From an uncultured Chloroflexia bacterium (GTDB lineage Bacteria > Chloroflexota > Limnocylindria > Limnocylindrales > CSP1-4): a stretch of 64,000 nucleotides of DNA. This document shows, in pieces, positions 1 through 64,000 of this stretch (positions are counted from its first letter, which is position 1; each line of letters opens with the position of its first letter). A model generated the notes under the pieces. That model worked only from the letters and a program-made list of their open reading frames with translations. It searched no databases and was not told where the DNA came from. The translations under genes and the position numbers were made by a program. The stretch is from the NCBI GenBank assembly GCA_963746845.1, contig CAVVCZ010000004.1:288001-352000 (forward strand), in the 5' to 3' direction.

Positions 1-1072
1 GCCGTTCCTCCGGCTCCACATGGGTCAGGCCGACTTCTCGTCCTTCCCGGACACGCTCGACAGCGTCCAGGCCGTGAACCTGCTGAACGCGAAGTACCCG
101 ACCGGATCCGGTCTCGAGCTGTCGGTCGTCGTGACCGACGCGGATCAAGCCGCGACGAAGGCGGCGATCGACAAGATGACCGTGGCGGCTACGGCCATCC
201 CCGGCGTCAGCGGGCCACCGGAGACGACTCTGGCCGCCGACGGCCAGACCGCGTTCATCTCCTACAAGATGTCCGGCGACCCGAACGACCCCCACAACCA
301 GGACGTCATCCGCCAGATGCGTGCGGAGGTCGTGCCGGCGGCATTTGCCGGCCTCACTGGCCCGCGGGTTCTCGTCACCGGCGACGCGGCCACGACGCTC
401 GACGTGGTCGACTTCTACGCCCGGGGGATGCCCGAGGTGATCGTCTTCGTCCTGACGCTGTCGTTCCTGCTCCTGCTCGTCGCGTTCCGCTCGATCGTCA
501 TCCCGATCAAGGCGATCCTGCTGAACCTGCTCTCGACGGGCGCCGCCTTCGGCCTGATGGTCGTCGTGTTCCAGGAGGGCTGGCTGGACGGGCCGCTCGG
601 GTTCAAGCCGGGGCCGATCGAGGCGTTCGTCCCGGTTTTCATCTTCACGATCCTGTTCGGGCTGTCGATGGACTACCACGTCTTCATCCTCACCCGGATC
701 AAGGAGGCCCGGGATCACGGGATGAGCTCGAACGAGGCGGTCGCCCGCGGGATCTCGATCACGGCCGGCACGATCACGAGCGCGGCCGCGATCATGGTCT
801 GCGTCTTCGCGGTGTTCGTGACGCTGCCGCTCACGATCATCAAGCAGCTCGGCTTCGGGCTCTCGGTCGCGGTGTTCATCGACGCGACGATCGTCCGCTC
901 GATCCTCCTGCCCGCCACGATGCGGCTCCTCGGGGAGTGGAACTGGTGGCTGCCGCGCTGGCTCGGCTGGCTGCCCCACGTCACGATCGAGGGCGAGATC
1001 GACGACGAGGAACCGGACGAGCCCGCGGGGGACGGCGGCGTCCGCATCGGGGTCCCCGACCCGACCGCCTGA
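1..1072 (+). CDS. MMPL/RND family transporter, C-terminal part (5' end outside window)
   Basis: Multiple TM helices; MMPL motifs LFGLSMDYHVFILTRIKE, TITSAAAIM, DATIVRSILLPA. Confidence 0.9.
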   Translation, partial: PFLRLHMGQADFSSFPDTLDSVQAVNLLNAKYPTGSGLELSVVVTDADQAATKAAIDKMTVAATAIPGVSGPPETTLAADGQTAFISYKMSGDPNDPHNQDVIRQMRAEVVPAAFAGLTGPRVLVTGDAATTLDVVDFYARGMPEVIVFVLTLSFLLLLVAFRSIVIPIKAILLNLLSTGAAFGLMVVVFQEGWLDGPLGFKPGPIEAFVPVFIFTILFGLSMDYHVFILTRIKEARDHGMSSNEAVARGISITAGTITSAAAIMVCVFAVFVTLPLTIIKQLGFGLSVAVFIDATIVRSILLPATMRLLGEWNWWLPRWLGWLPHVTIEGEIDDEEPDEPAGDGGVRIGVPDPTA

Positions 1073-1144
1073 CGGGCGATGTCGCCCGGCGAGGCGTGAC
1101 GAACGGCCCTTGAGGGGCGACCCGCCGCGGGTGACGCTGACCGC

Positions 1145-2884
1145 ATGGGCGGGAGCGCGATCGACAGCGCGGAACGCCCGTGGCTCGCGCGGTACGACCA
1201 CGGGGTTCCGCCGACCCTCGAATACCCGGCGATCCGGTTGGACGGGCTGCTCCGACGAGCGGCGGACCACTACCCGGACCTGACCGCATCGGTCTTCTTC
1301 GGCCGGAGGACGGCGTACGCAGAGCTGGATGCGGCCGTCGATCGGATCGCGGGCGGGTTGCGCCGCCTGGGCCTCGCGCCGGGCGCGCGGATCGCGTTGT
1401 TCCTGCCGAACTGCCCGCAGCTCGTCGAAGGTCTCGAGGCCGTCTGGCGGGCCGGCCATGTCGCGGTTCCGGTGAACCCGCGTACGTCCGGCCCTGAGCT
1501 CGTCGCCCTGCTCACCGATTCGGGTGCTCAGGTGCTCGTCGCGCTCGATCGTCTGTGGAACCGGCTCGGGTCCGTCGATCTCCCGGGCAGCGTCCGGGCC
1601 GTGTTCATCGCCGATCTCGCGGACTCCCTGCCGTTGCCGATGCGATTCGGCGCGCGACTGGCCGGGCGGCGCGGATCTCCGAACCCGCCGGCCGCGTCCG
1701 CCACGCAGGACGTCCTGCCCTTCCGGGACCTGTGCCGCGCCGATCCGGTCGACCGCGACCGGGCGTCCGCCGGGCCGGACGATCCAGCCGTCCTGCTCCC
1801 CACGGGTGGCACGACCGGCCTGCCGAAGCTCGCCGTGCTCAGCCACCGGAACCTCGTCGCCAACGCCTGCCAGCTGGGTGCGTGGGCGGCGAGCCTGAAC
1901 GAGGGCGACGAGGTGATGCTGTCCGCGCTCCCGCTCGCCCACGGCTACGCGATGACGGCCTGTCTCAATGTCTCGATCCTCCGTGGCTGGACCCAGGTCC
2001 TCGTCCCGGATCCGCGGAACATCCCATCCGTCCTGGATGCGATCGAGCACGAACGGGTCACGGTCTTCCCGGGCGTCCCGACGCTCTATGCGGCGATCTG
2101 CGCCGACCCGGGGGTCCGCGCCGGGCGACGCGATCTCCGGTCGGTCGAGATCTGCATCAGCGGCGCCGCGACGTTGCCCTCGGCCGTCCAGGCGGAGTTC
2201 GAGCGGCTGACCGGCGGCCGTCTCGTCGAGGGCTACGGACTGACCGAGGCGTCGCCCGCGACGCACTGCAACCCGCTCGACGGCCACGAGCGGACGGAGG
2301 GCATCGGCCTGCCGCTGCCGGACACCGACTGCCGGCTCGTCGACCTCGACGCCGAGCGCCGGCTCGTCGGGCCGGGCGAGCCGGGTGTGCTGTGCATCCG
2401 CGGACCGCAGGTCATGGCGGGCTACTGGCACCGCCCGGAGGACACCGCGCTCGCGCTTCGGCCCGACGAGGATGGTCGGACCTGGCTGCACACCGGTGAT
2501 ATCGCCGTCGCCTCGGTCGACGGCTTCTTCCGGATCATCGACCGCAAGAAAGACGTGATCGTCGCCGCGGGTGGGTTGAAGGTCTACCCGGCCGAGGTCG
2601 AGGATGTCCTCTCGACCCACCCGAAGGTCCGCCTGGCCGCGGTCGTCGGTGTGCCGCCGGGCGGCTCGGACCAGCGCGCGAAGGCGTTCGTGGTGCCACG
2701 TGACGGCGACCCGCCGGACCCCGACGAGATCCTGGCATTCCTGCGCCAGCGTCTCGCGCCGCACAAGGTCCCGCGGGCCGTGGAGCTGCGGCCGGACCTG
2801 CCGCTGGCCTTCACGGGGAAGGTCCTGCGGCGCGTGCTGGCCGAGGAGGACTCTGTGGCCCCGGTGGCCGCCGACACGTCGTGA
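1145..2884 (+). CDS. Long-chain fatty acid--CoA ligase (AMP-binding)
   Basis: PTGGTTGLPK P-loop, EGYGLTE, LHTGD, DRKKD and GKVLRR adenylation motifs. Confidence 0.92.
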   Translation: MGGSAIDSAERPWLARYDHGVPPTLEYPAIRLDGLLRRAADHYPDLTASVFFGRRTAYAELDAAVDRIAGGLRRLGLAPGARIALFLPNCPQLVEGLEAVWRAGHVAVPVNPRTSGPELVALLTDSGAQVLVALDRLWNRLGSVDLPGSVRAVFIADLADSLPLPMRFGARLAGRRGSPNPPAASATQDVLPFRDLCRADPVDRDRASAGPDDPAVLLPTGGTTGLPKLAVLSHRNLVANACQLGAWAASLNEGDEVMLSALPLAHGYAMTACLNVSILRGWTQVLVPDPRNIPSVLDAIEHERVTVFPGVPTLYAAICADPGVRAGRRDLRSVEICISGAATLPSAVQAEFERLTGGRLVEGYGLTEASPATHCNPLDGHERTEGIGLPLPDTDCRLVDLDAERRLVGPGEPGVLCIRGPQVMAGYWHRPEDTALALRPDEDGRTWLHTGDIAVASVDGFFRIIDRKKDVIVAAGGLKVYPAEVEDVLSTHPKVRLAAVVGVPPGGSDQRAKAFVVPRDGDPPDPDEILAFLRQRLAPHKVPRAVELRPDLPLAFTGKVLRRVLAEEDSVAPVAADTS

Positions 2885-2995
2885 CGCCGGCCTCGTCCAC
2901 CCGATGACCAATGGCACTGGGTTCGTGCGACTGACGGCCAGACACTGACGACAGGACCAGTTGTCGCTGTCTGCGCACGCCCGAGGTTTGTTGCC

Positions 2996-4687
2996 ATGAC
3001 AACCGCCTTCACGAGCCGGCCCGCGCCGTCCCGTCTTCCCGTCTCCACCCAGCCATCCGACCAGGGAGCGGAGGTGCCGCCGGTGACCCCGGTCACCCGC
3101 GAGCGGGCGACCCGGCCGCGTCTCGATGAGGTCGAGCTGGAGGGCCGCGTCCGCGGCATCCTCAACCGCTGGCCATCGGTCGGTTTCGCGCTCGGCGTCG
3201 TGCAGGACGGTCGCCTCGCGTTCTTCTCGGGACACGGCGTCGCGGATCTGGTCACGAACGCGCCGGTCACGGAGGACACGATCTTCCGGATCGCGTCGAT
3301 CACGAAGACGTTCACCGCGATCGCGATCCTGCAGCTCCACGAGCGCCGGCTGATCGACCTCGACGCGCCCGCCAACGAGTACCTCAAGTCGTACGAGCTG
3401 GTGCCCGCGTCGTCGACCTTCCGGCCGGCCACCGTCCGGCACCTGCTGACCCACACCGCCGGCATCGCCGAGCTCGTCCGCCCATCCGACCTGTTCCGCC
3501 CGGACTGGGGCGACAGCGTCACGATCGGCAGTCCGATGCCGACGCTCGCGGCGTTCTATCAGGGCGCGATCCGCCTGGACTTCGAGCCGGGCACGACCTG
3601 GATCTACAGCAATCACGGGTATGCGACGCTCGGACAGATTGTCGAGGACGTGACCGGACAGCCGCTGGCCGCGTACTTCCGCGAGCACATCTTCGAGCCG
3701 CTCGGGATGGCCGATACGGACCTCGTCCGGTCCGACGAGGTCCGCGCGCGACTCGCGGTCGGCTACCGGATGAGCCGGCGCGGTCCCGAGGCGATCGCCG
3801 ACCGCGAATGGGTGACCGCAGGCGCGTCCTCGATCTACTCGACCATCCGCGACATGAGCCGCTATGTGGCCGCGCTGCTGGGTGGCGGCGCCAATGAGCA
3901 CGGCCGGATCCTGGAGCCCACGACGCTGGGCTCGATGTTCGCGGCGCATCACCAGCCCGATCCGCGTGTGCCGGGGATGGGCCTCGGGTTCGACCGCAAC
4001 AGCGTCGGCGGGCACCAGACGATCGGTCATGGTGGGATCCTGCCCGGGTTCAACACCCAGCTGTTCGTCGCGCCGGACGACGGCGTCGGCGTGATCGCCT
4101 TCACGAACGGGTCCAGCCAGGCGATGCTCTGGCTGCCGACCGAGCTCGGCCGGCTGCTCGGGCACCTGGTCGGGGCGCCGGAGGACGCGCTCCGCACGGA
4201 TGTCCCGCACCATCCCGAGATCTGGCCCGACATCGTCGGCCGGTATGAGCTGCGGGGCCGGATGTCCGACATCCGGGCCCGGATGATGCTCGGCGGCGGG
4301 GCGTCTGTCTCGGTGTGGAGCGGCCGACCTGTGCTCCGGATCCTGAGCCCGGTGCCGTGGCTGCTGGCCGGCCTCCCGCTGCACCCGGACGACGAGCGTG
4401 ACCCCTATGTGTTCCGGGTGGACCTCGCCCGGTTCGGGCTGCCGACCGCCCGGGTCGTGTTCCACGTGGAGCCCGGAAAGGGCGCGACCTCGGTCCATCT
4501 CGACCTGCTCCCCATCGCGCTCTTCAGGCGGACTCCGAGCGGTCGCGACCGGGCGGCCCGCGAACGGGCGGCGCGGGCGGCGGCGACGGCCTGGACGGCC
4601 TCGCTTGTCGCCACCGGAGTCGTGAGGATGATCCGCCGCCGCCGGCGGGGCGGACGCGCGCGGCGGACGGCGGCGCAACCGGGCTGA
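2996..4687 (+). CDS. Serine hydrolase (class C beta-lactamase-like/esterase) with C-terminal hydrophobic and polybasic tail
   Basis: IASITK (SxxK), LLTHTAG, YSN and HGG motifs. Confidence 0.88.
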   Translation: MTTAFTSRPAPSRLPVSTQPSDQGAEVPPVTPVTRERATRPRLDEVELEGRVRGILNRWPSVGFALGVVQDGRLAFFSGHGVADLVTNAPVTEDTIFRIASITKTFTAIAILQLHERRLIDLDAPANEYLKSYELVPASSTFRPATVRHLLTHTAGIAELVRPSDLFRPDWGDSVTIGSPMPTLAAFYQGAIRLDFEPGTTWIYSNHGYATLGQIVEDVTGQPLAAYFREHIFEPLGMADTDLVRSDEVRARLAVGYRMSRRGPEAIADREWVTAGASSIYSTIRDMSRYVAALLGGGANEHGRILEPTTLGSMFAAHHQPDPRVPGMGLGFDRNSVGGHQTIGHGGILPGFNTQLFVAPDDGVGVIAFTNGSSQAMLWLPTELGRLLGHLVGAPEDALRTDVPHHPEIWPDIVGRYELRGRMSDIRARMMLGGGASVSVWSGRPVLRILSPVPWLLAGLPLHPDDERDPYVFRVDLARFGLPTARVVFHVEPGKGATSVHLDLLPIALFRRTPSGRDRAARERAARAAATAWTASLVATGVVRMIRRRRRGGRARRTAAQPG

Positions 4688-4703
4688 GCCTGGTCCGAAC
4701 ACC

Positions 4704-6104
4704 GTGATCGGCCGGAGGCTCCCGCACGTCGATCGGCTGTCCGCCGAGGACCTGCTGATGCTGGACGTCGACGGCCGCTGGCCGCAGGAGAACGGGGCGA
4801 TCGCGATCGTTGAGGCCGGCGATCTCGTCGACGCCGATGGGCGGTTCCGGATCGAACGTGTGTGGGCGGTGCTGGAGCCACGCCTGGCCCGGGTGCCGCG
4901 GCTGCGCCAGGTGATCCGGACGCCCCGACGCGGGCTCGGCGGGCCGTTCTGGACGGATGCGCCGTCGTTCGACCTCCGGGACCATGTCCGGGTCGCTCCA
5001 TTCCCGGCGCCGCCGGACGAGGCTGGGTTGCTGCACGCGGTCGAGAGCCTCCGGCGATGCCGGCTCGAGCGCGGCCGGCCCCTCTGGGAGCTGTGGTTCG
5101 TGCCGGGTCTGGCAGATGGACGGATCGGCTTGTTCCTGAAGGTCCATCACGCCCTCGCCGATGGCCTCGCGACGATGGCGATGATGGCGGCGCTGCTCGA
5201 CGACCAGGGCACCGCGGTGGTCCCGGCGGTCGCCCGCCCATGGCTGCCGGCGCCCCCGCCGTCTCCCGTCGCGCTGGCCGTCGACAACCTCGGCCGTCGA
5301 ACCCGCGGGATCGCCGCCGTCGTCCGCGCGCTGGCGCGGCCCCGCACGACGATCGGCGGACTCCGCGACGCCTGGCCGGCGGTCCGCGAGGTTCTCGCGG
5401 AGCGGCCCACGCCCGCGACGAGCCTCGACCGGCTCGTCGGAGCCGATCGGGCCCTGTCGGTGGTCGGGACGCGGCTCGAGGTCGTCCAGGCGATCGCGCA
5501 CGGACACCGGGGGACCGTCAACGACGTCCTGCTGGCGATCACGGCCGGTGGGCTCCGGGCCATCCTCCGCCGGCGCGGGGAGCGGGTCGATGACCTCGAG
5601 GCGCGGGTGTACGTCCCGGTCTCGCTCCGGACCGACCGCTCCGGGCCGCAGGCGGGCAATCAGGTCGCTCAGATGGTCGTACCGGTCCCGCTCGGCGTCG
5701 CCGCCCCGGACGAACGGCTCCGGCGGATCGCCCGGGAGACCGCCCGACGGAAGGCACGAAGCCGGAGCCACCTCGGGACATGGTTCCGTCGAGGGCTCGT
5801 GACCCGGCTGCTGCTCAAGGCCGTGATCCGTCAACGGGTCAACGTCACGACCGCCAGCCTGCGCGGGCCGGAGAGACCGCTCCGGCTGGCAGGGTCGAGC
5901 CTCGTCGAGGTGATCCCGATCATCCCGCTGATCGGCAATGTCACGCTCGGGGTCGGTGCGCTGTCGTATGCCGGCGCCTTCACGATCGGGATCGTCGCCG
6001 ACAGAACGGCATATCCCGACCTCGAGGTGTTCACGGCGGCAGTCGAGGCGGATCTCCGGGCCCTCGCCCGATCGGTCGAGGCGAGGGTGGCCGGCGCCGC
6101 CTAG
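4704..6104 (+). CDS. Wax ester/triacylglycerol synthase family O-acyltransferase (WS/DGAT)
   Basis: RPLWE, HHALADG catalytic motif, TVNDVLLA, C-terminal LSYAG. Confidence 0.92.
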   Translation: MIGRRLPHVDRLSAEDLLMLDVDGRWPQENGAIAIVEAGDLVDADGRFRIERVWAVLEPRLARVPRLRQVIRTPRRGLGGPFWTDAPSFDLRDHVRVAPFPAPPDEAGLLHAVESLRRCRLERGRPLWELWFVPGLADGRIGLFLKVHHALADGLATMAMMAALLDDQGTAVVPAVARPWLPAPPPSPVALAVDNLGRRTRGIAAVVRALARPRTTIGGLRDAWPAVREVLAERPTPATSLDRLVGADRALSVVGTRLEVVQAIAHGHRGTVNDVLLAITAGGLRAILRRRGERVDDLEARVYVPVSLRTDRSGPQAGNQVAQMVVPVPLGVAAPDERLRRIARETARRKARSRSHLGTWFRRGLVTRLLLKAVIRQRVNVTTASLRGPERPLRLAGSSLVEVIPIIPLIGNVTLGVGALSYAGAFTIGIVADRTAYPDLEVFTAAVEADLRALARSVEARVAGAA

Positions 6105-6387
6105 CCGTGGTGTTCGCCTACCGGTCGTGCCGGCTGGTCGGCACTCCTGATGGTCGTCTGACCGTATGGCGTCGGCATGTCGGAAACGGTTCTCAGGATG
6201 GACCCATGGCGTTCCTCGTGATCGGGATTCCCGCGAGGTCAGTGACCTGGGCGAGCCCGCCAGCCGTCCGAGCCTCGCTCGTCCGGCCGATGAACGTGTC
6301 GCTGCGGACCCGCCTGGACACGGTCCGATGATGGGCGGCAGAGATGGCCGCCGCAAGGGCGCGGGCTTCGGCGGATCGCGCCTCGTC

Positions 6388-7030
6388 TCAACCGGCGGCC
6401 GACGCCGGGACGGATCTGCGCTCCGCGGCGGCCGCCGCCGGCGCCGGTGGTGACGCCACGGCGAGCGGCACGATCCTCATCATCGGGGTCGAACAGGTGG
6501 ATCACGGGTCGCCAGGTCGCCATGACGATCGCGATCAACGGAACGATGAGGAACATCCCGATCAGACCGCCGATCGCCGCGCCGGCCGGCGCAGCCAGCA
6601 GCACGATCGCCGGGTGGACCTGGACGGTGCGGCCCAGCACGAGCGGCGCCACGAAGTTCCGATCGTGATGTTGATGACGATCGTGAAGATCGCCATCAGC
6701 ACGATGGTCGTGCGGGTCGCCGGCGGCGATCGCGATCAGGAACGCGAGGCCGGTCGCGATGAACCCCCCGACGTACGGGATGAAGCCGGCGAAGAACGTC
6801 AGGACGCCGATCGGGAACGCGAGCGGCAGGCCGAGCAGGGTCATCATCAGGAACTGGAGCGTCCCGGCGACGAGGGAGATCAGGCCGGTTCCCAGGGTGC
6901 TGCCGTTGACGATCCGGGCCGCCTTCGCCCGGATTCGCCGATGACCGTCCGCTTGCGTGCCGGGAGCCGCGACAGCGCGCTGGTCCACCAGCCGCCGCCG
7001 TCGCGGAGGAAGAAGAACGTCAGCAACGTC
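6388..7030 (-). pseudogene. AI-2E family transporter, C-terminal half only, frameshifted and 5'-truncated
   Basis: LLTFFFLRDG near 7010, FIPYVGG, HPAIVLL and GMFLIVPLIA spread over different frames; no N-terminal half. Confidence 0.75.
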
Positions 7031-7276
7031 AACTTCCAGCGCCACTTCGACGGCTACGCCGACGGGTGGGCTGTGTGGGAAAGCTTCCCGGTGCTTGTGG
7101 CCGCTACCAAATCGCCGGCCGATCGAGACAACATTCTCGAGTCGATCACGTTCGTCGTCATGAACCCCCTGCAGCATTCGCCTCACTGGACCGCGTTTGT
7201 GGACTCGCTGCCCGCGCACATCCGGAAGGCCTATCTGGACGGGTACGCTCTGGACAAGCCGGGACAGTGGTGGTGA
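7030..7276 (+). pseudogene. C-terminal fragment of an unknown gene fused to the AI-2E break point
   Basis: Protein-like frame (FQRHFDGYADGWAVWESFP...KPGQWW*) with lower GC and no start of its own. Confidence 0.4.
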
Positions 7277-7341
7277 GGGCCGGGCGGCAGACGGATGCCG
7301 CCCCGATCGATGTTGTTGACGGCGGGAACAGCGAACCCGCG

Positions 7342-7370
7342 TTGGCCCGATGCCATCGCTGCGGTAGACT
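7342..7370 (+). promoter_or_regulatory. Putative sigma70 promoter of tRNA-Lys
   Basis: TTGGCC-17 nt-TAGACT about 40 nt upstream of the tRNA. Confidence 0.4.
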
Positions 7371-7407
7371 CGGCCGCGCCGATCGGCCCGAGGCCATCGC
7401 GCTCGCT

Positions 7408-7480
7408 GGGCCGGTAGCTCAATGGCAGAGCAACTGACTCTTAATCAGTTGGTTGGGAGTTCGAGTCTCCCGGCTCACCA
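7408..7480 (+). tRNA. tRNA-Lys (anticodon CTT)
   Basis: GGGCCGG-TAGCTCAATGGCAGAGC-ACTGA CT CTT AA TCAGT-GGGAG TTCGAGT CTCCC-GGCTC ACCA; the 3' acceptor strand appears 2 C short, probably a homopolymer error. Confidence 0.92.
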
Positions 7481-7497
7481 GCACCCTGAGCACGAAA

Positions 7498-7534
7498 GAG
7501 GCCTCCGGATCGCTCAGGGGGCCTCGTCTGTTTC
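7498..7534 (+). terminator. Hairpin after tRNA-Lys
   Basis: GAGGCCTCC...GGGGGCCTC stem followed by GTCTGTTTC. Confidence 0.45.
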
Positions 7535-7560
7535 GGCTCTGTACCGCATTCCGTACCCCT

Positions 7561-7965
7561 TTAAGCCGACGCGGCCGTCCCTCCGAGGATGGCGTCCGTC
7601 CGATCCGCAGCCCTGCCGAGCATCGTGTCGGTGAGGTGGCCGTAGACGTTCGCCGTCGTCGTGATGCTCGCGTGGCCGAGGATCCGCGAGACGACGGCGA
7701 GCTCCTCGCCCTGCTCGAGACGCAAGGTCGCGCAGGCGTGCCGAAGGTCGTGGAAGCGCTTTCGCGGTAGGCCTGCCGCGACGAGAGCCGCCTGGAACCG
7801 GTGCGTGACGGTCGCCGCGTCGAGCAATTCGCCGGTCGGCGAGGTGAACACGAAGTCATGATCATGCCAGCGCCGGCCAGAGGCGAGCCGCTCCTCAAGC
7901 TGCTGGCGGCGGTGTTCGCGGAGCGCGTTCACGAGCCCGCCGCCGAGTCGGAGGGTTCGGCGTGA
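7561..7965 (-). pseudogene. Tyrosine recombinase/integrase, C-terminal catalytic fragment
   Basis: RFHDLRH, LGHASITTTANVY (H-x-x-R, H and Y catalytic residues); N-terminal arm-binding and core domains missing. Confidence 0.9.
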
Positions 7966-8231
7966 TCATTCCGACGGCGGGCCACCACCTCTGGCTGGCA
8001 CCTTGACCGCCAGTTTGCCTAGTCTCTGCTGGACAAACCAGGGCCTTGGCTGAGCGTAACGACTACAGGCGCGACCTCGGGGCGTAATTGAAGTCCAATC
8101 GCCGGTCCAGCGGTCGCGGCCCTTTGGGGCCGAAGGGCTCTGGCGAGGTGTGTCCGTTCGCGCGACCGTTAGCGTGGGCTGGGACGGGACGCGGATCAGC
8201 GAGCCCTCGGCGGCCCTGCGTGGAGGCTGTC

Positions 8232-10261
8232 ATGCGAGCTCTGGGCGCGCCCTGTCTGGCGGCGCGCCTGACCCTCACCGGTGCCGCGTGCGTTCTGCTT
8301 GCGGGCGCGTCTGCTGGCCCGGCCGACCGGTCCCGCCGGAGCGACATCGCCGGCCGCGGACGGCGCGGGCTCGGTCATCGCGACCTACCGCGACCGGATC
8401 TCGGAGCTCATGGCCGAGCAGGGCATTCCCGGGCTGGCTGTCGCCCTCGTCGATCGTGACAAGGTGTTGTGGACCGAGGGCTTCGGCCACCTCGATGACG
8501 ACGGCTCGGGACCGGTCACGGTCGACACGATGTTCAGCGTCCAGTCGATGTCGAAGAACTTCACGGCCGTCGCCGTCATGCAGGCCGTCGGGGCGGGACT
8601 GCTGGACCTCGACGAGCCGATCACGACCTACCTGCCGGACTTCACTGTCCACAGCGCCTTCGAGGATCACCCCGAGCGGAAGATCACCCTTCGGATGCTC
8701 TTGGCGCACACGGCCGGGTTCACCCATGAGGCACCGATCGGCAACAACTACGAGCGGGATCCGGGGACCTTCGAGGAGCACGTACGCAGCATCTCGGACA
8801 CCTGGCTCCGCTTCCCGGTCGGCAGTGGCCAGGCCTACTCGAACCTCGGGATCGACCTGGCCGGCGCGATCCTCGCCCGGGTCAACGACGCTCCATTCGC
8901 GGCGGTCATGCGCGACTCGCTCCTCGAGCCGCTGGGGATGTCGCGGAGCACGTTCGACCGAGACGAGATCCGGGCTGCGACCAACCGGGCCATCGGTCAC
9001 ACGTACCCGACTCCGGACCTGCCGATCTTCGAGCCAATGACCGCCGCCGGCGGGCTCTACACGAGCGCGACCGATCTCGCTCGCTATCTCCGCTTCCAGC
9101 TCAACGACGGCTCGATCGACGGCTTGGAGCTGTTGGATCCCGCGCTGATGACCGAGATGCGGACCATCCCGGCGCCGCACGCCAACGCGCCCGCAGGCTA
9201 CGCGCTCGGCGTCACCCGCTACCGCTGGCATGCAGCCGGAAACGCCGAGCTGTTCGGCCATGGCGGTGGCGGGTTCGGCTTCCTGTCGGACCTGTTGTGG
9301 TCGCCGCCGCTCGGCGTCGGGATCGCCGTCCTGACGAACTCGACGGATCAGGACCCCCAGTTCGATCTGGCCCTCTCGATTCTCGGCGACCTCGTCCATG
9401 AGGCGGGCACCGTCTACCACGCTCGCCTGCTCGCCCTGCCCGCCACGGACGCGGCCCAGGATCCCGATAGTCAGTACCTCGCCCCCGCCGGGATGGCGGA
9501 TCTCGTGGCTGCCGCGGGCATGGTTCCGCTCGGAGATGAACCGACGCGCTGGGCGGGGTACGTCGGCGACTACCGGATCCTGAAGGGCGGATTCATCGAT
9601 CCTGGGTCGCCTCCCGGACGATTCTTCGTCGAGTCGGGGGTCCCGTACTTCGACGCGGACGAGGAGGATGGGCTGAACCGGCACCGCCTCACGGAGGTCG
9701 AACCGGGGGTCTTCCTCGCCGAGAATGGCGAGACGCTCGATCTCCGGGGTTCGCCGCCGACCTGGCGAAGCCTTGACCTCCGGCGTGTCGATGGCGGCCC
9801 GGCGGCGTGGCAGTGGCTCCTCGCTCGCGGGCACGGGCGCTGCGACGGTCGTCTGGCTGACCTGGCCGGTCGCTGCCGCCCTGCGGCGACGCCGCTCCGT
9901 GCTTGCTCCCCACGTCGCGTCGCAGGTGGATCGCCGCTGGGGCCGGTTGACCGTGCTTGCCGGGGTCGTCACTGCGTTCTTCGCGTTCGGCGCGATCACG
10001 ATCGTCTTGGTCCAGCCGGCCATCGTCGAGGCCGGGTTCCTCGGGTGGCTCGAGCTGCCGATCGCGCAGCGCATCCTGCTCCATACCCCACTCGCGCTGG
10101 CGGTCGCGGCCGCCTGCTTGGCGTTCATGGTCGGGCTGGGCAGCTTGCGCCGCCAATGGTCGTTCGCGACCACACGCTGGCACGGTTTGCTGGTTGCTGC
10201 GAGTCTCGCCCTCGTCGTCCAGCTCGCGGCATGGGGCCTGATCGGCTGGGGCCTGACCTGA
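8232..10261 (+). CDS. Exported serine hydrolase (beta-lactamase-like) with C-terminal TM helices; apparent frameshifts near 8310 and 9820
   Basis: GGAGG-ATG at 8232 with signal-like N-terminus; SMSK, LLAHTAG, YSN and HGG in the 8281 frame; TM region in the 9725-10261 frame. Confidence 0.75.
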
Positions 10262-10427
10262 GGCCATCCGACCCTGGACACGCTGCCCATCATCGCCAAC
10301 CGCGACCCAAGATCCTTCAGGGCTGCTCGACCACCTCGATGGCCACCGTCAGCATTGCCGCGACGGCAGGCGCCTCTGTCCAGGCTCGACCGATCAGGAA
10401 CGGGACAGTCCCCGACCGCACTGTGGC

Positions 10428-10584
10428 ACCGTCGCGCTCGCGACCGTCCCCTGGCCGCCTGGAGCTCTCACTGAGCGATCAGGCGCACGGTCTCGGCCGG
10501 CAGCTCGCCTTTCCCGATGAGGCGCTGGACGGTGGCGGCTCGGCGAGCGGCGTGGAGACCTTCGAGCGTCGATCGGCGCGACAT
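10428..10584 (-). pseudogene. Degenerate paralog of the 66-aa protein at 11163-11363
   Basis: MSRRSTLEGLHAARRAATVQRLIGKGELPAETVRLIAQ*ELQAAR then frameshifted DGRERDG; TGA replaces the conserved Trp; same leader. Confidence 0.8.
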
Positions 10585-10630
10585 CGGGCGACCTCCGGCG
10601 ATGGGGTCGCGCGCCGGTACTCAGCGACCG
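10582..10630 (-). repeat. ~48-bp leader repeat, copy 1
   Basis: CATCGGGCGACCTCCGGCGATGGGGTCGCGCGCCGGTACTCAGCGACCG matches 11361-11407 and 12363-12410. Confidence 0.85.
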
Positions 10631-10742
10631 TGATCTACGCCCCGACGCGACGGCGGGGAGAGCCTCCGCGCCGGGGATGCCGTGCATCGTGCGCCTCGCG
10701 ATCTACCCCGGATCAGCCGCGGGTGATCGAGGCGAGAGCGAC

Positions 10743-11030
10743 TCAGTTGCGCCCGTCGACCATGTTCTCCGACCGGGCCTGGACGGTCACGCGCTCGCGG
10801 CGGTATTCCTCCAGCGCGAACTGGAAGGCGACGTTCCAGAAGTCCGGAGCCTTCCGGAAGTCCGCCAGCATCTCGGTGCTCCGGAGCCACTCGTCCACCA
10901 GCGGCTCCGCGGTCCGGGCGCGCCCGGGTCCTATTGTGGGTTCGATCAGCCGGGGGCCCAGGTCGAGCCGGACGGCATGTGCCACCTGCGATCCGGCGGA
11001 GTCGAGCCATTGTTCGCCGACGTGGTCCAC
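10743..11030 (-). CDS. Hypothetical protein, possibly 5'-truncated
   Basis: Protein-like composition (DEWLRSTEMLADFRKAPDFWNVAFQFALEEY); weak start. Confidence 0.45.
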   Translation of the reverse strand: MDHVGEQWLDSAGSQVAHAVRLDLGPRLIEPTIGPGRARTAEPLVDEWLRSTEMLADFRKAPDFWNVAFQFALEEYRRERVTVQARSENMVDGRN

Positions 11031-11162
11031 GGAGGCAGCAACGGATTGCTTGCCTTCCTCGCGGTCGGGGCCGCGGTTCTGCTCTGGCCGAAGCTCCGAA
11101 CCGCAAGCCAGCAGCAGGGCCCACGACAGCCGTCCAGCTAGGCAAGCGACGCTTCGGTTCAG

Positions 11163-11363
11163 CTAGCGCCGCTGGGCAAGCATCCACGCCCACCCGGCCT
11201 CCCAGTACCGCCCGTCGCGCTCAAGGCCGTCCCGCGCCGCCTGGAGCTCCCACTGCTCGACCAGACGCTCGGCCTGCTCGGGTGACTCGCCCTCGCCCAT
11301 CAGCCGCTGCCGGGTCTCGCGGCGCGCTTCGTGGAGTCGTTCGGGATCCGGACGACGAGCCAT
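11163..11363 (-). CDS. Small 66-aa Trp-rich helical hypothetical protein (repeated family)
   Basis: GGAGG SD; paralogous fragments at 10428-10584 and 15334-15403, the latter with only synonymous differences. Confidence 0.8.
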   Translation of the reverse strand: MARRPDPERLHEARRETRQRLMGEGESPEQAERLVEQWELQAARDGLERDGRYWEAGWAWMLAQRR

Positions 11364-11407
11364 CGGGCGACCTCCAACGATGGGGTCGCGCCGGTACTCG
11401 GTGACCG
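11361..11407 (-). repeat. ~48-bp leader repeat, copy 2 (5' UTR of the 66-aa gene)
   Basis: CATCGGGCGACCTCCAACGATGGGGTCGCGCCGGTACTCGGTGACCG. Confidence 0.85.
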
Positions 11408-11502
11408 TTGGACGACCGACATCGTAGGACCAACGAGTCGTAGCAGCGGCCCGCGGACGCAGCCACCGTCGACTTGCCTACTTACGCACGGATGCAATCA
11501 CC

Positions 11503-12093
11503 GTGACGAACGTCCCGTACAACGTCCCGCCATCACGATCGCTCGCTGACGCGATCCGCGACCCCTCGCTGACAGGCCTCCTCATCGCGGTCCTGCTCTC
11601 GTTCATCCCGTTCATGTGGCCGCTCACGATCTACATCGTCCTGCGTTACGTCACCGGACATCGCGCGATCCGGGGACTGGATACCTCCGCGATGACCGGT
11701 GGCTCGCTGCCCCATCCCGCCGTTCCTGTTGCGAACCGTTCAGCAGCTAATGCAGCGCAACGTGGAGTCTCACGCTCGGGACCGACCACCACAACGAAAA
11801 CGTGCCCGGACTGCGCCGAGACAGTCCTCCGCGGAGCCAGGATCTGCCGGTTCTGTCGGTTTGAGTTTCCGATTGAGGCTGTGTCGGTCGCAGATGTCGA
11901 GCAGCCCGCTGCCGCGTCAACGGCAAGCACTCCGACAAGTGGGACAGATCGGCACGGACGTAGATTTGTTGTCTGTTCGCTTTGCGGAAGGGACACTCAT
12001 CCTGAGTGGGAGCGGGTGTGCCAGTCCTGCGGTTGGGAGATCCCCGAAGCCAACCGACGATGGGGGGTCGAGCCAGCTCGTCTCTCGAGCTAA
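11503..12093 (+). CDS. Membrane protein with two zinc ribbons (UPF0547-like)
   Basis: N-terminal TM; CPDCAE...CRFCRFEF and CSLC...CQSC; lower GC than flanks. Confidence 0.7.
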   Translation: MTNVPYNVPPSRSLADAIRDPSLTGLLIAVLLSFIPFMWPLTIYIVLRYVTGHRAIRGLDTSAMTGGSLPHPAVPVANRSAANAAQRGVSRSGPTTTTKTCPDCAETVLRGARICRFCRFEFPIEAVSVADVEQPAAASTASTPTSGTDRHGRRFVVCSLCGRDTHPEWERVCQSCGWEIPEANRRWGVEPARLSS

Positions 12094-12105
12094 GCCGCAG
12101 GTAAG

Positions 12106-12188
12106 CGCCGCCCGCTAGGCTCACCGGCGGCCCGCCGCTTCGCGCGCCTGCTGCGTCCTCGAGGCCGGACCGACGGCGACGGCGGGCC
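12106..12188. repeat. Intergenic repeat family B, copy A (internally shortened)
   Basis: Shares CGCTAGGCT and an exact 21-mer GACCGACGGCGACGGCGGGCC with 14787-14950. Confidence 0.7.
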
Positions 12189-12298
12189 GGTCTCGTACCC
12201 CGATCCGTACCCCTTACAGGGTCCGTTCCCGTGCGATAGGACGGACGTATCGGGACGCAATCCACGCACGAAACGGCCTTCGGTGCGTCCCTGGATCA

Positions 12299-12353
12299 GA
12301 CTCTTGATCAGTTGGTTGGCAGTTCGAGTCTCCCCGGCTCACCAGCACCCTGA
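12299..12353 (+). repeat. attR-like duplicate of tRNA-Lys 3' half
   Basis: GACTCTTGATCAGTTGGTTGGCAGTTCGAGTCTCCCCGGCTCACCAGCACCCTGA versus 7436-7489. Confidence 0.9.
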
Positions 12354-12362
12354 ACGTGAAAC

Positions 12363-12410
12363 GATCGGGCGACCTCCTGCGATGGGTCGCGCGCCGGTAC
12401 TCGGCGACCG
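12363..12410 (-). repeat. ~48-bp leader repeat, copy 3 (orphan, ATG changed to ATC)
   Basis: GATCGGGCGACCTCCTGCGATGGGTCGCGCGCCGGTACTCGGCGACCG just after attR. Confidence 0.8.
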
Positions 12411-12440
12411 ATGCGGTTTTCGCCATCTTGCGCGGGCCGA

Positions 12441-12466
12441 GAACTGTTTGAACGCCTAGCCTCGTC
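12441..12466 (+). promoter_or_regulatory. Putative ECF-sigma autoregulatory promoter
   Basis: GAACT-17 nt-CGTC directly upstream of the ECF gene, suggesting a leaderless transcript. Confidence 0.45.
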
Positions 12467-12469
12467 TGT

Positions 12470-13051
12470 GTGGATGTGATCGGGACAGCAGACGACCGTT
12501 CGGCATCCAGCGTCGATGCGACACGACCGGAACAGGCCGGAGACATCGCAACGAGGCGCGTGCTCGAGCTCGCCGACCGCGGTCTGGACCGGGCGTTTCG
12601 GCTCGCCGGCCTGATCCTGGGCGATCAGTCCGAGGCGGAGGACGCGACGCAGGATGCTCTGGTCCGAGCATGGCGGGCGGCGGCGACGCTGCGGGATCCC
12701 TCGGGCTTCGATGCCTGGTTCGACCGGATCCTGGTCAACGTCTGCCGAGATCGGCTCCGCCGCCGCGGCACGGTCCGTCTCGTGACTCTTGATGGCGTCG
12801 CCGGGACCGTCGTCGTCGATGACCCGTTCCGCCGGGTCTACGATGACGATGAGCTGCTTGGCGCGATCAGGGCGCTCGGCGACGACGAGCGCGTCGTGCT
12901 GATCCTGCATTTCTGGGCCGACCTGACCCTCGAGGCGGTCGGCGCTCGTCTCGACTGTCCGGTCGGCACCGTCAAGTCGCGCCTCCATCGAGGGCTGAAG
13001 GCGATGCGTGGGCAGCTCGGGGCATCCGAGCGGGACGGGAGGCCCCGATGA
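12470..13051 (+). CDS. ECF RNA polymerase sigma-70 factor
   Basis: AEDATQDALVRAW, FDAWFDRILVN, region 4 PVGTVKSRLHRG. Confidence 0.9.
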   Translation: MDVIGTADDRSASSVDATRPEQAGDIATRRVLELADRGLDRAFRLAGLILGDQSEAEDATQDALVRAWRAAATLRDPSGFDAWFDRILVNVCRDRLRRRGTVRLVTLDGVAGTVVVDDPFRRVYDDDELLGAIRALGDDERVVLILHFWADLTLEAVGARLDCPVGTVKSRLHRGLKAMRGQLGASERDGRPR

Positions 13052-14082
13052 CTGACGACCTGAGCCGGGAGCTGCGGGAACGGCTCGGCCGAGTGAGCCT
13101 GCCGGCAGCACCCTCAAGCCTCCGGGACGAGATCGAGAACCTCCGAGCGATCCCTGCCGCCAGCCCCGTCCGGCGACGATCGGCGCGACCGCCGATGATG
13201 CTATTGGCCGCCGCGCTCGTGACCGTGGCACTCGTCGCTGCCGGAATCGGCGGCGCACTCCTCCGGGAACAAAACGAACCGCGTGAGAACCTGTCGCTGA
13301 TTGCCAGCCCGAGCCCGTCAACCGCCGTGTCGAGGTCGAGCTCCCCGAGCCCGAGCAAGATGGCATCGACCCCGAGCCCGACCGCCGTGCCGATCACCTG
13401 GACGCCGGCGAGTCTGAACGAGGACTGGCCGGGGCTGGTCCGCTCCGAGCCCGCCGGACCGCCGATCGTCGTGCCGATCCTGCTGAAGGTCGTGGTCATC
13501 CCGAAGGGTTGTCGGGTTGCGTGCACGTACCCCGGGAGTCCGTCGGGCCACCTGGCCGATCCAACGGGCGACACCGGGTCAGATGCTCTTCCCTGGGCCG
13601 ATATCAAGGACGTCTCCTTCTGCGGGGACACGGGCACCTGCCTGGCGATCGGGTTCGCCTCGGAGTCCCCAGTCGGGGTCGATCCCAGAGAGCGGTGGTT
13701 CGCCTACGGCGTCGTCGTGGACACCGATGGCGACGGCGTTGCGGACTGGCGATACGGGATTGACAACGACCCCGTCGGCACACCGGGTGCTCATGGGTCG
13801 TCGCCCCGCCGATGGTGGCGGACCGACCTTCACACCGGTCGGACTGAATCCACGGTCAACGTCGCAATGTGGGAAGGCGGCGGACCCTTCTGGGGGAACC
13901 ACGGAGACCAGACTGCTGGCAGCGGGCTCTCGTTTGGTGGCGACACGACCGCCGGCGTGCGCGGAGGCGTACCCAAGCGCTTCTACGCGTGGGCATCGGT
14001 GATCCAGGATGGCCGGGTCGTTTCCACCGACTACGCTCCCGATGCTGGGTGGCTCGTTCCGTCGGCCGACGCGAAGAAGTGA
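13048..14082 (+). CDS. Putative anti-sigma factor (single TM, extracytoplasmic domain)
   Basis: ATGA overlap with sigma; short cytoplasmic N-terminus, TM, S/P linker, DTDGDGVAD Ca-binding-like motif. Confidence 0.7.
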   Translation: MTDDLSRELRERLGRVSLPAAPSSLRDEIENLRAIPAASPVRRRSARPPMMLLAAALVTVALVAAGIGGALLREQNEPRENLSLIASPSPSTAVSRSSSPSPSKMASTPSPTAVPITWTPASLNEDWPGLVRSEPAGPPIVVPILLKVVVIPKGCRVACTYPGSPSGHLADPTGDTGSDALPWADIKDVSFCGDTGTCLAIGFASESPVGVDPRERWFAYGVVVDTDGDGVADWRYGIDNDPVGTPGAHGSSPRRWWRTDLHTGRTESTVNVAMWEGGGPFWGNHGDQTAGSGLSFGGDTTAGVRGGVPKRFYAWASVIQDGRVVSTDYAPDAGWLVPSADAKK

Positions 14083-14189
14083 TGGAGCCTCGCCGCCACG
14101 GAGCCAGAGCGCAACACGAGGCCCGGCGTCCACGGCAGAGCAGAGTCACAAAGATCAGATGAACGGCGCATAAGCGAGACGCCCTAGCG

Positions 14190-14255
14190 TTCGCGACGCC
14201 GTCGCTCCGCGCGTCGGCTACGCCCTCAAGGCTAGACCGGCGGTGACGCCGGGCC
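14190..14255. repeat. Intergenic repeat family B, copy B
   Basis: CCGTCGCTCCGCGCGTCGGCTACGCCCTCAAGGCTAGACCGGCGGTGACGCCGGGCC aligns to copies A and C. Confidence 0.65.
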
Positions 14256-14345
14256 GTACTGTCTGCGCAATGTACAAACCCACCGCCCATCGGGTCGCGA
14301 GGCGACGAGGACCCGGTTTGCCTGACGACCGGTCAGCGGTTCCTC

Positions 14346-14774
14346 GTGAGTGAGACGGACGGACTACGCGCGCTGCCCGACGACGTATTCGAGCTCATGT
14401 GGTCGGAGCTATCCAGTGATGAGGGTGCTCTGCCCTACGAGTCGAAGTACGGGACCCTCCACATAGGAGCGATCTCGGCCGAGCTCGAGCGGATCCTTGA
14501 CGTCTGGCTCCTCTCTCCGCGGGGACGGACGATCCGGATCCACTTCCGACCGGCTGCGACGGTCGAGGTCGACGACCTCGAGGTCCCGGTCGAGGATCTG
14601 CGTATCAGCCCGTACGTCATCACCACGATCGACGTTCTCGAGGATCTCGCCGGGGCGCTCCGGGCGGGGTCGACCGCCGAGCGCGCCAAACACATCAAGA
14701 ACATGGCGGACGCCGAACGGCGAGCCGAGGAGTTCCGCCGCCGCCAGATCGAGGAGCGGCTCAACTCGTTGTGA
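14346..14774 (+). CDS. Hypothetical protein
   Basis: Protein-like composition with helical C-terminus. Confidence 0.6.
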   Translation: MSETDGLRALPDDVFELMWSELSSDEGALPYESKYGTLHIGAISAELERILDVWLLSPRGRTIRIHFRPAATVEVDDLEVPVEDLRISPYVITTIDVLEDLAGALRAGSTAERAKHIKNMADAERRAEEFRRRQIEERLNSL

Positions 14775-14786
14775 GCGCCGCGCCAA

Positions 14787-14950
14787 CGCCGCCGCTAGGC
14801 TGGCGGGCCGGTTGCTTGCGACGATCGGAAGATGCTGCGGCGGGCAGCCTGTGCCGAGATGGCGAAGCAACGTGCATGACAGCTTCGCGACCGGCCGCCG
14901 CTCCGCGCGCCGGCTGCGTGTGACAGCTAGACCGACGGCGACGGCGGGCC
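14787..14950. repeat. Intergenic repeat family B, copy C (longest, ~165 bp)
   Basis: Both ends match copy A. Confidence 0.7.
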
Positions 14951-14990
14951 AAGCTCGCGAACCTTCGGGGAGTCCGCGCCCCATGACCAG

Positions 14991-15212
14991 CTACGCGATC
15001 GTCTCGCCGATCGTCGTCAGCTGTTCGATGACCGAAGCCGCCGCTTCATCGATGTCACGATTTCGAGCGACAGCGCGTATCTTCACCGGGTCTTCCAACT
15101 CGACGGCGACCGTCCAGACACCGTCGCTGCTTGATGCCGGCGGCGTGGCGTCAATCTCGTACCCTTCGTCCCCCGCCCATTGACGAAGCCGAGCGAAGTC
15201 TCCTTTGGCCAT
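14991..15212 (-). CDS. Small hypothetical protein (73 aa)
   Basis: ATG with purine-rich upstream; globular alpha/beta-like composition. Confidence 0.55.
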   Translation of the reverse strand: MAKGDFARLRQWAGDEGYEIDATPPASSSDGVWTVAVELEDPVKIRAVARNRDIDEAAASVIEQLTTIGETIA

Positions 15213-15333
15213 GACCCACCTGCCTCACTTGGCCGCGAGAGCCGATAACTGGACGGCATACCGGAGGCTCGCACTATGGAGCCTACAACCGTGGGGCGAC
15301 GGGGTTAGCCTGGGCCGCAGCGGCCGCCCGTCG

Positions 15334-15403
15334 CTATCGCCGCTGGGCGAGCATCCACGCCCAGCCAGCCTCCCAGTACCGCCCGTCGCGCTCGAGCCCG
15401 TCC
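15334..15403 (-). pseudogene. 3' fragment of the 66-aa gene family
   Basis: Encodes DGLERDGRYWEAGWAWMLAQRR*, identical to 11163-11231, with six third-position differences. Confidence 0.85.
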
Positions 15404-15458
15404 GGATGACCAGATTCAGGGAGATCGGCTCGCATCGTCATTGTGGAGGTGGCCTTAC

Positions 15459-16028
15459 ATGCGTCGCATTCGGACCCTTGTCGCAGCGACAACCCTTGTC
15501 GTCCTCGTCGCTGCGTGCAGCTCCTCCGGCACCCCCGCACCGAGTCCGAATGTCGCTGGCGGTGGTGGGAGCCAGGCTCCGATCGCCCAGCCGACGGGCG
15601 GCGGAGCGACTGGCGCGAAGGTAGCCGACCCCTGCTCGCTGCTCACCTCGGCTCAGGTCAGCGCGGTGATCGGCCTGACCGTCGGCGCAGGGGATTCCGG
15701 GGGCGACACGCACTCCTGCGATTGGAGCCACCCCGACTCGAACGGGGTTCCGGACGAACAGGTCCTCCTCAACACGAACGAGGATCCCGGGCTCTGTGAT
15801 GAGGGTCCGTCAGCCTCGTTGGGGATCACGGTGACCCCGGTCAGCGGTGTCGGCGATCAGGCGTGCATGGAACAGGCATCGGGGTTGCAGGCCGGAGACA
15901 ACCTGACCTTCTACAAGAACGGCCTTGGCTTCTCGATCGGCGTGAGCGGGAAAACCGCCACGGTGGCCAACGAGACGGCGATGGACAAGGCGCTCGCCCT
16001 CGACGTGCTCGCGAACCTCGGCCTGTGA
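15459..16028 (+). CDS. Lipoprotein (DUF3558-like)
   Basis: GGAGG SD, lipobox VAAC, DPCSLLT...C.W and VSGVGDQA motifs. Confidence 0.75.
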   Translation: MRRIRTLVAATTLVVLVAACSSSGTPAPSPNVAGGGGSQAPIAQPTGGGATGAKVADPCSLLTSAQVSAVIGLTVGAGDSGGDTHSCDWSHPDSNGVPDEQVLLNTNEDPGLCDEGPSASLGITVTPVSGVGDQACMEQASGLQAGDNLTFYKNGLGFSIGVSGKTATVANETAMDKALALDVLANLGL

Positions 16029-16340
16029 CGCCCGGCGACGTGGTCGGCTAAGCGCGGATCGCAGGGCACCGGCGCGGAGGCGATCAGAGCTCGAGGGTCG
16101 AGACCCCGTCGCACGTCAAATGGGACGACGGCGAATCAGGGCAGGCGCCTCCGGACTTCGACACCCTTCGGGTACGTCTCTCCCTGGGCACTAGAACGGC
16201 TCGCCCGCGCGACCAGCGTTGCTACCAGTGCCGGGTGCGCAGATCGCGCGATCGTGGCCCGCCAAAGTCGCCGTCGCGCAGCCGGCGCGCGGCGTCGGCG
16301 CCAGCGGCCCGGTACTGTGTCTCCAGCACAAGGGGACAGC

Positions 16341-16751
16341 TTGAAGCTCGACGCCTCCGAATTCACCTTCGACGCCGACCGTACGCCGTCCATCCTGGGC
16401 GCCGTCGCGGCCGCACTGGCTCGTTATGCAACCGCGGAAGAGGCCACGTACGCGTTCGTGGGCTCGGACGGCAACCCGGTGAAGCTGCTCGTCGCCACGG
16501 GGGTCGGCGTGCTGGACCTCTCGGTGAGCCATCCGACGATGGGCGAGACCGAGGTGTCCGGCCCCCTGACGCGCTGGCAGGACGTTCCGAAGGTGGACAG
16601 CGTCGTCCGGGCCAAGTCGGACAGCGCCGGCAATGCCGACTCGCACGTGTCGGCGAAGGTCTGCGGCGTCGAGCTCGATTCGCGGGGCCGGAACCGGCCG
16701 ATGTTCGACGACTTCCTGACCGCCGTGCTCCAGCACACCCGCGGAGCCTGA
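16341..16751 (+). CDS. Hypothetical protein
   Basis: AAGGGGA SD before TTG; GC3-biased codons. Confidence 0.6.
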   Translation: MKLDASEFTFDADRTPSILGAVAAALARYATAEEATYAFVGSDGNPVKLLVATGVGVLDLSVSHPTMGETEVSGPLTRWQDVPKVDSVVRAKSDSAGNADSHVSAKVCGVELDSRGRNRPMFDDFLTAVLQHTRGA

Positions 16752-16796
16752 CGGCGCGGGCGTCGACGGCGAGCGTCGCGAACCGCGGTGCCTCCA

Positions 16797-16821
16797 GGCA
16801 CCAGAACGGCACCAGAACGGC
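16797..16821. repeat. 11-bp tandem repeat GGCACCAGAAC x2
   Basis: Seen directly in sequence; resembles integrase arm-type sites. Confidence 0.55.
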
Positions 16822-17055
16822 GCTGGGCCTCCCCACGATCCCGCTCAGACACCTAGGATCGGGGTGGCGGGCCGGACACATCGTTCCCCGAGCGTTGTGA
16901 CAGGGCCGGCCCGCCCATTTGACCCGTCCGGAGGCGGCCGAGCCCTCCCGACCCCTCCCGAACGAGACGTCCCCGAGACACGCGCGCCGTAACGTCGTTC
17001 CCACGGTGGCGGCTGCGCACTGACGTCGCAGGCCGGCCGGCCGAAGGGGGACACC

Positions 17056-18180
17056 ATGCCAGGCAGAACAGACCCACCTGATTCGGCGCGCCTCGATTCC
17101 GGCTGCTCCGACGACGCATGCTGCGTGAGCCCATGCGATCCGCCGTGGCTGACCGATGAGCAGTGCCTGATCTCGTACGACAGCCGCGTGTTCCGCCGTC
17201 CGTTGGGCGGCGACCAGGCGGCGCCGGCGCTCTTCGAGGCCAGCCGGCCCTTCCTCGAGTTCCGGATCACTTACGAGCACCGGATCTGCCGGAAGGGCAA
17301 GCAGCACGGCCCGCTCGTCTATACCGTCACGCTCCTCCCGGGCGAGAAGGTGAACCTGTACCACTCCGACCGATTCCGTCGGATCACGAGCGAGCAGGAC
17401 CGCTTCTCGGTCGCCACGACGTTCATGCAGTACACGTCGGTCATCCATCAGGCCCGGGTGACGAACACGCTCGACTCACTGACCGATCACCTGGCCAGCG
17501 TCAAGGCCGGCACATCCGTGTCCGTCGGGGGCGGGCTGGCCGGGCTCCTCGGCGCGCCGAGCGGCAGCGGCTCGACCTCGGTCAGCGTCACCGACCACAA
17601 CCAGCTGAGCATCGGGTTCGTGTCGGACCAGTTCAATCAGTCGGTCTCGCAGGCCTCGGTCATGACCCACGCCGAGCGGTCGGTCGTCGTGAGCACGTTC
17701 GAGGACAAGGAGACGGCCGACATCACCGTTCGAACGATCCAGAACGACAACGAGTGCCGGGCCGTGACCTACTTCGTCCGCCAGGTCGTCGAGCTGTACA
17801 CGGTCACGAGCGGCGTCTACGAGATCCTGTTCCGGGTCGTCTCGCCGGGTCTCCCGGCCGACTGGCACGCGATCGACGACGTCGGCTCGATGCCGGCCGC
17901 CGTGCAGAAGGCGGTGAAGGAGGCCCTCGAGGTCCTGCCCCGCCTCGGCGATTCGGCCGAACGGCCGCGCGCCGTGTCGATCCCGACCGACGGCACGGTC
18001 TACGACCCGGAGCTCGCGAACTGCTGCTCGTGCGAGCCGGAGCGGGCCCACCGGGGCGCATTGCAGGACCAGCTCGTCGAGCTGGAGATCGAGCGCCGGA
18101 AGGCGCTCCTGGCGAAGGGCGAGCTGTCGCCGTTCGATCCTGCCCCGGCGGCGGCCGCGACGCCGGCGCCGACGCCGTAG
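17056..18180 (+). CDS. Hypothetical Cys-rich protein with Ser/Thr-rich beta region (possibly pore-forming-like)
   Basis: AAGGGGGA SD, strong codon bias; GPLVYTVTLLPGE, RTIQNDNECRAVTY and SIPTDG...NCCSCE motifs. Confidence 0.75.
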   Translation: MPGRTDPPDSARLDSGCSDDACCVSPCDPPWLTDEQCLISYDSRVFRRPLGGDQAAPALFEASRPFLEFRITYEHRICRKGKQHGPLVYTVTLLPGEKVNLYHSDRFRRITSEQDRFSVATTFMQYTSVIHQARVTNTLDSLTDHLASVKAGTSVSVGGGLAGLLGAPSGSGSTSVSVTDHNQLSIGFVSDQFNQSVSQASVMTHAERSVVVSTFEDKETADITVRTIQNDNECRAVTYFVRQVVELYTVTSGVYEILFRVVSPGLPADWHAIDDVGSMPAAVQKAVKEALEVLPRLGDSAERPRAVSIPTDGTVYDPELANCCSCEPERAHRGALQDQLVELEIERRKALLAKGELSPFDPAPAAAATPAPTP

Positions 18181-18223
18181 CTCGAGCCATCCTGGGCGCC
18201 CGGCGCCCATGTCCTTCCTCGAA

Positions 18224-18284
18224 AAGTGCGCTTGTCGACAGCCGACAAGCGCACTTGACGTTCCGGGGCAGGGCACCGTACGCT
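18224..18284 (+). promoter_or_regulatory. 14-bp perfect inverted repeat overlapping a putative promoter of the ZIP gene
   Basis: AAGTGCGCTTGTCG-acagc-CGACAAGCGCACTT; TTGACG-18 nt-TACGCT. Confidence 0.5.
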
Positions 18285-18348
18285 CCGCCCGCTCCCGCCC
18301 GGATCCCGAGCCGCGGCGAGCCCCTGTCGCGACGTCCGAGGACCACCG

Positions 18349-19131
18349 GTGACCTTCGAACAGGCCGTCATCCTCTCCGCCATCGCCGGCCTGACGATCT
18401 TCCTCGGTCTGCCCGTCGGCCGTCTCCGCGGCCTGTCCACCCGCACGCAGGCGCTCCTGACAGCCGGGGCCGGCGGGGTGATCCTCTTCCTCCTGTGGGA
18501 CATCCTGTCCCAGGCGGTCGAGCCGGTCGAGGCGGCGCTCGACGCCGCGCGTGCGGGCGACGGTCCGGTCGGCGACTTCGCCGTGGATGCGGTGGCGCTG
18601 GCCGCGAGCATCGCGGTCGGCCTGCTGTCGATCGTCTGGCTGACTCAGCGGATCAAGCGATCGAACGCCGGGATGGCGACGCCGAGCCAGATCGCCGTCG
18701 GGACGGCGATCGGGCTCGGGCTCCACAACTTCTCCGAGGGTCTTGCGGTCGGACAGTCGGCGGCGACCGGCGAGACGGCGTTCGCGCTGGTGCTCGTGAT
18801 CGGGTTCGCCCTCCACAACGCGACCGAAGGCTTCGGGATCGCCGCGCCACTGACAACGGGCGAGCTGCCGACCTGGGGGTTCCTCGCGATCCTCGGGATC
18901 ATCGGCGGCGGCCCGACGTTCGTCGGCGGCGTGATCGGGTACTCGTTCACGTCCGACCTGCTCTCGATCGTGTTCCTCGGACTCGCCGCGGGCGCCTTGA
19001 TCTTCGTCTTCAACGAGATGATGGCGGTCTGCCGGAAGTTCGCCCAGCCGATGGCCGCGAGCGTCGCCCTGCTCATCGGACTGTTCGTCGCCTTCGCCAC
19101 GGACTTCATCCTGGTCGCCGTCGGCGCCTGA
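18349..19131 (+). CDS. ZIP family metal (zinc) transporter
   Basis: About 8 TM helices; LHNFSEG and LHNATEG signatures. Confidence 0.9.
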   Translation: MTFEQAVILSAIAGLTIFLGLPVGRLRGLSTRTQALLTAGAGGVILFLLWDILSQAVEPVEAALDAARAGDGPVGDFAVDAVALAASIAVGLLSIVWLTQRIKRSNAGMATPSQIAVGTAIGLGLHNFSEGLAVGQSAATGETAFALVLVIGFALHNATEGFGIAAPLTTGELPTWGFLAILGIIGGGPTFVGGVIGYSFTSDLLSIVFLGLAAGALIFVFNEMMAVCRKFAQPMAASVALLIGLFVAFATDFILVAVGA

Positions 19132-19134
19132 CGC

Positions 19135-20595
19135 TCAGGCGAGGACCGCCCAGCGGTAGACCAGCTGGACCTTCGCGACGTCGAAGATCGCCCGTCCGCC
19201 GAGGTACGGCACGATCACGACGCCGTAGGCTCGGCGGCCGTTCCGGTGCAGCCCCGAGGACGCACTGATCGACCAGGTCGCGGACTTCGGCCCGATCGCC
19301 TTGACGTCGTAGCAGCCGATGTCCAGTGGCGAGCACAGCGCCCGATTCCATAGACCGGCAACCGCCCGGTGGCCGTTTGGTGAACGACCGGTCACCTTGA
19401 ACGTGATCGTGCTGCCGTAGGCGACCGCCGAGTGGAGGGTGAAGGGATACCGGACCGCCACGCCGGCCGTGCCCGAAGACAGCCGGACACCGCCGCCATA
19501 GGGCGAGGCGGCGCGACTGACCGATCCGTTGCCGGGGTCGCCGACGGCGTCGTATCGGCCACCGGCCAGGGTGATCGTTGCCGAGTGCCAGTGCAGGCGC
19601 TTCGCCGAGACGGCGACCTTGCTGGTGGCCGTCAGCACGTTTCCGGCGGTGTCCGTCAGCCGCTGGACCACCCGGTAGGTCCCGGCGGCGAACGGCGTCC
19701 CGGCCGCGGTCCGGCCGGTCCAGCCGTACACGTAGGCGCCCGGCGCTCGCCGGCCGAGATCGACGGTGCGGAGGAGCTTGTTCGTTGGCCCGTAGATCCG
19801 GATGACGACCGAGGCGCTCTCCCGGAGGCTGCCGCGGATGAACTCCGTGTCCCTGTAGCCGTCCTTGTACGGGTAGAACGTCGCGTAGTCGACGCGGACG
19901 CCGGTCGCGTCGACTCCGGTGTCCGTGGTGACGACCTGGGCGAGACGTGCCGCGGACGGGCCGAAGTCAGCATCGCCGCTGAACGATGCGGTCAGGTCGT
20001 GCTGGCCCGCGGCAAGGGTGCGACTGACCGAGACCGACCAGCTGCCGTTGCCGATCGGCCCCGTGGCGATGGTCGACCCATCGAACGCATCGACGATCGT
20101 GAGCGTGCCGCCCGCCACGTCGTGGGGGGTCACGGAGGCCGTGATCGCGACAGCCTGTGTCGTCAGCGCCGGGTTCGGGCTCGAGACGAGCGTGACCTGG
20201 GTGGCGATGCCGACCGTCACCGTTGCCGGGGCACTCTGGCTCGCGTCGAAGTCGCCGACGGGACCAAAGGTCGCAACAACGGTGTGCGTCCCGGGGCCAA
20301 GGGGCAGCGTCGACGTCCCGACGCCCGTGTCATCCAGTGGGGATGCGCCGACCAGGTTGCCGTCCGAGAGGAACGAGACCCCGGGGAGGAAGCCATTGGT
20401 GGGCGTGGGGACGGGCACGACCCTGGCCGTCACCTGTACCGGACCGTACTGGATGCCGGCTGGGACCGCGAGAGTGGTGCTCGTGGCAGTCGAGGCGCGA
20501 ACCGTTGCCACGGCCGGCCCGATTGCCATCGCGAGGGCAAAGGCCATCGCAAGGAGCGTTGAGGCCGCTCGAACCCGCGTGAAGTGGCGATCCAT
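19135..20595 (-). CDS. Secreted protein with Ig-like (Big_3) repeats and FlgD-Ig-like domain
   Basis: Signal peptide; GTHTVVATF and GQHDLTASFSGD repeats; FYPYKDGYRD...W.GR..AG.....GTY. Confidence 0.75.
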   Translation of the reverse strand: MDRHFTRVRAASTLLAMAFALAMAIGPAVATVRASTATSTTLAVPAGIQYGPVQVTARVVPVPTPTNGFLPGVSFLSDGNLVGASPLDDTGVGTSTLPLGPGTHTVVATFGPVGDFDASQSAPATVTVGIATQVTLVSSPNPALTTQAVAITASVTPHDVAGGTLTIVDAFDGSTIATGPIGNGSWSVSVSRTLAAGQHDLTASFSGDADFGPSAARLAQVVTTDTGVDATGVRVDYATFYPYKDGYRDTEFIRGSLRESASVVIRIYGPTNKLLRTVDLGRRAPGAYVYGWTGRTAAGTPFAAGTYRVVQRLTDTAGNVLTATSKVAVSAKRLHWHSATITLAGGRYDAVGDPGNGSVSRAASPYGGGVRLSSGTAGVAVRYPFTLHSAVAYGSTITFKVTGRSPNGHRAVAGLWNRALCSPLDIGCYDVKAIGPKSATWSISASSGLHRNGRRAYGVVIVPYLGGRAIFDVAKVQLVYRWAVLA

Positions 20596-20767
20596 GGGAG
20601 TCCCCTCGTTGTTCGACTGCATCTGGATCAAAGACGCGGAACGTCGATCGCCGTTGCAGTGAACGTCGGGGCCGTCCGGACGAGGCTCGCCGGTCGTTTG
20701 AAGCGCCCCTGTTCGCCGCGGATGGCAGCGGCCGCGCTGTCGTCCGGGCGCGACCCTGCTACCCTTC

Positions 20768-20886
20768 GGCCATCCTTGAAGGCCGGTCCTGTGAGACCGG
20801 CGGACCGGTCCCGTGAGGCCGGAAAGGAGGCCAGCAATCGTGTGTCCGCGCGTCCACCGAGCCCATCGGGCCGGTGGCGTTTTCGT
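20768..20886 (+). promoter_or_regulatory. PyrR-type attenuator leader with two tandem binding hairpins and terminator
   Basis: CCTTGAA...CCGGTCCTGTGAGACCGG...CCGGTCCCGTGAGGCCGG-AAAGGA; terminator-like CCACCG...CGGTGG-CGTTTT; upstream of carA. Confidence 0.8.
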
Positions 20887-20897
20887 GTGAGGGGCCG

Positions 20898-25549
<4,652 letters not shown>

Positions 25550-25553
<4 letters not shown>

Positions 25554-26230
25554 CGACGGACGGCCCCCGGCCTTTCGACCTCGTCATCTTCGACTGCGAC
25601 GGGGTCCTGGTCGACAGCGAGCACCTCTCGATCCGCCTGGATGTCGAGCTGCTCGCGTCGCTCGGCTGGCCGATGGGCGAGGCCGAGATCGTCGAGCGGT
25701 TCGTCGGCCGGACGGAGCCGGCGATGCGGGCGGAGATCGAGGCCTACCTCGGCCGGGACGTGGGCCCGGAGTGGGCGGCGTTCTCCGAGCGGTACGTCGC
25801 AGCGTTCGCCGCCGAGCTGCAGCCCGTCAACGGCGTCGCCGATGCCATCGACGCGATCCAGGCCGCAGGCTACGCGACCTGCGTCGCGTCGAGCGGCGAC
25901 CACGCGAAGATCCGGCGGAACCTCGGGCTGACGGGGCTCGCGGACCGGTTCGGCGACCGGATCTTCAGCGGCGACGACGTGACCCAGGGCAAGCCGGAGC
26001 CGGACCTGTTCGTCCACGCCGCCTCGGAGACGGGCGCGGTGCCCCGCCGATGCGCGGTCGTCGAGGACAGCCGGCACGGTGTGGCCGCCGCGCGCGCCGC
26101 CGGGATGTGGGTCTACGCGTACGCGGGCAGCGTCACGCCGGGGCCGGCCCTGGCCGGCCCGCGCACCGTGGTCTTCGACGACATGCGAGACCTGCCGAGC
26201 CTGATCGCCGCGGGTCCGCCGACGGCCTGA
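25550..26230 (+). CDS. HAD family hydrolase (IA)
   Basis: FDCDGVLVDSE, KPEPDLF and VEDS motifs. Confidence 0.9.
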
Positions 26231-26236
26231 ATCGCC

Positions 26237-27649
26237 TCAGGCCGGCTGGATCACGGCCGGGACCACGGCCGCGGCCGGCGCCTCGACGACGAGCGCCTGC
26301 CCGAGCGACCAGAGCGTCAGCGTCGTCAGGGCGACCATGATTACCGCGAGCGGGAGCTGGCGGCGTCGATGCTCGGACGCCCCGCGGGCCGCGCCGGACT
26401 CGTTCGCCGCGACGCAGTGGCCGGCCCACGCCCCGAGCATGTGGCCGCCCACGACGGCGGCGAGCTGGACCGTCCAGACGAACCCGGGCGGCAACCACGC
26501 CTGCGAGGGCTCGAAGAACGCGAACCCGAAGTTGCCGATGTCCCAGCCCTGCTGGAGCGGGTCGGCGAGGGCCACGACGATCCGCTGGCCGTCGATCAGG
26601 ACATACGTGAAGTAGTGCGCGACGAGGTAGCCCGCCGCGATCGGCACCAGGCCGGCGGCCGTCGCGTTCAGCCCGACGAGCCGCCCGACGGCCAGGGCGG
26701 CCACGACGAGGAGCCCGAGCCACGCGAACAGCTGGAGCGTCTTGATCGGGACGCCGGGCGCCCCGAACACTTCGAACCAGGGCTGGGTCTGAGACAGGCC
26801 GTCGAACAGGATCGACGCGGTCCCAAGCGCCACCAAAACGAGGTCCTCGACGTGCCAGCCGGGCAGGAGCAGGGCCGAGGCGAACGGCCGCCGCGCGATG
26901 CGGCCCTCGGCCGGATCACCGCTGAACCCGAACGGCGCGATCCGCCCGAGGAGCCCGAACCAGACGCTGAACGTCTCGCCGTCCTGTCGCCAGGCGTCCC
27001 GCCCGAACTGGGCCATCATCGCCAGCGTGAAGGCCGTGTACCCGACCATGACGATGAACAGGGTTCGCGGCCCGGTGCCGTTGCCGACGAGTTCGAGCCA
27101 GACGAAGAACACGAACGCGACGATCGCCGGCCAGCGCCCGATCGCGGCCGGGTAGTCGGCGATCGCCCAGCCCTCGATGCCGAGCCGGCGAAGGACCCAC
27201 GCGCCGATGTCATGGATCGTCGTGAACGGGTCGAGCCAGTGCCAGACCGGCCAGAGGAATGCCGAGATCATCGCGACGCCGACCCAGCCGTAGACCCACA
27301 GGAAGAGCGTCGTCACGTCGCCCGCGCTCGTGCCGCCGGCGATCCCCTGGGCGCAGACCCACAGCCAGCCGATCAGGCCGATCGCCCGGAGGGCGTTGCG
27401 GAGCCACGTCCGCGGGACGCGGCCCTCGCCGATGACCGGCGGGTCCGCCCGCACGTCGGCCACGAGCACGAACGCGAACGACAGCCCGACGGCGATCGCG
27501 GCGCCCGCGAGGTAGACGATCAGCGGCAGTCGGCTCTGGTAGACGCTGCTCAGCTGGTGGGCGAGGACGGTCGGCGGGCCGGCGAACAGCATGACCCCCA
27601 CGGCGGGGGCGACGAGGACGAACGCGCGGGCGCGCACGCGCCGGATCAC
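26237..27649 (-). CDS. Multi-pass membrane protein (fenitrothion hydrolase FedB-like), signal peptide then His
   Basis: Signal ending LA-H, many TM helices, PIAAGYLVAHY and GHMLG motifs. Confidence 0.7.
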   Translation of the reverse strand: MIRRVRARAFVLVAPAVGVMLFAGPPTVLAHQLSSVYQSRLPLIVYLAGAAIAVGLSFAFVLVADVRADPPVIGEGRVPRTWLRNALRAIGLIGWLWVCAQGIAGGTSAGDVTTLFLWVYGWVGVAMISAFLWPVWHWLDPFTTIHDIGAWVLRRLGIEGWAIADYPAAIGRWPAIVAFVFFVWLELVGNGTGPRTLFIVMVGYTAFTLAMMAQFGRDAWRQDGETFSVWFGLLGRIAPFGFSGDPAEGRIARRPFASALLLPGWHVEDLVLVALGTASILFDGLSQTQPWFEVFGAPGVPIKTLQLFAWLGLLVVAALAVGRLVGLNATAAGLVPIAAGYLVAHYFTYVLIDGQRIVVALADPLQQGWDIGNFGFAFFEPSQAWLPPGFVWTVQLAAVVGGHMLGAWAGHCVAANESGAARGASEHRRRQLPLAVIMVALTTLTLWSLGQALVVEAPAAAVVPAVIQPA

Positions 27650-27650
27650 G

Positions 27651-28283
27651 TCAGCTGGCCGGGCGTCCGCGCCCGCGCATCAGCCAGAGTCCGAGACCCG
27701 CGAGGACGATGAGGACGACGACGATCGGGATCACGGCGTCGGTCGTCGAGCCCGTCGACGTCGTGGGGGGCGACGACGGGGAGGGAGCTGCTGACGCCGG
27801 CGGCGAGGCCGCGGCCGACGGCGCCACGGACGGCGGGGCGGATGGGGCTTCGGATGCCGTTGAGGGCTCGGGGGTCGGCGACGGGCTCGGTGGCGTCGGT
27901 GATGGCGCGACGACCGTGAACGTGGTCACGCCGCGGGCGAGGTCGCCGTCGGTGGCGGAGGTCGAGGTCCAGCGGATCCGGTAGGCACTGGGCGCCATCG
28001 CCGGCAGCGTCAGGGTCATCTGCTTCTTGTTGGCGCTGTCGACGTCGCCACCGGCCGCGACGACCGCACCAGTGGAGTCGATGACCGTCAGATTGCTCTT
28101 CGACGGGACGAGGTTCTCGGTGAACGTGGCGACGATCGCGGCCGGGGCCGGACCGCTCGATTTGTCGGCCGGGGTCATCGTGTCGAGCTCGGCGTGCGCG
28201 AGCGCCAGGCCGGGAACGAGGAGCAGGCACAGCGCCGCACCGGTGAGTGCGGCGACGGCCCGCCGCGGTCGTCGGGAGATCAT
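27651..28283 (-). CDS. copC: CopC-domain copper resistance protein with P/S linker and C-terminal TM anchor
   Basis: Signal then HAELDTMTP, F-T-E, Y.IRW.STSATDGD. Confidence 0.8.
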   Translation of the reverse strand: MISRRPRRAVAALTGAALCLLLVPGLALAHAELDTMTPADKSSGPAPAAIVATFTENLVPSKSNLTVIDSTGAVVAAGGDVDSANKKQMTLTLPAMAPSAYRIRWTSTSATDGDLARGVTTFTVVAPSPTPPSPSPTPEPSTASEAPSAPPSVAPSAAASPPASAAPSPSSPPTTSTGSTTDAVIPIVVVLIVLAGLGLWLMRGRGRPAS

Positions 28284-28420
28284 GGCCGGGAGTGTAGAGC
28301 GGGTCCCGAATCCGGGCGTGGAGCCATCCGGCCCGTTAGCCGCGGGCCGACCGGCCCGGGCGATGTCGAGGGAGGTGCCGGCCGGGGCAGGCGGGAGAAC
28401 CGCCCCGGCCGTCCCTCGGG

Positions 28421-29329
28421 TCAAACGATCGCGGCGGCGCCGATCTCCTCGAGCGCCGGGATCACCTCGCGGCCGATCACTGCGTACTGGTCCGTTCGAT
28501 AGGCGTCGGGCAGGTTGATGATCAGGTGATCCATGCCCTCGGAGGCCTGGGCCCGGGCCCGCTCGACAAGGTCGGACGGGCGCATCCGCCCCGGTCGCAG
28601 GTCGGTGTCCATCAGGCAGGTCATCTCGACCTCGCCCGGGTCGCGGCCGGTCTCGACGCACCGCGTCCGGATCGTCTCGACGAGGCGGCGGCCCTCGCCC
28701 GGGTCCGGGTTCAGGACGTTGCAGGCATCGCCGTAGCGCGCCACGAGGTCCATCGTCCGGCGCGGCCCGTTGCCGCCGACCATCAGTCGGGGTCGCGGCC
28801 GCGACAGGGGAGCCGGCACGTTGATCGGCTCCGCGAGCTGATAGTGAGCCCCGTCGATCGACGTCCGGTCGCCGTCGAACATCGCCCGCGCGATCCGGAG
28901 GGTCTCCTCGAGCCGGTCGAACCGCTCGCCGCGGTCGGGGAAGGGGAAGCCGAGGCCGTGCGCCTCGCGGGTGTACCAGCCGGCCCCGAGCCCGAGGTAC
29001 GTCCGGCCGCCGCCGGTGAGCACGTCGAGCGTCGTGGCCTGCTTGACGAGCGCCGCGGGGTGGCGGAAGTGGACACCCGCGACGAGCGGGCCGAGCGCGA
29101 TCCGTTCCGTCGCCAGGGCGAGGAACCCGAGGGTCGTGTAGGCCTCGAGCATCGGCTCCTCCGGGCCGCCCCAGCCCGACTCCTCGGGCAGCTGGATCCA
29201 GTGGTCCATCACCCACAGGCTGGCGAACCCGGCCGCCTCCGCGGCCTGGGCGATCTCGATCAGGGTCGGGCGGATCGCCGCGGGGCCGCCCGGATAGGTG
29301 AACGACGGGAGCTGGAGCCCGAGACGCAT
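28421..29329 (-). CDS. LLM-class F420-dependent oxidoreductase
   Basis: GFASLWVMDH, EAYTTLGFLA, LGLGAGW and LMVGGNG. Confidence 0.9.
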   Translation of the reverse strand: MRLGLQLPSFTYPGGPAAIRPTLIEIAQAAEAAGFASLWVMDHWIQLPEESGWGGPEEPMLEAYTTLGFLALATERIALGPLVAGVHFRHPAALVKQATTLDVLTGGGRTYLGLGAGWYTREAHGLGFPFPDRGERFDRLEETLRIARAMFDGDRTSIDGAHYQLAEPINVPAPLSRPRPRLMVGGNGPRRTMDLVARYGDACNVLNPDPGEGRRLVETIRTRCVETGRDPGEVEMTCLMDTDLRPGRMRPSDLVERARAQASEGMDHLIINLPDAYRTDQYAVIGREVIPALEEIGAAAIV

Positions 29330-29339
29330 CGGGGCGCCC

Positions 29340-29576
29340 TCAGGCCGCGGGGGAGAGCGGGGACGGCCCGTCGTTGCACGGCAGTTCGCCGGATCCCCTG
29401 ACCGTCTCGATCTCGCCTGCGATCGCGATCCCGATGCCGACCAGCCAATGCCCGAGCCGGACACGCCGCGAGTCCGGGTCCCGAGCGCGCTCGGCGCGGA
29501 GCGCGGCGGCCTCGTGCTCGAGGCCGTGGATGTGATCCTCGACGAGGATCCGCTGCATCTCGTTCATCACGTTCAC
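29340..29576 (-). CDS. Small hypothetical protein
   Basis: AAAGGA SD; HIHGLEHEAA...RVRLGHWLVGIG pattern; precedes the LLM gene. Confidence 0.6.
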   Translation of the reverse strand: MNVMNEMQRILVEDHIHGLEHEAAALRAERARDPDSRRVRLGHWLVGIGIAIAGEIETVRGSGELPCNDGPSPLSPAA

Positions 29577-29618
29577 GGTGTCACTCGATCCTTTCGTGAC
29601 TGATAACGATCTGTTCAA

Positions 29619-29638
29619 TGTTCGATGGTTATCTAACC
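29619..29638. promoter_or_regulatory. ArsR-type operator, copy 2
   Basis: TGTTCGATGGTTATCTAACC, 17/20 identical to the palindrome at 30846. Confidence 0.7.
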
Positions 29639-29695
29639 CTCGGCCCGGAAGAAGGGCCGCGGCGCGACCGCGGCCCGGGGTCGGGGAGGCTGTGG

Positions 29696-30802
29696 CTATC
29701 CGATGAGGAACTTCTTGATCTCCACCGACGCGTCGTCGAGACGGTTGCGCCGGAGGCTGTAGTACATGACCGTGCCGGACTCGGTGATCGTCACGAGGCC
29801 CGCGGCACGGAGCTGCGAGAGGTGGTGCTTGATCGTCGGCTTCGACAGGTCGAGCTCCTGGGCGATCTCGGTGAGGTAGAGGTCGCGCGACGCGAGGAGC
29901 TTCAGGATCCGGAGGCGGGTCTCGTCGCCGAGGGCCCGGTGGAGGCGCACCACGGACAGCGGCGGCGTCAGCCCGTCCGAGGGATCCAGGGCGGTGTCCG
30001 CGACGGGATAGCCGAAGAACCGCCAGTCCCGACCCGACATCAGGAAGTTGTACGGGCGCGAGAAGTAGGACGGCGCGAGGATCACCCGCGAGATCCCGGC
30101 CTGCGGCAGGTAGCGGAGGCCGCCGGTCGTCGTCTCGATCAGGTCGGACGGCGTCAGGCGCTCGCGATCGGCCGCCCGCGCGTCGTAGTCGCGCTCGAGG
30201 ATCGTCGCCACACGCGGCTCGACCTCGGCGAACTTCCCCTGCCAGGCCCGAAGCACGGCCAGGATCCGATCCTTGGCGAGGGACGGATCCCGGAGCAGCT
30301 CCAGGCGGCCCTTCCGGTTCCACTCCGGCAGCTTCTCGGCGAGCTCGTCGATGGCCGCCCCGTCGCCCGCGATCGCCCGGCCGAGCAGGTCCTTGAGATC
30401 GGTGTCGTGATAGTCGTCGGTGAAGAGGGCGTTCAGCAGGTCGTCGGATGACGTGTCCCCGACGAGGTCGACGAAGTCGGCCGAGGTCCGGACCGCCGGC
30501 AGGTCCACGAGGAGGATCCCCGCGTGGATCGCGAGCTCGCTCTCGAAGAGGTCGGTGAGGCCCGTCTGGACGTCCGGATCGAGGGCCTTGCGGCTCGCAT
30601 GCAGCCAGCTCCGATCGGGATTGGGCAGGTCGTCCGTGGAGCCGGCGTCGCCGGACAGCGAGAACACGAAGTCGTACGCGGTCCGGACGTCCCAGTCGAT
30701 CCGGTACGAGACGCCGCTGCGGGTGAGGTCGCGGACGACCGGACGCGACGGGGCCTCGGCGGGTCGTCCCGCGGTTCGCCTCGCAACCGGTCGAGCTGCC
30801 AT
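29696..30802 (-). CDS. ArsR/SmtB family regulator with C-terminal wHTH
   Basis: RALGDETRLRILKLL...LSKPTIKHHLSQLRAAGLV. Confidence 0.9.
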   Translation of the reverse strand: MAARPVARRTAGRPAEAPSRPVVRDLTRSGVSYRIDWDVRTAYDFVFSLSGDAGSTDDLPNPDRSWLHASRKALDPDVQTGLTDLFESELAIHAGILLVDLPAVRTSADFVDLVGDTSSDDLLNALFTDDYHDTDLKDLLGRAIAGDGAAIDELAEKLPEWNRKGRLELLRDPSLAKDRILAVLRAWQGKFAEVEPRVATILERDYDARAADRERLTPSDLIETTTGGLRYLPQAGISRVILAPSYFSRPYNFLMSGRDWRFFGYPVADTALDPSDGLTPPLSVVRLHRALGDETRLRILKLLASRDLYLTEIAQELDLSKPTIKHHLSQLRAAGLVTITESGTVMYYSLRRNRLDDASVEIKKFLIG

Positions 30803-30845
30803 CGTCGTCGTCCTGCTCCTGGGTTCGTGCCGGTGGTGTTTGCCG

Positions 30846-30865
30846 TGTTAGATGGATATCTAACA
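30846..30865. promoter_or_regulatory. ArsR-type operator, copy 1
   Basis: Perfect 8-4-8 palindrome TGTTAGAT-GGAT-ATCTAACA upstream of the ArsR gene. Confidence 0.75.
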
Positions 30866-30993
30866 GCCGGAAGACCGGGACGTCAAGAGGGCAGCGCACG
30901 GTCGTCCGGTCCGCTGCGTCCGGTCGCCGGGCCGATGCGGACCGTCCGGCCTACAATTCGGACCCCCGACCCGCCGAGGAGCCGACGTCGCCG

Positions 30994-32367
30994 ATGTCCA
31001 GCGTGCCCACCGTGTCCTTCACCGACGAGCGCCTGGAGAACGGCCTCCGGCTGATCATCTCCGTCGATCGGCTCGCGCCCGTCGTGGCCGTGAACCTCTG
31101 GTACGACGTCGGGTCCAAGCACGAGGTCGAGGGCAAGACGGGCTTCGCTCATCTCTTCGAGCACGTGATGTTCCAGGGCTCCCGCAACGTCAGCAAAGCG
31201 GAGCACATGTCGCTCGTCCAGGCGGCCGGCGGGACGATGAACGGCAGCACCTGGCTCGACCGGACGAACTACTACGAGACGATGCCGTCCCATCAGGCGG
31301 AGCTGGCGCTGTGGCTCGAGGCGGACCGGATGGGGACGCTCCTCGATGCGCTCAGCCAGGAGAACCTCGACAACCAGCGCGAGGTCGTGAAGAACGAGAA
31401 GCGCTGGTCGTACGACAACCGCCCGTACGGATCGTGGTACGAGAAGGTCCAGGGCCACCTCTTCCCGCCAGAGCACCCGTACCACCACACGACGATCGGC
31501 TCGATGGAGGACCTGGACGCGGCCTCGATCGAGGACGTCAGCGCCTTCTTCCGGACGTACTACGCGCCGAACAACGCGGTCCTGTCCGTCGTCGGCGACG
31601 TCGATCCCGCCGACATCCGTCGCTGGGCCGAGCGCTACTTCGGCGGCATCCCGCCGAACCACGACATCCCGCCGCTGGGCGACCTGTCCGTGCCACCGAC
31701 ACTCGGGGCGGAGCGCCGCGAGACCGTCCGGGACAAGGTCCCGCTGCCCCGCGTCTACGTCGGCTTCCGGGCGCCCGTGTATGGCGACCCGCGGCTGGAC
31801 GCGCTCGACATCGCCGCCCAGGTCCTCGCCGGAGGCAAGGGCTCCCGGTTGCACCGCCGGCTCGTCCGTGACGAGCGAATCGCCCAGGACACCGCGCTCG
31901 TGGCGCTCGGGTTCGTCGGCGGGGCGTCGATCTGCGTCGGCTGGGCGACCGTCCGGCCGGGCATCCCGGTCGAGCGGGTGGAAGCCGCGCTGCACGAGGA
32001 GCTCGAACGGCTCGGACGGGAGCCGATCACGGACGACGAGCTGGCACGCGCGCGCGCCCTGATCGAGACCGAGGAGCTGGCGGGCCTGTCGCGCGTCGAG
32101 GAGCGGGCCGATCGGCTGTCGATGTACGCAACCCTGTTCGACGACCCGGACCTGATCAACCGGATGCTCGGGCGGTACCTCGCGGTCACGGCCGACCAGA
32201 TCCGGTCGGTGGCGAGCGAAGTCTTCCGGGCGGACAACCGCGTCGTCCTGACCTACCTGCCGGATCTCCCGCCGGCCGACACGGCGACCGCCGAGGAGCA
32301 CGCCGAGTCCCCGGCCGACGCCGCCGGGCCCGGGGACCGGGACGCTGACGAGGAGGTCGCGGCATGA
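30994..32367 (+). CDS. M16 family zinc peptidase (catalytic subunit)
   Basis: GFAHLFEHVMFQGS inverted HxxEH; EREV-like QREVVKNE. Confidence 0.93.
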   Translation: MSSVPTVSFTDERLENGLRLIISVDRLAPVVAVNLWYDVGSKHEVEGKTGFAHLFEHVMFQGSRNVSKAEHMSLVQAAGGTMNGSTWLDRTNYYETMPSHQAELALWLEADRMGTLLDALSQENLDNQREVVKNEKRWSYDNRPYGSWYEKVQGHLFPPEHPYHHTTIGSMEDLDAASIEDVSAFFRTYYAPNNAVLSVVGDVDPADIRRWAERYFGGIPPNHDIPPLGDLSVPPTLGAERRETVRDKVPLPRVYVGFRAPVYGDPRLDALDIAAQVLAGGKGSRLHRRLVRDERIAQDTALVALGFVGGASICVGWATVRPGIPVERVEAALHEELERLGREPITDDELARARALIETEELAGLSRVEERADRLSMYATLFDDPDLINRMLGRYLAVTADQIRSVASEVFRADNRVVLTYLPDLPPADTATAEEHAESPADAAGPGDRDADEEVAA

Positions 32368-33863
32368 GCGCGGACGTGCGGATCGTCGCCGAGCGTCCGA
32401 CCCCCGGGACGCCGCGCCCGTACGAGTTCCCCGAGGTCCACCGGTCGCGTCTGGCCAACGGGCTGTCGCTCGTGGTGGCGGACCTGCCGGGCCGGCCCCT
32501 CGTCTCGGCGACGCTCGTCCTGGGCAATGGCGCCATCGACGAGCCCGACGGCGATGGCGGGGCGACGGTCCTCGCGGCGCGCGCGCTGACCGAGGGGACG
32601 GAGCGCCACGACGCGGTCGCGCTGGTGGAGGCGGCCGAGCGGCTCGGAGCCGCCCTCCACGCCGAGGCGGGCTGGGACGCGATGTCGATCGGGGTGGATG
32701 TGCCCGCCGCGCGGCTCGAGCCGGCGCTCGAGCTCCTCGCCGAGGTCGCTCTCCAACCGACGTTCCCGGACGCCGAGGTGGAGCGGCTGCGTGACGAGCG
32801 GCTGAACGACCTGCTCCAGGCCGAGGCGGACCCGCGCCGCCGCGCCGACGAGGCGTTCGCCGCCACGATCTACAGTGGCGGCTCGCCCTACCACCGGCCG
32901 TCCGGCGGCACGCGCGAGACCGTGGAGAGCCTGGACGCCGGCCGCCTCCGCGCGGCCTATCGGCGGGGCCTCGACCCGACCCGCGCGACGCTCGTCGTCG
33001 GGGGCGACCTGACCGGGATCGACGTCCCCGCGATCGCCGATCGGCTCCTGGGTGGCTGGGGTGCCCAGTTCGGCGCGGGATCGACGGGCTCGATCGTGGC
33101 CGAGAGCGCCGTCCGCGAGCGGTTCATCCGCGTCCTGCACCGGCCCGGCTCGGTCCAGACCGAGATCCGGATCGGGCATGTCGGGGTGCCGAGGCGGATC
33201 CCCGACTATCACGCCCTGTCCGTGATGGCCGCGATCCTGGGCGGGCTGTTCAACTCCCGCCTGAACGCGAAGCTCCGCGAGGAGAAGGGCTACACGTATG
33301 GTGCGGGCGCGGGGTTCGACCTCCGCCGGGCCGCCGGCCCGTTCGCCGCCCGGGCGGCGGTCAACACCGAGGTCACCGTCCCGGCGATCGTCGACACGAT
33401 CACCGAGCTCGATCGGATCCGGTCGGGTCCGGTCACGCCAGTGGAGCTGGACGCGGCACGCGACTTCCTGATCGGCGTGTTCCCGCTCCGGTTCGAGACG
33501 GCCGGCGCCGTCGTGGGTGCCCTCGCGGGCCTCGCGGTCCACGACCTGCCACACGACGAGCTGGCGCGGTACCGGGCCGGGATCGAGGCCGTCTCGATCG
33601 ACGCCGTCCAGGCCGCGGCCGTCGCCCACGTCCGGCCGGGCTCGGCGGCCATCGTCCTCGTCGGGGACGCGGACGCGTTCGGGGCGGAGCTGGAGGCGGC
33701 CGGTCTCGGACGGATCGTGATCGAGCGGGATCGCGGCCTCCAGGACGAGGGCCGGGACGACGGGGTCCAGGAGGGCCTCGGGCCGGTCGACGAAGGGACA
33801 TCCGGACCGACCGGCGGCGCGGAAGAGCCGGCCGAGGACGACGGGGGCGAGATCGCGGGCTGA
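32364..33863 (+). CDS. M16 family peptidase, non-catalytic partner
   Basis: SRLNAKLREEKGYTYG (R/Y pair); no HxxEH. Confidence 0.9.
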   Translation: MSADVRIVAERPTPGTPRPYEFPEVHRSRLANGLSLVVADLPGRPLVSATLVLGNGAIDEPDGDGGATVLAARALTEGTERHDAVALVEAAERLGAALHAEAGWDAMSIGVDVPAARLEPALELLAEVALQPTFPDAEVERLRDERLNDLLQAEADPRRRADEAFAATIYSGGSPYHRPSGGTRETVESLDAGRLRAAYRRGLDPTRATLVVGGDLTGIDVPAIADRLLGGWGAQFGAGSTGSIVAESAVRERFIRVLHRPGSVQTEIRIGHVGVPRRIPDYHALSVMAAILGGLFNSRLNAKLREEKGYTYGAGAGFDLRRAAGPFAARAAVNTEVTVPAIVDTITELDRIRSGPVTPVELDAARDFLIGVFPLRFETAGAVVGALAGLAVHDLPHDELARYRAGIEAVSIDAVQAAAVAHVRPGSAAIVLVGDADAFGAELEAAGLGRIVIERDRGLQDEGRDDGVQEGLGPVDEGTSGPTGGAEEPAEDDGGEIAG

Positions 33864-33940
33864 GGCTCGGGGCGCCCCGCGCCGGCGCGACCCTCGCGGC
33901 CGTCCGGCGCATGGCCTCTCGCGCCCCCGACATCGCATAT

Positions 33941-34079
33941 GTGTGGGTGACACACGCGACAACGCAACAGCCTGATGCACGTGTGCGTGACACACCGGCG
34001 CGAGCAGCTGACGACCGTCCGAGCGTGAGCGGGCCGAATGGGTTGCCACCCGCTCGTCCTCGCGTGGGGGTGACACACG
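33941..34079. repeat. Three copies of GTG(T/G)G(G/C)GTGACACAC
   Basis: 33941-33956, 33981-33996 and 34064-34079. Confidence 0.7.
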
Positions 34080-34225
34080 GACGGCAACGTCGAGGCACGC
34101 GCGAGAGGCGTGAAGAGCGCGCGCGAGGGAGCGCGACCGCCGCCTGAAACCTTTACGCGACGGGCCGGCTCAAGGTGGCAGAAGGTCGACGGATCGTCGG
34201 CCGCCACCGGAGAAGCCCAACCATC

Positions 34226-34720
34226 ATGGATGTCAAGAACCGCCTCGCCCGAAGCGTCGCCGTCTCGACGGTCGCCCTGTTCGTCGTGACCGGCGCCGTC
34301 CTCGGCGCCAACGCCCTGACCCAGCCGAGCCCGACCGGCACGGCCGTGCCGGTCGCCGCGACCGACGCCACCATCGAGCCCACCGAGACCGCCGAGCCCA
34401 CGGACACGGCCGAGCCGACGGAGACCGCGGAGGCGACCGAGACTGCCGAGCCTGCCGGGACGGCCGAGCCGGCCGGGACGGCCGCGCCGGCCGGGACGGC
34501 CGAACCCACCGCGACCGCCGATGACCACGGCGGCCAGGGCGAGGTCGAGGCGACCGACGACCACGGCGCGACCGCCGACGACAACGACCAGCACGAGCAG
34601 GGCGAGGACGCGAACGACGACTCCGGCACCCAGGGCTCGGGGAGCGACAACTCCGGCACCGGCTCCACCAGCTCGGGGCACGGCCATGACGGCTCAGAGG
34701 ACGAGTCCGGCGATCACTGA
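34226..34720 (+). CDS. Secreted low-complexity acidic protein (PTETAE/PAGTAE repeats, DDHG motifs)
   Basis: Signal peptide; 18-nt tandem repeats; D/E/H-rich tail. Confidence 0.75.
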   Translation: MDVKNRLARSVAVSTVALFVVTGAVLGANALTQPSPTGTAVPVAATDATIEPTETAEPTDTAEPTETAEATETAEPAGTAEPAGTAAPAGTAEPTATADDHGGQGEVEATDDHGATADDNDQHEQGEDANDDSGTQGSGSDNSGTGSTSSGHGHDGSEDESGDH

Positions 34721-34759
34721 CCACCAGAAACCGCGCCGACAGCGCGCCCGAACGGAACC

Positions 34760-35407
34760 GTGGACCATGGACGGACGCTCGACGGCCCGTCCACGGTCTC
34801 GTCAGTCAACGGGGAGCGAGCCACGGCATCGTCGACCATCCACCGCCCACCCCTGGCCGATCTCGACGACGAGGCGGCCGTCGAAGCCGTGCTCGCCGGT
34901 GACCGGGACGCGTTCCGGGTCCTCGTCGACCGAGAGGGCGCCGCGGTCGTCCGAGCGTGTCATCGGATCCTCGGTGACGTGCACGAGGCCGAGGATGCAG
35001 CCCAGGAGGCATTCGTGACGGCGTTCCGCAGCCTCGCCGGATGGCGGGCCGAAGGCCCGTTCGGTGCGTGGCTCACGCGGATCGCCGTCCGGATCGCGCT
35101 CCGCCGTGTCGGGGCCCGGCGCGACGTCACGTGGCTGGACCCGATGAACCCACCCGCCGCCCTCGACCGCGCCGGAGGCCCCGATCCCGCGACGAGCGCG
35201 CTCCGATCGGAGCGGGCCGCCGATGTTCGCGCGGCGGTCGCCCGACTGGACGAGCCGTACCGTGAGGTCGTCGCGCTGCGGTTCTTCGGCGACCTCAGCC
35301 TCGACGAGATCGCCCGCCAGACCGGCCGTCCCGTCCCGACCGTCAAGACCCATCTCCGACGCGGCCTCATCCGGCTGCGCTCCGTCGTCGAAGGGAGCCC
35401 GTCGTGA
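34760..35407 (+). CDS. ECF RNA polymerase sigma-70 factor
   Basis: AEDAAQEAFVTAF, FGAWLTRIA, TVKTHLRRG. Confidence 0.9.
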   Translation: MDHGRTLDGPSTVSSVNGERATASSTIHRPPLADLDDEAAVEAVLAGDRDAFRVLVDREGAAVVRACHRILGDVHEAEDAAQEAFVTAFRSLAGWRAEGPFGAWLTRIAVRIALRRVGARRDVTWLDPMNPPAALDRAGGPDPATSALRSERAADVRAAVARLDEPYREVVALRFFGDLSLDEIARQTGRPVPTVKTHLRRGLIRLRSVVEGSPS

Positions 35408-36102
35408 CCGGCGATCGCTCGAACCTTCCCGGCGACGAGGACCGCCTCGTGCGCGAGATGACGGACGAGCTGGAGGCACTCATGGCGGGGCCGGCCGTCG
35501 CGCCCGAGGACGGGTTCACCGATCGCGTGATGGCCTCGATCGCGGGCGAGCCGCTCCCGCAGCCGGTCCGGGCGTTCACGCTGGCGCTGCTCGGAGGCCG
35601 GCTCCGTGCGGCTGGGTCGTCCCTCGGCGACGCCTGGCGGGTCGCGACGAGCGGGTTCGCGCCGGCCGTCGTCCGCGCACAGGCGCTGGCGCTCGTGCTC
35701 GCGGTGAGCGTGGCGACCATCGCGCTGGCCGGCGGGGCCACCGTCGGGGCGATGAACCTGCTGACCCCGCCGGCGACCCCGTCCAATCCGACACCGAGCC
35801 CGAGCCCCACACCGAGCACGTCACCGTCCCCAAGCCCGTCCGCGGAGCCGACGGACGGCGCATCGCCGACGGAGACGATCGAGCCGTCGGAGACGCCCGA
35901 ACCGACCGCGACCGACGACCACGGCGGTCGAACGGCGTCACCCACGGCGACCGGGACCGACGATCGCGGCGGCGGTTCCGGAAGCGGCGATTCCGGTGGT
36001 GGCGGCTCGGGAAGCGGGTCGGATGGAGGGGGCTCCGGGAAGCAAGGGACGCCCGAACCGACCGAATCCGACGATCACGGCGGCGGCGGGAGCGACGGCT
36101 AG
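35404..36102 (+). CDS. Putative anti-sigma factor with disordered DDHGG-containing tail
   Basis: GTGA overlap; FTDRVMASI motif, TM, P/S/T linker, DDHGG x2. Confidence 0.7.
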   Translation: MTGDRSNLPGDEDRLVREMTDELEALMAGPAVAPEDGFTDRVMASIAGEPLPQPVRAFTLALLGGRLRAAGSSLGDAWRVATSGFAPAVVRAQALALVLAVSVATIALAGGATVGAMNLLTPPATPSNPTPSPSPTPSTSPSPSPSAEPTDGASPTETIEPSETPEPTATDDHGGRTASPTATGTDDRGGGSGSGDSGGGGSGSGSDGGGSGKQGTPEPTESDDHGGGGSDG

Positions 36103-36129
36103 CGATCCCGGGCGGCCGGTCCCCGACCC

Positions 36130-36828
36130 GTGGGTCGCGGTACGCTCTCGCTCGTGATCGCGGTTGTCGGGAACCCCGTGGGTCGGCGCGCTCGCGGCGC
36201 CATCGCCGCGGCCGGTCTCCCGGTCGCGATCGCGAGGGCCGCAGCGGCCGCCGGCGCGGACGTCCAGGTGATCGGGAAGGTCGGCGAGGGTGCCGATGGC
36301 GACGCGGTCCTGCTGTCGCTGGCCACGCTGGGCGTCGGTCATGTGGCCCTGCTCCGGGACCCGGCGCCGGCATCGATCGAGACCGATGGGACAGGCGTGG
36401 ATCCGGACCTCCCGATCGACGAGCTCGCGGGTCTGGATGACGGTGCAGCCGACCTCATCGAACCGGACGCCGCGGCTTCGCCGGGTCCCGGCCTCGAGTC
36501 GGCCGACCTGGCGCTCGCGCTCCAGTACCTGCCCGACTATCGGGTCGTCGTCGTCGCCCAACCACTCGACGCCGCGGCGCTCGCCGCGGCGGCCGAAGCC
36601 GCCGGCTGGTCCGGCGCACGGCTCGTGGTCGTCACCGCCGACGAGCGATCGCCGGTCGCGACCCTGCCGGATGACGCCACGATCCTCGAGGCCCCGGCCG
36701 ACGACGCCGAGGGCGCCTTCGCCTCGCTCGTCGGCCGGTACGCGGCCGCGCTCGACGCCGGATCGTCGCCGGCGGACGCGTTCGCCGCGGCGTCGGGCGC
36801 GACCGGCTGGGCCGCCGTGGCCGACTGA
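36130..36828 (+). CDS. Hypothetical protein (remote PfkB-like N-terminus)
   Basis: VIGKVGEGADGDAVL resembles the PfkB GxVGxDxxG motif. Confidence 0.55.
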   Translation: MGRGTLSLVIAVVGNPVGRRARGAIAAAGLPVAIARAAAAAGADVQVIGKVGEGADGDAVLLSLATLGVGHVALLRDPAPASIETDGTGVDPDLPIDELAGLDDGAADLIEPDAAASPGPGLESADLALALQYLPDYRVVVVAQPLDAAALAAAAEAAGWSGARLVVVTADERSPVATLPDDATILEAPADDAEGAFASLVGRYAAALDAGSSPADAFAAASGATGWAAVAD

Positions 36829-36831
36829 CGG

Positions 36832-37551
36832 CTAGTCGAACAGCCCGGGCGGCCCCGACGTGGCCGTCGCGAGCGACGCGAGGTCGATCGGGTCCACCAG
36901 CTCCGGGCCGTCATTCCGGACGTTGTTCACCAGGTCGCGGACGGGCTCGATCCGCAGCTCGACCTCGTCGGTCGGCTCGAACAGGCCCTGCAGCTCGGAC
37001 GGGTCGGCCAGGTCCGGGTCCAGCCACAGGTCCCACGAGCGCTCCGGCACGACGACGGGCATCCGGTCGTGGAGTGCCGCCATCTGCTCGTTCGGCGCGG
37101 TCGTGATGATCGAGAACGTCCGGACGACAGCGTCTCTCGCCGGGTCGCGCCAGCCGGACCAGAGACCGGCGAGGGCGAGCGGCCGTCGATCGGCCCGCCC
37201 GACCGTGAACGGCTGGCGCCGCCCGGCGATCCGCTGCCACTCGTAGAACCCGTCGACCGGGACGAGGCAGCGCTTCCGGCGAAGGGCGTCGGCGAACGCG
37301 GGCGACCGCGACAGGGTCTCCGAGCGGGCATTGAACATCCGTGATGCGACCTTGGCGTTGTCGGCCCAGTGCGGGATCAACCCCCAGCGCCAGGCGACGA
37401 TCGCGCGGCGCCCCTCGCGCTGGGCGACGACATACGCCTCGTCGGTCGGGGCGATGTTCCAGCGCGGTCCGAGCTCGTCGGTGAGCGGTTCGGCCGCGAA
37501 GATCTCCGCCAGCTCGGACGCCGGTCGCTGCTGGCTGAACCGTCCACACAT
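36832..37551 (-). CDS. SOS response-associated peptidase (SRAP/YedK, abasic-site protection)
   Basis: MCGRF, NIAPT, WGLIP, NARSET, GFYEW and HDRMP. Confidence 0.95.
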   Translation of the reverse strand: MCGRFSQQRPASELAEIFAAEPLTDELGPRWNIAPTDEAYVVAQREGRRAIVAWRWGLIPHWADNAKVASRMFNARSETLSRSPAFADALRRKRCLVPVDGFYEWQRIAGRRQPFTVGRADRRPLALAGLWSGWRDPARDAVVRTFSIITTAPNEQMAALHDRMPVVVPERSWDLWLDPDLADPSELQGLFEPTDEVELRIEPVRDLVNNVRNDGPELVDPIDLASLATATSGPPGLFD

Positions 37552-37592
37552 GCCCGGCAAGTCTAGACGCGCGTCCTGTATCGTCCCGGGCG

Positions 37593-38819
37593 ATGGACCA
37601 CCCCCAGGGTTCGCGGCCGGCCGTCGATCCTCGCGTCACCGGACCGCTCAGCCCTGAGGCCGCAGCCACGCTGCTCGACCAGGGCCGGGCGCTGCTGGAT
37701 GCCGGGGACTTCGGCCAGGCGCTCGCCACGTACCAGCGCGTCGTCGGCTTCGACGACCCCGAGGTGACGGCGGCCGCGCTCCTCGGCATGGCCCAGGCAC
37801 GCTACCGGATGGACGACGATGACAATGCCCTCCGGACCTGGGAGGCGGTCCTCGAGCTGCCCGAGACGACCTCCACGTACGCGGCCTGGCGGAACGTCGC
37901 GGCCGCCCGCGTCCGCGACGGCGACCTCAACGGCGCGATCGCCGCGTACCGCGAAGCGGACCGTCGGGCGCCGGCCGAGGACAAGGCGGAGATCGCGAAC
38001 CGGCTTGGCTGGTTGGCCAAGGAGACCGGCAACGTCCGTGCGTCGCGCCGGTACTTCGCCCGTGGGCGCGGGAGCTACCTGCCGGTCGCGACGTATTCGA
38101 TCCTCGGGATCACCGTCGCCGTCTCGCTTGCGGCGGCGTTCGCCGCCGACGGGGCGAAGATCTACGAGGCCCTCTGGCTCGACAAGGTCCTGATCGCGAT
38201 CGGCCAGCTGTGGAGGTTGGTCACGGTCACCCTCGTCCACGGCGACAAGCCGCCGGCCGAGCTGTCGCTGACGCTCGTCCACCTGCTCGGCAACATGTAC
38301 GCGCTGTACCTGGTCGGGCCGATCGTTGAGCGGTTGTACGGCCCATCCCGGCTCGTCGCGTTCTACATCGTCGCGGCGATCGGCGGATCACTGACGACGT
38401 TCGCGTTCGGCGAGGCGCAGTTCGGGACCGGCGCGTCCGGCGCGATCTTCGGCCTCTTCGGCGTCCTGTTCGCGGCGACGCGGCTGCATCTCCCGGTGCT
38501 CGATCGGGCGAGCCGCAACGTCGCCGGCCAGATCGGGATCCTGATCGTCATCAACATCGCGTTCGGGCTGAGCAGCGGGATCGTGGACAACATGGCCCAT
38601 ATCGGCGGGCTCGTGACGGGCGTCCTGCTCGCGGTCGCCTTCCCGCCCGGCAAGGTCCCGACCCTCCGCGCGATGTGGCAGCCGGGCGCCGACGGTCAGA
38701 TCGCGTCGGGCAACATCCTCGCGAGCCCGATGGCCCGGATCGGCTCGATCGCGCTCCTGGTCGTCCTGATGGCCGTGACGGCGGTGATCGGCTTCAACGC
38801 GTGGGGACCGCCGGGCTGA
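37593..38819 (+). CDS. Rhomboid family intramembrane serine protease with N-terminal TPRs
   Basis: WRLVT, HLLGNM, GASG and AHIGG; TPR helices at the N-terminus. Confidence 0.9.
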   Translation: MDHPQGSRPAVDPRVTGPLSPEAAATLLDQGRALLDAGDFGQALATYQRVVGFDDPEVTAAALLGMAQARYRMDDDDNALRTWEAVLELPETTSTYAAWRNVAAARVRDGDLNGAIAAYREADRRAPAEDKAEIANRLGWLAKETGNVRASRRYFARGRGSYLPVATYSILGITVAVSLAAAFAADGAKIYEALWLDKVLIAIGQLWRLVTVTLVHGDKPPAELSLTLVHLLGNMYALYLVGPIVERLYGPSRLVAFYIVAAIGGSLTTFAFGEAQFGTGASGAIFGLFGVLFAATRLHLPVLDRASRNVAGQIGILIVINIAFGLSSGIVDNMAHIGGLVTGVLLAVAFPPGKVPTLRAMWQPGADGQIASGNILASPMARIGSIALLVVLMAVTAVIGFNAWGPPG

Positions 38820-40272
38820 CCATCGGCCGCTCCGGTGGGCTGACCGGCAGGACCACGCTGACGCGCGCGCCGTGGGGCGCGAGGTTCTCCGCGATCGCCG
38901 AGCCACCGTGGGCACGGGCGAGCTCGCGGACGATCGCCAGTCCGAGCCCGCTCCCGGACCCCGATCGCGACGGGTCGCCGCGGTAGAACCGCTCGAACGC
39001 ACGGTCGGTGCCGCCGGGCGGGAAGCCGGGGCCGTCGTCGACCACCGAGAACGCGATCGCTTCGCCGGGGACGCCGGCGGCTCCGTCCACGCGACGCGCC
39101 TCCAGCCGGACATGACCGCCCGGCCCGACGATCCCGAGGGCGTTGTCGACGAGGTTGCCGAGGATCCGGTCGAGGGCCAGCCGATCGGCCGCCAGCGACC
39201 GGGGCGTGTCATCGCCGCCGTCGCCGTCGGGCGGGTCGGCGAGGGCGAGCTCGATCCCGGAACCCTCGGCGCGCGCGGCGAAGCGATCGAACGTGGCCGC
39301 GAGGACCGCGTCGGCGTCCAGTGGCTCCAGGTGGAGCGTGTCACTGCCCGTCCGGAGCCGGTCGATCGCGCCGAGCTCCCCGACGAGCCGCTCGAGCCGC
39401 GCCGTCTCCTCCGCGATCGCCGCCGCTGCGCGCTCGGCCGCCTCGCCGGTCGCCGTGCCGTCCGCGAGGGCGGCCGCATAGCCGCCGATCACCGTGAGCG
39501 GGGTCCGGAGGTCGTGGCGCAGGTCGGCCAGCAGCTCACTCTCGCGGGCCCGGCTCCGGGCCAGCTCGATCGCGAGGACGTTGACGCGCTCGGTCAGCTC
39601 CCGGACCTCGCGCGGACCCGAGGCCGGGAGGGGCTCGGTCGGCGCCGTCACCGGGTCGATGAGCGCGTTGGCCCGGCCGGCGAGCCGGCCGAGGGGCCGC
39701 GCGACGGAACGCGAGAGGAGCACGGCCAGCGGCGCGCCGACGAGAAGCGTGACCAGGATCACGATCGGGAGCGTCCGGGTGACGTCGCGAACCGCCGAGG
39801 CACCGGACGTGTCGACCTGCGAGAGGAGGACGGCCCGGTACGGAGTCGCGTTCGGGCCGCGCAGGACGAGCGCGGCGTAGTCGTGGCTCGTCGCCGTCCG
39901 TGAAGCTCGGTCATCCCGGTCAGGGTCTCGCCGATGCGGGTATCGGTCGGGATGACGATCGGGTCGACGGGGGAGGGGTCGGTCGCCCCGATCTCGACGA
40001 TCGATCCGTCCGTCGCGAGGAGCTGGACGGTGACGCCGCGTGTCGGCCACCTCCGACCGGATCTGGTTGACGACCTGGCGCACCTCGCGATCGACGACGG
40101 CGGTCCGGATCCGGACGGCAAGCGTCTGGGCGATGTCCGCGAGCGAGCTCGACGTGGCCTCGGCGTGGAGGCCGCGCAGGACGACGAGCATCGTCGCCCC
40201 GATCGCCAGCCAGAGCACGATCGCGAGGAGCGCGAACGCACCGACGATCCGGCCGGTGAGGCTGGCGGGCAC
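38794..40272 (-). CDS. HAMP-domain sensor histidine kinase (locally frameshifted 39890-40045)
   Basis: HDLRTPL, NLVDNA, DDGPG, FERFYRGD and GSGLGLAI. Confidence 0.9.
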   Translation of the reverse strand: MPASLTGRIVGAFALLAIVLWLAIGATMLVVLRGLHAEATSSSLADIAQTLAVRIRTAVVDREVRQVVNQIRSEVADTRRHRPAPRDGRIDRRDRGDRPLPRRPDRHPDRYPHRRDPDRDDRASRTATSHDYAALVLRGPNATPYRAVLLSQVDTSGASAVRDVTRTLPIVILVTLLVGAPLAVLLSRSVARPLGRLAGRANALIDPVTAPTEPLPASGPREVRELTERVNVLAIELARSRARESELLADLRHDLRTPLTVIGGYAAALADGTATGEAAERAAAAIAEETARLERLVGELGAIDRLRTGSDTLHLEPLDADAVLAATFDRFAARAEGSGIELALADPPDGDGGDDTPRSLAADRLALDRILGNLVDNALGIVGPGGHVRLEARRVDGAAGVPGEAIAFSVVDDGPGFPPGGTDRAFERFYRGDPSRSGSGSGLGLAIVRELARAHGGSAIAENLAPHGARVSVVLPVSPPERPMVSPAVPTR

Positions 40273-40275
40273 CGG

Positions 40276-40992
40276 TCAGGCTGCCGGCGAGTCGGAGGGC
40301 GATGCGGGGAGGGGTTCGCGGCCCGGCGGGACCAGCCGGTAGCCGACACCGCGGACGGTCTCGATCGGGGGGCCGTCCGGGCCGAGCTTCCGGCGGACCT
40401 CGCCGACGTGGACATCGACCGTCCGCGTCTCGCCCGGGAAGTCGGTGCCCCAGACGTCCTCGAGGAGCATGTCCCGGGTCAGGACCACGCCCGGATCGCG
40501 GGCGAGCGCCGCGAGGAGGTCGAACTCGCGGGCCCGCAGACCGAGGTCCCGGCCGGCGACCGTCGCCTCGCGCCGCCGCGGATCGATCCGGAGCGTGCCC
40601 ACCTCCATCGGCCGGCCGCCGCGGGCGGTGACGTCCGTCCGGCGGAGGATCGCCTTCACGCGGGCGACGAGGGCACGCGGGTTGAACGGCTTCGTCACGT
40701 AGTCGTCCGCGCCGAGCTCGAGACCGACGATCGCGTCGATGTCGTCGTCCCGGGCGGTGAGCATCAGGACCGGCGTGTCGCCCCGGCGGCGGATCTCCCG
40801 ACAGACCTCGAAGCCGTCGAGCCTCGGCAGCATGACGTCGAGCACGACGAGGTCCGGGTCGTGCCGGGCGTGGCGGTCGAGGGCCTCCTGCCCGTCGTAG
40901 GCGGTGACGACCGCGTAGCCCTCCTTCTCGAGGTAGAGCCGGACGAGGTCGACGATGTGGCGCTCGTCATCGACCACGAGGATCGTCTTCAT
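40276..40992 (-). CDS. OmpR-family response regulator
   Basis: VVDDE, LDVMLP, GADDYVTKPF and ETVRGVGY. Confidence 0.95.
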   Translation of the reverse strand: MKTILVVDDERHIVDLVRLYLEKEGYAVVTAYDGQEALDRHARHDPDLVVLDVMLPRLDGFEVCREIRRRGDTPVLMLTARDDDIDAIVGLELGADDYVTKPFNPRALVARVKAILRRTDVTARGGRPMEVGTLRIDPRRREATVAGRDLGLRAREFDLLAALARDPGVVLTRDMLLEDVWGTDFPGETRTVDVHVGEVRRKLGPDGPPIETVRGVGYRLVPPGREPLPASPSDSPAA

Positions 40993-41137
40993 CGCGGCGG
41001 AGGATACGCTGCGCCCGAGCCCGCGATCCCCCCTCGCGTAAGCGGACGGTAAGGCGGGCGTGCGTCAGCGGTGCGCCGACGGCGACGCGGGCACGCCCAC
41101 GGGATGCGCTAGGATCGGGCCCCCGCCCGGAGGCTCC

Positions 41138-41956
41138 ATGTTCTCGACGCTGCTCGGCGCGCTCCCGGCGATCGGCCTGGCCGACATCGAGGGGACCGGC
41201 CTCGAGCTGCTGGCGACGGGCGGCGCACCGGCCGGCCCGGATCGTTCGCCGGACGATGTCGCGGAGGCCTGGGCCGCGGCGGCCGCGACCACCGAACGAC
41301 CGGTGAAGCAGGTCCTCGCCGGTCCGTACTCGGCGGGTCGCGACGGCCCGAGCACCCGACCCATCGCCATCGCCGAGGCGCTGGTCCCGACGATCGACGC
41401 CCTCGTGCGTGCCGGCTGCGCGTTCATCGAGATCGACGAACCCGGGGCGCTCGCGATCGCCGTGATCGCCGGCGAGCGGCGACGGTTCGTCGACGCGCAT
41501 CGGCGTCTGACGGACGGCGCGCCGGCCGTGCATCTGTCCCTCGCCCTGACCGGTGGCAACCATGACGGGGCGGGAGCGTCGACATTCTTCGATCTTCCCT
41601 ACGCGAGCTACGCGTTCGACCTCATCGCCGGTCCGGACGACTGGCGCCTGATCGCGGTCGCGCCCGGGGATCGCGGGATCGTCTGTGGCGCGCTGGACGC
41701 TCGTCCGACTGCCGACGAGATGCCCGAGGTGCTGATCTGGGCTGCCCACTACGCGGCGTCCACGGCCGGGCGCGGGATGGATCGCGTCGGTCTGGCCAAC
41801 GCGCCGTCGCTCGCGGCGCTGCCGCCGGAGGTCGCCCTCCGCAAGCTCCGCCGCGTGGCGGAGGCAGCTCGTCTGGCGGTTTCGTCACGGGCCGACGTCG
41901 AAGCGACCCTTGGCTCGAGGGCGTTCGGTCGCCGACGGCGCACGGACCGGACGTGA
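41138..41956 (+). CDS. MetE/UROD-like TIM-barrel protein
   Basis: VKQVLAGPYS, AGCAFIEIDEP; GGAGG SD. Confidence 0.6.
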   Translation: MFSTLLGALPAIGLADIEGTGLELLATGGAPAGPDRSPDDVAEAWAAAAATTERPVKQVLAGPYSAGRDGPSTRPIAIAEALVPTIDALVRAGCAFIEIDEPGALAIAVIAGERRRFVDAHRRLTDGAPAVHLSLALTGGNHDGAGASTFFDLPYASYAFDLIAGPDDWRLIAVAPGDRGIVCGALDARPTADEMPEVLIWAAHYAASTAGRGMDRVGLANAPSLAALPPEVALRKLRRVAEAARLAVSSRADVEATLGSRAFGRRRRTDRT

Positions 41957-42462
41957 CGTCCGCGCCGGCCCTGCAGCCCCGCCGGTCGGCGGCCTGGTCG
42001 GCGGTCTTCCGCGTGTCGTACCGCCTGATTCGCATCATGTCGCCGCTGCTCGAGTCGTGGCGAGCCAACGGCCTGCCCGGCCTCGACGGCGTCGTCGAGC
42101 TGCGGATGGTCGGCCGGCGGACCGGCCGGCCGCGATGGATCCTCGTGACGTTGATCACCGTCGACGGCCAGGGCTACGTCGGCCATCCGAACGGCGAGGC
42201 CGCCTGGACGCGCAACATCGAGGCCTCCGGCTCGGTCGAGGTCGATCCCTCGGGCCCGACGGGTCCCCGCTACGCGGTCCACCGCCTCCCTGCCGGGCCC
42301 GAGCGCGACTCGGTGGTCCGGGCCACGTGGCGCCAGCAACCGTTCCCGGCGAACCTCCTCTACCGAGCGGCCGGACGGCATGTCGCCGCGGTGGGTGTCT
42401 ACTACCGCCTGGAGGACCGGGCCGCGCCCGAACCGACGGACGACTCGTTCGCCCGCGCCTGA
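41953..42462 (+). CDS. Deazaflavin(F420)-dependent nitroreductase-like protein
   Basis: L...GRRTGRPR and AWTRNIEA motifs. Confidence 0.65.
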   Translation: MTSAPALQPRRSAAWSAVFRVSYRLIRIMSPLLESWRANGLPGLDGVVELRMVGRRTGRPRWILVTLITVDGQGYVGHPNGEAAWTRNIEASGSVEVDPSGPTGPRYAVHRLPAGPERDSVVRATWRQQPFPANLLYRAAGRHVAAVGVYYRLEDRAAPEPTDDSFARA

Positions 42463-42500
42463 TCCCGGCAGACCGACGTGACTCTTCGCCTCCATGCGTC

Positions 42501-42537
42501 TTGACACATGCAATCGAGTGCATACACTCGATTGCAT
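42501..42537 (+). promoter_or_regulatory. Promoter with double LacI-type operator
   Basis: TTGACA-16 nt-TACACT overlapped by ATGCAATCGAGTG-cata-CACTCGATTGCAT. Confidence 0.75.
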
Positions 42538-42832
42538 CGGCCGTCCGACGCGGTGATGTCACTCCGAGCCGTGGCCGAGCATGCGACCGAGATCGCTCGC
42601 GCTTTCGAGCGCTGGACCAGGCGGACTACCAGCTCGCCCGCGGTGAAGGGACCGCGAGCGAGTCTTCGGTCGGCCGAGAACCTCGTCACCAGGTGGCGAG
42701 GACGGCCGCGAAACCGACATCGGGCCGCGGTCGGCCGCGACACGAGGCCTGCGTAGAAGGGAGGTTCGCCAGCGGGGCGGAGACAGGAGACCGGTGACGA
42801 CCGGCAGGATCGGCTACATGGAGGAAATCGAG

Positions 42833-43876
42833 ATGGCGAGACAGGGCATGCGACGTTGGCTGGCGATCCTCGCGACCAGCGCGCTCGTCGTGTTGAGTGC
42901 GTGCAATTCGTCCAGCTCCGCCGCGCCGGCCGCGAGCGGGGGTAGTGCCGGCACGGCCAACGCCCAGTTCTGCTCCGGGGTGAACCTCGTGTTCTTCCCC
43001 GGCGGAACGGCGGGCGGCGGTTTCGAGACGGTCGTCTACAACGGTGCGAAGGCCGCCGAGGCGGCATTCGGGCCCAAGATCACGTACCAGTGGTCCGATT
43101 GGGACCCGAACAAGATGATCACCCAGTTCTCGCAGGCGATGGCGACCAAGCCCGACGGCATCGCCGTCATGGGTCACCCCGGTGATGCCGCCTTCGACCC
43201 GCTCATCAAGCAGGCCGAGGACCAGGGCATCCTCGTCACCGTCATGAACACCGAGCTCGGCAACGCCCAGGCGAGCTACGCGACGAAGGGCCTCGGCTAC
43301 GTCGGTGCGGTCCTGCACGACGCGGGCTCCGCGCTCGCCAACGAGGCCATCGCGCGTGGTGGGCTCAAGTCCGGCGATCGTGCCTTCGTCTGGGGCCTCA
43401 AGGCCCAGGCCGGCCGCGGCGAGCGGACACAGGGGATCATCGACGCGCTCGACAAGGCAGGCCTGAAAGTCGACTACCAGGAGATCGACGACGCGACCAA
43501 CAAGGATCCGGCCAACGGGACGCCGGTCTTCACGGGCTACGCCTCTTCGCATGCTGACGTCAAGGCCATGTTCATCGACCACGGCAACCTGACGTCGACC
43601 ATCCCCACGTACATGAAGGCCGCCAACCTCGCCGCCGGCAGCGTGTACATGGCCGGCTTCGACGCCTCTGCCGCGACGGTGAAGGGGATCCAGGACGGCT
43701 ACATCAGCCTGGTCATCGACCAGCAGCAGTATCTCCAGGGCTTCATGGCCGTCCAACAGCTGTGCCTCACCAAGAAGTACGGCTTCAGCGGCCTGTTCAT
43801 CAACACCGGTGGCGGCTTCGTCGACAAGTCCAACATCGACGCGATCGCCCCGCTGGTGCAACAGCAGATCCGGTAG
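42833..43876 (+). CDS. Sugar ABC transporter substrate-binding lipoprotein
   Basis: Lipobox LSAC; periplasmic binding protein type 1 (KPDGIAV, AGFD, IDQQQYLQG). Confidence 0.9.
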   Translation: MARQGMRRWLAILATSALVVLSACNSSSSAAPAASGGSAGTANAQFCSGVNLVFFPGGTAGGGFETVVYNGAKAAEAAFGPKITYQWSDWDPNKMITQFSQAMATKPDGIAVMGHPGDAAFDPLIKQAEDQGILVTVMNTELGNAQASYATKGLGYVGAVLHDAGSALANEAIARGGLKSGDRAFVWGLKAQAGRGERTQGIIDALDKAGLKVDYQEIDDATNKDPANGTPVFTGYASSHADVKAMFIDHGNLTSTIPTYMKAANLAAGSVYMAGFDASAATVKGIQDGYISLVIDQQQYLQGFMAVQQLCLTKKYGFSGLFINTGGGFVDKSNIDAIAPLVQQQIR

Positions 43877-44761
43877 GTGGCGGTCTCTCCGGCGGATGAC
43901 CGCCAGATTGGCGGGCGCGAGAGCGCCCGCCAATCGGCTTCCGCCTCTCCGCCACGCCTCGAGCTGCGCGGGGTCTCCAAGTCCTTCGGCGGCGTTCACG
44001 TCCTCGAGGGCATCGACTTCCGACTCGGTTCGAGCGAAGTGGTGGGCCTGCTCGGCGACAATGGCGCCGGCAAGTCCACCCTCATCAAGATCATCACCGG
44101 CGTCCATCGGCCGGACCATGGCGAGATCCTCTTCGGCGGCGAGTCGGTCCAGGGCCTCACCGTCGAGAAGGCGCGTGGTCTGGGCGTCGAGACCGTCTAC
44201 CAGGAGCGGGCGCTGGCGGATCAGCAGCCGCTCTGGCGAAACATCTTCATGGGGCGGCCGCTGACCTATTCGCTCGGATTCCTGCGGGTCGGCCAGATGC
44301 GCCGCATCACCCAGGAGCTCATGGGCGAGTCCATGGGCTTCACATCGGCGGCCCTGACACCGAACACGACCGTCCTGGGCCTGTCGGGTGGCGAGCGTCA
44401 GGGCCTGGCGATCGTCAGGGCCCTGCACTTCGAAGCCGACATCATCGTGCTCGACGAGCCGACGATGGGCCTCTCACTGAAGGAGACCGAGAAGCTCATC
44501 GCCTTCGTCGAGGGGATCCGCGCGGCGGGCAAGTCGGCGATCTTCATCGACCACAACATCTTCCACGTGTACTCGGTTGCCGACCGCATCGTGGTGCTGG
44601 ATCGGGGCCGGGTCGCGGGCGAGTTCCCGACGTCGCGCTACTCCCTCGACGAGCTCATGAACATCATGCGCGAGGTCGCGTCGAGCGGGACGTACACCGA
44701 GGCGGAGCGCTACCGGCCGCCGAGCCAGCCTGCCTCCGAACCTTCGGGAGGGCTCGCGTGA
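43877..44761 (+). CDS. Sugar ABC transporter ATP-binding protein (single domain)
   Basis: GDNGAGKST, LSGGERQ and LDEPT. Confidence 0.93.
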   Translation: MAVSPADDRQIGGRESARQSASASPPRLELRGVSKSFGGVHVLEGIDFRLGSSEVVGLLGDNGAGKSTLIKIITGVHRPDHGEILFGGESVQGLTVEKARGLGVETVYQERALADQQPLWRNIFMGRPLTYSLGFLRVGQMRRITQELMGESMGFTSAALTPNTTVLGLSGGERQGLAIVRALHFEADIIVLDEPTMGLSLKETEKLIAFVEGIRAAGKSAIFIDHNIFHVYSVADRIVVLDRGRVAGEFPTSRYSLDELMNIMREVASSGTYTEAERYRPPSQPASEPSGGLA

Positions 44762-45753
44762 GCGCGCGGCCCGCGGCGGTCGGCCGGCGGAGCGGGCGGA
44801 GCGTATTCCTCGCCTCCTGGGCGTCGCAGATCGGCATCACGGTGGCGTTCCTCGTCCTGTGGCTCGCCTTCGTCATCCTCGCGCCGACCACGTTCCTGAA
44901 GGCGCCGATCTACCAGTCGTTCGCCCAGACGACGCCGTTCTTCGCGATCATGGCGATGCCCCTCACGATGGTGATCGTTGCGGGCGACATCGACCTGTCC
45001 TTCCCCGCGACGATGTCTCTCGGCATGGTCGGGTTCGTCGGTGCCTGGCAGGCCACCGGCAGCGTCGAGCTCGGCGTCGCCGCGGCCCTCGGCGTCGGCG
45101 TCCTGTGCGGTCTTTTCAACGGGTTCTTCGTCGTGTTCATCGGCATCCCGTCGCTGGTCGTGACGATCGGGACACAGTTCCTCTTCCGCGGTCTCGCGCT
45201 GGTCCTGGTCGGCGGCAAGCAGTACCCGCTGGTCACCACCCAGGCATCGCCCGTGTACGAGGTCCTCGTCGGCAGACTGTTCGGCATCCCGATGGAGTTC
45301 TACTGGCTCGTCCTCATCGCCATCGCCACGTGGATCCTGCTCAACCGCCACCGGCTCGGCCAGAACGCGTACGTCACTGGCGACAACAGGCAGGCCGCCG
45401 CGCTCATGGGCATCCCCATCGGTCGGACACGGATCGCGCTGTTCGTCCTCGTCGGGGTCGCTGCGACGTTCGCGGGCGTCCTCAACAGCCTCCAGGTCGT
45501 CAACTACTACCCATCAATGGGCGACGGCTATCTGCTGCCGACCCTCGCGGCGATCTTCGTCGGCGGGACATCGGTGTTCGGCGGCCGCGGCAGTGTCTGG
45601 GGGACGGCCCTCGGTGCGTTCATGATCGGCGGGATCCAGGCCGGTCTCGTCGCCATCGGGCTGAGCGACTACTACCCCAGCGTCGTGTACGGCGCCGTCA
45701 TCCTGATCTCCGTCTCCATTCACGCGCTCCTGCGACGCCGCTTCGAGTACTGA
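44758..45753 (+). CDS. Sugar ABC transporter permease
   Basis: GDIDLS, IPSLVVTIG and GGTSVFGGRG. Confidence 0.93.
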   Translation: MSARPAAVGRRSGRSVFLASWASQIGITVAFLVLWLAFVILAPTTFLKAPIYQSFAQTTPFFAIMAMPLTMVIVAGDIDLSFPATMSLGMVGFVGAWQATGSVELGVAAALGVGVLCGLFNGFFVVFIGIPSLVVTIGTQFLFRGLALVLVGGKQYPLVTTQASPVYEVLVGRLFGIPMEFYWLVLIAIATWILLNRHRLGQNAYVTGDNRQAAALMGIPIGRTRIALFVLVGVAATFAGVLNSLQVVNYYPSMGDGYLLPTLAAIFVGGTSVFGGRGSVWGTALGAFMIGGIQAGLVAIGLSDYYPSVVYGAVILISVSIHALLRRRFEY

Positions 45754-46955
45754 TGGGCTCGACGAGGACGCCCACCGACCCGCCCGGCGCCGGCAGCCGG
45801 GGCTCGCCCGCGCCGCGGGCCGTCGGCGCGCGGCCACCCACGATGAAGGACATCGCGATCGCGGCGGGGGTGTCACGGAGCACGGTGTCGCGGATCCTCA
45901 GCGATGCTCCTCTCACGGTGCCGATCGCCCAGGAGACCCGGGAGCGCGTCCTGGCTGCCGCACGCGATCGCGGATACCGACCGAACCCGCTTGCTCGGGC
46001 GCTCCGTGGCGCGCCGATGATGCTGCTTGGGGCGATCGTCCGGGACATCACGGACCCGTTCTTCAGCGGCGCCATCGAGGCCGTCTCGCTGGCGGCCCGA
46101 GCCCGTGGCTACAACATCGTGCTCGGCCTCGCTCACGCCCGGGCCACCGAGGCCCTGGAGCTTGCGGCGATCCTCGAGGCGCGCCAGTGCGACGGGATCC
46201 TCCTCCTCGGCGACATGGGTGACCAGCCCCGCCTCCTCGCCGACCTGCGCGACTCCCACGTCCCGGTCGTGGCCATGTGGCAGGGAACCAGGCTCGACCT
46301 CATCCCCGGCGTTCAGGTCGACAACCGCCTCGGCACGCGACTCGCAGTGGAGCACCTGATCGGACTGGGTCACCGTCGGATCGCGTTCATCGGTGGTCGC
46401 CTCCTCGGGGACATCCGCGAGCGGCAGGCCGCCTACACCGCAGCGGTGTCGGCGATCCCGGGCGAGGTCCCTGCGGCATACCTGCAGCATGTCGCCAACA
46501 CGCCGGAGGGCGGAGAAGCCGCGCTCAACGCCCTCCTGCGCCTGTCGCCTCGACCGACCGCGGTGGTCGCCTCGACCGACGTCCTCGCCGTCGGCGTCCT
46601 GCGCGGCGCCCTGCTCCGTGGCGTGCGGGTCCCCGACGAGCTGTCGGTCGTCGGGTTCGATGACATCCCGATGGCGAAGTCGACCGTCCCCGGCCTGACC
46701 ACGGTCCGCATGCCGATCGCGGCCATGGCCGCCGAGGCCATCGCCCTTGCGGTGGGCCCGGACCGCACCGGCTCGGACGGGCACGTCGGCAGCGTCGACA
46801 GTGTTGGCAGTGCGCCGGGGCCGGCCGGAGGTCGGGACCGGGCCGGCGCCGGGCAAGGCGATGCGACGGCGCTGCGTCGAGGGCCATCGACGGTGCGGGT
46901 CTTCCCGCCGACTCTCGTGATCCGCCAGTCGACGACATCGCCGCTCGTCGCTTGA
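45753..46955 (+). CDS. LacI family transcriptional regulator
   Basis: TMKDIAIAAGVSRSTVSR, GYRPNPLARAL and VPDELSVVGFDD. Confidence 0.92.
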   Translation: MGSTRTPTDPPGAGSRGSPAPRAVGARPPTMKDIAIAAGVSRSTVSRILSDAPLTVPIAQETRERVLAAARDRGYRPNPLARALRGAPMMLLGAIVRDITDPFFSGAIEAVSLAARARGYNIVLGLAHARATEALELAAILEARQCDGILLLGDMGDQPRLLADLRDSHVPVVAMWQGTRLDLIPGVQVDNRLGTRLAVEHLIGLGHRRIAFIGGRLLGDIRERQAAYTAAVSAIPGEVPAAYLQHVANTPEGGEAALNALLRLSPRPTAVVASTDVLAVGVLRGALLRGVRVPDELSVVGFDDIPMAKSTVPGLTTVRMPIAAMAAEAIALAVGPDRTGSDGHVGSVDSVGSAPGPAGGRDRAGAGQGDATALRRGPSTVRVFPPTLVIRQSTTSPLVA

Positions 46956-47090
46956 CGAGGGGGCCCTCGGGAGCTCGGATCGGTCGGACCGACGCTGACC
47001 GACCGTGGTGGCCGGCATCCCGGTCGCCAGCCGGCCGGCGAAGGTAGGCTACGAGCTCACCGGTTCGCAGCATCACGGGGTTTCCTCACT

Positions 47091-48353
47091 GTGACGACCA
47101 GGTTCTGGCACGGCTTCGCCGACATGCATACCGTCGCCGACCACGAGGTCGTGATCCGATCGGCCAAGGGCGTCTGGCTCGAGGACATCGCCGGGCGGCG
47201 ATACATCGACGCGACCGCGGCCCTCTGGTTCTGCAACGTCGGCTACGGCCGGGGCGAGATCGCGGCGGCCGTGGGCGAGCAGCTCGTCCGGCTGCCCGCG
47301 TACTCGTCGTTCGGCGCCTATACCTCCGAGCCGACGATCGAGCTCGCCGAACGCCTGGTCGCGCTCGCGCCATTCCCGAACGCCGTCGTGTTCCTGGGCT
47401 CGGGCGGCTCGGATGCGGTGGACACCGCCGCAAAGCTCGTCCGCCGCTACTGGGACGTCGTCGGGCGGCCGGAGAAGCGGGTGATCGTGTCGCGCGAGTT
47501 CGGCTACCACGGGATGCACGGATGGGGGACGTCGCTCGTCGGGATCGGACCCATGAAGACCGGCTACGGCGGCAACTTCATCGACGAGGTCATCAACGTC
47601 GGGACGATGGACGTCGAGACGCTCGGCGCCCTGTTCGCCGAGCGGTCCGGCGAGATCGCCGCGTTCATCGGTGAGCCGGTCGTCGGCGCCGGGGGAGTCA
47701 TCCCGCCCGAGCCGCACTACTGGCCCGAAGTGACCCGCCTGTGCCGCGAGCACGACATCCTGCTCATCGCCGACGAGGTGATCACCGGGTTCGGGCGGAC
47801 CGGGCATCTGTGGGGATCGGAGCGGTACGGGATCGAGCCCGACCTGATCACCTTCGCGAAAGGCGTCACGTCCGGGTACGTGCCGCTCGGCGGTGTGCTG
47901 GTGGGCGAGCGCGTCCGGGCGCCGTTCTGGGACGACTACGTGCCCGGGGCGGTATTCCGGCACGGATACACGTACTCCGGGCATGCCGGCGCGGCGGCTG
48001 CGGCGATGGCGAACCTCGACATCCTCGAGGGCGAGGGGCTCGTGGCGCGCGTCGCGGAGCTCGAGCCGGGCTTCGAGCGGGCCATCCGATTGCTGGAGTC
48101 GGCGCCCGGGGTCGGCGAGGTGCGGACCGTCGGGTTGACGGCCGCCGTGGCGTTCGCGCCGGAGCTGCTGGCCGCCGACCCGGGGCTGCCGGAACGGGCC
48201 GTCGTCGCGGCCCTGGAGCACGGAGTCGCCACGCGCGTCCTGCGCGGCCACGCGCTCCAGATCTCGCCACCGTTCGTGATCACCGAAACGGAGATCCACC
48301 AGATGGTCGAGGGCCTGAACGAGGCTCTGATCGCCGTCGCGGCCGCCCACTGA
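47091..48353 (+). CDS. Class III aminotransferase (omega-amino acid:pyruvate type)
   Basis: GSDAVD, YHG, DEVITGFGRTG and FAKGVTSGY (PLP Lys). Confidence 0.92.
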   Translation: MTTRFWHGFADMHTVADHEVVIRSAKGVWLEDIAGRRYIDATAALWFCNVGYGRGEIAAAVGEQLVRLPAYSSFGAYTSEPTIELAERLVALAPFPNAVVFLGSGGSDAVDTAAKLVRRYWDVVGRPEKRVIVSREFGYHGMHGWGTSLVGIGPMKTGYGGNFIDEVINVGTMDVETLGALFAERSGEIAAFIGEPVVGAGGVIPPEPHYWPEVTRLCREHDILLIADEVITGFGRTGHLWGSERYGIEPDLITFAKGVTSGYVPLGGVLVGERVRAPFWDDYVPGAVFRHGYTYSGHAGAAAAAMANLDILEGEGLVARVAELEPGFERAIRLLESAPGVGEVRTVGLTAAVAFAPELLAADPGLPERAVVAALEHGVATRVLRGHALQISPPFVITETEIHQMVEGLNEALIAVAAAH

Positions 48354-48438
48354 GCGCCGCGCAATCGCTGTCATCCACATCTCGGATGGGTGACGGCCGT
48401 CGCCCTCGTCACACCGTGCCGACCGCCACTCCGTCGAC

Positions 48439-49266
48439 CTACCGGCGCGCAGAGCTGATCCGCAACTCGGATGGCGGTCGGCCCGTCAGCTGCCGCGCCG
48501 CGTCCGCGTAGTCGAGATAGGGAGCCGATCGCCGCCGGCCGTCGGACCGCGTCGGACGAAGCCAGTCCGTTGCCCGGAGCCGCGGATCCACGGTCGCGAT
48601 GGCCCCTCCGAGCGGCTGGCCGGTCGGCTCGGCAACCCACCGTCCCAGCTCGGTCCCGCCCGAAGGAAACGTCCGTTTCAAGGCCGCGCGGTTCAGTTGC
48701 GCGTTCAGGTCATTCTCGGCTGAGGCAAGGAGGAGCAGGGCCGTCGTGGTCGTGCGCGGCCTCCAGGCAAGGCGGTGGGCTGCCGACCAGGCCTCCCGCT
48801 CGTACCAGCTGATCGTTCGCTGGATCGCGCCGACATCGACGATCCGCGTCTTGATCTCGCCGACGATGAGGCTCCGATCGACCTCGCGAAACGCCAGGAC
48901 GTCGATCCAGCCGCGGATCCGCCCTCCGCCGACCTCGACTTCCAGCCGCACCTGCCAGCCGGACCGCACGAGCCGCCGAGCCACGTACCCCGCACACACC
49001 GCGTGCACGAGGTCCCGCTGCTCGCGGCGACCGGCGAGCCCGATCGTTCCCCCGTCCAGCGAGACCCGGATGCCGAGCAGGTTCAGCGCTCCCGATGCCA
49101 GACGCCCGTCGATGTCGCGGGTCCGCCCGGCCTCGAGCCTGGAGATCGCAGCCTGGCTGGAGCCCAGCCGTCGCGCGAGCTCCGTCTGCGACCAACGACT
49201 CTCCCGGCGTGTCTTCCTGATCGTCGCGCCGATCGCGCGGGCGAGATCGAACGCGGTTGACGACAT
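48439..49266 (-). CDS. XRE-family HTH fused to a PD-(D/E)XK nuclease-like domain
   Basis: WSQTELARRLGSSQAAISRLEAG; EVEV...GWIDVL...GEIKT. Confidence 0.8.
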   Translation of the reverse strand: MSSTAFDLARAIGATIRKTRRESRWSQTELARRLGSSQAAISRLEAGRTRDIDGRLASGALNLLGIRVSLDGGTIGLAGRREQRDLVHAVCAGYVARRLVRSGWQVRLEVEVGGGRIRGWIDVLAFREVDRSLIVGEIKTRIVDVGAIQRTISWYEREAWSAAHRLAWRPRTTTTALLLLASAENDLNAQLNRAALKRTFPSGGTELGRWVAEPTGQPLGGAIATVDPRLRATDWLRPTRSDGRRRSAPYLDYADAARQLTGRPPSELRISSARR

Positions 49267-49690
49267 GAACCGGGGATACCACGAGGCGCTTCACCCGCGG
49301 TTGATCAGGCGCCGTGTCCAGCCCGAGCCATCCGAGATTCGGATGAGATCGACGGCATCCCCGAGCGACGACCTGCTCCGCGCACATCTCATCGCTCGGG
49401 CCCGGCCACGAATCCATCCGAGAAGCGGATAGCGCGCGATCTCGTCGCCGAAACCTCGGTACGGATGGCCGCGATCCCTGACCGGCTCGCCGGAACGAAC
49501 CGGGCGGCCCCGCGGTTCGGGCGGCGGGTCACCAGAGATCGCTCGCCGAACCTCGGAAGCCGGTGCGAAACGAGGTTGCAGGACGGTCGCGAACGGCGCA
49601 GGATTCAGGGCATTCCCGGACGCAGCTGACCCTGGACGTGGCACCCCGCCGGCCTGACCGTCGGCGCGGTTCTGGAAGGAGGCTCCAGTC

Positions 49691-50200
<510 letters not shown>

Positions 50201-50225
50201 GCCGAGAGCCGAGAGGAGCACCCCG

Positions 50226-52646
50226 ATGGCCATCGACACTCCCGAGGCCCCCGACGTCCTCGGCGCACCCATCAAGCGGGTCGAGGACCCGCGGTTCATC
50301 ACCGGCAAGGGCCGCTATCTCGACGACATCACGCTGACCGGGATGACCCACATGGCCATCCTGCGCAGCCCGTACGCCCATGCGAACATCCGCTCGATCG
50401 ACACGTCCGCCGCGAAGACGAAGCCCGGCGTGCTCGCGGTGTTCGTCGGCGCCGACATCCCGTGGAACCCGCTCCCGATGGCCTGGCCGGCCGGCGGATC
50501 GGCCGGGATCCAGAACAACGTCAACACGCCGCGGATCATCGCCACGGACAGCGTGAAGTGGACCGGCGAGGGCGTGGCGGCCGTCGTCGCCGAGACGGAG
50601 GCCGAGGCGGTCGACGCGCTCGAGGCGATCCAGGTCGACTGGGAGCCGCTGCCGGCCGTCGTCGACGCGGAGAAGGCGACCCGGCCCGGCGCGCCGCAGC
50701 TCCACGAGAACGCGCCGAACAACGAGGTCTTCACCTGGACCGTCGGCGACAAGGAAGGAACGGAGGCGGCCTTCGGCGACGCGGAAGTCGTCGTCAGGCA
50801 GCGGCTCGTCAACCACCGGCTGATCCCGAACCCGATGGAGGTCCGGGGCGACATCGGCTGGTACAACCCCGGGACCGACGAGTACACGATCTGGATGTCG
50901 AGCCAGACGCCGCACATCCAGCGGCTCCTGCTCGCCGCCTTCGTGACCGGCATCCCGGAGCACAAGGTCCGCTGCATCAGCCCGGACGTCGGCGGGGCGT
51001 TCGGCTCGAAGATCTTCTGCTACGCGGACATGGCCCTCGTGATGTGGGCCAGCAAGGCGATCGGCGGCCGGCCCGTGAAGTGGGTCGAGACGCGGACCGA
51101 GAACTACCAGAGCACGATCCACGGCCGCGACCACATCACCTACCTCGAGATCGCCGGCAAGCGCGACGGCGAGGTCACCGGCCTGCGGGTCAAGACGTTT
51201 GCCAACCTCGGCGGCCGCCTGTCGACGATCGGGCCCGGCATCCCGACCACGCTCTACGCCCGGGTCCTGTCCGGCTGCTACAAGATCCCGAACGTCTTCG
51301 CCGAGGTGACCGGCGTCTACACGAACACGACGTTCGTCGACGCCTACCGCGGCGCCGGCCGGCCCGAGGCGACCTACGTCGTCGAGCGGGCGATGGACCT
51401 CTTCGCGAACGAGATCGGGATGGACAAGGCGGCGATCCGCCGCAAGAACTTCATCCCGCCCGACCAGTTCCCGTACGAGAACCCGTCGGGGCTCGGCACC
51501 GCGTCGGGCGGCGCGAAGATCTACATCGACTCCGGCAACTACGAGCCGGCCCTCAACAAGGCCCTCCTCGCAGCGGGCTACGACGACCTGGCGAAGACGA
51601 AGGCCGAGGCGAAGAGCCGCGGCAAGCTCCTCGGGATGGGGCTCAGCACCTACATCGAGGTGTGCGGCGTCGCGCCGTCGAAGTGGATCGGCGCGGTCGG
51701 CGAGGGCTGGGGCGCCGCGATGTGGGAGTCCGCGAACATCAAGGTCCACCTGACCGGCAAGGTCATCGTCACTATGGGCACCCAGCCCCAGGGCCAGGGC
51801 CACGAGACGACGTACAGCCAGGTCATCGCTCACGAGCTCGGCGTGCCGATGGAGGACATCGTCATCCAGCACTCGGACACGCAGGGCACCCCGTTCGGCT
51901 ACGGCTCGTACGGCAGCCGGACGTCGTCGGTCGGCAGCACCGCCGCGATCAAGGCGGCCGACAAGGTCAAGGAGAAGGCCCGGCGCTACGCCGCGCACAT
52001 GCTCGAGGCCTCGCCCGAGGACATCGAGATCATCGGCGCGGAGTATCGGGTCAAGGGCTCGCCCGAGAAGAAGAAGACGATCCAGGAGATCGCCTTCGCC
52101 CTCGACCTCGGGTTCAGCCTCCCCGACGGCATGGAGCCGTACCTCGACGAGACCGCCTACTACGACACGCCGAACTGCACGTGGCCGTTCGGCACCCATA
52201 TCGCCATCGTCGAGGTCGACGAGGAGACCGGCGAGACCGATCTCAAGCGGTACATCGCCGTCGACGACGTGGGCAAGAAGATCAACCCGATGATCGTCGA
52301 CGGCCAGCTCCACGGTGGCATCGCCCAGGGCGTCGGCCAGGCGCTCTGGGAGCAGGCCGTGTACAGCGACGAGGGACAGCTCCTGTCCGGCTCGATGCTG
52401 GACTACGCCCTGCCGCGCGCGTCCTATCTCCCGAACTTCGAGCTCGACGAGACCGTCACCCCGTCGCCGGTCAACCCGATCGGCGTCAAGGGCGTCGGCG
52501 AGGCGGGCTGCATCGCCAGCACCGCCGCGGTCGCGAACGCCGTCAACGACGCGCTCGCGCCCCTCGGCATCACCCATCTCGACATGCCGTTCACCGCCCA
52601 GACCGTGTGGCGGGCGATCCAGTCGGCGAAGGGAGGCCAGGCATGA
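50226..52646 (+). CDS. coxL: Xanthine dehydrogenase family Mo-binding subunit (form II CoxL-like)
   Basis: GGAFGSK, AYRGAGRPE, GQGHET and KGVGEAG. Confidence 0.9.
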   Translation: MAIDTPEAPDVLGAPIKRVEDPRFITGKGRYLDDITLTGMTHMAILRSPYAHANIRSIDTSAAKTKPGVLAVFVGADIPWNPLPMAWPAGGSAGIQNNVNTPRIIATDSVKWTGEGVAAVVAETEAEAVDALEAIQVDWEPLPAVVDAEKATRPGAPQLHENAPNNEVFTWTVGDKEGTEAAFGDAEVVVRQRLVNHRLIPNPMEVRGDIGWYNPGTDEYTIWMSSQTPHIQRLLLAAFVTGIPEHKVRCISPDVGGAFGSKIFCYADMALVMWASKAIGGRPVKWVETRTENYQSTIHGRDHITYLEIAGKRDGEVTGLRVKTFANLGGRLSTIGPGIPTTLYARVLSGCYKIPNVFAEVTGVYTNTTFVDAYRGAGRPEATYVVERAMDLFANEIGMDKAAIRRKNFIPPDQFPYENPSGLGTASGGAKIYIDSGNYEPALNKALLAAGYDDLAKTKAEAKSRGKLLGMGLSTYIEVCGVAPSKWIGAVGEGWGAAMWESANIKVHLTGKVIVTMGTQPQGQGHETTYSQVIAHELGVPMEDIVIQHSDTQGTPFGYGSYGSRTSSVGSTAAIKAADKVKEKARRYAAHMLEASPEDIEIIGAEYRVKGSPEKKKTIQEIAFALDLGFSLPDGMEPYLDETAYYDTPNCTWPFGTHIAIVEVDEETGETDLKRYIAVDDVGKKINPMIVDGQLHGGIAQGVGQALWEQAVYSDEGQLLSGSMLDYALPRASYLPNFELDETVTPSPVNPIGVKGVGEAGCIASTAAVANAVNDALAPLGITHLDMPFTAQTVWRAIQSAKGGQA

Positions 52647-53482
52647 TCCCGGCGTCGTTCGGCTACACGCGGGCGGCGACGCTGTCCGACGCGGTTGCCG
52701 CAGTCGGCGGCGGGGCCAAGATCCTCGCCGGCGGCCAGAGCCTCGTGCCGCTGCTGAAGCTGCGCCTGGCCTCGGCCGACCAACTGGTGGACATCGGGCG
52801 GATCGCGGAGCTCAAGGGCTACCGGCACACGGCCGACGGCGGCGTCGAAATCGGCGCCCTGACGACCTACGCCGAGTGGCAGGCCGCCACGGACGTGCCC
52901 GAGGTGGCCGCGGCGATCGACCTGATCGCTGACGTCCAGGTCCGCAACCGCGGCACGATCGGCGGAGCGATCGCCCACGCCGACCCGGCGTCGGACGCGA
53001 CCGCGATCGTGCTCGCATACGAAGGCAGCGCGGTCCTGCGTGGGCCGGGTGGCGAGCGGGTCGTTCAGCTCGACGGCTTCTTCGAGGGTCCGTTCCAGAC
53101 CGGGATGCGGCCCGACGAGATCCTCGTGGCGATCCGCCGCGGGCCGCTCCGTCCCGGCACGAGATTCGCGTATCGAAAGCTCGCCCAGAAGGCGTCGGGC
53201 TACCCGATCGTGGGGATCGCGGCTGCCATCGTGTCCGACGGCGGCACGATCAGCCACGCCGCGATCGGCGTGACCGGCGTCCACGAGCATGCCTACCGGG
53301 CCGAGGACGTCGAGGCGGCGCTGGTCGGCTCCGACGGCTCGCCGGCGGCGGTCGCCGCGGCCGCGGCGCACGTCACCGACGGCGTCGAGATCAACTCGGA
53401 CATCCACGCGGACGCGCAGTATCGGGCGGCGATGGCCGTCGCGTACACGCGCCGCGCGATCGAGGGGGCCCTCGGCCGCTAG
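52643..53482 (+). CDS. coxM: FAD-binding medium subunit
   Basis: LAGGQSL, QVRNRGTIGG and AHADPASD. Confidence 0.92.
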   Translation: MIPASFGYTRAATLSDAVAAVGGGAKILAGGQSLVPLLKLRLASADQLVDIGRIAELKGYRHTADGGVEIGALTTYAEWQAATDVPEVAAAIDLIADVQVRNRGTIGGAIAHADPASDATAIVLAYEGSAVLRGPGGERVVQLDGFFEGPFQTGMRPDEILVAIRRGPLRPGTRFAYRKLAQKASGYPIVGIAAAIVSDGGTISHAAIGVTGVHEHAYRAEDVEAALVGSDGSPAAVAAAAAHVTDGVEINSDIHADAQYRAAMAVAYTRRAIEGALGR

Positions 53483-53509
53483 GTCGAGGGCTCGGGTAAC
53501 GCTCCGCGG

Positions 53510-54559
53510 GTGCGACTCGAGCGACTGATACCGGGCCGGCGCTCGCCTGCCACGCTCGTCGGGGCGGTCCTGGCGCGCGACATCGTCGTCGCGGGCCAGC
53601 GCTGGTCGAAAGGCCGCCGTCTGTCCGCCGACGACCTCGAGGCCTTCGCGGCGGACCCGTCGTTCGGCGTCGGACCGGTCACGGTCATCGTCCTCGACCC
53701 TGGCGACCTGCATGAGGACGACGCCGCCCTCCGTCTCGCCGAGGTGGTCACCGGACCGGGCCTCCGCGTCCGGGGCCCGGTCCAGAGCCGGGTCGATCTC
53801 GTCGCCGAGCACGACGGGGTCGTCCATGTCCGGATCGCCGAGCTCGAACGCCTGAACCGGCTCGACCCGCTCGAGGTGTTCACGCGCCTGGACGGATCGA
53901 TCGTGGCCGAGGGCGATCTCGTCGCGAGCGTGAAGGTCGCGCCGCATGTCGTCGAGGCGACCGTCGTCGCCGCCGGCGCCGCGATCGCCCGGGACGGCCG
54001 GCGGCCCCTGTTCCGGGTCGCGCCGTTCGTGCCCCGCACGGTCGCCGTCGTCGTCAAGGAGTCCCTCCGCAGCGCGGACCGGCCGCGGTTCGAGACGAGC
54101 GTCCGGGACAAGGTCGAGAGCCTCGGCTCGCGGATCACGTCGATCGACTACGTCGCCGACGAGGACAAGGCGGTGCGGGCAGCGCTCGCCCGCGACGCGC
54201 GCGGTCCCGATCGCGTCGACGTGATCCTCACGGCCGGCGGCCGCTCGACCGACCCGTCCGACCCGTTCTTCACCGCGGTCGAGGCGCTGGGCGGCCGGAT
54301 CGTCCGGCGGGGCGTGCCGGCCCACCCGGGATCGATGCTCTGGCTGGCACGGATCGGCCGGACGGCGATCCTCGGGCTGCCGACGTGCGGCGCATATTCC
54401 AAGGCGACCGCGGCCGACCTCCTGCTGCCGCGACTCCTCACGGGCGAGCCGCCGACGCGCACGACCGTGTCTCACCTCGGCCACGGGGGCGTCCTCACCC
54501 GCGAGATGCGGTTCCGCTTCCCGGCCTACGCCCGCGAGCTCGACGCCCCCGACGGCTGA
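53510..54559 (+). CDS. Molybdopterin-binding (MoeA/MoCF biosynthesis-like) protein
   Basis: LHEDDAA, TAGGRSTDPSD, GVPAHPGSMLW and GLPTC. Confidence 0.75.
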   Translation: MRLERLIPGRRSPATLVGAVLARDIVVAGQRWSKGRRLSADDLEAFAADPSFGVGPVTVIVLDPGDLHEDDAALRLAEVVTGPGLRVRGPVQSRVDLVAEHDGVVHVRIAELERLNRLDPLEVFTRLDGSIVAEGDLVASVKVAPHVVEATVVAAGAAIARDGRRPLFRVAPFVPRTVAVVVKESLRSADRPRFETSVRDKVESLGSRITSIDYVADEDKAVRAALARDARGPDRVDVILTAGGRSTDPSDPFFTAVEALGGRIVRRGVPAHPGSMLWLARIGRTAILGLPTCGAYSKATAADLLLPRLLTGEPPTRTTVSHLGHGGVLTREMRFRFPAYARELDAPDG

Positions 54560-54671
54560 CCCGCGTGACTGCCCGTGTCAATCGGCCGACACGGGCCCCC
54601 AAATGGAACCTGGGTTCCTCCCTCCACGCGACGCGACGTGATGAATCCGGATCACCAACCCGAGGTGATCC

Positions 54672-55739
54672 ATGTCGAACTTCCACAGCGCCAGATCGGT
54701 GCGTGGCGCCGCGGCAATCGCGGCGATCCTCCTGCTCACGGCCTGCACAGCATCCGGCGGCGTCGATCGTGCCCCGGACGGACCGACTCCCGGCGCGACC
54801 GCTGCGCCATCGCCGTCGCGATCGCCCTCGGCCGCGCCGTCAGGCGTGGCCCGGGCGGGCGAGGCATCCGTCCAACCGACGGCGGCTGTTGTCGCTCCTG
54901 GCCCAGGGGTCCTGCCGCGAACCATCAGCTACGGAGGCCTCACCTGGGACGTGACCGACGCGGTCATCACGAACCAGGATCCGACGCGATACGTCGCCGG
55001 CACGCCCGCCCCACCGACCGACAAGACGTCCCTGATCGTGGACTTCGAGATCCGGAACGACAGTCCGCACGTCTTCTTCGTGACGACGACCTCACGGCTC
55101 GTCGTCGAGCTGCCGGACAAGACCGTGGTGCCGGGTCGGGACCTGGAGCGGCCGAGCGCCGCGCCCGAGTCGTCCGTCGAGAGCCGCTATGCCTTCGAGG
55201 TTCCCGATGACACCGCGTTCGATGACGTCGTCCTCCGGTTCGAGGACCCGGATCGCGAGCCGTCCGTCGATCTGCCGCTCAGCGGGTCCGCGCCGGCCGT
55301 CGAGCAGAACACCACGACCAAGGTCGATCGGGTGGCGCCGATCAGGCTCCCGGGCATCGACATGAAATGGACGATCGGATCCGTGATCACCGGCCGTGAC
55401 TGGCCCCTGCCGATCGGGTTCAAGGGCGGGACGAGGGTCGCCGGCGCTCGCGCCGAGCGCGACCATCAGTGGGTCGGGATCGTGGCCCGCGTCGATGTCG
55501 ACCGGTGCGACTGCAAGGGTGGCGTCCTCGATCAAGCCGGATCGGTCCGCCTCCTCGTCGACGGGATGCCCTTCACGGCATCCGCCGGTGACAGCTCGAA
55601 GGCGATCATGAACGCCAGCACCTTCTCCGACGTGATGCTCGTGTTCGCCATCCCGACCGGGGCATCGGACGCGGTGCTCCAGGTCGGTCCGCTCGAGAAG
55701 CCGGAGCAGCAGGCCAGGATCCCCGTCGCCCTCGAGTGA
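54672..55739 (+). CDS. Lipoprotein with two Ig-like (DUF4352-like) domains
   Basis: GAGG SD, lipobox LTAC, P/S linker, YAFEVP and LVFAIP motifs. Confidence 0.65.
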   Translation: MSNFHSARSVRGAAAIAAILLLTACTASGGVDRAPDGPTPGATAAPSPSRSPSAAPSGVARAGEASVQPTAAVVAPGPGVLPRTISYGGLTWDVTDAVITNQDPTRYVAGTPAPPTDKTSLIVDFEIRNDSPHVFFVTTTSRLVVELPDKTVVPGRDLERPSAAPESSVESRYAFEVPDDTAFDDVVLRFEDPDREPSVDLPLSGSAPAVEQNTTTKVDRVAPIRLPGIDMKWTIGSVITGRDWPLPIGFKGGTRVAGARAERDHQWVGIVARVDVDRCDCKGGVLDQAGSVRLLVDGMPFTASAGDSSKAIMNASTFSDVMLVFAIPTGASDAVLQVGPLEKPEQQARIPVALE

Positions 55740-55806
55740 TCTGCGCCGCCCGGGCCGGTCCGCGCGATCGTGTGGAGGCCGATTTCCCCGTATCCTCGAC
55801 GGGCCG

Positions 55807-58212
55807 ATGGCGCGACCCGTCACTCCACCGCAGACGCCGGCCTGGCCGGACGCCGCCCCGCCCGAGGTCGACACGACCCTGATCGGGCGTGACGCCCTGC
55901 TGGCCGATGTCGTCGAGGCCGTCCTCCGGGGCGATGCCAGGATCGTCGTGCTGAGCGGGCTGGGCGGAGTCGGCAAGACGCGCCTCGCGATCGAGGTCGC
56001 ACGGCGGGTCGGCGAGCCGTTCCGCGGGCGCATCGCGTGGGTCACGCTCGGTCAGGCGTCGCGCGACGGCGGGCTCGTCGCGGCGACCGCGGCCGCGCTC
56101 GGGCTGGCCGGCGGTGAGCCGGACCACGTTGCCGACGCGGTGGCCGAGACGATCGGCGACGAGCCCGCGCTCGTCATCCTGGATCGGGCCGAGGTCGGGC
56201 TCCACGATCTCGGGATGCTCGACGAGCTGGTGAGGCTCGCGCCGCCGCTCCGCGTGCTCGCGACGTCGCGGATCGCCGTCGAACGCGCCGGGACCCGGTC
56301 CGTTGTCGTCGACACGCTCCGGGTGCCGCGGGAGACCGAGGATGCGGCGACCGTGGCGGCCAGCCCGGCGGTGGCCCTCCTGCTCGAACGGGCGGTGCGC
56401 GCCGGCGCGGACATCGAGATCAACGATCGGACGTCCGCGGCGATCGCCCGGCTCGTCACCCATCTCGATGGCCTGCCCCTTGCGCTCGAGCTGGCAGGTC
56501 CGCTCCTGCGCGTGCTGCCGCCTCACCGGCTGGTCGCCCAGGTCCACGAGCGGCTCGATCCGGTCGTGGCGACGATCCAGTGGAGCCACGACCAGCTGAC
56601 CCCGGACGACCGATTGCTGTACCGCCGGATCGCGGTCTTCGGGGTCCCGTTCCGCGAGCGCCACGTCCGCACGTACGGCGAGCGAGCGCAGGCGCATGGG
56701 CTGTCCGAGCTGCCGCACGACGTCGGCCCCGCGCTGCGTCGCCTGGCGGCGGCCGGTCTCCTGCGGGCGGGCCCCGACGACGTCGAGTCGGAGGCGGCGA
56801 CCGGACCGGACGACCCGCGCGGTGGCGACGTGCGCGAATACGAGCTGCCCGCCCTCGTGCGCGAGGACGCGGTCCGCCGGCTCGAGGCAAGCGGCGAGGC
56901 GACCGCCGCGATGTGGGCCCGGGCGAACGACCTGCTCGCGCTGTGCGAGCTGGCGGACGCCGAGCTGGCGATCCGATCCCGCCGGGACATCCTCGACCAG
57001 CTGGACTTCGTCCATCCGGACCTGATCGCCTCCCTCGATCGCGCGCGGGCCGCCGGGGAGGGACGGTTCCTCCTCCTGATGACCGGGGCGCTCGCCGAGT
57101 ACTGGCGTGCTCGCGGTCGTCTCGCCGAGGGTCGGATCTGGCTGGACACGGCGCTCCGTCTCGGACCCCAGACCCGGACGGCAGAGCGGGCCCGGGCGCT
57201 CCACGGCGCCGGCATGCTCGCGAACTGGCAGAGCGACTTCGGTCGCGCCCGGACGGTGCTCCAGGAAGCCCTCGACATCCGGCTGGAGCTCGGGCGCGGC
57301 GCGGAGGCCGCGTCGACGCTCAACCAGCTCGGGCTGATCGGGCTCGACACGGGCGATCTCGCCGAGGCCGAGGCGCGCTGCCGGCAGGGTCTCGAGATCC
57401 GGCGCTCCCTCGGCGACGATGCGGCCGTCGCGGCGTCGCTCAACACGCTCGGCGGGGTCATCCACTTCGGCGGGCGGCCGGAGGAGGCGCGCGTGCTCTT
57501 CCAGGAGAGCCTCGCGATCCGGCGCGGCCTCGGCGACGATGCCGGCGCGTCGGTGTCCCTCGGCAACCTGGCGCTCGTCGCCCGGGACGAGCGGGACCTC
57601 GCCGGTGCCGCGGAGATGTTGCGCGAGGCGATCTCGACGAGAGATCGGCTCGGCGATCGGCAGCGGGTCGCCGTCGTCCGCCACAACCTCGCGCTCGTCC
57701 TGTTCGATGCCGGCGACATCGACGGCGCCCGGATCGAGCTGGGGGCGGCCCTGTCGACCGCGCGCGACCTGGGCGATCGGCTCGAGATGTCGAACGCGCT
57801 GTCCGATCTCGGGTTCGTGGAGGCCTCCGCGGGGAACATCGAGCGCGCGGCCATGCTCCAGGGCGAGTCGCTGGCCGTCGCCGCGCGGATCGGCGCGAAG
57901 GGAATCGTCGCCCAGGCGATCGACGGTGCCGCCGGGATCGTCGCGGTCCAGGGCGATCGGTGCGCGGCGGCGACGCTCTGGGGTGCCGCCGCCGGGATCC
58001 GGCGCAAGGCGCGGTATTCGATGCTGATCGCCGATCGGCGGCGGGTCGAGGCGGAGGTCCAGGCGGCCCGCGGCGCCGGGGACGAGACGCCGTTCGACAC
58101 GGCCTGGACCGAGGGCGAGGACCTCTCGATCGATGAGGCGATCACGCGCGCCCAGGCTGCCCTCGGGGCGGCCGTTCCGCCGCCGCGCGCGGGCGGACAG
58201 GTCGCGGTGTAG
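55807..58212 (+). CDS. NB-ARC/STAND-type ATPase with TPR repeats
   Basis: LIGRD, GLGGVGKTRLA, LATSR, LDGLPLALELA; tandem TPRs. Confidence 0.85.
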   Translation: MARPVTPPQTPAWPDAAPPEVDTTLIGRDALLADVVEAVLRGDARIVVLSGLGGVGKTRLAIEVARRVGEPFRGRIAWVTLGQASRDGGLVAATAAALGLAGGEPDHVADAVAETIGDEPALVILDRAEVGLHDLGMLDELVRLAPPLRVLATSRIAVERAGTRSVVVDTLRVPRETEDAATVAASPAVALLLERAVRAGADIEINDRTSAAIARLVTHLDGLPLALELAGPLLRVLPPHRLVAQVHERLDPVVATIQWSHDQLTPDDRLLYRRIAVFGVPFRERHVRTYGERAQAHGLSELPHDVGPALRRLAAAGLLRAGPDDVESEAATGPDDPRGGDVREYELPALVREDAVRRLEASGEATAAMWARANDLLALCELADAELAIRSRRDILDQLDFVHPDLIASLDRARAAGEGRFLLLMTGALAEYWRARGRLAEGRIWLDTALRLGPQTRTAERARALHGAGMLANWQSDFGRARTVLQEALDIRLELGRGAEAASTLNQLGLIGLDTGDLAEAEARCRQGLEIRRSLGDDAAVAASLNTLGGVIHFGGRPEEARVLFQESLAIRRGLGDDAGASVSLGNLALVARDERDLAGAAEMLREAISTRDRLGDRQRVAVVRHNLALVLFDAGDIDGARIELGAALSTARDLGDRLEMSNALSDLGFVEASAGNIERAAMLQGESLAVAARIGAKGIVAQAIDGAAGIVAVQGDRCAAATLWGAAAGIRRKARYSMLIADRRRVEAEVQAARGAGDETPFDTAWTEGEDLSIDEAITRAQAALGAAVPPPRAGGQVAV

Positions 58213-58222
58213 GATCGCCGCC

Positions 58223-59161
58223 ATGTCCCAGGTCACCGAACCCTCGTCCGGCGCGAGCACGCACGACCCCCTCGACACGGTCGACGGGATCGTCGCGAGC
58301 TTCCGCGAGCGCGACTACGTCTGCGATCGCTCGCTCGCGACCGCGGTCTTCCTCGGCCTCCGGCTCGGCCGGCCGCTGCTCCTCGAGGGCGAGGCGGGCG
58401 TCGGCAAGACGGAGCTGGCCAAGGTCCTGGCGGCCAGCCTCGGTGCGCGCCTGATCCGGCTCCAGTGCTATGAGGGCCTCGACGTCAACGCCGCGGTCTA
58501 CGAGTGGAACTACCCGCGCCAGATGCTCGAGATCCGGCTGCTCGAGGCCCGCGGGCAGGCGGACCGCGCCACCGCCCACGACATCTTCGGACCGGAGTTC
58601 CTGATCCGGCGGCCGCTCCTCCAGGCGCTCGAGGCCGACGCCGACGGCGAGCCGCCGGTCCTGCTGATCGACGAGATCGACCGGGCCGACGAGGAGTTCG
58701 AGGCGTACCTCCTCGAGATCCTGTCGGACTTCCAGGTCACGGTGCCGGAGATCGGCACGATCAAGGCGGCCCGGCCGCCGCGGGTGATCCTGACCTCGAA
58801 CCGAACCCGCGAGGTCCACGACGCGCTCAAGCGCCGCTGCCTGTACCACTGGATCGACTATCCGTCGGCGCAGAAGGAGTTCGAGATCGTCCTCGCCCGG
58901 GTCCCCGAGGCGCCCGAGCGGCTCGCCCGGGACGTCGTCGGGTTCGTCCATCGGCTGCGCGAGGCGGACCTCACGAAGGTGCCGGGCATCGCCGAGACGC
59001 TGGACTGGGCCGCGGCCCTCCTGTCGCTCGGCTCACGGGAGCTGACCGGCGAGGTCGTCGACGAGACGCTGGGCGTCGTCCTCAAGTACGAGGAGGACAT
59101 CCGGCGCGTCCGCGGTGACACTGCCCGGGCCTATCTCGCGGAGGCCGGCGCGACCGCCTGA
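58223..59161 (+). CDS. coxD: MoxR AAA+ ATPase (CoxD)
   Basis: LEGEAGVGKT, IRLQCYEG, IDEIDRADEEFEA and HDALKRRCLY. Confidence 0.92.
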   Translation: MSQVTEPSSGASTHDPLDTVDGIVASFRERDYVCDRSLATAVFLGLRLGRPLLLEGEAGVGKTELAKVLAASLGARLIRLQCYEGLDVNAAVYEWNYPRQMLEIRLLEARGQADRATAHDIFGPEFLIRRPLLQALEADADGEPPVLLIDEIDRADEEFEAYLLEILSDFQVTVPEIGTIKAARPPRVILTSNRTREVHDALKRRCLYHWIDYPSAQKEFEIVLARVPEAPERLARDVVGFVHRLREADLTKVPGIAETLDWAAALLSLGSRELTGEVVDETLGVVLKYEEDIRRVRGDTARAYLAEAGATA

Positions 59162-59185
59162 CCGGCGGCCCACCGAGCACCGGCG

Positions 59186-60598
59186 ATGACGACGCCGCGG
59201 GACCCGAACGACCCGGCGATCGTCCGCGCGCCGTGGGGTCCCGAGGTCGACGGACGGCGCCTGCTCGCGGAGTCGGTCGGGTTCGGGCGGGCGCTCCGTG
59301 CCGCCGGGCTCCCCACGGACCTCGGCGCCGCGGTGGACTTCGCCCGCGCCCTCGCCATGGTCGACATCGGCGAGCGCGAGACGGTCCGGGCGGCGGGCCA
59401 GGCTGTGTTCGTCCGGCGCCGCGACGACCGCGAGGTCTATGACCGCGTCTTCGCCCGCTGGTGGCGCCGGCGCGGCCGGAAGCGCCCGAACACCGACGGT
59501 CCCGCCGTGGCAACGGACGATCCGGACGCCGCCGAGCCGGAGGACGGCGTCGCCTCACCGGCCGGCGACGAGGGCTCGATCGGGGACGACGCGAACCGGA
59601 TCGACGGGATCCCGATGCCGATCTCGTCCGACGAGGACGACGACAGCGAGATCGACGGGGTCATCGCGGCCCCGACGGCGTATTCGGCCAGCGAGCTTCT
59701 CCGCCACCGCGACTTCGACCGGATGACCGCGGCCGAGCTGCGCGACGCCGAGCGGCTCGTCGACCTCCTGGAGCCGCGGCTCGAGCTCCGTCGGACGCGC
59801 CGGTACGAGCTCCATCACCACGGCCGGCTGCTCGCGCCGCGGACGATGATGCGGCGGAACATCGCCACCGGCGGTCAGTTCACCGAGTGGGTCTGGCGGC
59901 GCCCGACGAAACGACCCCGCCAGATCGTCGTGCTGTGCGACATCTCCGGCTCGATGGAGCGCCACTCGCGGCTGCTCCTGCGGTTCGTCCAGGCGTTGTC
60001 GGCCGCGTCGTCCGTCAAGACCGAGTCGTTCGTGTTCGGAACGCGGCTGACGCGCGTCACGCGGCTCCTCCGCGACCGGGATCGCGACCGCGCGCTCGCC
60101 AAGGTCGCGGACAGCGTCAACGACTGGGCCGGCGGGACGCGGATCGGCGAGTCGTTCCGCGACTTCAACCTGCACTGGGCCCGCCGGACGCTCCGGACGA
60201 GCGGTGTCGTGATCGTCGTCTCGGACGGCTGGGACCGGGGCGACCCGGCGCTCGTCGCGACCGAGACGGCCCGGCTGCGGCGGAACTGCCACCGCCTCGT
60301 CTGGCTCAACCCGCTGGCCGGGACGCCCGGCTACGAGCCGCTTGCAGGTGGGATGCGGGCCGCCCTGCCGTACATCGACGACTTCGTCCCCGCCGGGACC
60401 GTGGCCAGCCTCGAGCGGCTCGGCGAGATCCTGGCCGGTGTCCGGACCAACGACGTCCGGCGCGGGGGCGAGGCCGCGGCCTCCGCCGATGCCGGTGAGC
60501 GCGGATCGAGCCAGGTCCTGCGATCGATCGAACCCCCCGCGCCGCTGGAGCTGAACGCCGATCCCACGACCGCCCAACCGCTGACCCGCACCACGTGA
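59186..60598 (+). CDS. coxE: VWA domain protein (CoxE)
   Basis: DISGSM, FGTRLT, GGTRIG, SDGWD and WLNPL. Confidence 0.92.
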   Translation: MTTPRDPNDPAIVRAPWGPEVDGRRLLAESVGFGRALRAAGLPTDLGAAVDFARALAMVDIGERETVRAAGQAVFVRRRDDREVYDRVFARWWRRRGRKRPNTDGPAVATDDPDAAEPEDGVASPAGDEGSIGDDANRIDGIPMPISSDEDDDSEIDGVIAAPTAYSASELLRHRDFDRMTAAELRDAERLVDLLEPRLELRRTRRYELHHHGRLLAPRTMMRRNIATGGQFTEWVWRRPTKRPRQIVVLCDISGSMERHSRLLLRFVQALSAASSVKTESFVFGTRLTRVTRLLRDRDRDRALAKVADSVNDWAGGTRIGESFRDFNLHWARRTLRTSGVVIVVSDGWDRGDPALVATETARLRRNCHRLVWLNPLAGTPGYEPLAGGMRAALPYIDDFVPAGTVASLERLGEILAGVRTNDVRRGGEAAASADAGERGSSQVLRSIEPPAPLELNADPTTAQPLTRTT

Positions 60599-60617
60599 CC
60601 CGGAGAGGACCGACCCG

Positions 60618-61730
60618 ATGAAGGAGCTGCTGGAGACCCTGGACGGCTGGACGGCCGATGGCGTCGGGATCGGGCGGGCGGTCGTCGTCCGCACGTTCGG
60701 AAGCGCGCCGCGGCCCGAGGGCGCGGTCCTCGTCCGGGCCGACGACGGCCGGATCGCCGGGTCGGTCAGCGGTGGCTGCGTCGAGGGCGCGGCCGCGGGC
60801 GAGATCGAGCGAGCGCGCGCGGACGGCCACAGCCGGGTGATCCGCTACGGGATCAGCGACGAGGAGGCCTGGGACGTCGGTCTGGCGTGCGGCGGCACGA
60901 TCGACGTGCTGATCGAGCCGGTCGTCCCCGCGGTCGCGGTCGCGGGCGCCCGAGAGCGAGGCCGCGCGGTTGCGACGGTGCTGCCGGCGGATGCGCCGCC
61001 GTCCGCGTTCGGGCGGCACGAGCCGGGGGAGGGGAGCCTCCCTTCGCGCCCGATCGTCATTGCGGCGGACGGCTCGCTCGACGGATCGCTGGGGTCGCCC
61101 GCGGACGACGACGCCCTGCGCGCTGCAGCGGCGGACGCGCTCCTGCGCGGAACGTCCCGGACGGTTGCGATCGGGGACCGGCAGGTCTTCGTCGAGGCGT
61201 TCCCGCTCAAGCCGCGGCTCGTGATCGTGGGTGCCGTGGAGGTGGCCCGGTCGCTCGCCGTCTTCGCCAAGGAGCTCGGCTACGAGGTCGTCGTCGTGGA
61301 CGGCCGGGCGTCGTTCGCGACCCCGGAGCGGTTCCCACCCGATCGCGTGGATCGGCTCGTCGTCGGCTGGCCGGACGAGGTCGCCGACGAGATCGGGCTC
61401 GGCCAGGACGACGCGGTCGCGGTCCTCACCCACGATGTGAAGTTCGACGAGCCGGCGATCGTCGAGGCCCTCCGCCGCGGCTGCCGGTACGTCGGCGCGG
61501 TCGGATCGAAGAAGACCCAGGGCGATCGTCGCGCGCGGCTGCGCGACGCCGGTGTCACGGACGAGGAGCTGGCACGGCTCCGCGGCCCGGTGGGGCTGGA
61601 CCTCGGCGGGCGGAATCCGTCCGAGACCGCGCTCGCGATCATCGCCGAGGTCGTCGCCGAGCGGTACGGCGGGAGCGGGACGCCGCTCGTGGACAAGGCG
61701 CGCGCGGTCGAGGCGGCCGTCGTCGCGTGA
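60618..61730 (+). CDS. xdhC: XdhC/CoxI family Mo-cofactor chaperone
   Basis: GSAPR, GSVSGGCVE, GLACGG, LTHD and GPVGLDLG. Confidence 0.92.
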   Translation: MKELLETLDGWTADGVGIGRAVVVRTFGSAPRPEGAVLVRADDGRIAGSVSGGCVEGAAAGEIERARADGHSRVIRYGISDEEAWDVGLACGGTIDVLIEPVVPAVAVAGARERGRAVATVLPADAPPSAFGRHEPGEGSLPSRPIVIAADGSLDGSLGSPADDDALRAAAADALLRGTSRTVAIGDRQVFVEAFPLKPRLVIVGAVEVARSLAVFAKELGYEVVVVDGRASFATPERFPPDRVDRLVVGWPDEVADEIGLGQDDAVAVLTHDVKFDEPAIVEALRRGCRYVGAVGSKKTQGDRRARLRDAGVTDEELARLRGPVGLDLGGRNPSETALAIIAEVVAERYGGSGTPLVDKARAVEAAVVA

Positions 61731-62335
61731 CGATCGCGGCCGTCGTCCTGGCGGCCGGTGCCGGCTCCCGGTTCGGCGGGGGCAAGCTCCGGGCACTCCT
61801 TCGCGACCGTCCGATCGTGGTCCACGTCGTCGACGCCGCGCGCGCCGCGGCGCTCGATCCGATCGTCGTCGTCGTGCCGCCGACGGGCGAGCTGGATGAC
61901 CTGGACCTGGGCACGGCGCGACGCGTCATCAACTCGAACCCGGCCGAGGGGCTGTCGAGCTCCGTTCGGCTCGGGCTGCGGGCGCTGGAGCTCGACGCCG
62001 CCGTCGACGCGGCCGTCATCCTGCCCGGCGACCAGCCGCTCGTCCGGCCGGACGTCATCGGCGCGCTGGTCGCGGCGCTCGAGGGGGCTCCGGCGATGCC
62101 GTTCGTCGTGCCGCGCTACGCGGACGACCCGGCGCCGAACCCGATCCTCGCGCGCCGCTCCATCTGGCGGCTCGCCGACGAGCTGGCAGGCGACCGCGGG
62201 TTCGGACCCCTTCTCGCCGCCCACCCGGAGCTCGTCGTCCACGTCGCGGTCGACGGCTCGAACCCCGATGTCGACACGCCCACCGATCTCGAGCGTCTCG
62301 CCGAAGCCGGGAAGCCGCCGTCGGGCGTATCGTGA
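61727..62335 (+). CDS. mocA: Molybdenum cofactor cytidylyltransferase (MocA-like)
   Basis: VVLAAGAGSRFGGGKL, GLSSS, GDQP, GDRG and DVDTP. Confidence 0.88.
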   Translation: MTIAAVVLAAGAGSRFGGGKLRALLRDRPIVVHVVDAARAAALDPIVVVVPPTGELDDLDLGTARRVINSNPAEGLSSSVRLGLRALELDAAVDAAVILPGDQPLVRPDVIGALVAALEGAPAMPFVVPRYADDPAPNPILARRSIWRLADELAGDRGFGPLLAAHPELVVHVAVDGSNPDVDTPTDLERLAEAGKPPSGVS

Positions 62336-62339
62336 CCGG

Positions 62340-63188
62340 ATGACGACCGCCACCGCCGCTGCGCTCGAGGAGGCCTGGGCCGAACGGGTCCGGGCCAATC
62401 GCGAGCAGGTCGACCAGGTCCGCGAGGTCCCCGACCACGACTTCTACGCCCCGGTCTCGTCGCTGTTCGTCGCCGATCCGCGGCGGACCGGCGAGGAGGC
62501 GCTCGACGCCCTCATCGCGTTGGCCGAGCCGGGCGACCGCTGGCTCGACATCGGCGCCGGGGCCGGCCGGTACGCGCTGCCGCTCGCCATCCACGTCGAC
62601 GAGGTGATCGCCGTCGAGCCGTCCGCCTCGATGCGCAACGCGCTGCGAACCGGCAAGGCGGAGCACGGTCTCGCGAACCTGCGGATCGTCGCCGGTGCCT
62701 GGCCCGACGCGCTCGCGGAGCTCGGCGACCCGCCGGTCGCGGATGTCGCCTTCGTCGCCCATGTCGGTTACGACATCGAGGGGATCGGGCCGTTCCTCGA
62801 CGCGATGGAGGAGGCCGCCGGCCGCATGTGCGTCGCGATGCTCACCGACCAGAGCCCGGCGTCGGTCGCCGACCCGTTCTGGCCGATCGTCCACGGCGTC
62901 GAGCGAATCCCGTTGCCGGCCCTGCCGGACCTCGCGGAGCTGCTCCGGGCCCGCGGCCGGAAGACCGAGATCCAGCGCGTCGAGCGCTCGCCGCGGACGT
63001 TCGACTCGTTCGACGGTCTCGCGACCTTCATCCGACGCCAGCTGTGGATCGCCGACGACGGCGAGAAGGAGCAGCGGTTCCGGGAGGCCCTGTCGATCAT
63101 GGCGCGCGAGCGCGACGACGACGGCTGGACGCTCGCGACCCCACCGGTCGGCTCGATCGGCATCCTCACCTGGACCCCGCCCGACTGA
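62340..63188 (+). CDS. Class I SAM-dependent methyltransferase
   Basis: WLDIGAGAGRY and AVEPSASM. Confidence 0.85.
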   Translation: MTTATAAALEEAWAERVRANREQVDQVREVPDHDFYAPVSSLFVADPRRTGEEALDALIALAEPGDRWLDIGAGAGRYALPLAIHVDEVIAVEPSASMRNALRTGKAEHGLANLRIVAGAWPDALAELGDPPVADVAFVAHVGYDIEGIGPFLDAMEEAAGRMCVAMLTDQSPASVADPFWPIVHGVERIPLPALPDLAELLRARGRKTEIQRVERSPRTFDSFDGLATFIRRQLWIADDGEKEQRFREALSIMARERDDDGWTLATPPVGSIGILTWTPPD

Positions 63189-63200
63189 CGCCCAGGTTCG

Positions 63201-63668
63201 TCAGGGGCTCGCTGGCCGCGCGGCGTAGGCCACCCGCTGGAACGGCCACGATTCGTCCAGCCAGCGCGTGACGGTGCGGAACAGCTCCGTGTCGAGATCG
63301 GCGTCCATCGCGCGAACCCACGACTGGACGGTCGCGTCGTGGTCGGCGTCCTTGCCCGGGTAGATGTAGACGCAGCCGATCACCGTCTCCTCGTCCGGCG
63401 CCAGAACGGTGTAGGTGAAGCCGACGCGTGCCATGAAGTCCGCCGCGTGGCCTTCGAGGTCGTTCCGGTTCTCCTCGAGGCTCATCGGGTGCGGCCAATC
63501 GCCATCCGGGAAGCCCGGTGTGGCACGGATGTGATCGATGCTCGACGTCCAGGCGGCGTGGTCGGACGCGTTGTGCTCAGGCCCGAGCGGGCGAAGCCGG
63601 AACCGCGGGTGATCCATGCCCGTCGGCGGGCTGAACTCGGGAGGGACGAAGTCGGACATCCGGACCAT
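63201..63668 (-). CDS. GNAT/RimJ-like N-acetyltransferase
   Basis: RLRPLGPEHNASD, FTYTVL, IGCVYIYP and SWVRA. Confidence 0.8.
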   Translation of the reverse strand: MVRMSDFVPPEFSPPTGMDHPRFRLRPLGPEHNASDHAAWTSSIDHIRATPGFPDGDWPHPMSLEENRNDLEGHAADFMARVGFTYTVLAPDEETVIGCVYIYPGKDADHDATVQSWVRAMDADLDTELFRTVTRWLDESWPFQRVAYAARPASP

Positions 63669-63735
63669 GTTCGCACCTCGTGAAGCGCAGGTCGGCCGGC
63701 GGCGATAGGCTCCCGTCGAAGGGAGACCCGATCGA

Positions 63736-64000
63736 ATGACGACGCCCGGCAGCGGAACGAAGCCGATCAGCACCCTGGTCTGCGTCAGCTGCGGCAAGAA
63801 GAACCGGATCGCGCCGAGCGAGCGCGGTGCTCCGCACTGCGGGAACTGCGGCAAGCCGCTGGCATGGGTGGTCGACGCGAACGAGTCGACGTTCGAGGTC
63901 GAGACGCGGGCCCAGCCAACCGTCGTGGTCGACTTGTGGGCGCCGTGGTGCGGCCCATGCCGGTTCGTCTCGCCGATCCTCGACGAGCTCGCTCACCAGT
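63736..64000 (+). CDS. trxC: Thioredoxin with N-terminal zinc finger (TrxC-like), runs off window
   Basis: CVSCGKKNR...CGNCG; [10 protein letters not shown]. Confidence 0.88.

Follow-up and report, generated by a model that had tools for sequence, protein, structure and literature searches.

A conserved leader able to pair its Shine-Dalgarno sequence precedes a multi-copy small gene in one genus of Chloroflexota

Three copies of a block of about 50 nt lie on the minus strand of the window (the whole 64,000-nt stretch of DNA analysed here), as a preliminary description of the sequence had stated. The block is the 5′ leader of a family of proteins of about 67 amino acids, present in multiple copies in a single genus of Chloroflexota. 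The leader is conserved, is able to form two hairpins (P1 and P2), displays some compensatory changes and keeps a fixed position relative to the Shine-Dalgarno sequence (SD) and the start codon. We consider it reasonably probable that the block is an SD-occluding 5′ untranslated leader, composed of P1 and P2, which holds down the translation of a small stand-alone gene in cis.

Reading of the minus strand confirms the reported sequence details: the upstream GGTCGC is GGTCAC in the second copy, the GCGACC and GGTCGC strands are invariant, and the loop between them varies (CA, TT or CC). The 14-mer GGAGGTCGCCCGAT occurs exactly three times in the window, always within a leader copy; the 13-mer GAGTACCGGCGCG occurs exactly three times in the window and five times in the whole 3.56-Mb genome, each time at a leader copy. 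A repeat search gives identities between the window copies of 91–96% for the 23-nt SD part, 78–96% for the 27-nt 5′ part and 72% for the coding repeat. Only the second copy (w2) stands ahead of an intact open reading frame (ORF; 66 aa, 11363-11166), and its SD is paired in the minimum free energy (MFE) fold. The first copy (w1) has ATC in place of the start codon, lacks an ORF and runs directly into a copy of the 3′ half of tRNA-Lys; the equivalent locus in a metagenome contig (L039) carries an intact ORF beside the same ECF sigma gene. The ORF of the third copy (w3) is broken, and the break is recent, because the identity to an intact copy is still higher at codon positions 1 and 2 (0.88) than at position 3 (0.71).

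Table 1. Leader copies and associated features in the window
Feature	Position	Strand	Details
Leader w1	12416-12360	minus	GGUCGC 12409-12404, GCGACC 12390-12385, GGAGG 12377-12373; CM score 67.8 bits
Leader w2	11413-11358	minus	GGUCAC 11406-11401, anti-SD GCGACC 11389-11384, SD GGAGG 11375-11371, AUG 11363-11361; CM score 69.5 bits
Leader w3	10636-10579	minus	GGUCGC 10629-10624, GCGACC 10610-10605, GGAGG 10596-10592, AUG 10584-10582; CM score 78.7 bits
Intact ORF, small three-helix protein family	11163..11363 (stop included)	minus	66 aa, downstream of w2
Broken small ORF	10429..10584	minus	downstream of w3; in-frame TGA at the family Trp; homology stops after nt 156
Small-ORF 3′ fragment (DGLERDGRYWEAGWAWML...)	15333..15403	minus	isolated, without leader; tblastn; blastn 92% identity to the 3′ end of the w2 ORF
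tRNA-Lys(CTT)	7407..7479	plus	ARAGORN and Rfam; other end of the 4.9-kb island holding w2 and w3
att-like direct repeat (tRNA-Lys 3′ half and about 20 nt)	12299..12361	plus	blastn 90-95% identity to 7436-7497; abuts w1
Tyrosine integrase C-terminal remnant, 123 aa	7561..7932	minus	PF00589, E 6.9e-16, profile positions 71-170 only; beside the tRNA

Leaders collected beyond the window bring the number of distinct copies to 32, all of them strong model matches situated upstream of the small ORF or its remnant, though only 8 precede an intact ORF; 27 homologues of the 66-aa window ORF were collected. The block always lies 7 nt ahead of the start codon, with ATG or GTG at the same distance in 27 of the 32 copies. 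Among nine near-intact copies (36 pairs), the leader is 91% identical, against 89% for codon positions 1 and 2, 64% for the synonymous position 3 and 27% for the 50 nt upstream, which supports the earlier view of a conserved 5′ leader; the block behaves as one under selection. Homology between copies sets in abruptly at GGTCGCC and extends as far as the stop codon. Retro-copying of a transcript, suggested by the onset of homology near the putative transcript start, was rejected, since homology stops at the stop codon rather than at a terminator, as selection alone would leave it. The promoter-like hexamer TANNNT is found 13–23 nt upstream of GGUC in 13 of the 32 copies, where about 0.5 would be expected from its genome frequency of 0.00045 per base. 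A scan with a consensus promoter, which says little for this phylum, returned 0 sites on either strand.

Recent duplication or gene conversion might also make the leaders alike in the absence of any function, with hairpins that are ordinary for a sequence of 71% G+C. The folding energies agree with this, being mostly indistinguishable from those of shuffled sequences (z-scores from −2.86 to +0.54 in one fold set and from −2.88 to −0.01 in a second) and not unusual for the base composition. The copies are also clustered and subject to fast turnover, and the leader sequences are not independent, all being drawn from a single genus and from metagenome contigs that resemble one another. Recency, however, cannot explain the likeness of the leaders, because synonymous sites and flanks have diverged in the very same copies, and gene conversion would need to halt exactly at the 5′ edge of the leader. 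Diverged relatives, moreover, retain the pairing of the SD using other sequences. On balance, a leader devoid of function seems very unlikely.

Both hairpins fit the alignment, P1 as CGCCG / loop AGUAC / CGGCG and P2 as GCGACC(CC)/(GG)A-GGUCGC, covering GGAGG. The P2 stems contain 8–10 mostly G-C pairs, with the A of GGAGG forming a bulge or imperfection in most copies, and enclose a variable loop of 6–10 nt. Across the 32 copies, 95.6% of P1 and P2 cells are paired, against 12–51% when the partners are slid, and the covariation score of the two hairpins is reached by none of 500 shuffles. Two pairs of P2 are changed on both sides, in six cells altogether (GC to UA, AU or UG; CG to GC); these compensatory changes are found only in the bottom two pairs, for the most part in a single sub-clade (L031, L048, L049, L085 and L086). 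A 10-bp helix of L049, GAGGACCUCC/GGAGGUCCUC, is fully compensated. More diverged leaders keep the hairpin with different partners. In four G005 copies and in L035, GAGUACC is matched by GGUACUC, GGUACUU or GGUGCUC directly after the SD; within GGAGG, the G005-type leaders pair no more than the final two G. L012 pairs GGACC with GGUCC, and L033 carries AGCC/GGCU in place of P1. The SD-hiding hairpin envisaged in the preliminary description is thus upheld by its retention across the copies, its two-sided changes and its persistence in diverged leaders. RNAalifold recovers P2 solely on the model-fitted alignment, which leans towards P2; on a MAFFT alignment not fitted to the model it returns P1 and three pairs of an alternative helix (−7.2 kcal/mol, no compensatory pair), and not P2. 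A pseudoknot between the P2 loop CAUCG and the start-codon CGAUG, present in the consensus, was discarded, being broken without compensation in L075, L082, L083 and L037.

The cost of opening the SD at 37 °C ranges from 4.5 to 15.1 kcal/mol in 11 copies. The 32 leaders have a median cost of 8.45 kcal/mol, and 400 other GGAGG-bearing starts in the same genome one of 4.4; 9% of these starts reach the leader median. Relative to other genes, SD occlusion in the leaders ranks only at about the 84th–91st percentile.

The preliminary description also proposed that the upstream GGUCGC could capture GCGACC and free the SD. In a two-state riboregulator of this kind, the 5′ GGUCGC would compete with the SD strand for GCGACC, and a trigger would shift the balance; this could be a ligand, a protein, temperature or simply the order in which transcription proceeds, as in metastable toxin-mRNA hairpins. 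The alternative pairing is sterically possible: it can form in 93% of cells, costs only 1.8–5.8 kcal/mol above the MFE in five of seven copies tested, and constitutes the MFE fold of L033. The 5′ segment can pair with only one of P1, GCGACC and codons 2–5 at a time, and RNAalifold, given the unfitted alignment, chooses part of the alternative helix. Across leaders, the 5′ GGUC and the P1 loop AGUAC hardly vary, as expected of recognition sites. Yet a covariation check of the collected leaders, as the preliminary description had advised, reveals compensatory changes in the two P2 pairs and none in the alternative helix, which fares no better than shuffles. Its outer G is missing in 5 of the 32 copies, and in two copies ahead of intact ORFs its cost is higher (w2, 17.3 kcal/mol; L037, 11.4 kcal/mol). 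No equivalent upstream competitor is seen in the G005-type leaders, no Rfam aptamer matches, and the stems are too rich in G+C for a thermometer. A switch of this kind therefore appears unlikely.

In the reading we favour, an occlusion of the ribosome site, a promoter immediately upstream would let transcription begin a few bases ahead of GGUCGCC, and the RNA would fold into P1 and P2, the latter having as its 3′ strand the SD GGAGG and the next four bases. Translation of the protein would be held down in cis because the ribosome site would be paired in the ground state. A long-range helix (P0) between the 5′ CGGUCGCCGAG and codons 2–5 is possible only: it pairs in 86% of cells, and one of its pairs shows AU, GU and GC, but it does not rise above shuffles. 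Such a helix may close the whole initiation region. Something would open the structure, the candidates being a factor, co-transcriptional folding or the small protein itself. A more elaborate version, which we hold to be quite improbable, makes the leader a compact sensing or autoregulatory element. Here a factor, such as the arginine-rich N-terminus of the product (MSRRSTPERLHAARREATRQRL), would recognise the near-invariant P1 hairpin and the 5′ GGUC and set translation by choosing among the three exclusive 5′ pairings. Were this true, the locus would represent a self-contained RNA-protein feedback cassette, spreading and decaying in tRNA-linked plastic regions of uncultivated Chloroflexota.

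The product of 66–67 aa is rich in R, E, D and Q, with predicted amphipathic helices. An AF2 model displays a bundle of three helices (pLDDT 82); together with the sequence, it suggests a soluble protein without a hydrophobic helix. The protein has no match in Pfam or PHROG and no usable one in the ESM Atlas; a Foldseek search of the PDB returned nothing at E ≤0.001, the best being generic three-helix matches (RuvA domain III, E 0.8). A DUF4880 assignment of the relative L018 (E 0.015, 15.6 bits against a cut-off of 25) was rejected as noise. It had been tempting since w1 adjoins an ECF sigma gene, but the latter is followed by a membrane partner of its own. At E up to 0.001, the family comprises 690 cluster representatives. 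Some members possess the structured SD leader, and others seem to lack a leader and have a −10-like hexamer 6 nt upstream of ATG; four of the five loci scanned share a neighbouring gene. The family thereby offers a natural experiment in which members of the two kinds can be compared.

Leader copies are found in or beside small islands bounded by repeats of tRNA 3′ halves (tRNA-Lys, tRNA-Pro and tRNA-Leu), and in relatives closely downstream of tRNA-Pro, tRNA-Val and tRNA-Cys. Together with the att repeat directly abutting w1, and with the many copies in which the ORF is cut at varying points while the leader is whole, this setting would suit conservation at the level of DNA: the nested inverted and direct hexamers (GGTCGC, GCGACC, GGTCGC) would serve as an operator or a recombination site of the tRNA islands, and the RNA fold would be incidental. 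Several observations speak against it. Changes in paired columns are strand-specific, with C>T, which keeps a G-U pair, in 19 cells against G>A in 4; the distance of the block to the SD and AUG is constant; and relatives retain the pairing rather than the sequence. The whole genome contains four PF00589 matches, of which only the truncated remnant adjoining tRNA-Lys is near leader copies, and viral contigs contain neither an exact leader match nor a relative of the small protein. An integron attC or other recombination site was rejected likewise, the sole nearby recombinase being that remnant and the block being fixed ahead of the start codon. Nor does the intact leader of broken copies require a function independent of the ORF, a possibility also rejected: broken copies keeping at least 100 nt of the ORF still show higher identity at positions 1 and 2 than at position 3, so they are young, and their leader needs no role of its own. 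We accord conservation as a DNA site little probability. The gene family undergoes rapid birth and death within plastic regions adjoining tRNA genes, which accounts for two of the three window copies being dead—a practical lesson for annotation.

Soil Chloroflexota are abundant and uncultivated, and to our knowledge almost nothing is known of how they control genes at the RNA level. Confirmation of the leader would add a cis-regulatory RNA motif specific to one clade and linked to a family of uncharacterised proteins of about 70 aa without a Pfam model. A search of the whole window against Rfam 15 at gathering thresholds returned tRNA only, and at E up to 10 the region 10300–12600 gave two unrelated weak matches, neither on a leader. 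Because no Rfam family matches, the suggestion of a new cis-regulatory RNA stands as a candidate; the parts of the literature on Chloroflexi SD leaders, cis-regulatory leaders and riboswitches that were consulted contain nothing on this motif.

Among known systems, the mRNAs of type I toxins such as hok and tisB combine a small ORF, a hidden SD, long-range pairing between the 5′ end and the coding region, competing 5′ hairpins and many decaying copies. The leader resembles them in its small ORF, hidden SD, competing 5′ hairpins, frequent decay of copies and, possibly, 5′-to-coding pairing. The hidden SD and the competing 5′ structures indicate how the leader might work, not that it belongs with these mRNAs. 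Unlike a hydrophobic toxin, the product appears to be a charged three-helix protein, and the type I toxin reading offered earlier is unlikely. So is that of an RNA thermometer, since the stem is G+C-rich and takes 4–15 kcal/mol to open. In thermometers of the ROSE and fourU types, the anti-SD stem (U-rich or UYGCU) is weak and imperfect and melts at physiological temperatures. The leader shares with them an SD held within a bulged or imperfect hairpin, but its anti-SD is CC..CC plus GCGACC, that is, GCGACC(C)C or GACCUCC, and matches none of the Rfam models, which presumably include the ROSE families.

Guanidine-II (mini-ykkC) riboswitches consist of short hairpins with ACGR loops ahead of transporter or metabolic genes. 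Like these and other very small riboswitches, the leader has two short G+C-rich hairpins just upstream of or overlapping the SD, about 50 nt in total. Its loops, in contrast, are AGUAC and a variable one, it matches no riboswitch model, and it is linked to a single small gene. A riboswitch would have a conserved aptamer with covarying stems before genes of one pathway or transport function; here all 32 strong matches precede one small-ORF family or its remnants, and two pairs covary. The leader also resembles the hairpins that sequester the SD in bacterial 5′ UTRs, a general means of translational cis-repression: the 3′ strand of the stem is the SD and its spacer, 7 nt before AUG, and is selected together with the gene. 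The block, which is in no Rfam model, departs from this general class in being a sequence-conserved pair of hairpins attached to one small-protein family of one Chloroflexota genus. We regard it as a probable new cis-regulatory leader that occludes the SD, an ordinary kind of translation brake.

A leader block, CGGUCRCYGAGUACCGGCG(CG)CGACCC(C)AUCGnnGGAGGUCGCCCGAU(G/C), occurs three times on the minus strand of the window (copies w1, w2 and w3), and is probably a structured 5' leader, maintained by selection, that conceals the ribosome site of a small gene with rapid turnover, and a novel motif of an established type. The three conserved copies of the preliminary description are borne out by sequence reading, exact-word counts and repeat identities. 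The 14-mer bearing the Shine-Dalgarno (SD) sequence GGAGG matches exactly three times in the window, at w1, w2 and w3; the 13-mer GAGTACCGGCGCG likewise matches there three times and in the 3.56-Mb genome five times, each at a leader. A repeat search of the window gives 78-96% identity for two leader parts, against 72% for the coding repeat. An intact open reading frame (ORF) follows w2. In the ORF copy behind w3, TGA replaces a conserved Trp and homology stops after 156 nt; 2 nt past the ATC of w1 a 55-63-nt copy of the tRNA-Lys 3' half and downstream bases begins.

Copies become homologous abruptly at GGTCGCC and stay so as far as the stop codon. Near-intact copies, compared in 36 pairs, share 91% identity in the leader and 27% in the 50 nt upstream. 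Identity in the small ORF is 89% at codon positions 1 and 2 and 64% at position 3; the ORF is therefore a real coding gene. The leader behaves as a selected element. The rare Arg codon CGA is nearly fixed at codon 4. In 13 of the 32 copies GGUC is preceded at 13-23 nt by a TANNNT hexamer, where the genome frequency predicts about 0.5, and many others have a close variant by eye. This placement fits a predicted transcript start a few bases before the block.

Strong leader matches (covariance-model score of 46 bits or more) occur, among 43 genomes of the genus, only in the source genome G000 and in G016, G065, G017, G026, G031 and G036; these seven and metagenome contigs supply the set of 32 distinct leaders. 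Single-sequence folds give two hairpins, P1 (CGCCG, loop AGUAC, CGGCG) and P2 (GCGACC-CC, loop, GG-A-GGUCGC), the latter pairing four of the five SD bases. P1 and P2 pair in 95.6% of cells over the 32 copies, against 12-51% with slid partners, and the one-sided changes that preserve a pair are all G-U. At the two bottom P2 pairs both sides are changed in 6 cells, with a covariation score reached by none of 500 shuffles. Paired columns carry C>T in 19 cells (9 column/change combinations) and G>A in 4 (4 combinations), an excess expected of RNA on this strand. Individual leaders retain pairing in other forms: a perfect 10-bp GAGGACCUCC/GGAGGUCCUC helix in L049, GACCUCC/GGAGGUC in L031, L048, L085 and L086, and, among more distant leaders of the gene, GAGUACC with GGUACUC, GGUACUU or GGUGCUC (G005 copies and L035), GGACC with GGUCC (L012), and AGCC/GGCU in place of P1 (L033). 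The computed cost of opening the SD is 4.5-15.1 kcal/mol. The median is 8.45 for leaders; for 400 other starts in the genome with a GGAGG it is 4.4, and 9% of these reach the leader median. Against the fold, leader MFE z-scores are mostly insignificant, and RNAalifold on an unfitted MAFFT alignment returns P1 and part of an alternative helix without P2, which is recovered only on the model-fitted alignment. Compensatory P2 changes come mainly from one sub-clade, and G005-type leaders pair only two SD bases. The GCGACC/GGTCGC stem first described over GGAGG is upheld by pairing and both-sided changes.

That description also had an upstream GGUCGC capture GCGACC and free the SD. The bases of this alternative helix are able to pair in 93% of cells, yet in the leader set none of its pairs is changed on both sides and its scores equal those of shuffles; enforcing it costs 1.8-5.8 kcal/mol in w1, w3, L029, L036 and L038, 11.4 in L037 and 17.3 in w2, and the proposal was not sustained. 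With the first codons included, the 5' segment can pair instead with codons 2-5, CUCGCCGAUCG (86% of cells); one pair shows AU, GU and GC, and the helix is not above shuffles. The 5' segment can therefore pair in P1, with GCGACC or with codons 2-5, each to the exclusion of the other two, which hints at a possible switch.

The encoded family of about 67 aa has the consensus MSRRSTPERLHxARREATRQRLIGEGExPDQAERLVAQWELQAAxDGLERDGRYWDAGWAWMLAQRR (27 sequences) and no Pfam or PHROG matches. An AlphaFold2 model has three helices (pLDDT 82), and a PDB search with it gave no informative neighbour. In a profile search, cluster representatives numbered 690 with an E-value cut-off of 0.001 and 170 with one of 1e-10; ten looked up were unnamed or 'hypothetical protein', the sole NCBI record among them being from Chloroflexota. 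Distant members are apparently single-copy, with an amidohydrolase gene directly upstream in four of five loci scanned (L018 has other neighbours) and a GntR/aminotransferase gene downstream in two. At L015, L018, L020, L022 and L032 the SD is missing and the start codon follows 6 nt after the end of a -10-like hexamer, suggesting leaderless mRNAs; L019, from the unpublished genome G010, is a further SD-less example, and no result depends on it alone.

The genome holds at least 8 copies or pieces, all on one contig, and a search of 61 related genomes found matches in 21 of them (up to 15, in G016). ATG or GTG is kept in 27 of the 32 leaders; an uninterrupted full-length ORF follows only 8. Other ORFs are cut after nt 2, 14, 14, 17, 31, 53, 80, 112, about 121, 156 or 161, and the remaining non-intact copies carry stops or frameshifts. 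Broken copies with at least 100 nt of ORF still show conservation of 0.86-0.96 at positions 1 and 2 against 0.63-0.83 at position 3, so their death is recent. Further debris, ORF 3' fragments lacking the leader, lies at 15333-15403 and, just past the window's end, at C4:352644-352807 (C4, contig coordinates). The w3 region (10429-10916) and c5, the tRNA-Leu island copy (C4:910584-911074), resemble each other for about 290 nt more on the leader's upstream side (77% over 495 nt), and this stretch has a CCCCG...CGGGG hairpin immediately ahead of the leader; L082, L074 and L005b have the same upstream type, which marks a sub-family with a longer unit. At L075:151-300 and L005:5577-5720 (G065), the leader and only 14-17 nt of ORF are joined to a common downstream sequence with its own GAGGAGG and ATG (MPEEVDPL...); here another gene may have acquired the leader.

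Features of the window and repeat positions on the contig (C4)
Feature	Position	Strand	Remark
Leader w1	12416-12360	minus	sequence reading; ends in ATC
Leader w2	11413-11358	minus	sequence reading
Leader w3	10636-10579	minus	sequence reading
Intact 66-aa ORF behind w2	11363-11166	minus	ORF list
tRNA-Lys(CTT)	7407-7479		real tRNA gene
tRNA-Lys 3'-half repeat beside w1	12299-12361		90-95% identical to 7436-7497 at real tRNA-Lys
Tyrosine integrase C-terminal remnant, 123 aa	7561-7932		adjoins tRNA-Lys
ECF sigma factor gene	12470-13051		divergent from w1
40-100-nt repeat family, window	12092-12189, 14190-14255, 14884-14950		
40-100-nt repeat family, contig	C4:605594-605689, 603490-603528, 908779-908821		

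The tRNA-Lys repeats and integrase remnant place w2 and w3 inside a decayed 4.9-kb island with att-like ends, and w1 just outside. The remnant is the sole integrase piece of this island and, of four integrase-family matches in the genome, the only one near leader copies. The three copy clusters of the genome lie in, or at most 2 kb from, islands bounded by 3'-half repeats of tRNA-Lys, tRNA-Pro and tRNA-Leu. The tRNA-Pro island spans 1.8 kb (similar repeats at C4:600876-600917 and 602661-602702) and the tRNA-Leu island 2.8 kb (C4:911527-911583 and 908697-908753); a distinct family of 40-100-nt repeats, 75-93% identical, recurs close to the att-like repeats of each of the three islands. Among relatives, tRNA-Pro, tRNA-Val and tRNA-Cys have copies a short way downstream, always convergent with the tRNA. 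Leader and gene are absent from the viral contigs searched.

The ECF sigma gene and an overlapping downstream membrane-protein gene, likely its anti-sigma factor, occupy 12470-14082 as a pair divergent from w1. Metagenome contig L039 has the same sigma-side flank followed by leader and intact ORF; relative G016 shares the flank directly upstream of w1, with ACG as start and the ORF cut after nt 112. Within the island, a plus-strand gene between w2 and the att repeat (11503-12093) encodes a 196-aa protein that has a membrane segment at its N-terminus and carries two zinc-ribbon motifs (weak matches to UPF0547/DZR). The beta-lactamase-family (serine hydrolase) gene at 8281-10261 (PF00144, E 1e-65) has an apparent frame change: a likely membrane C-terminus lies in another frame (9725-10261), and the first frame goes on to 11166 in Arg-rich nonsense. 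Either the gene is frameshifted or the assembly is in error.

The leader belongs to no family tested. The Rfam search that had been suggested matched no family, whether at gathering thresholds or with the limit relaxed to E 10, and the loops differ from those known of small guanidine riboswitches. Type I toxin mRNAs are alike in layout, but the product here, judged from its sequence, is not a hydrophobic toxin, and the stems are too strong in comparison with known RNA thermometers; a type I toxin or an RNA thermometer, both offered by the preliminary description, is accordingly unlikely. With SD-occluding leaders in general, the leader shares its predicted way of working.
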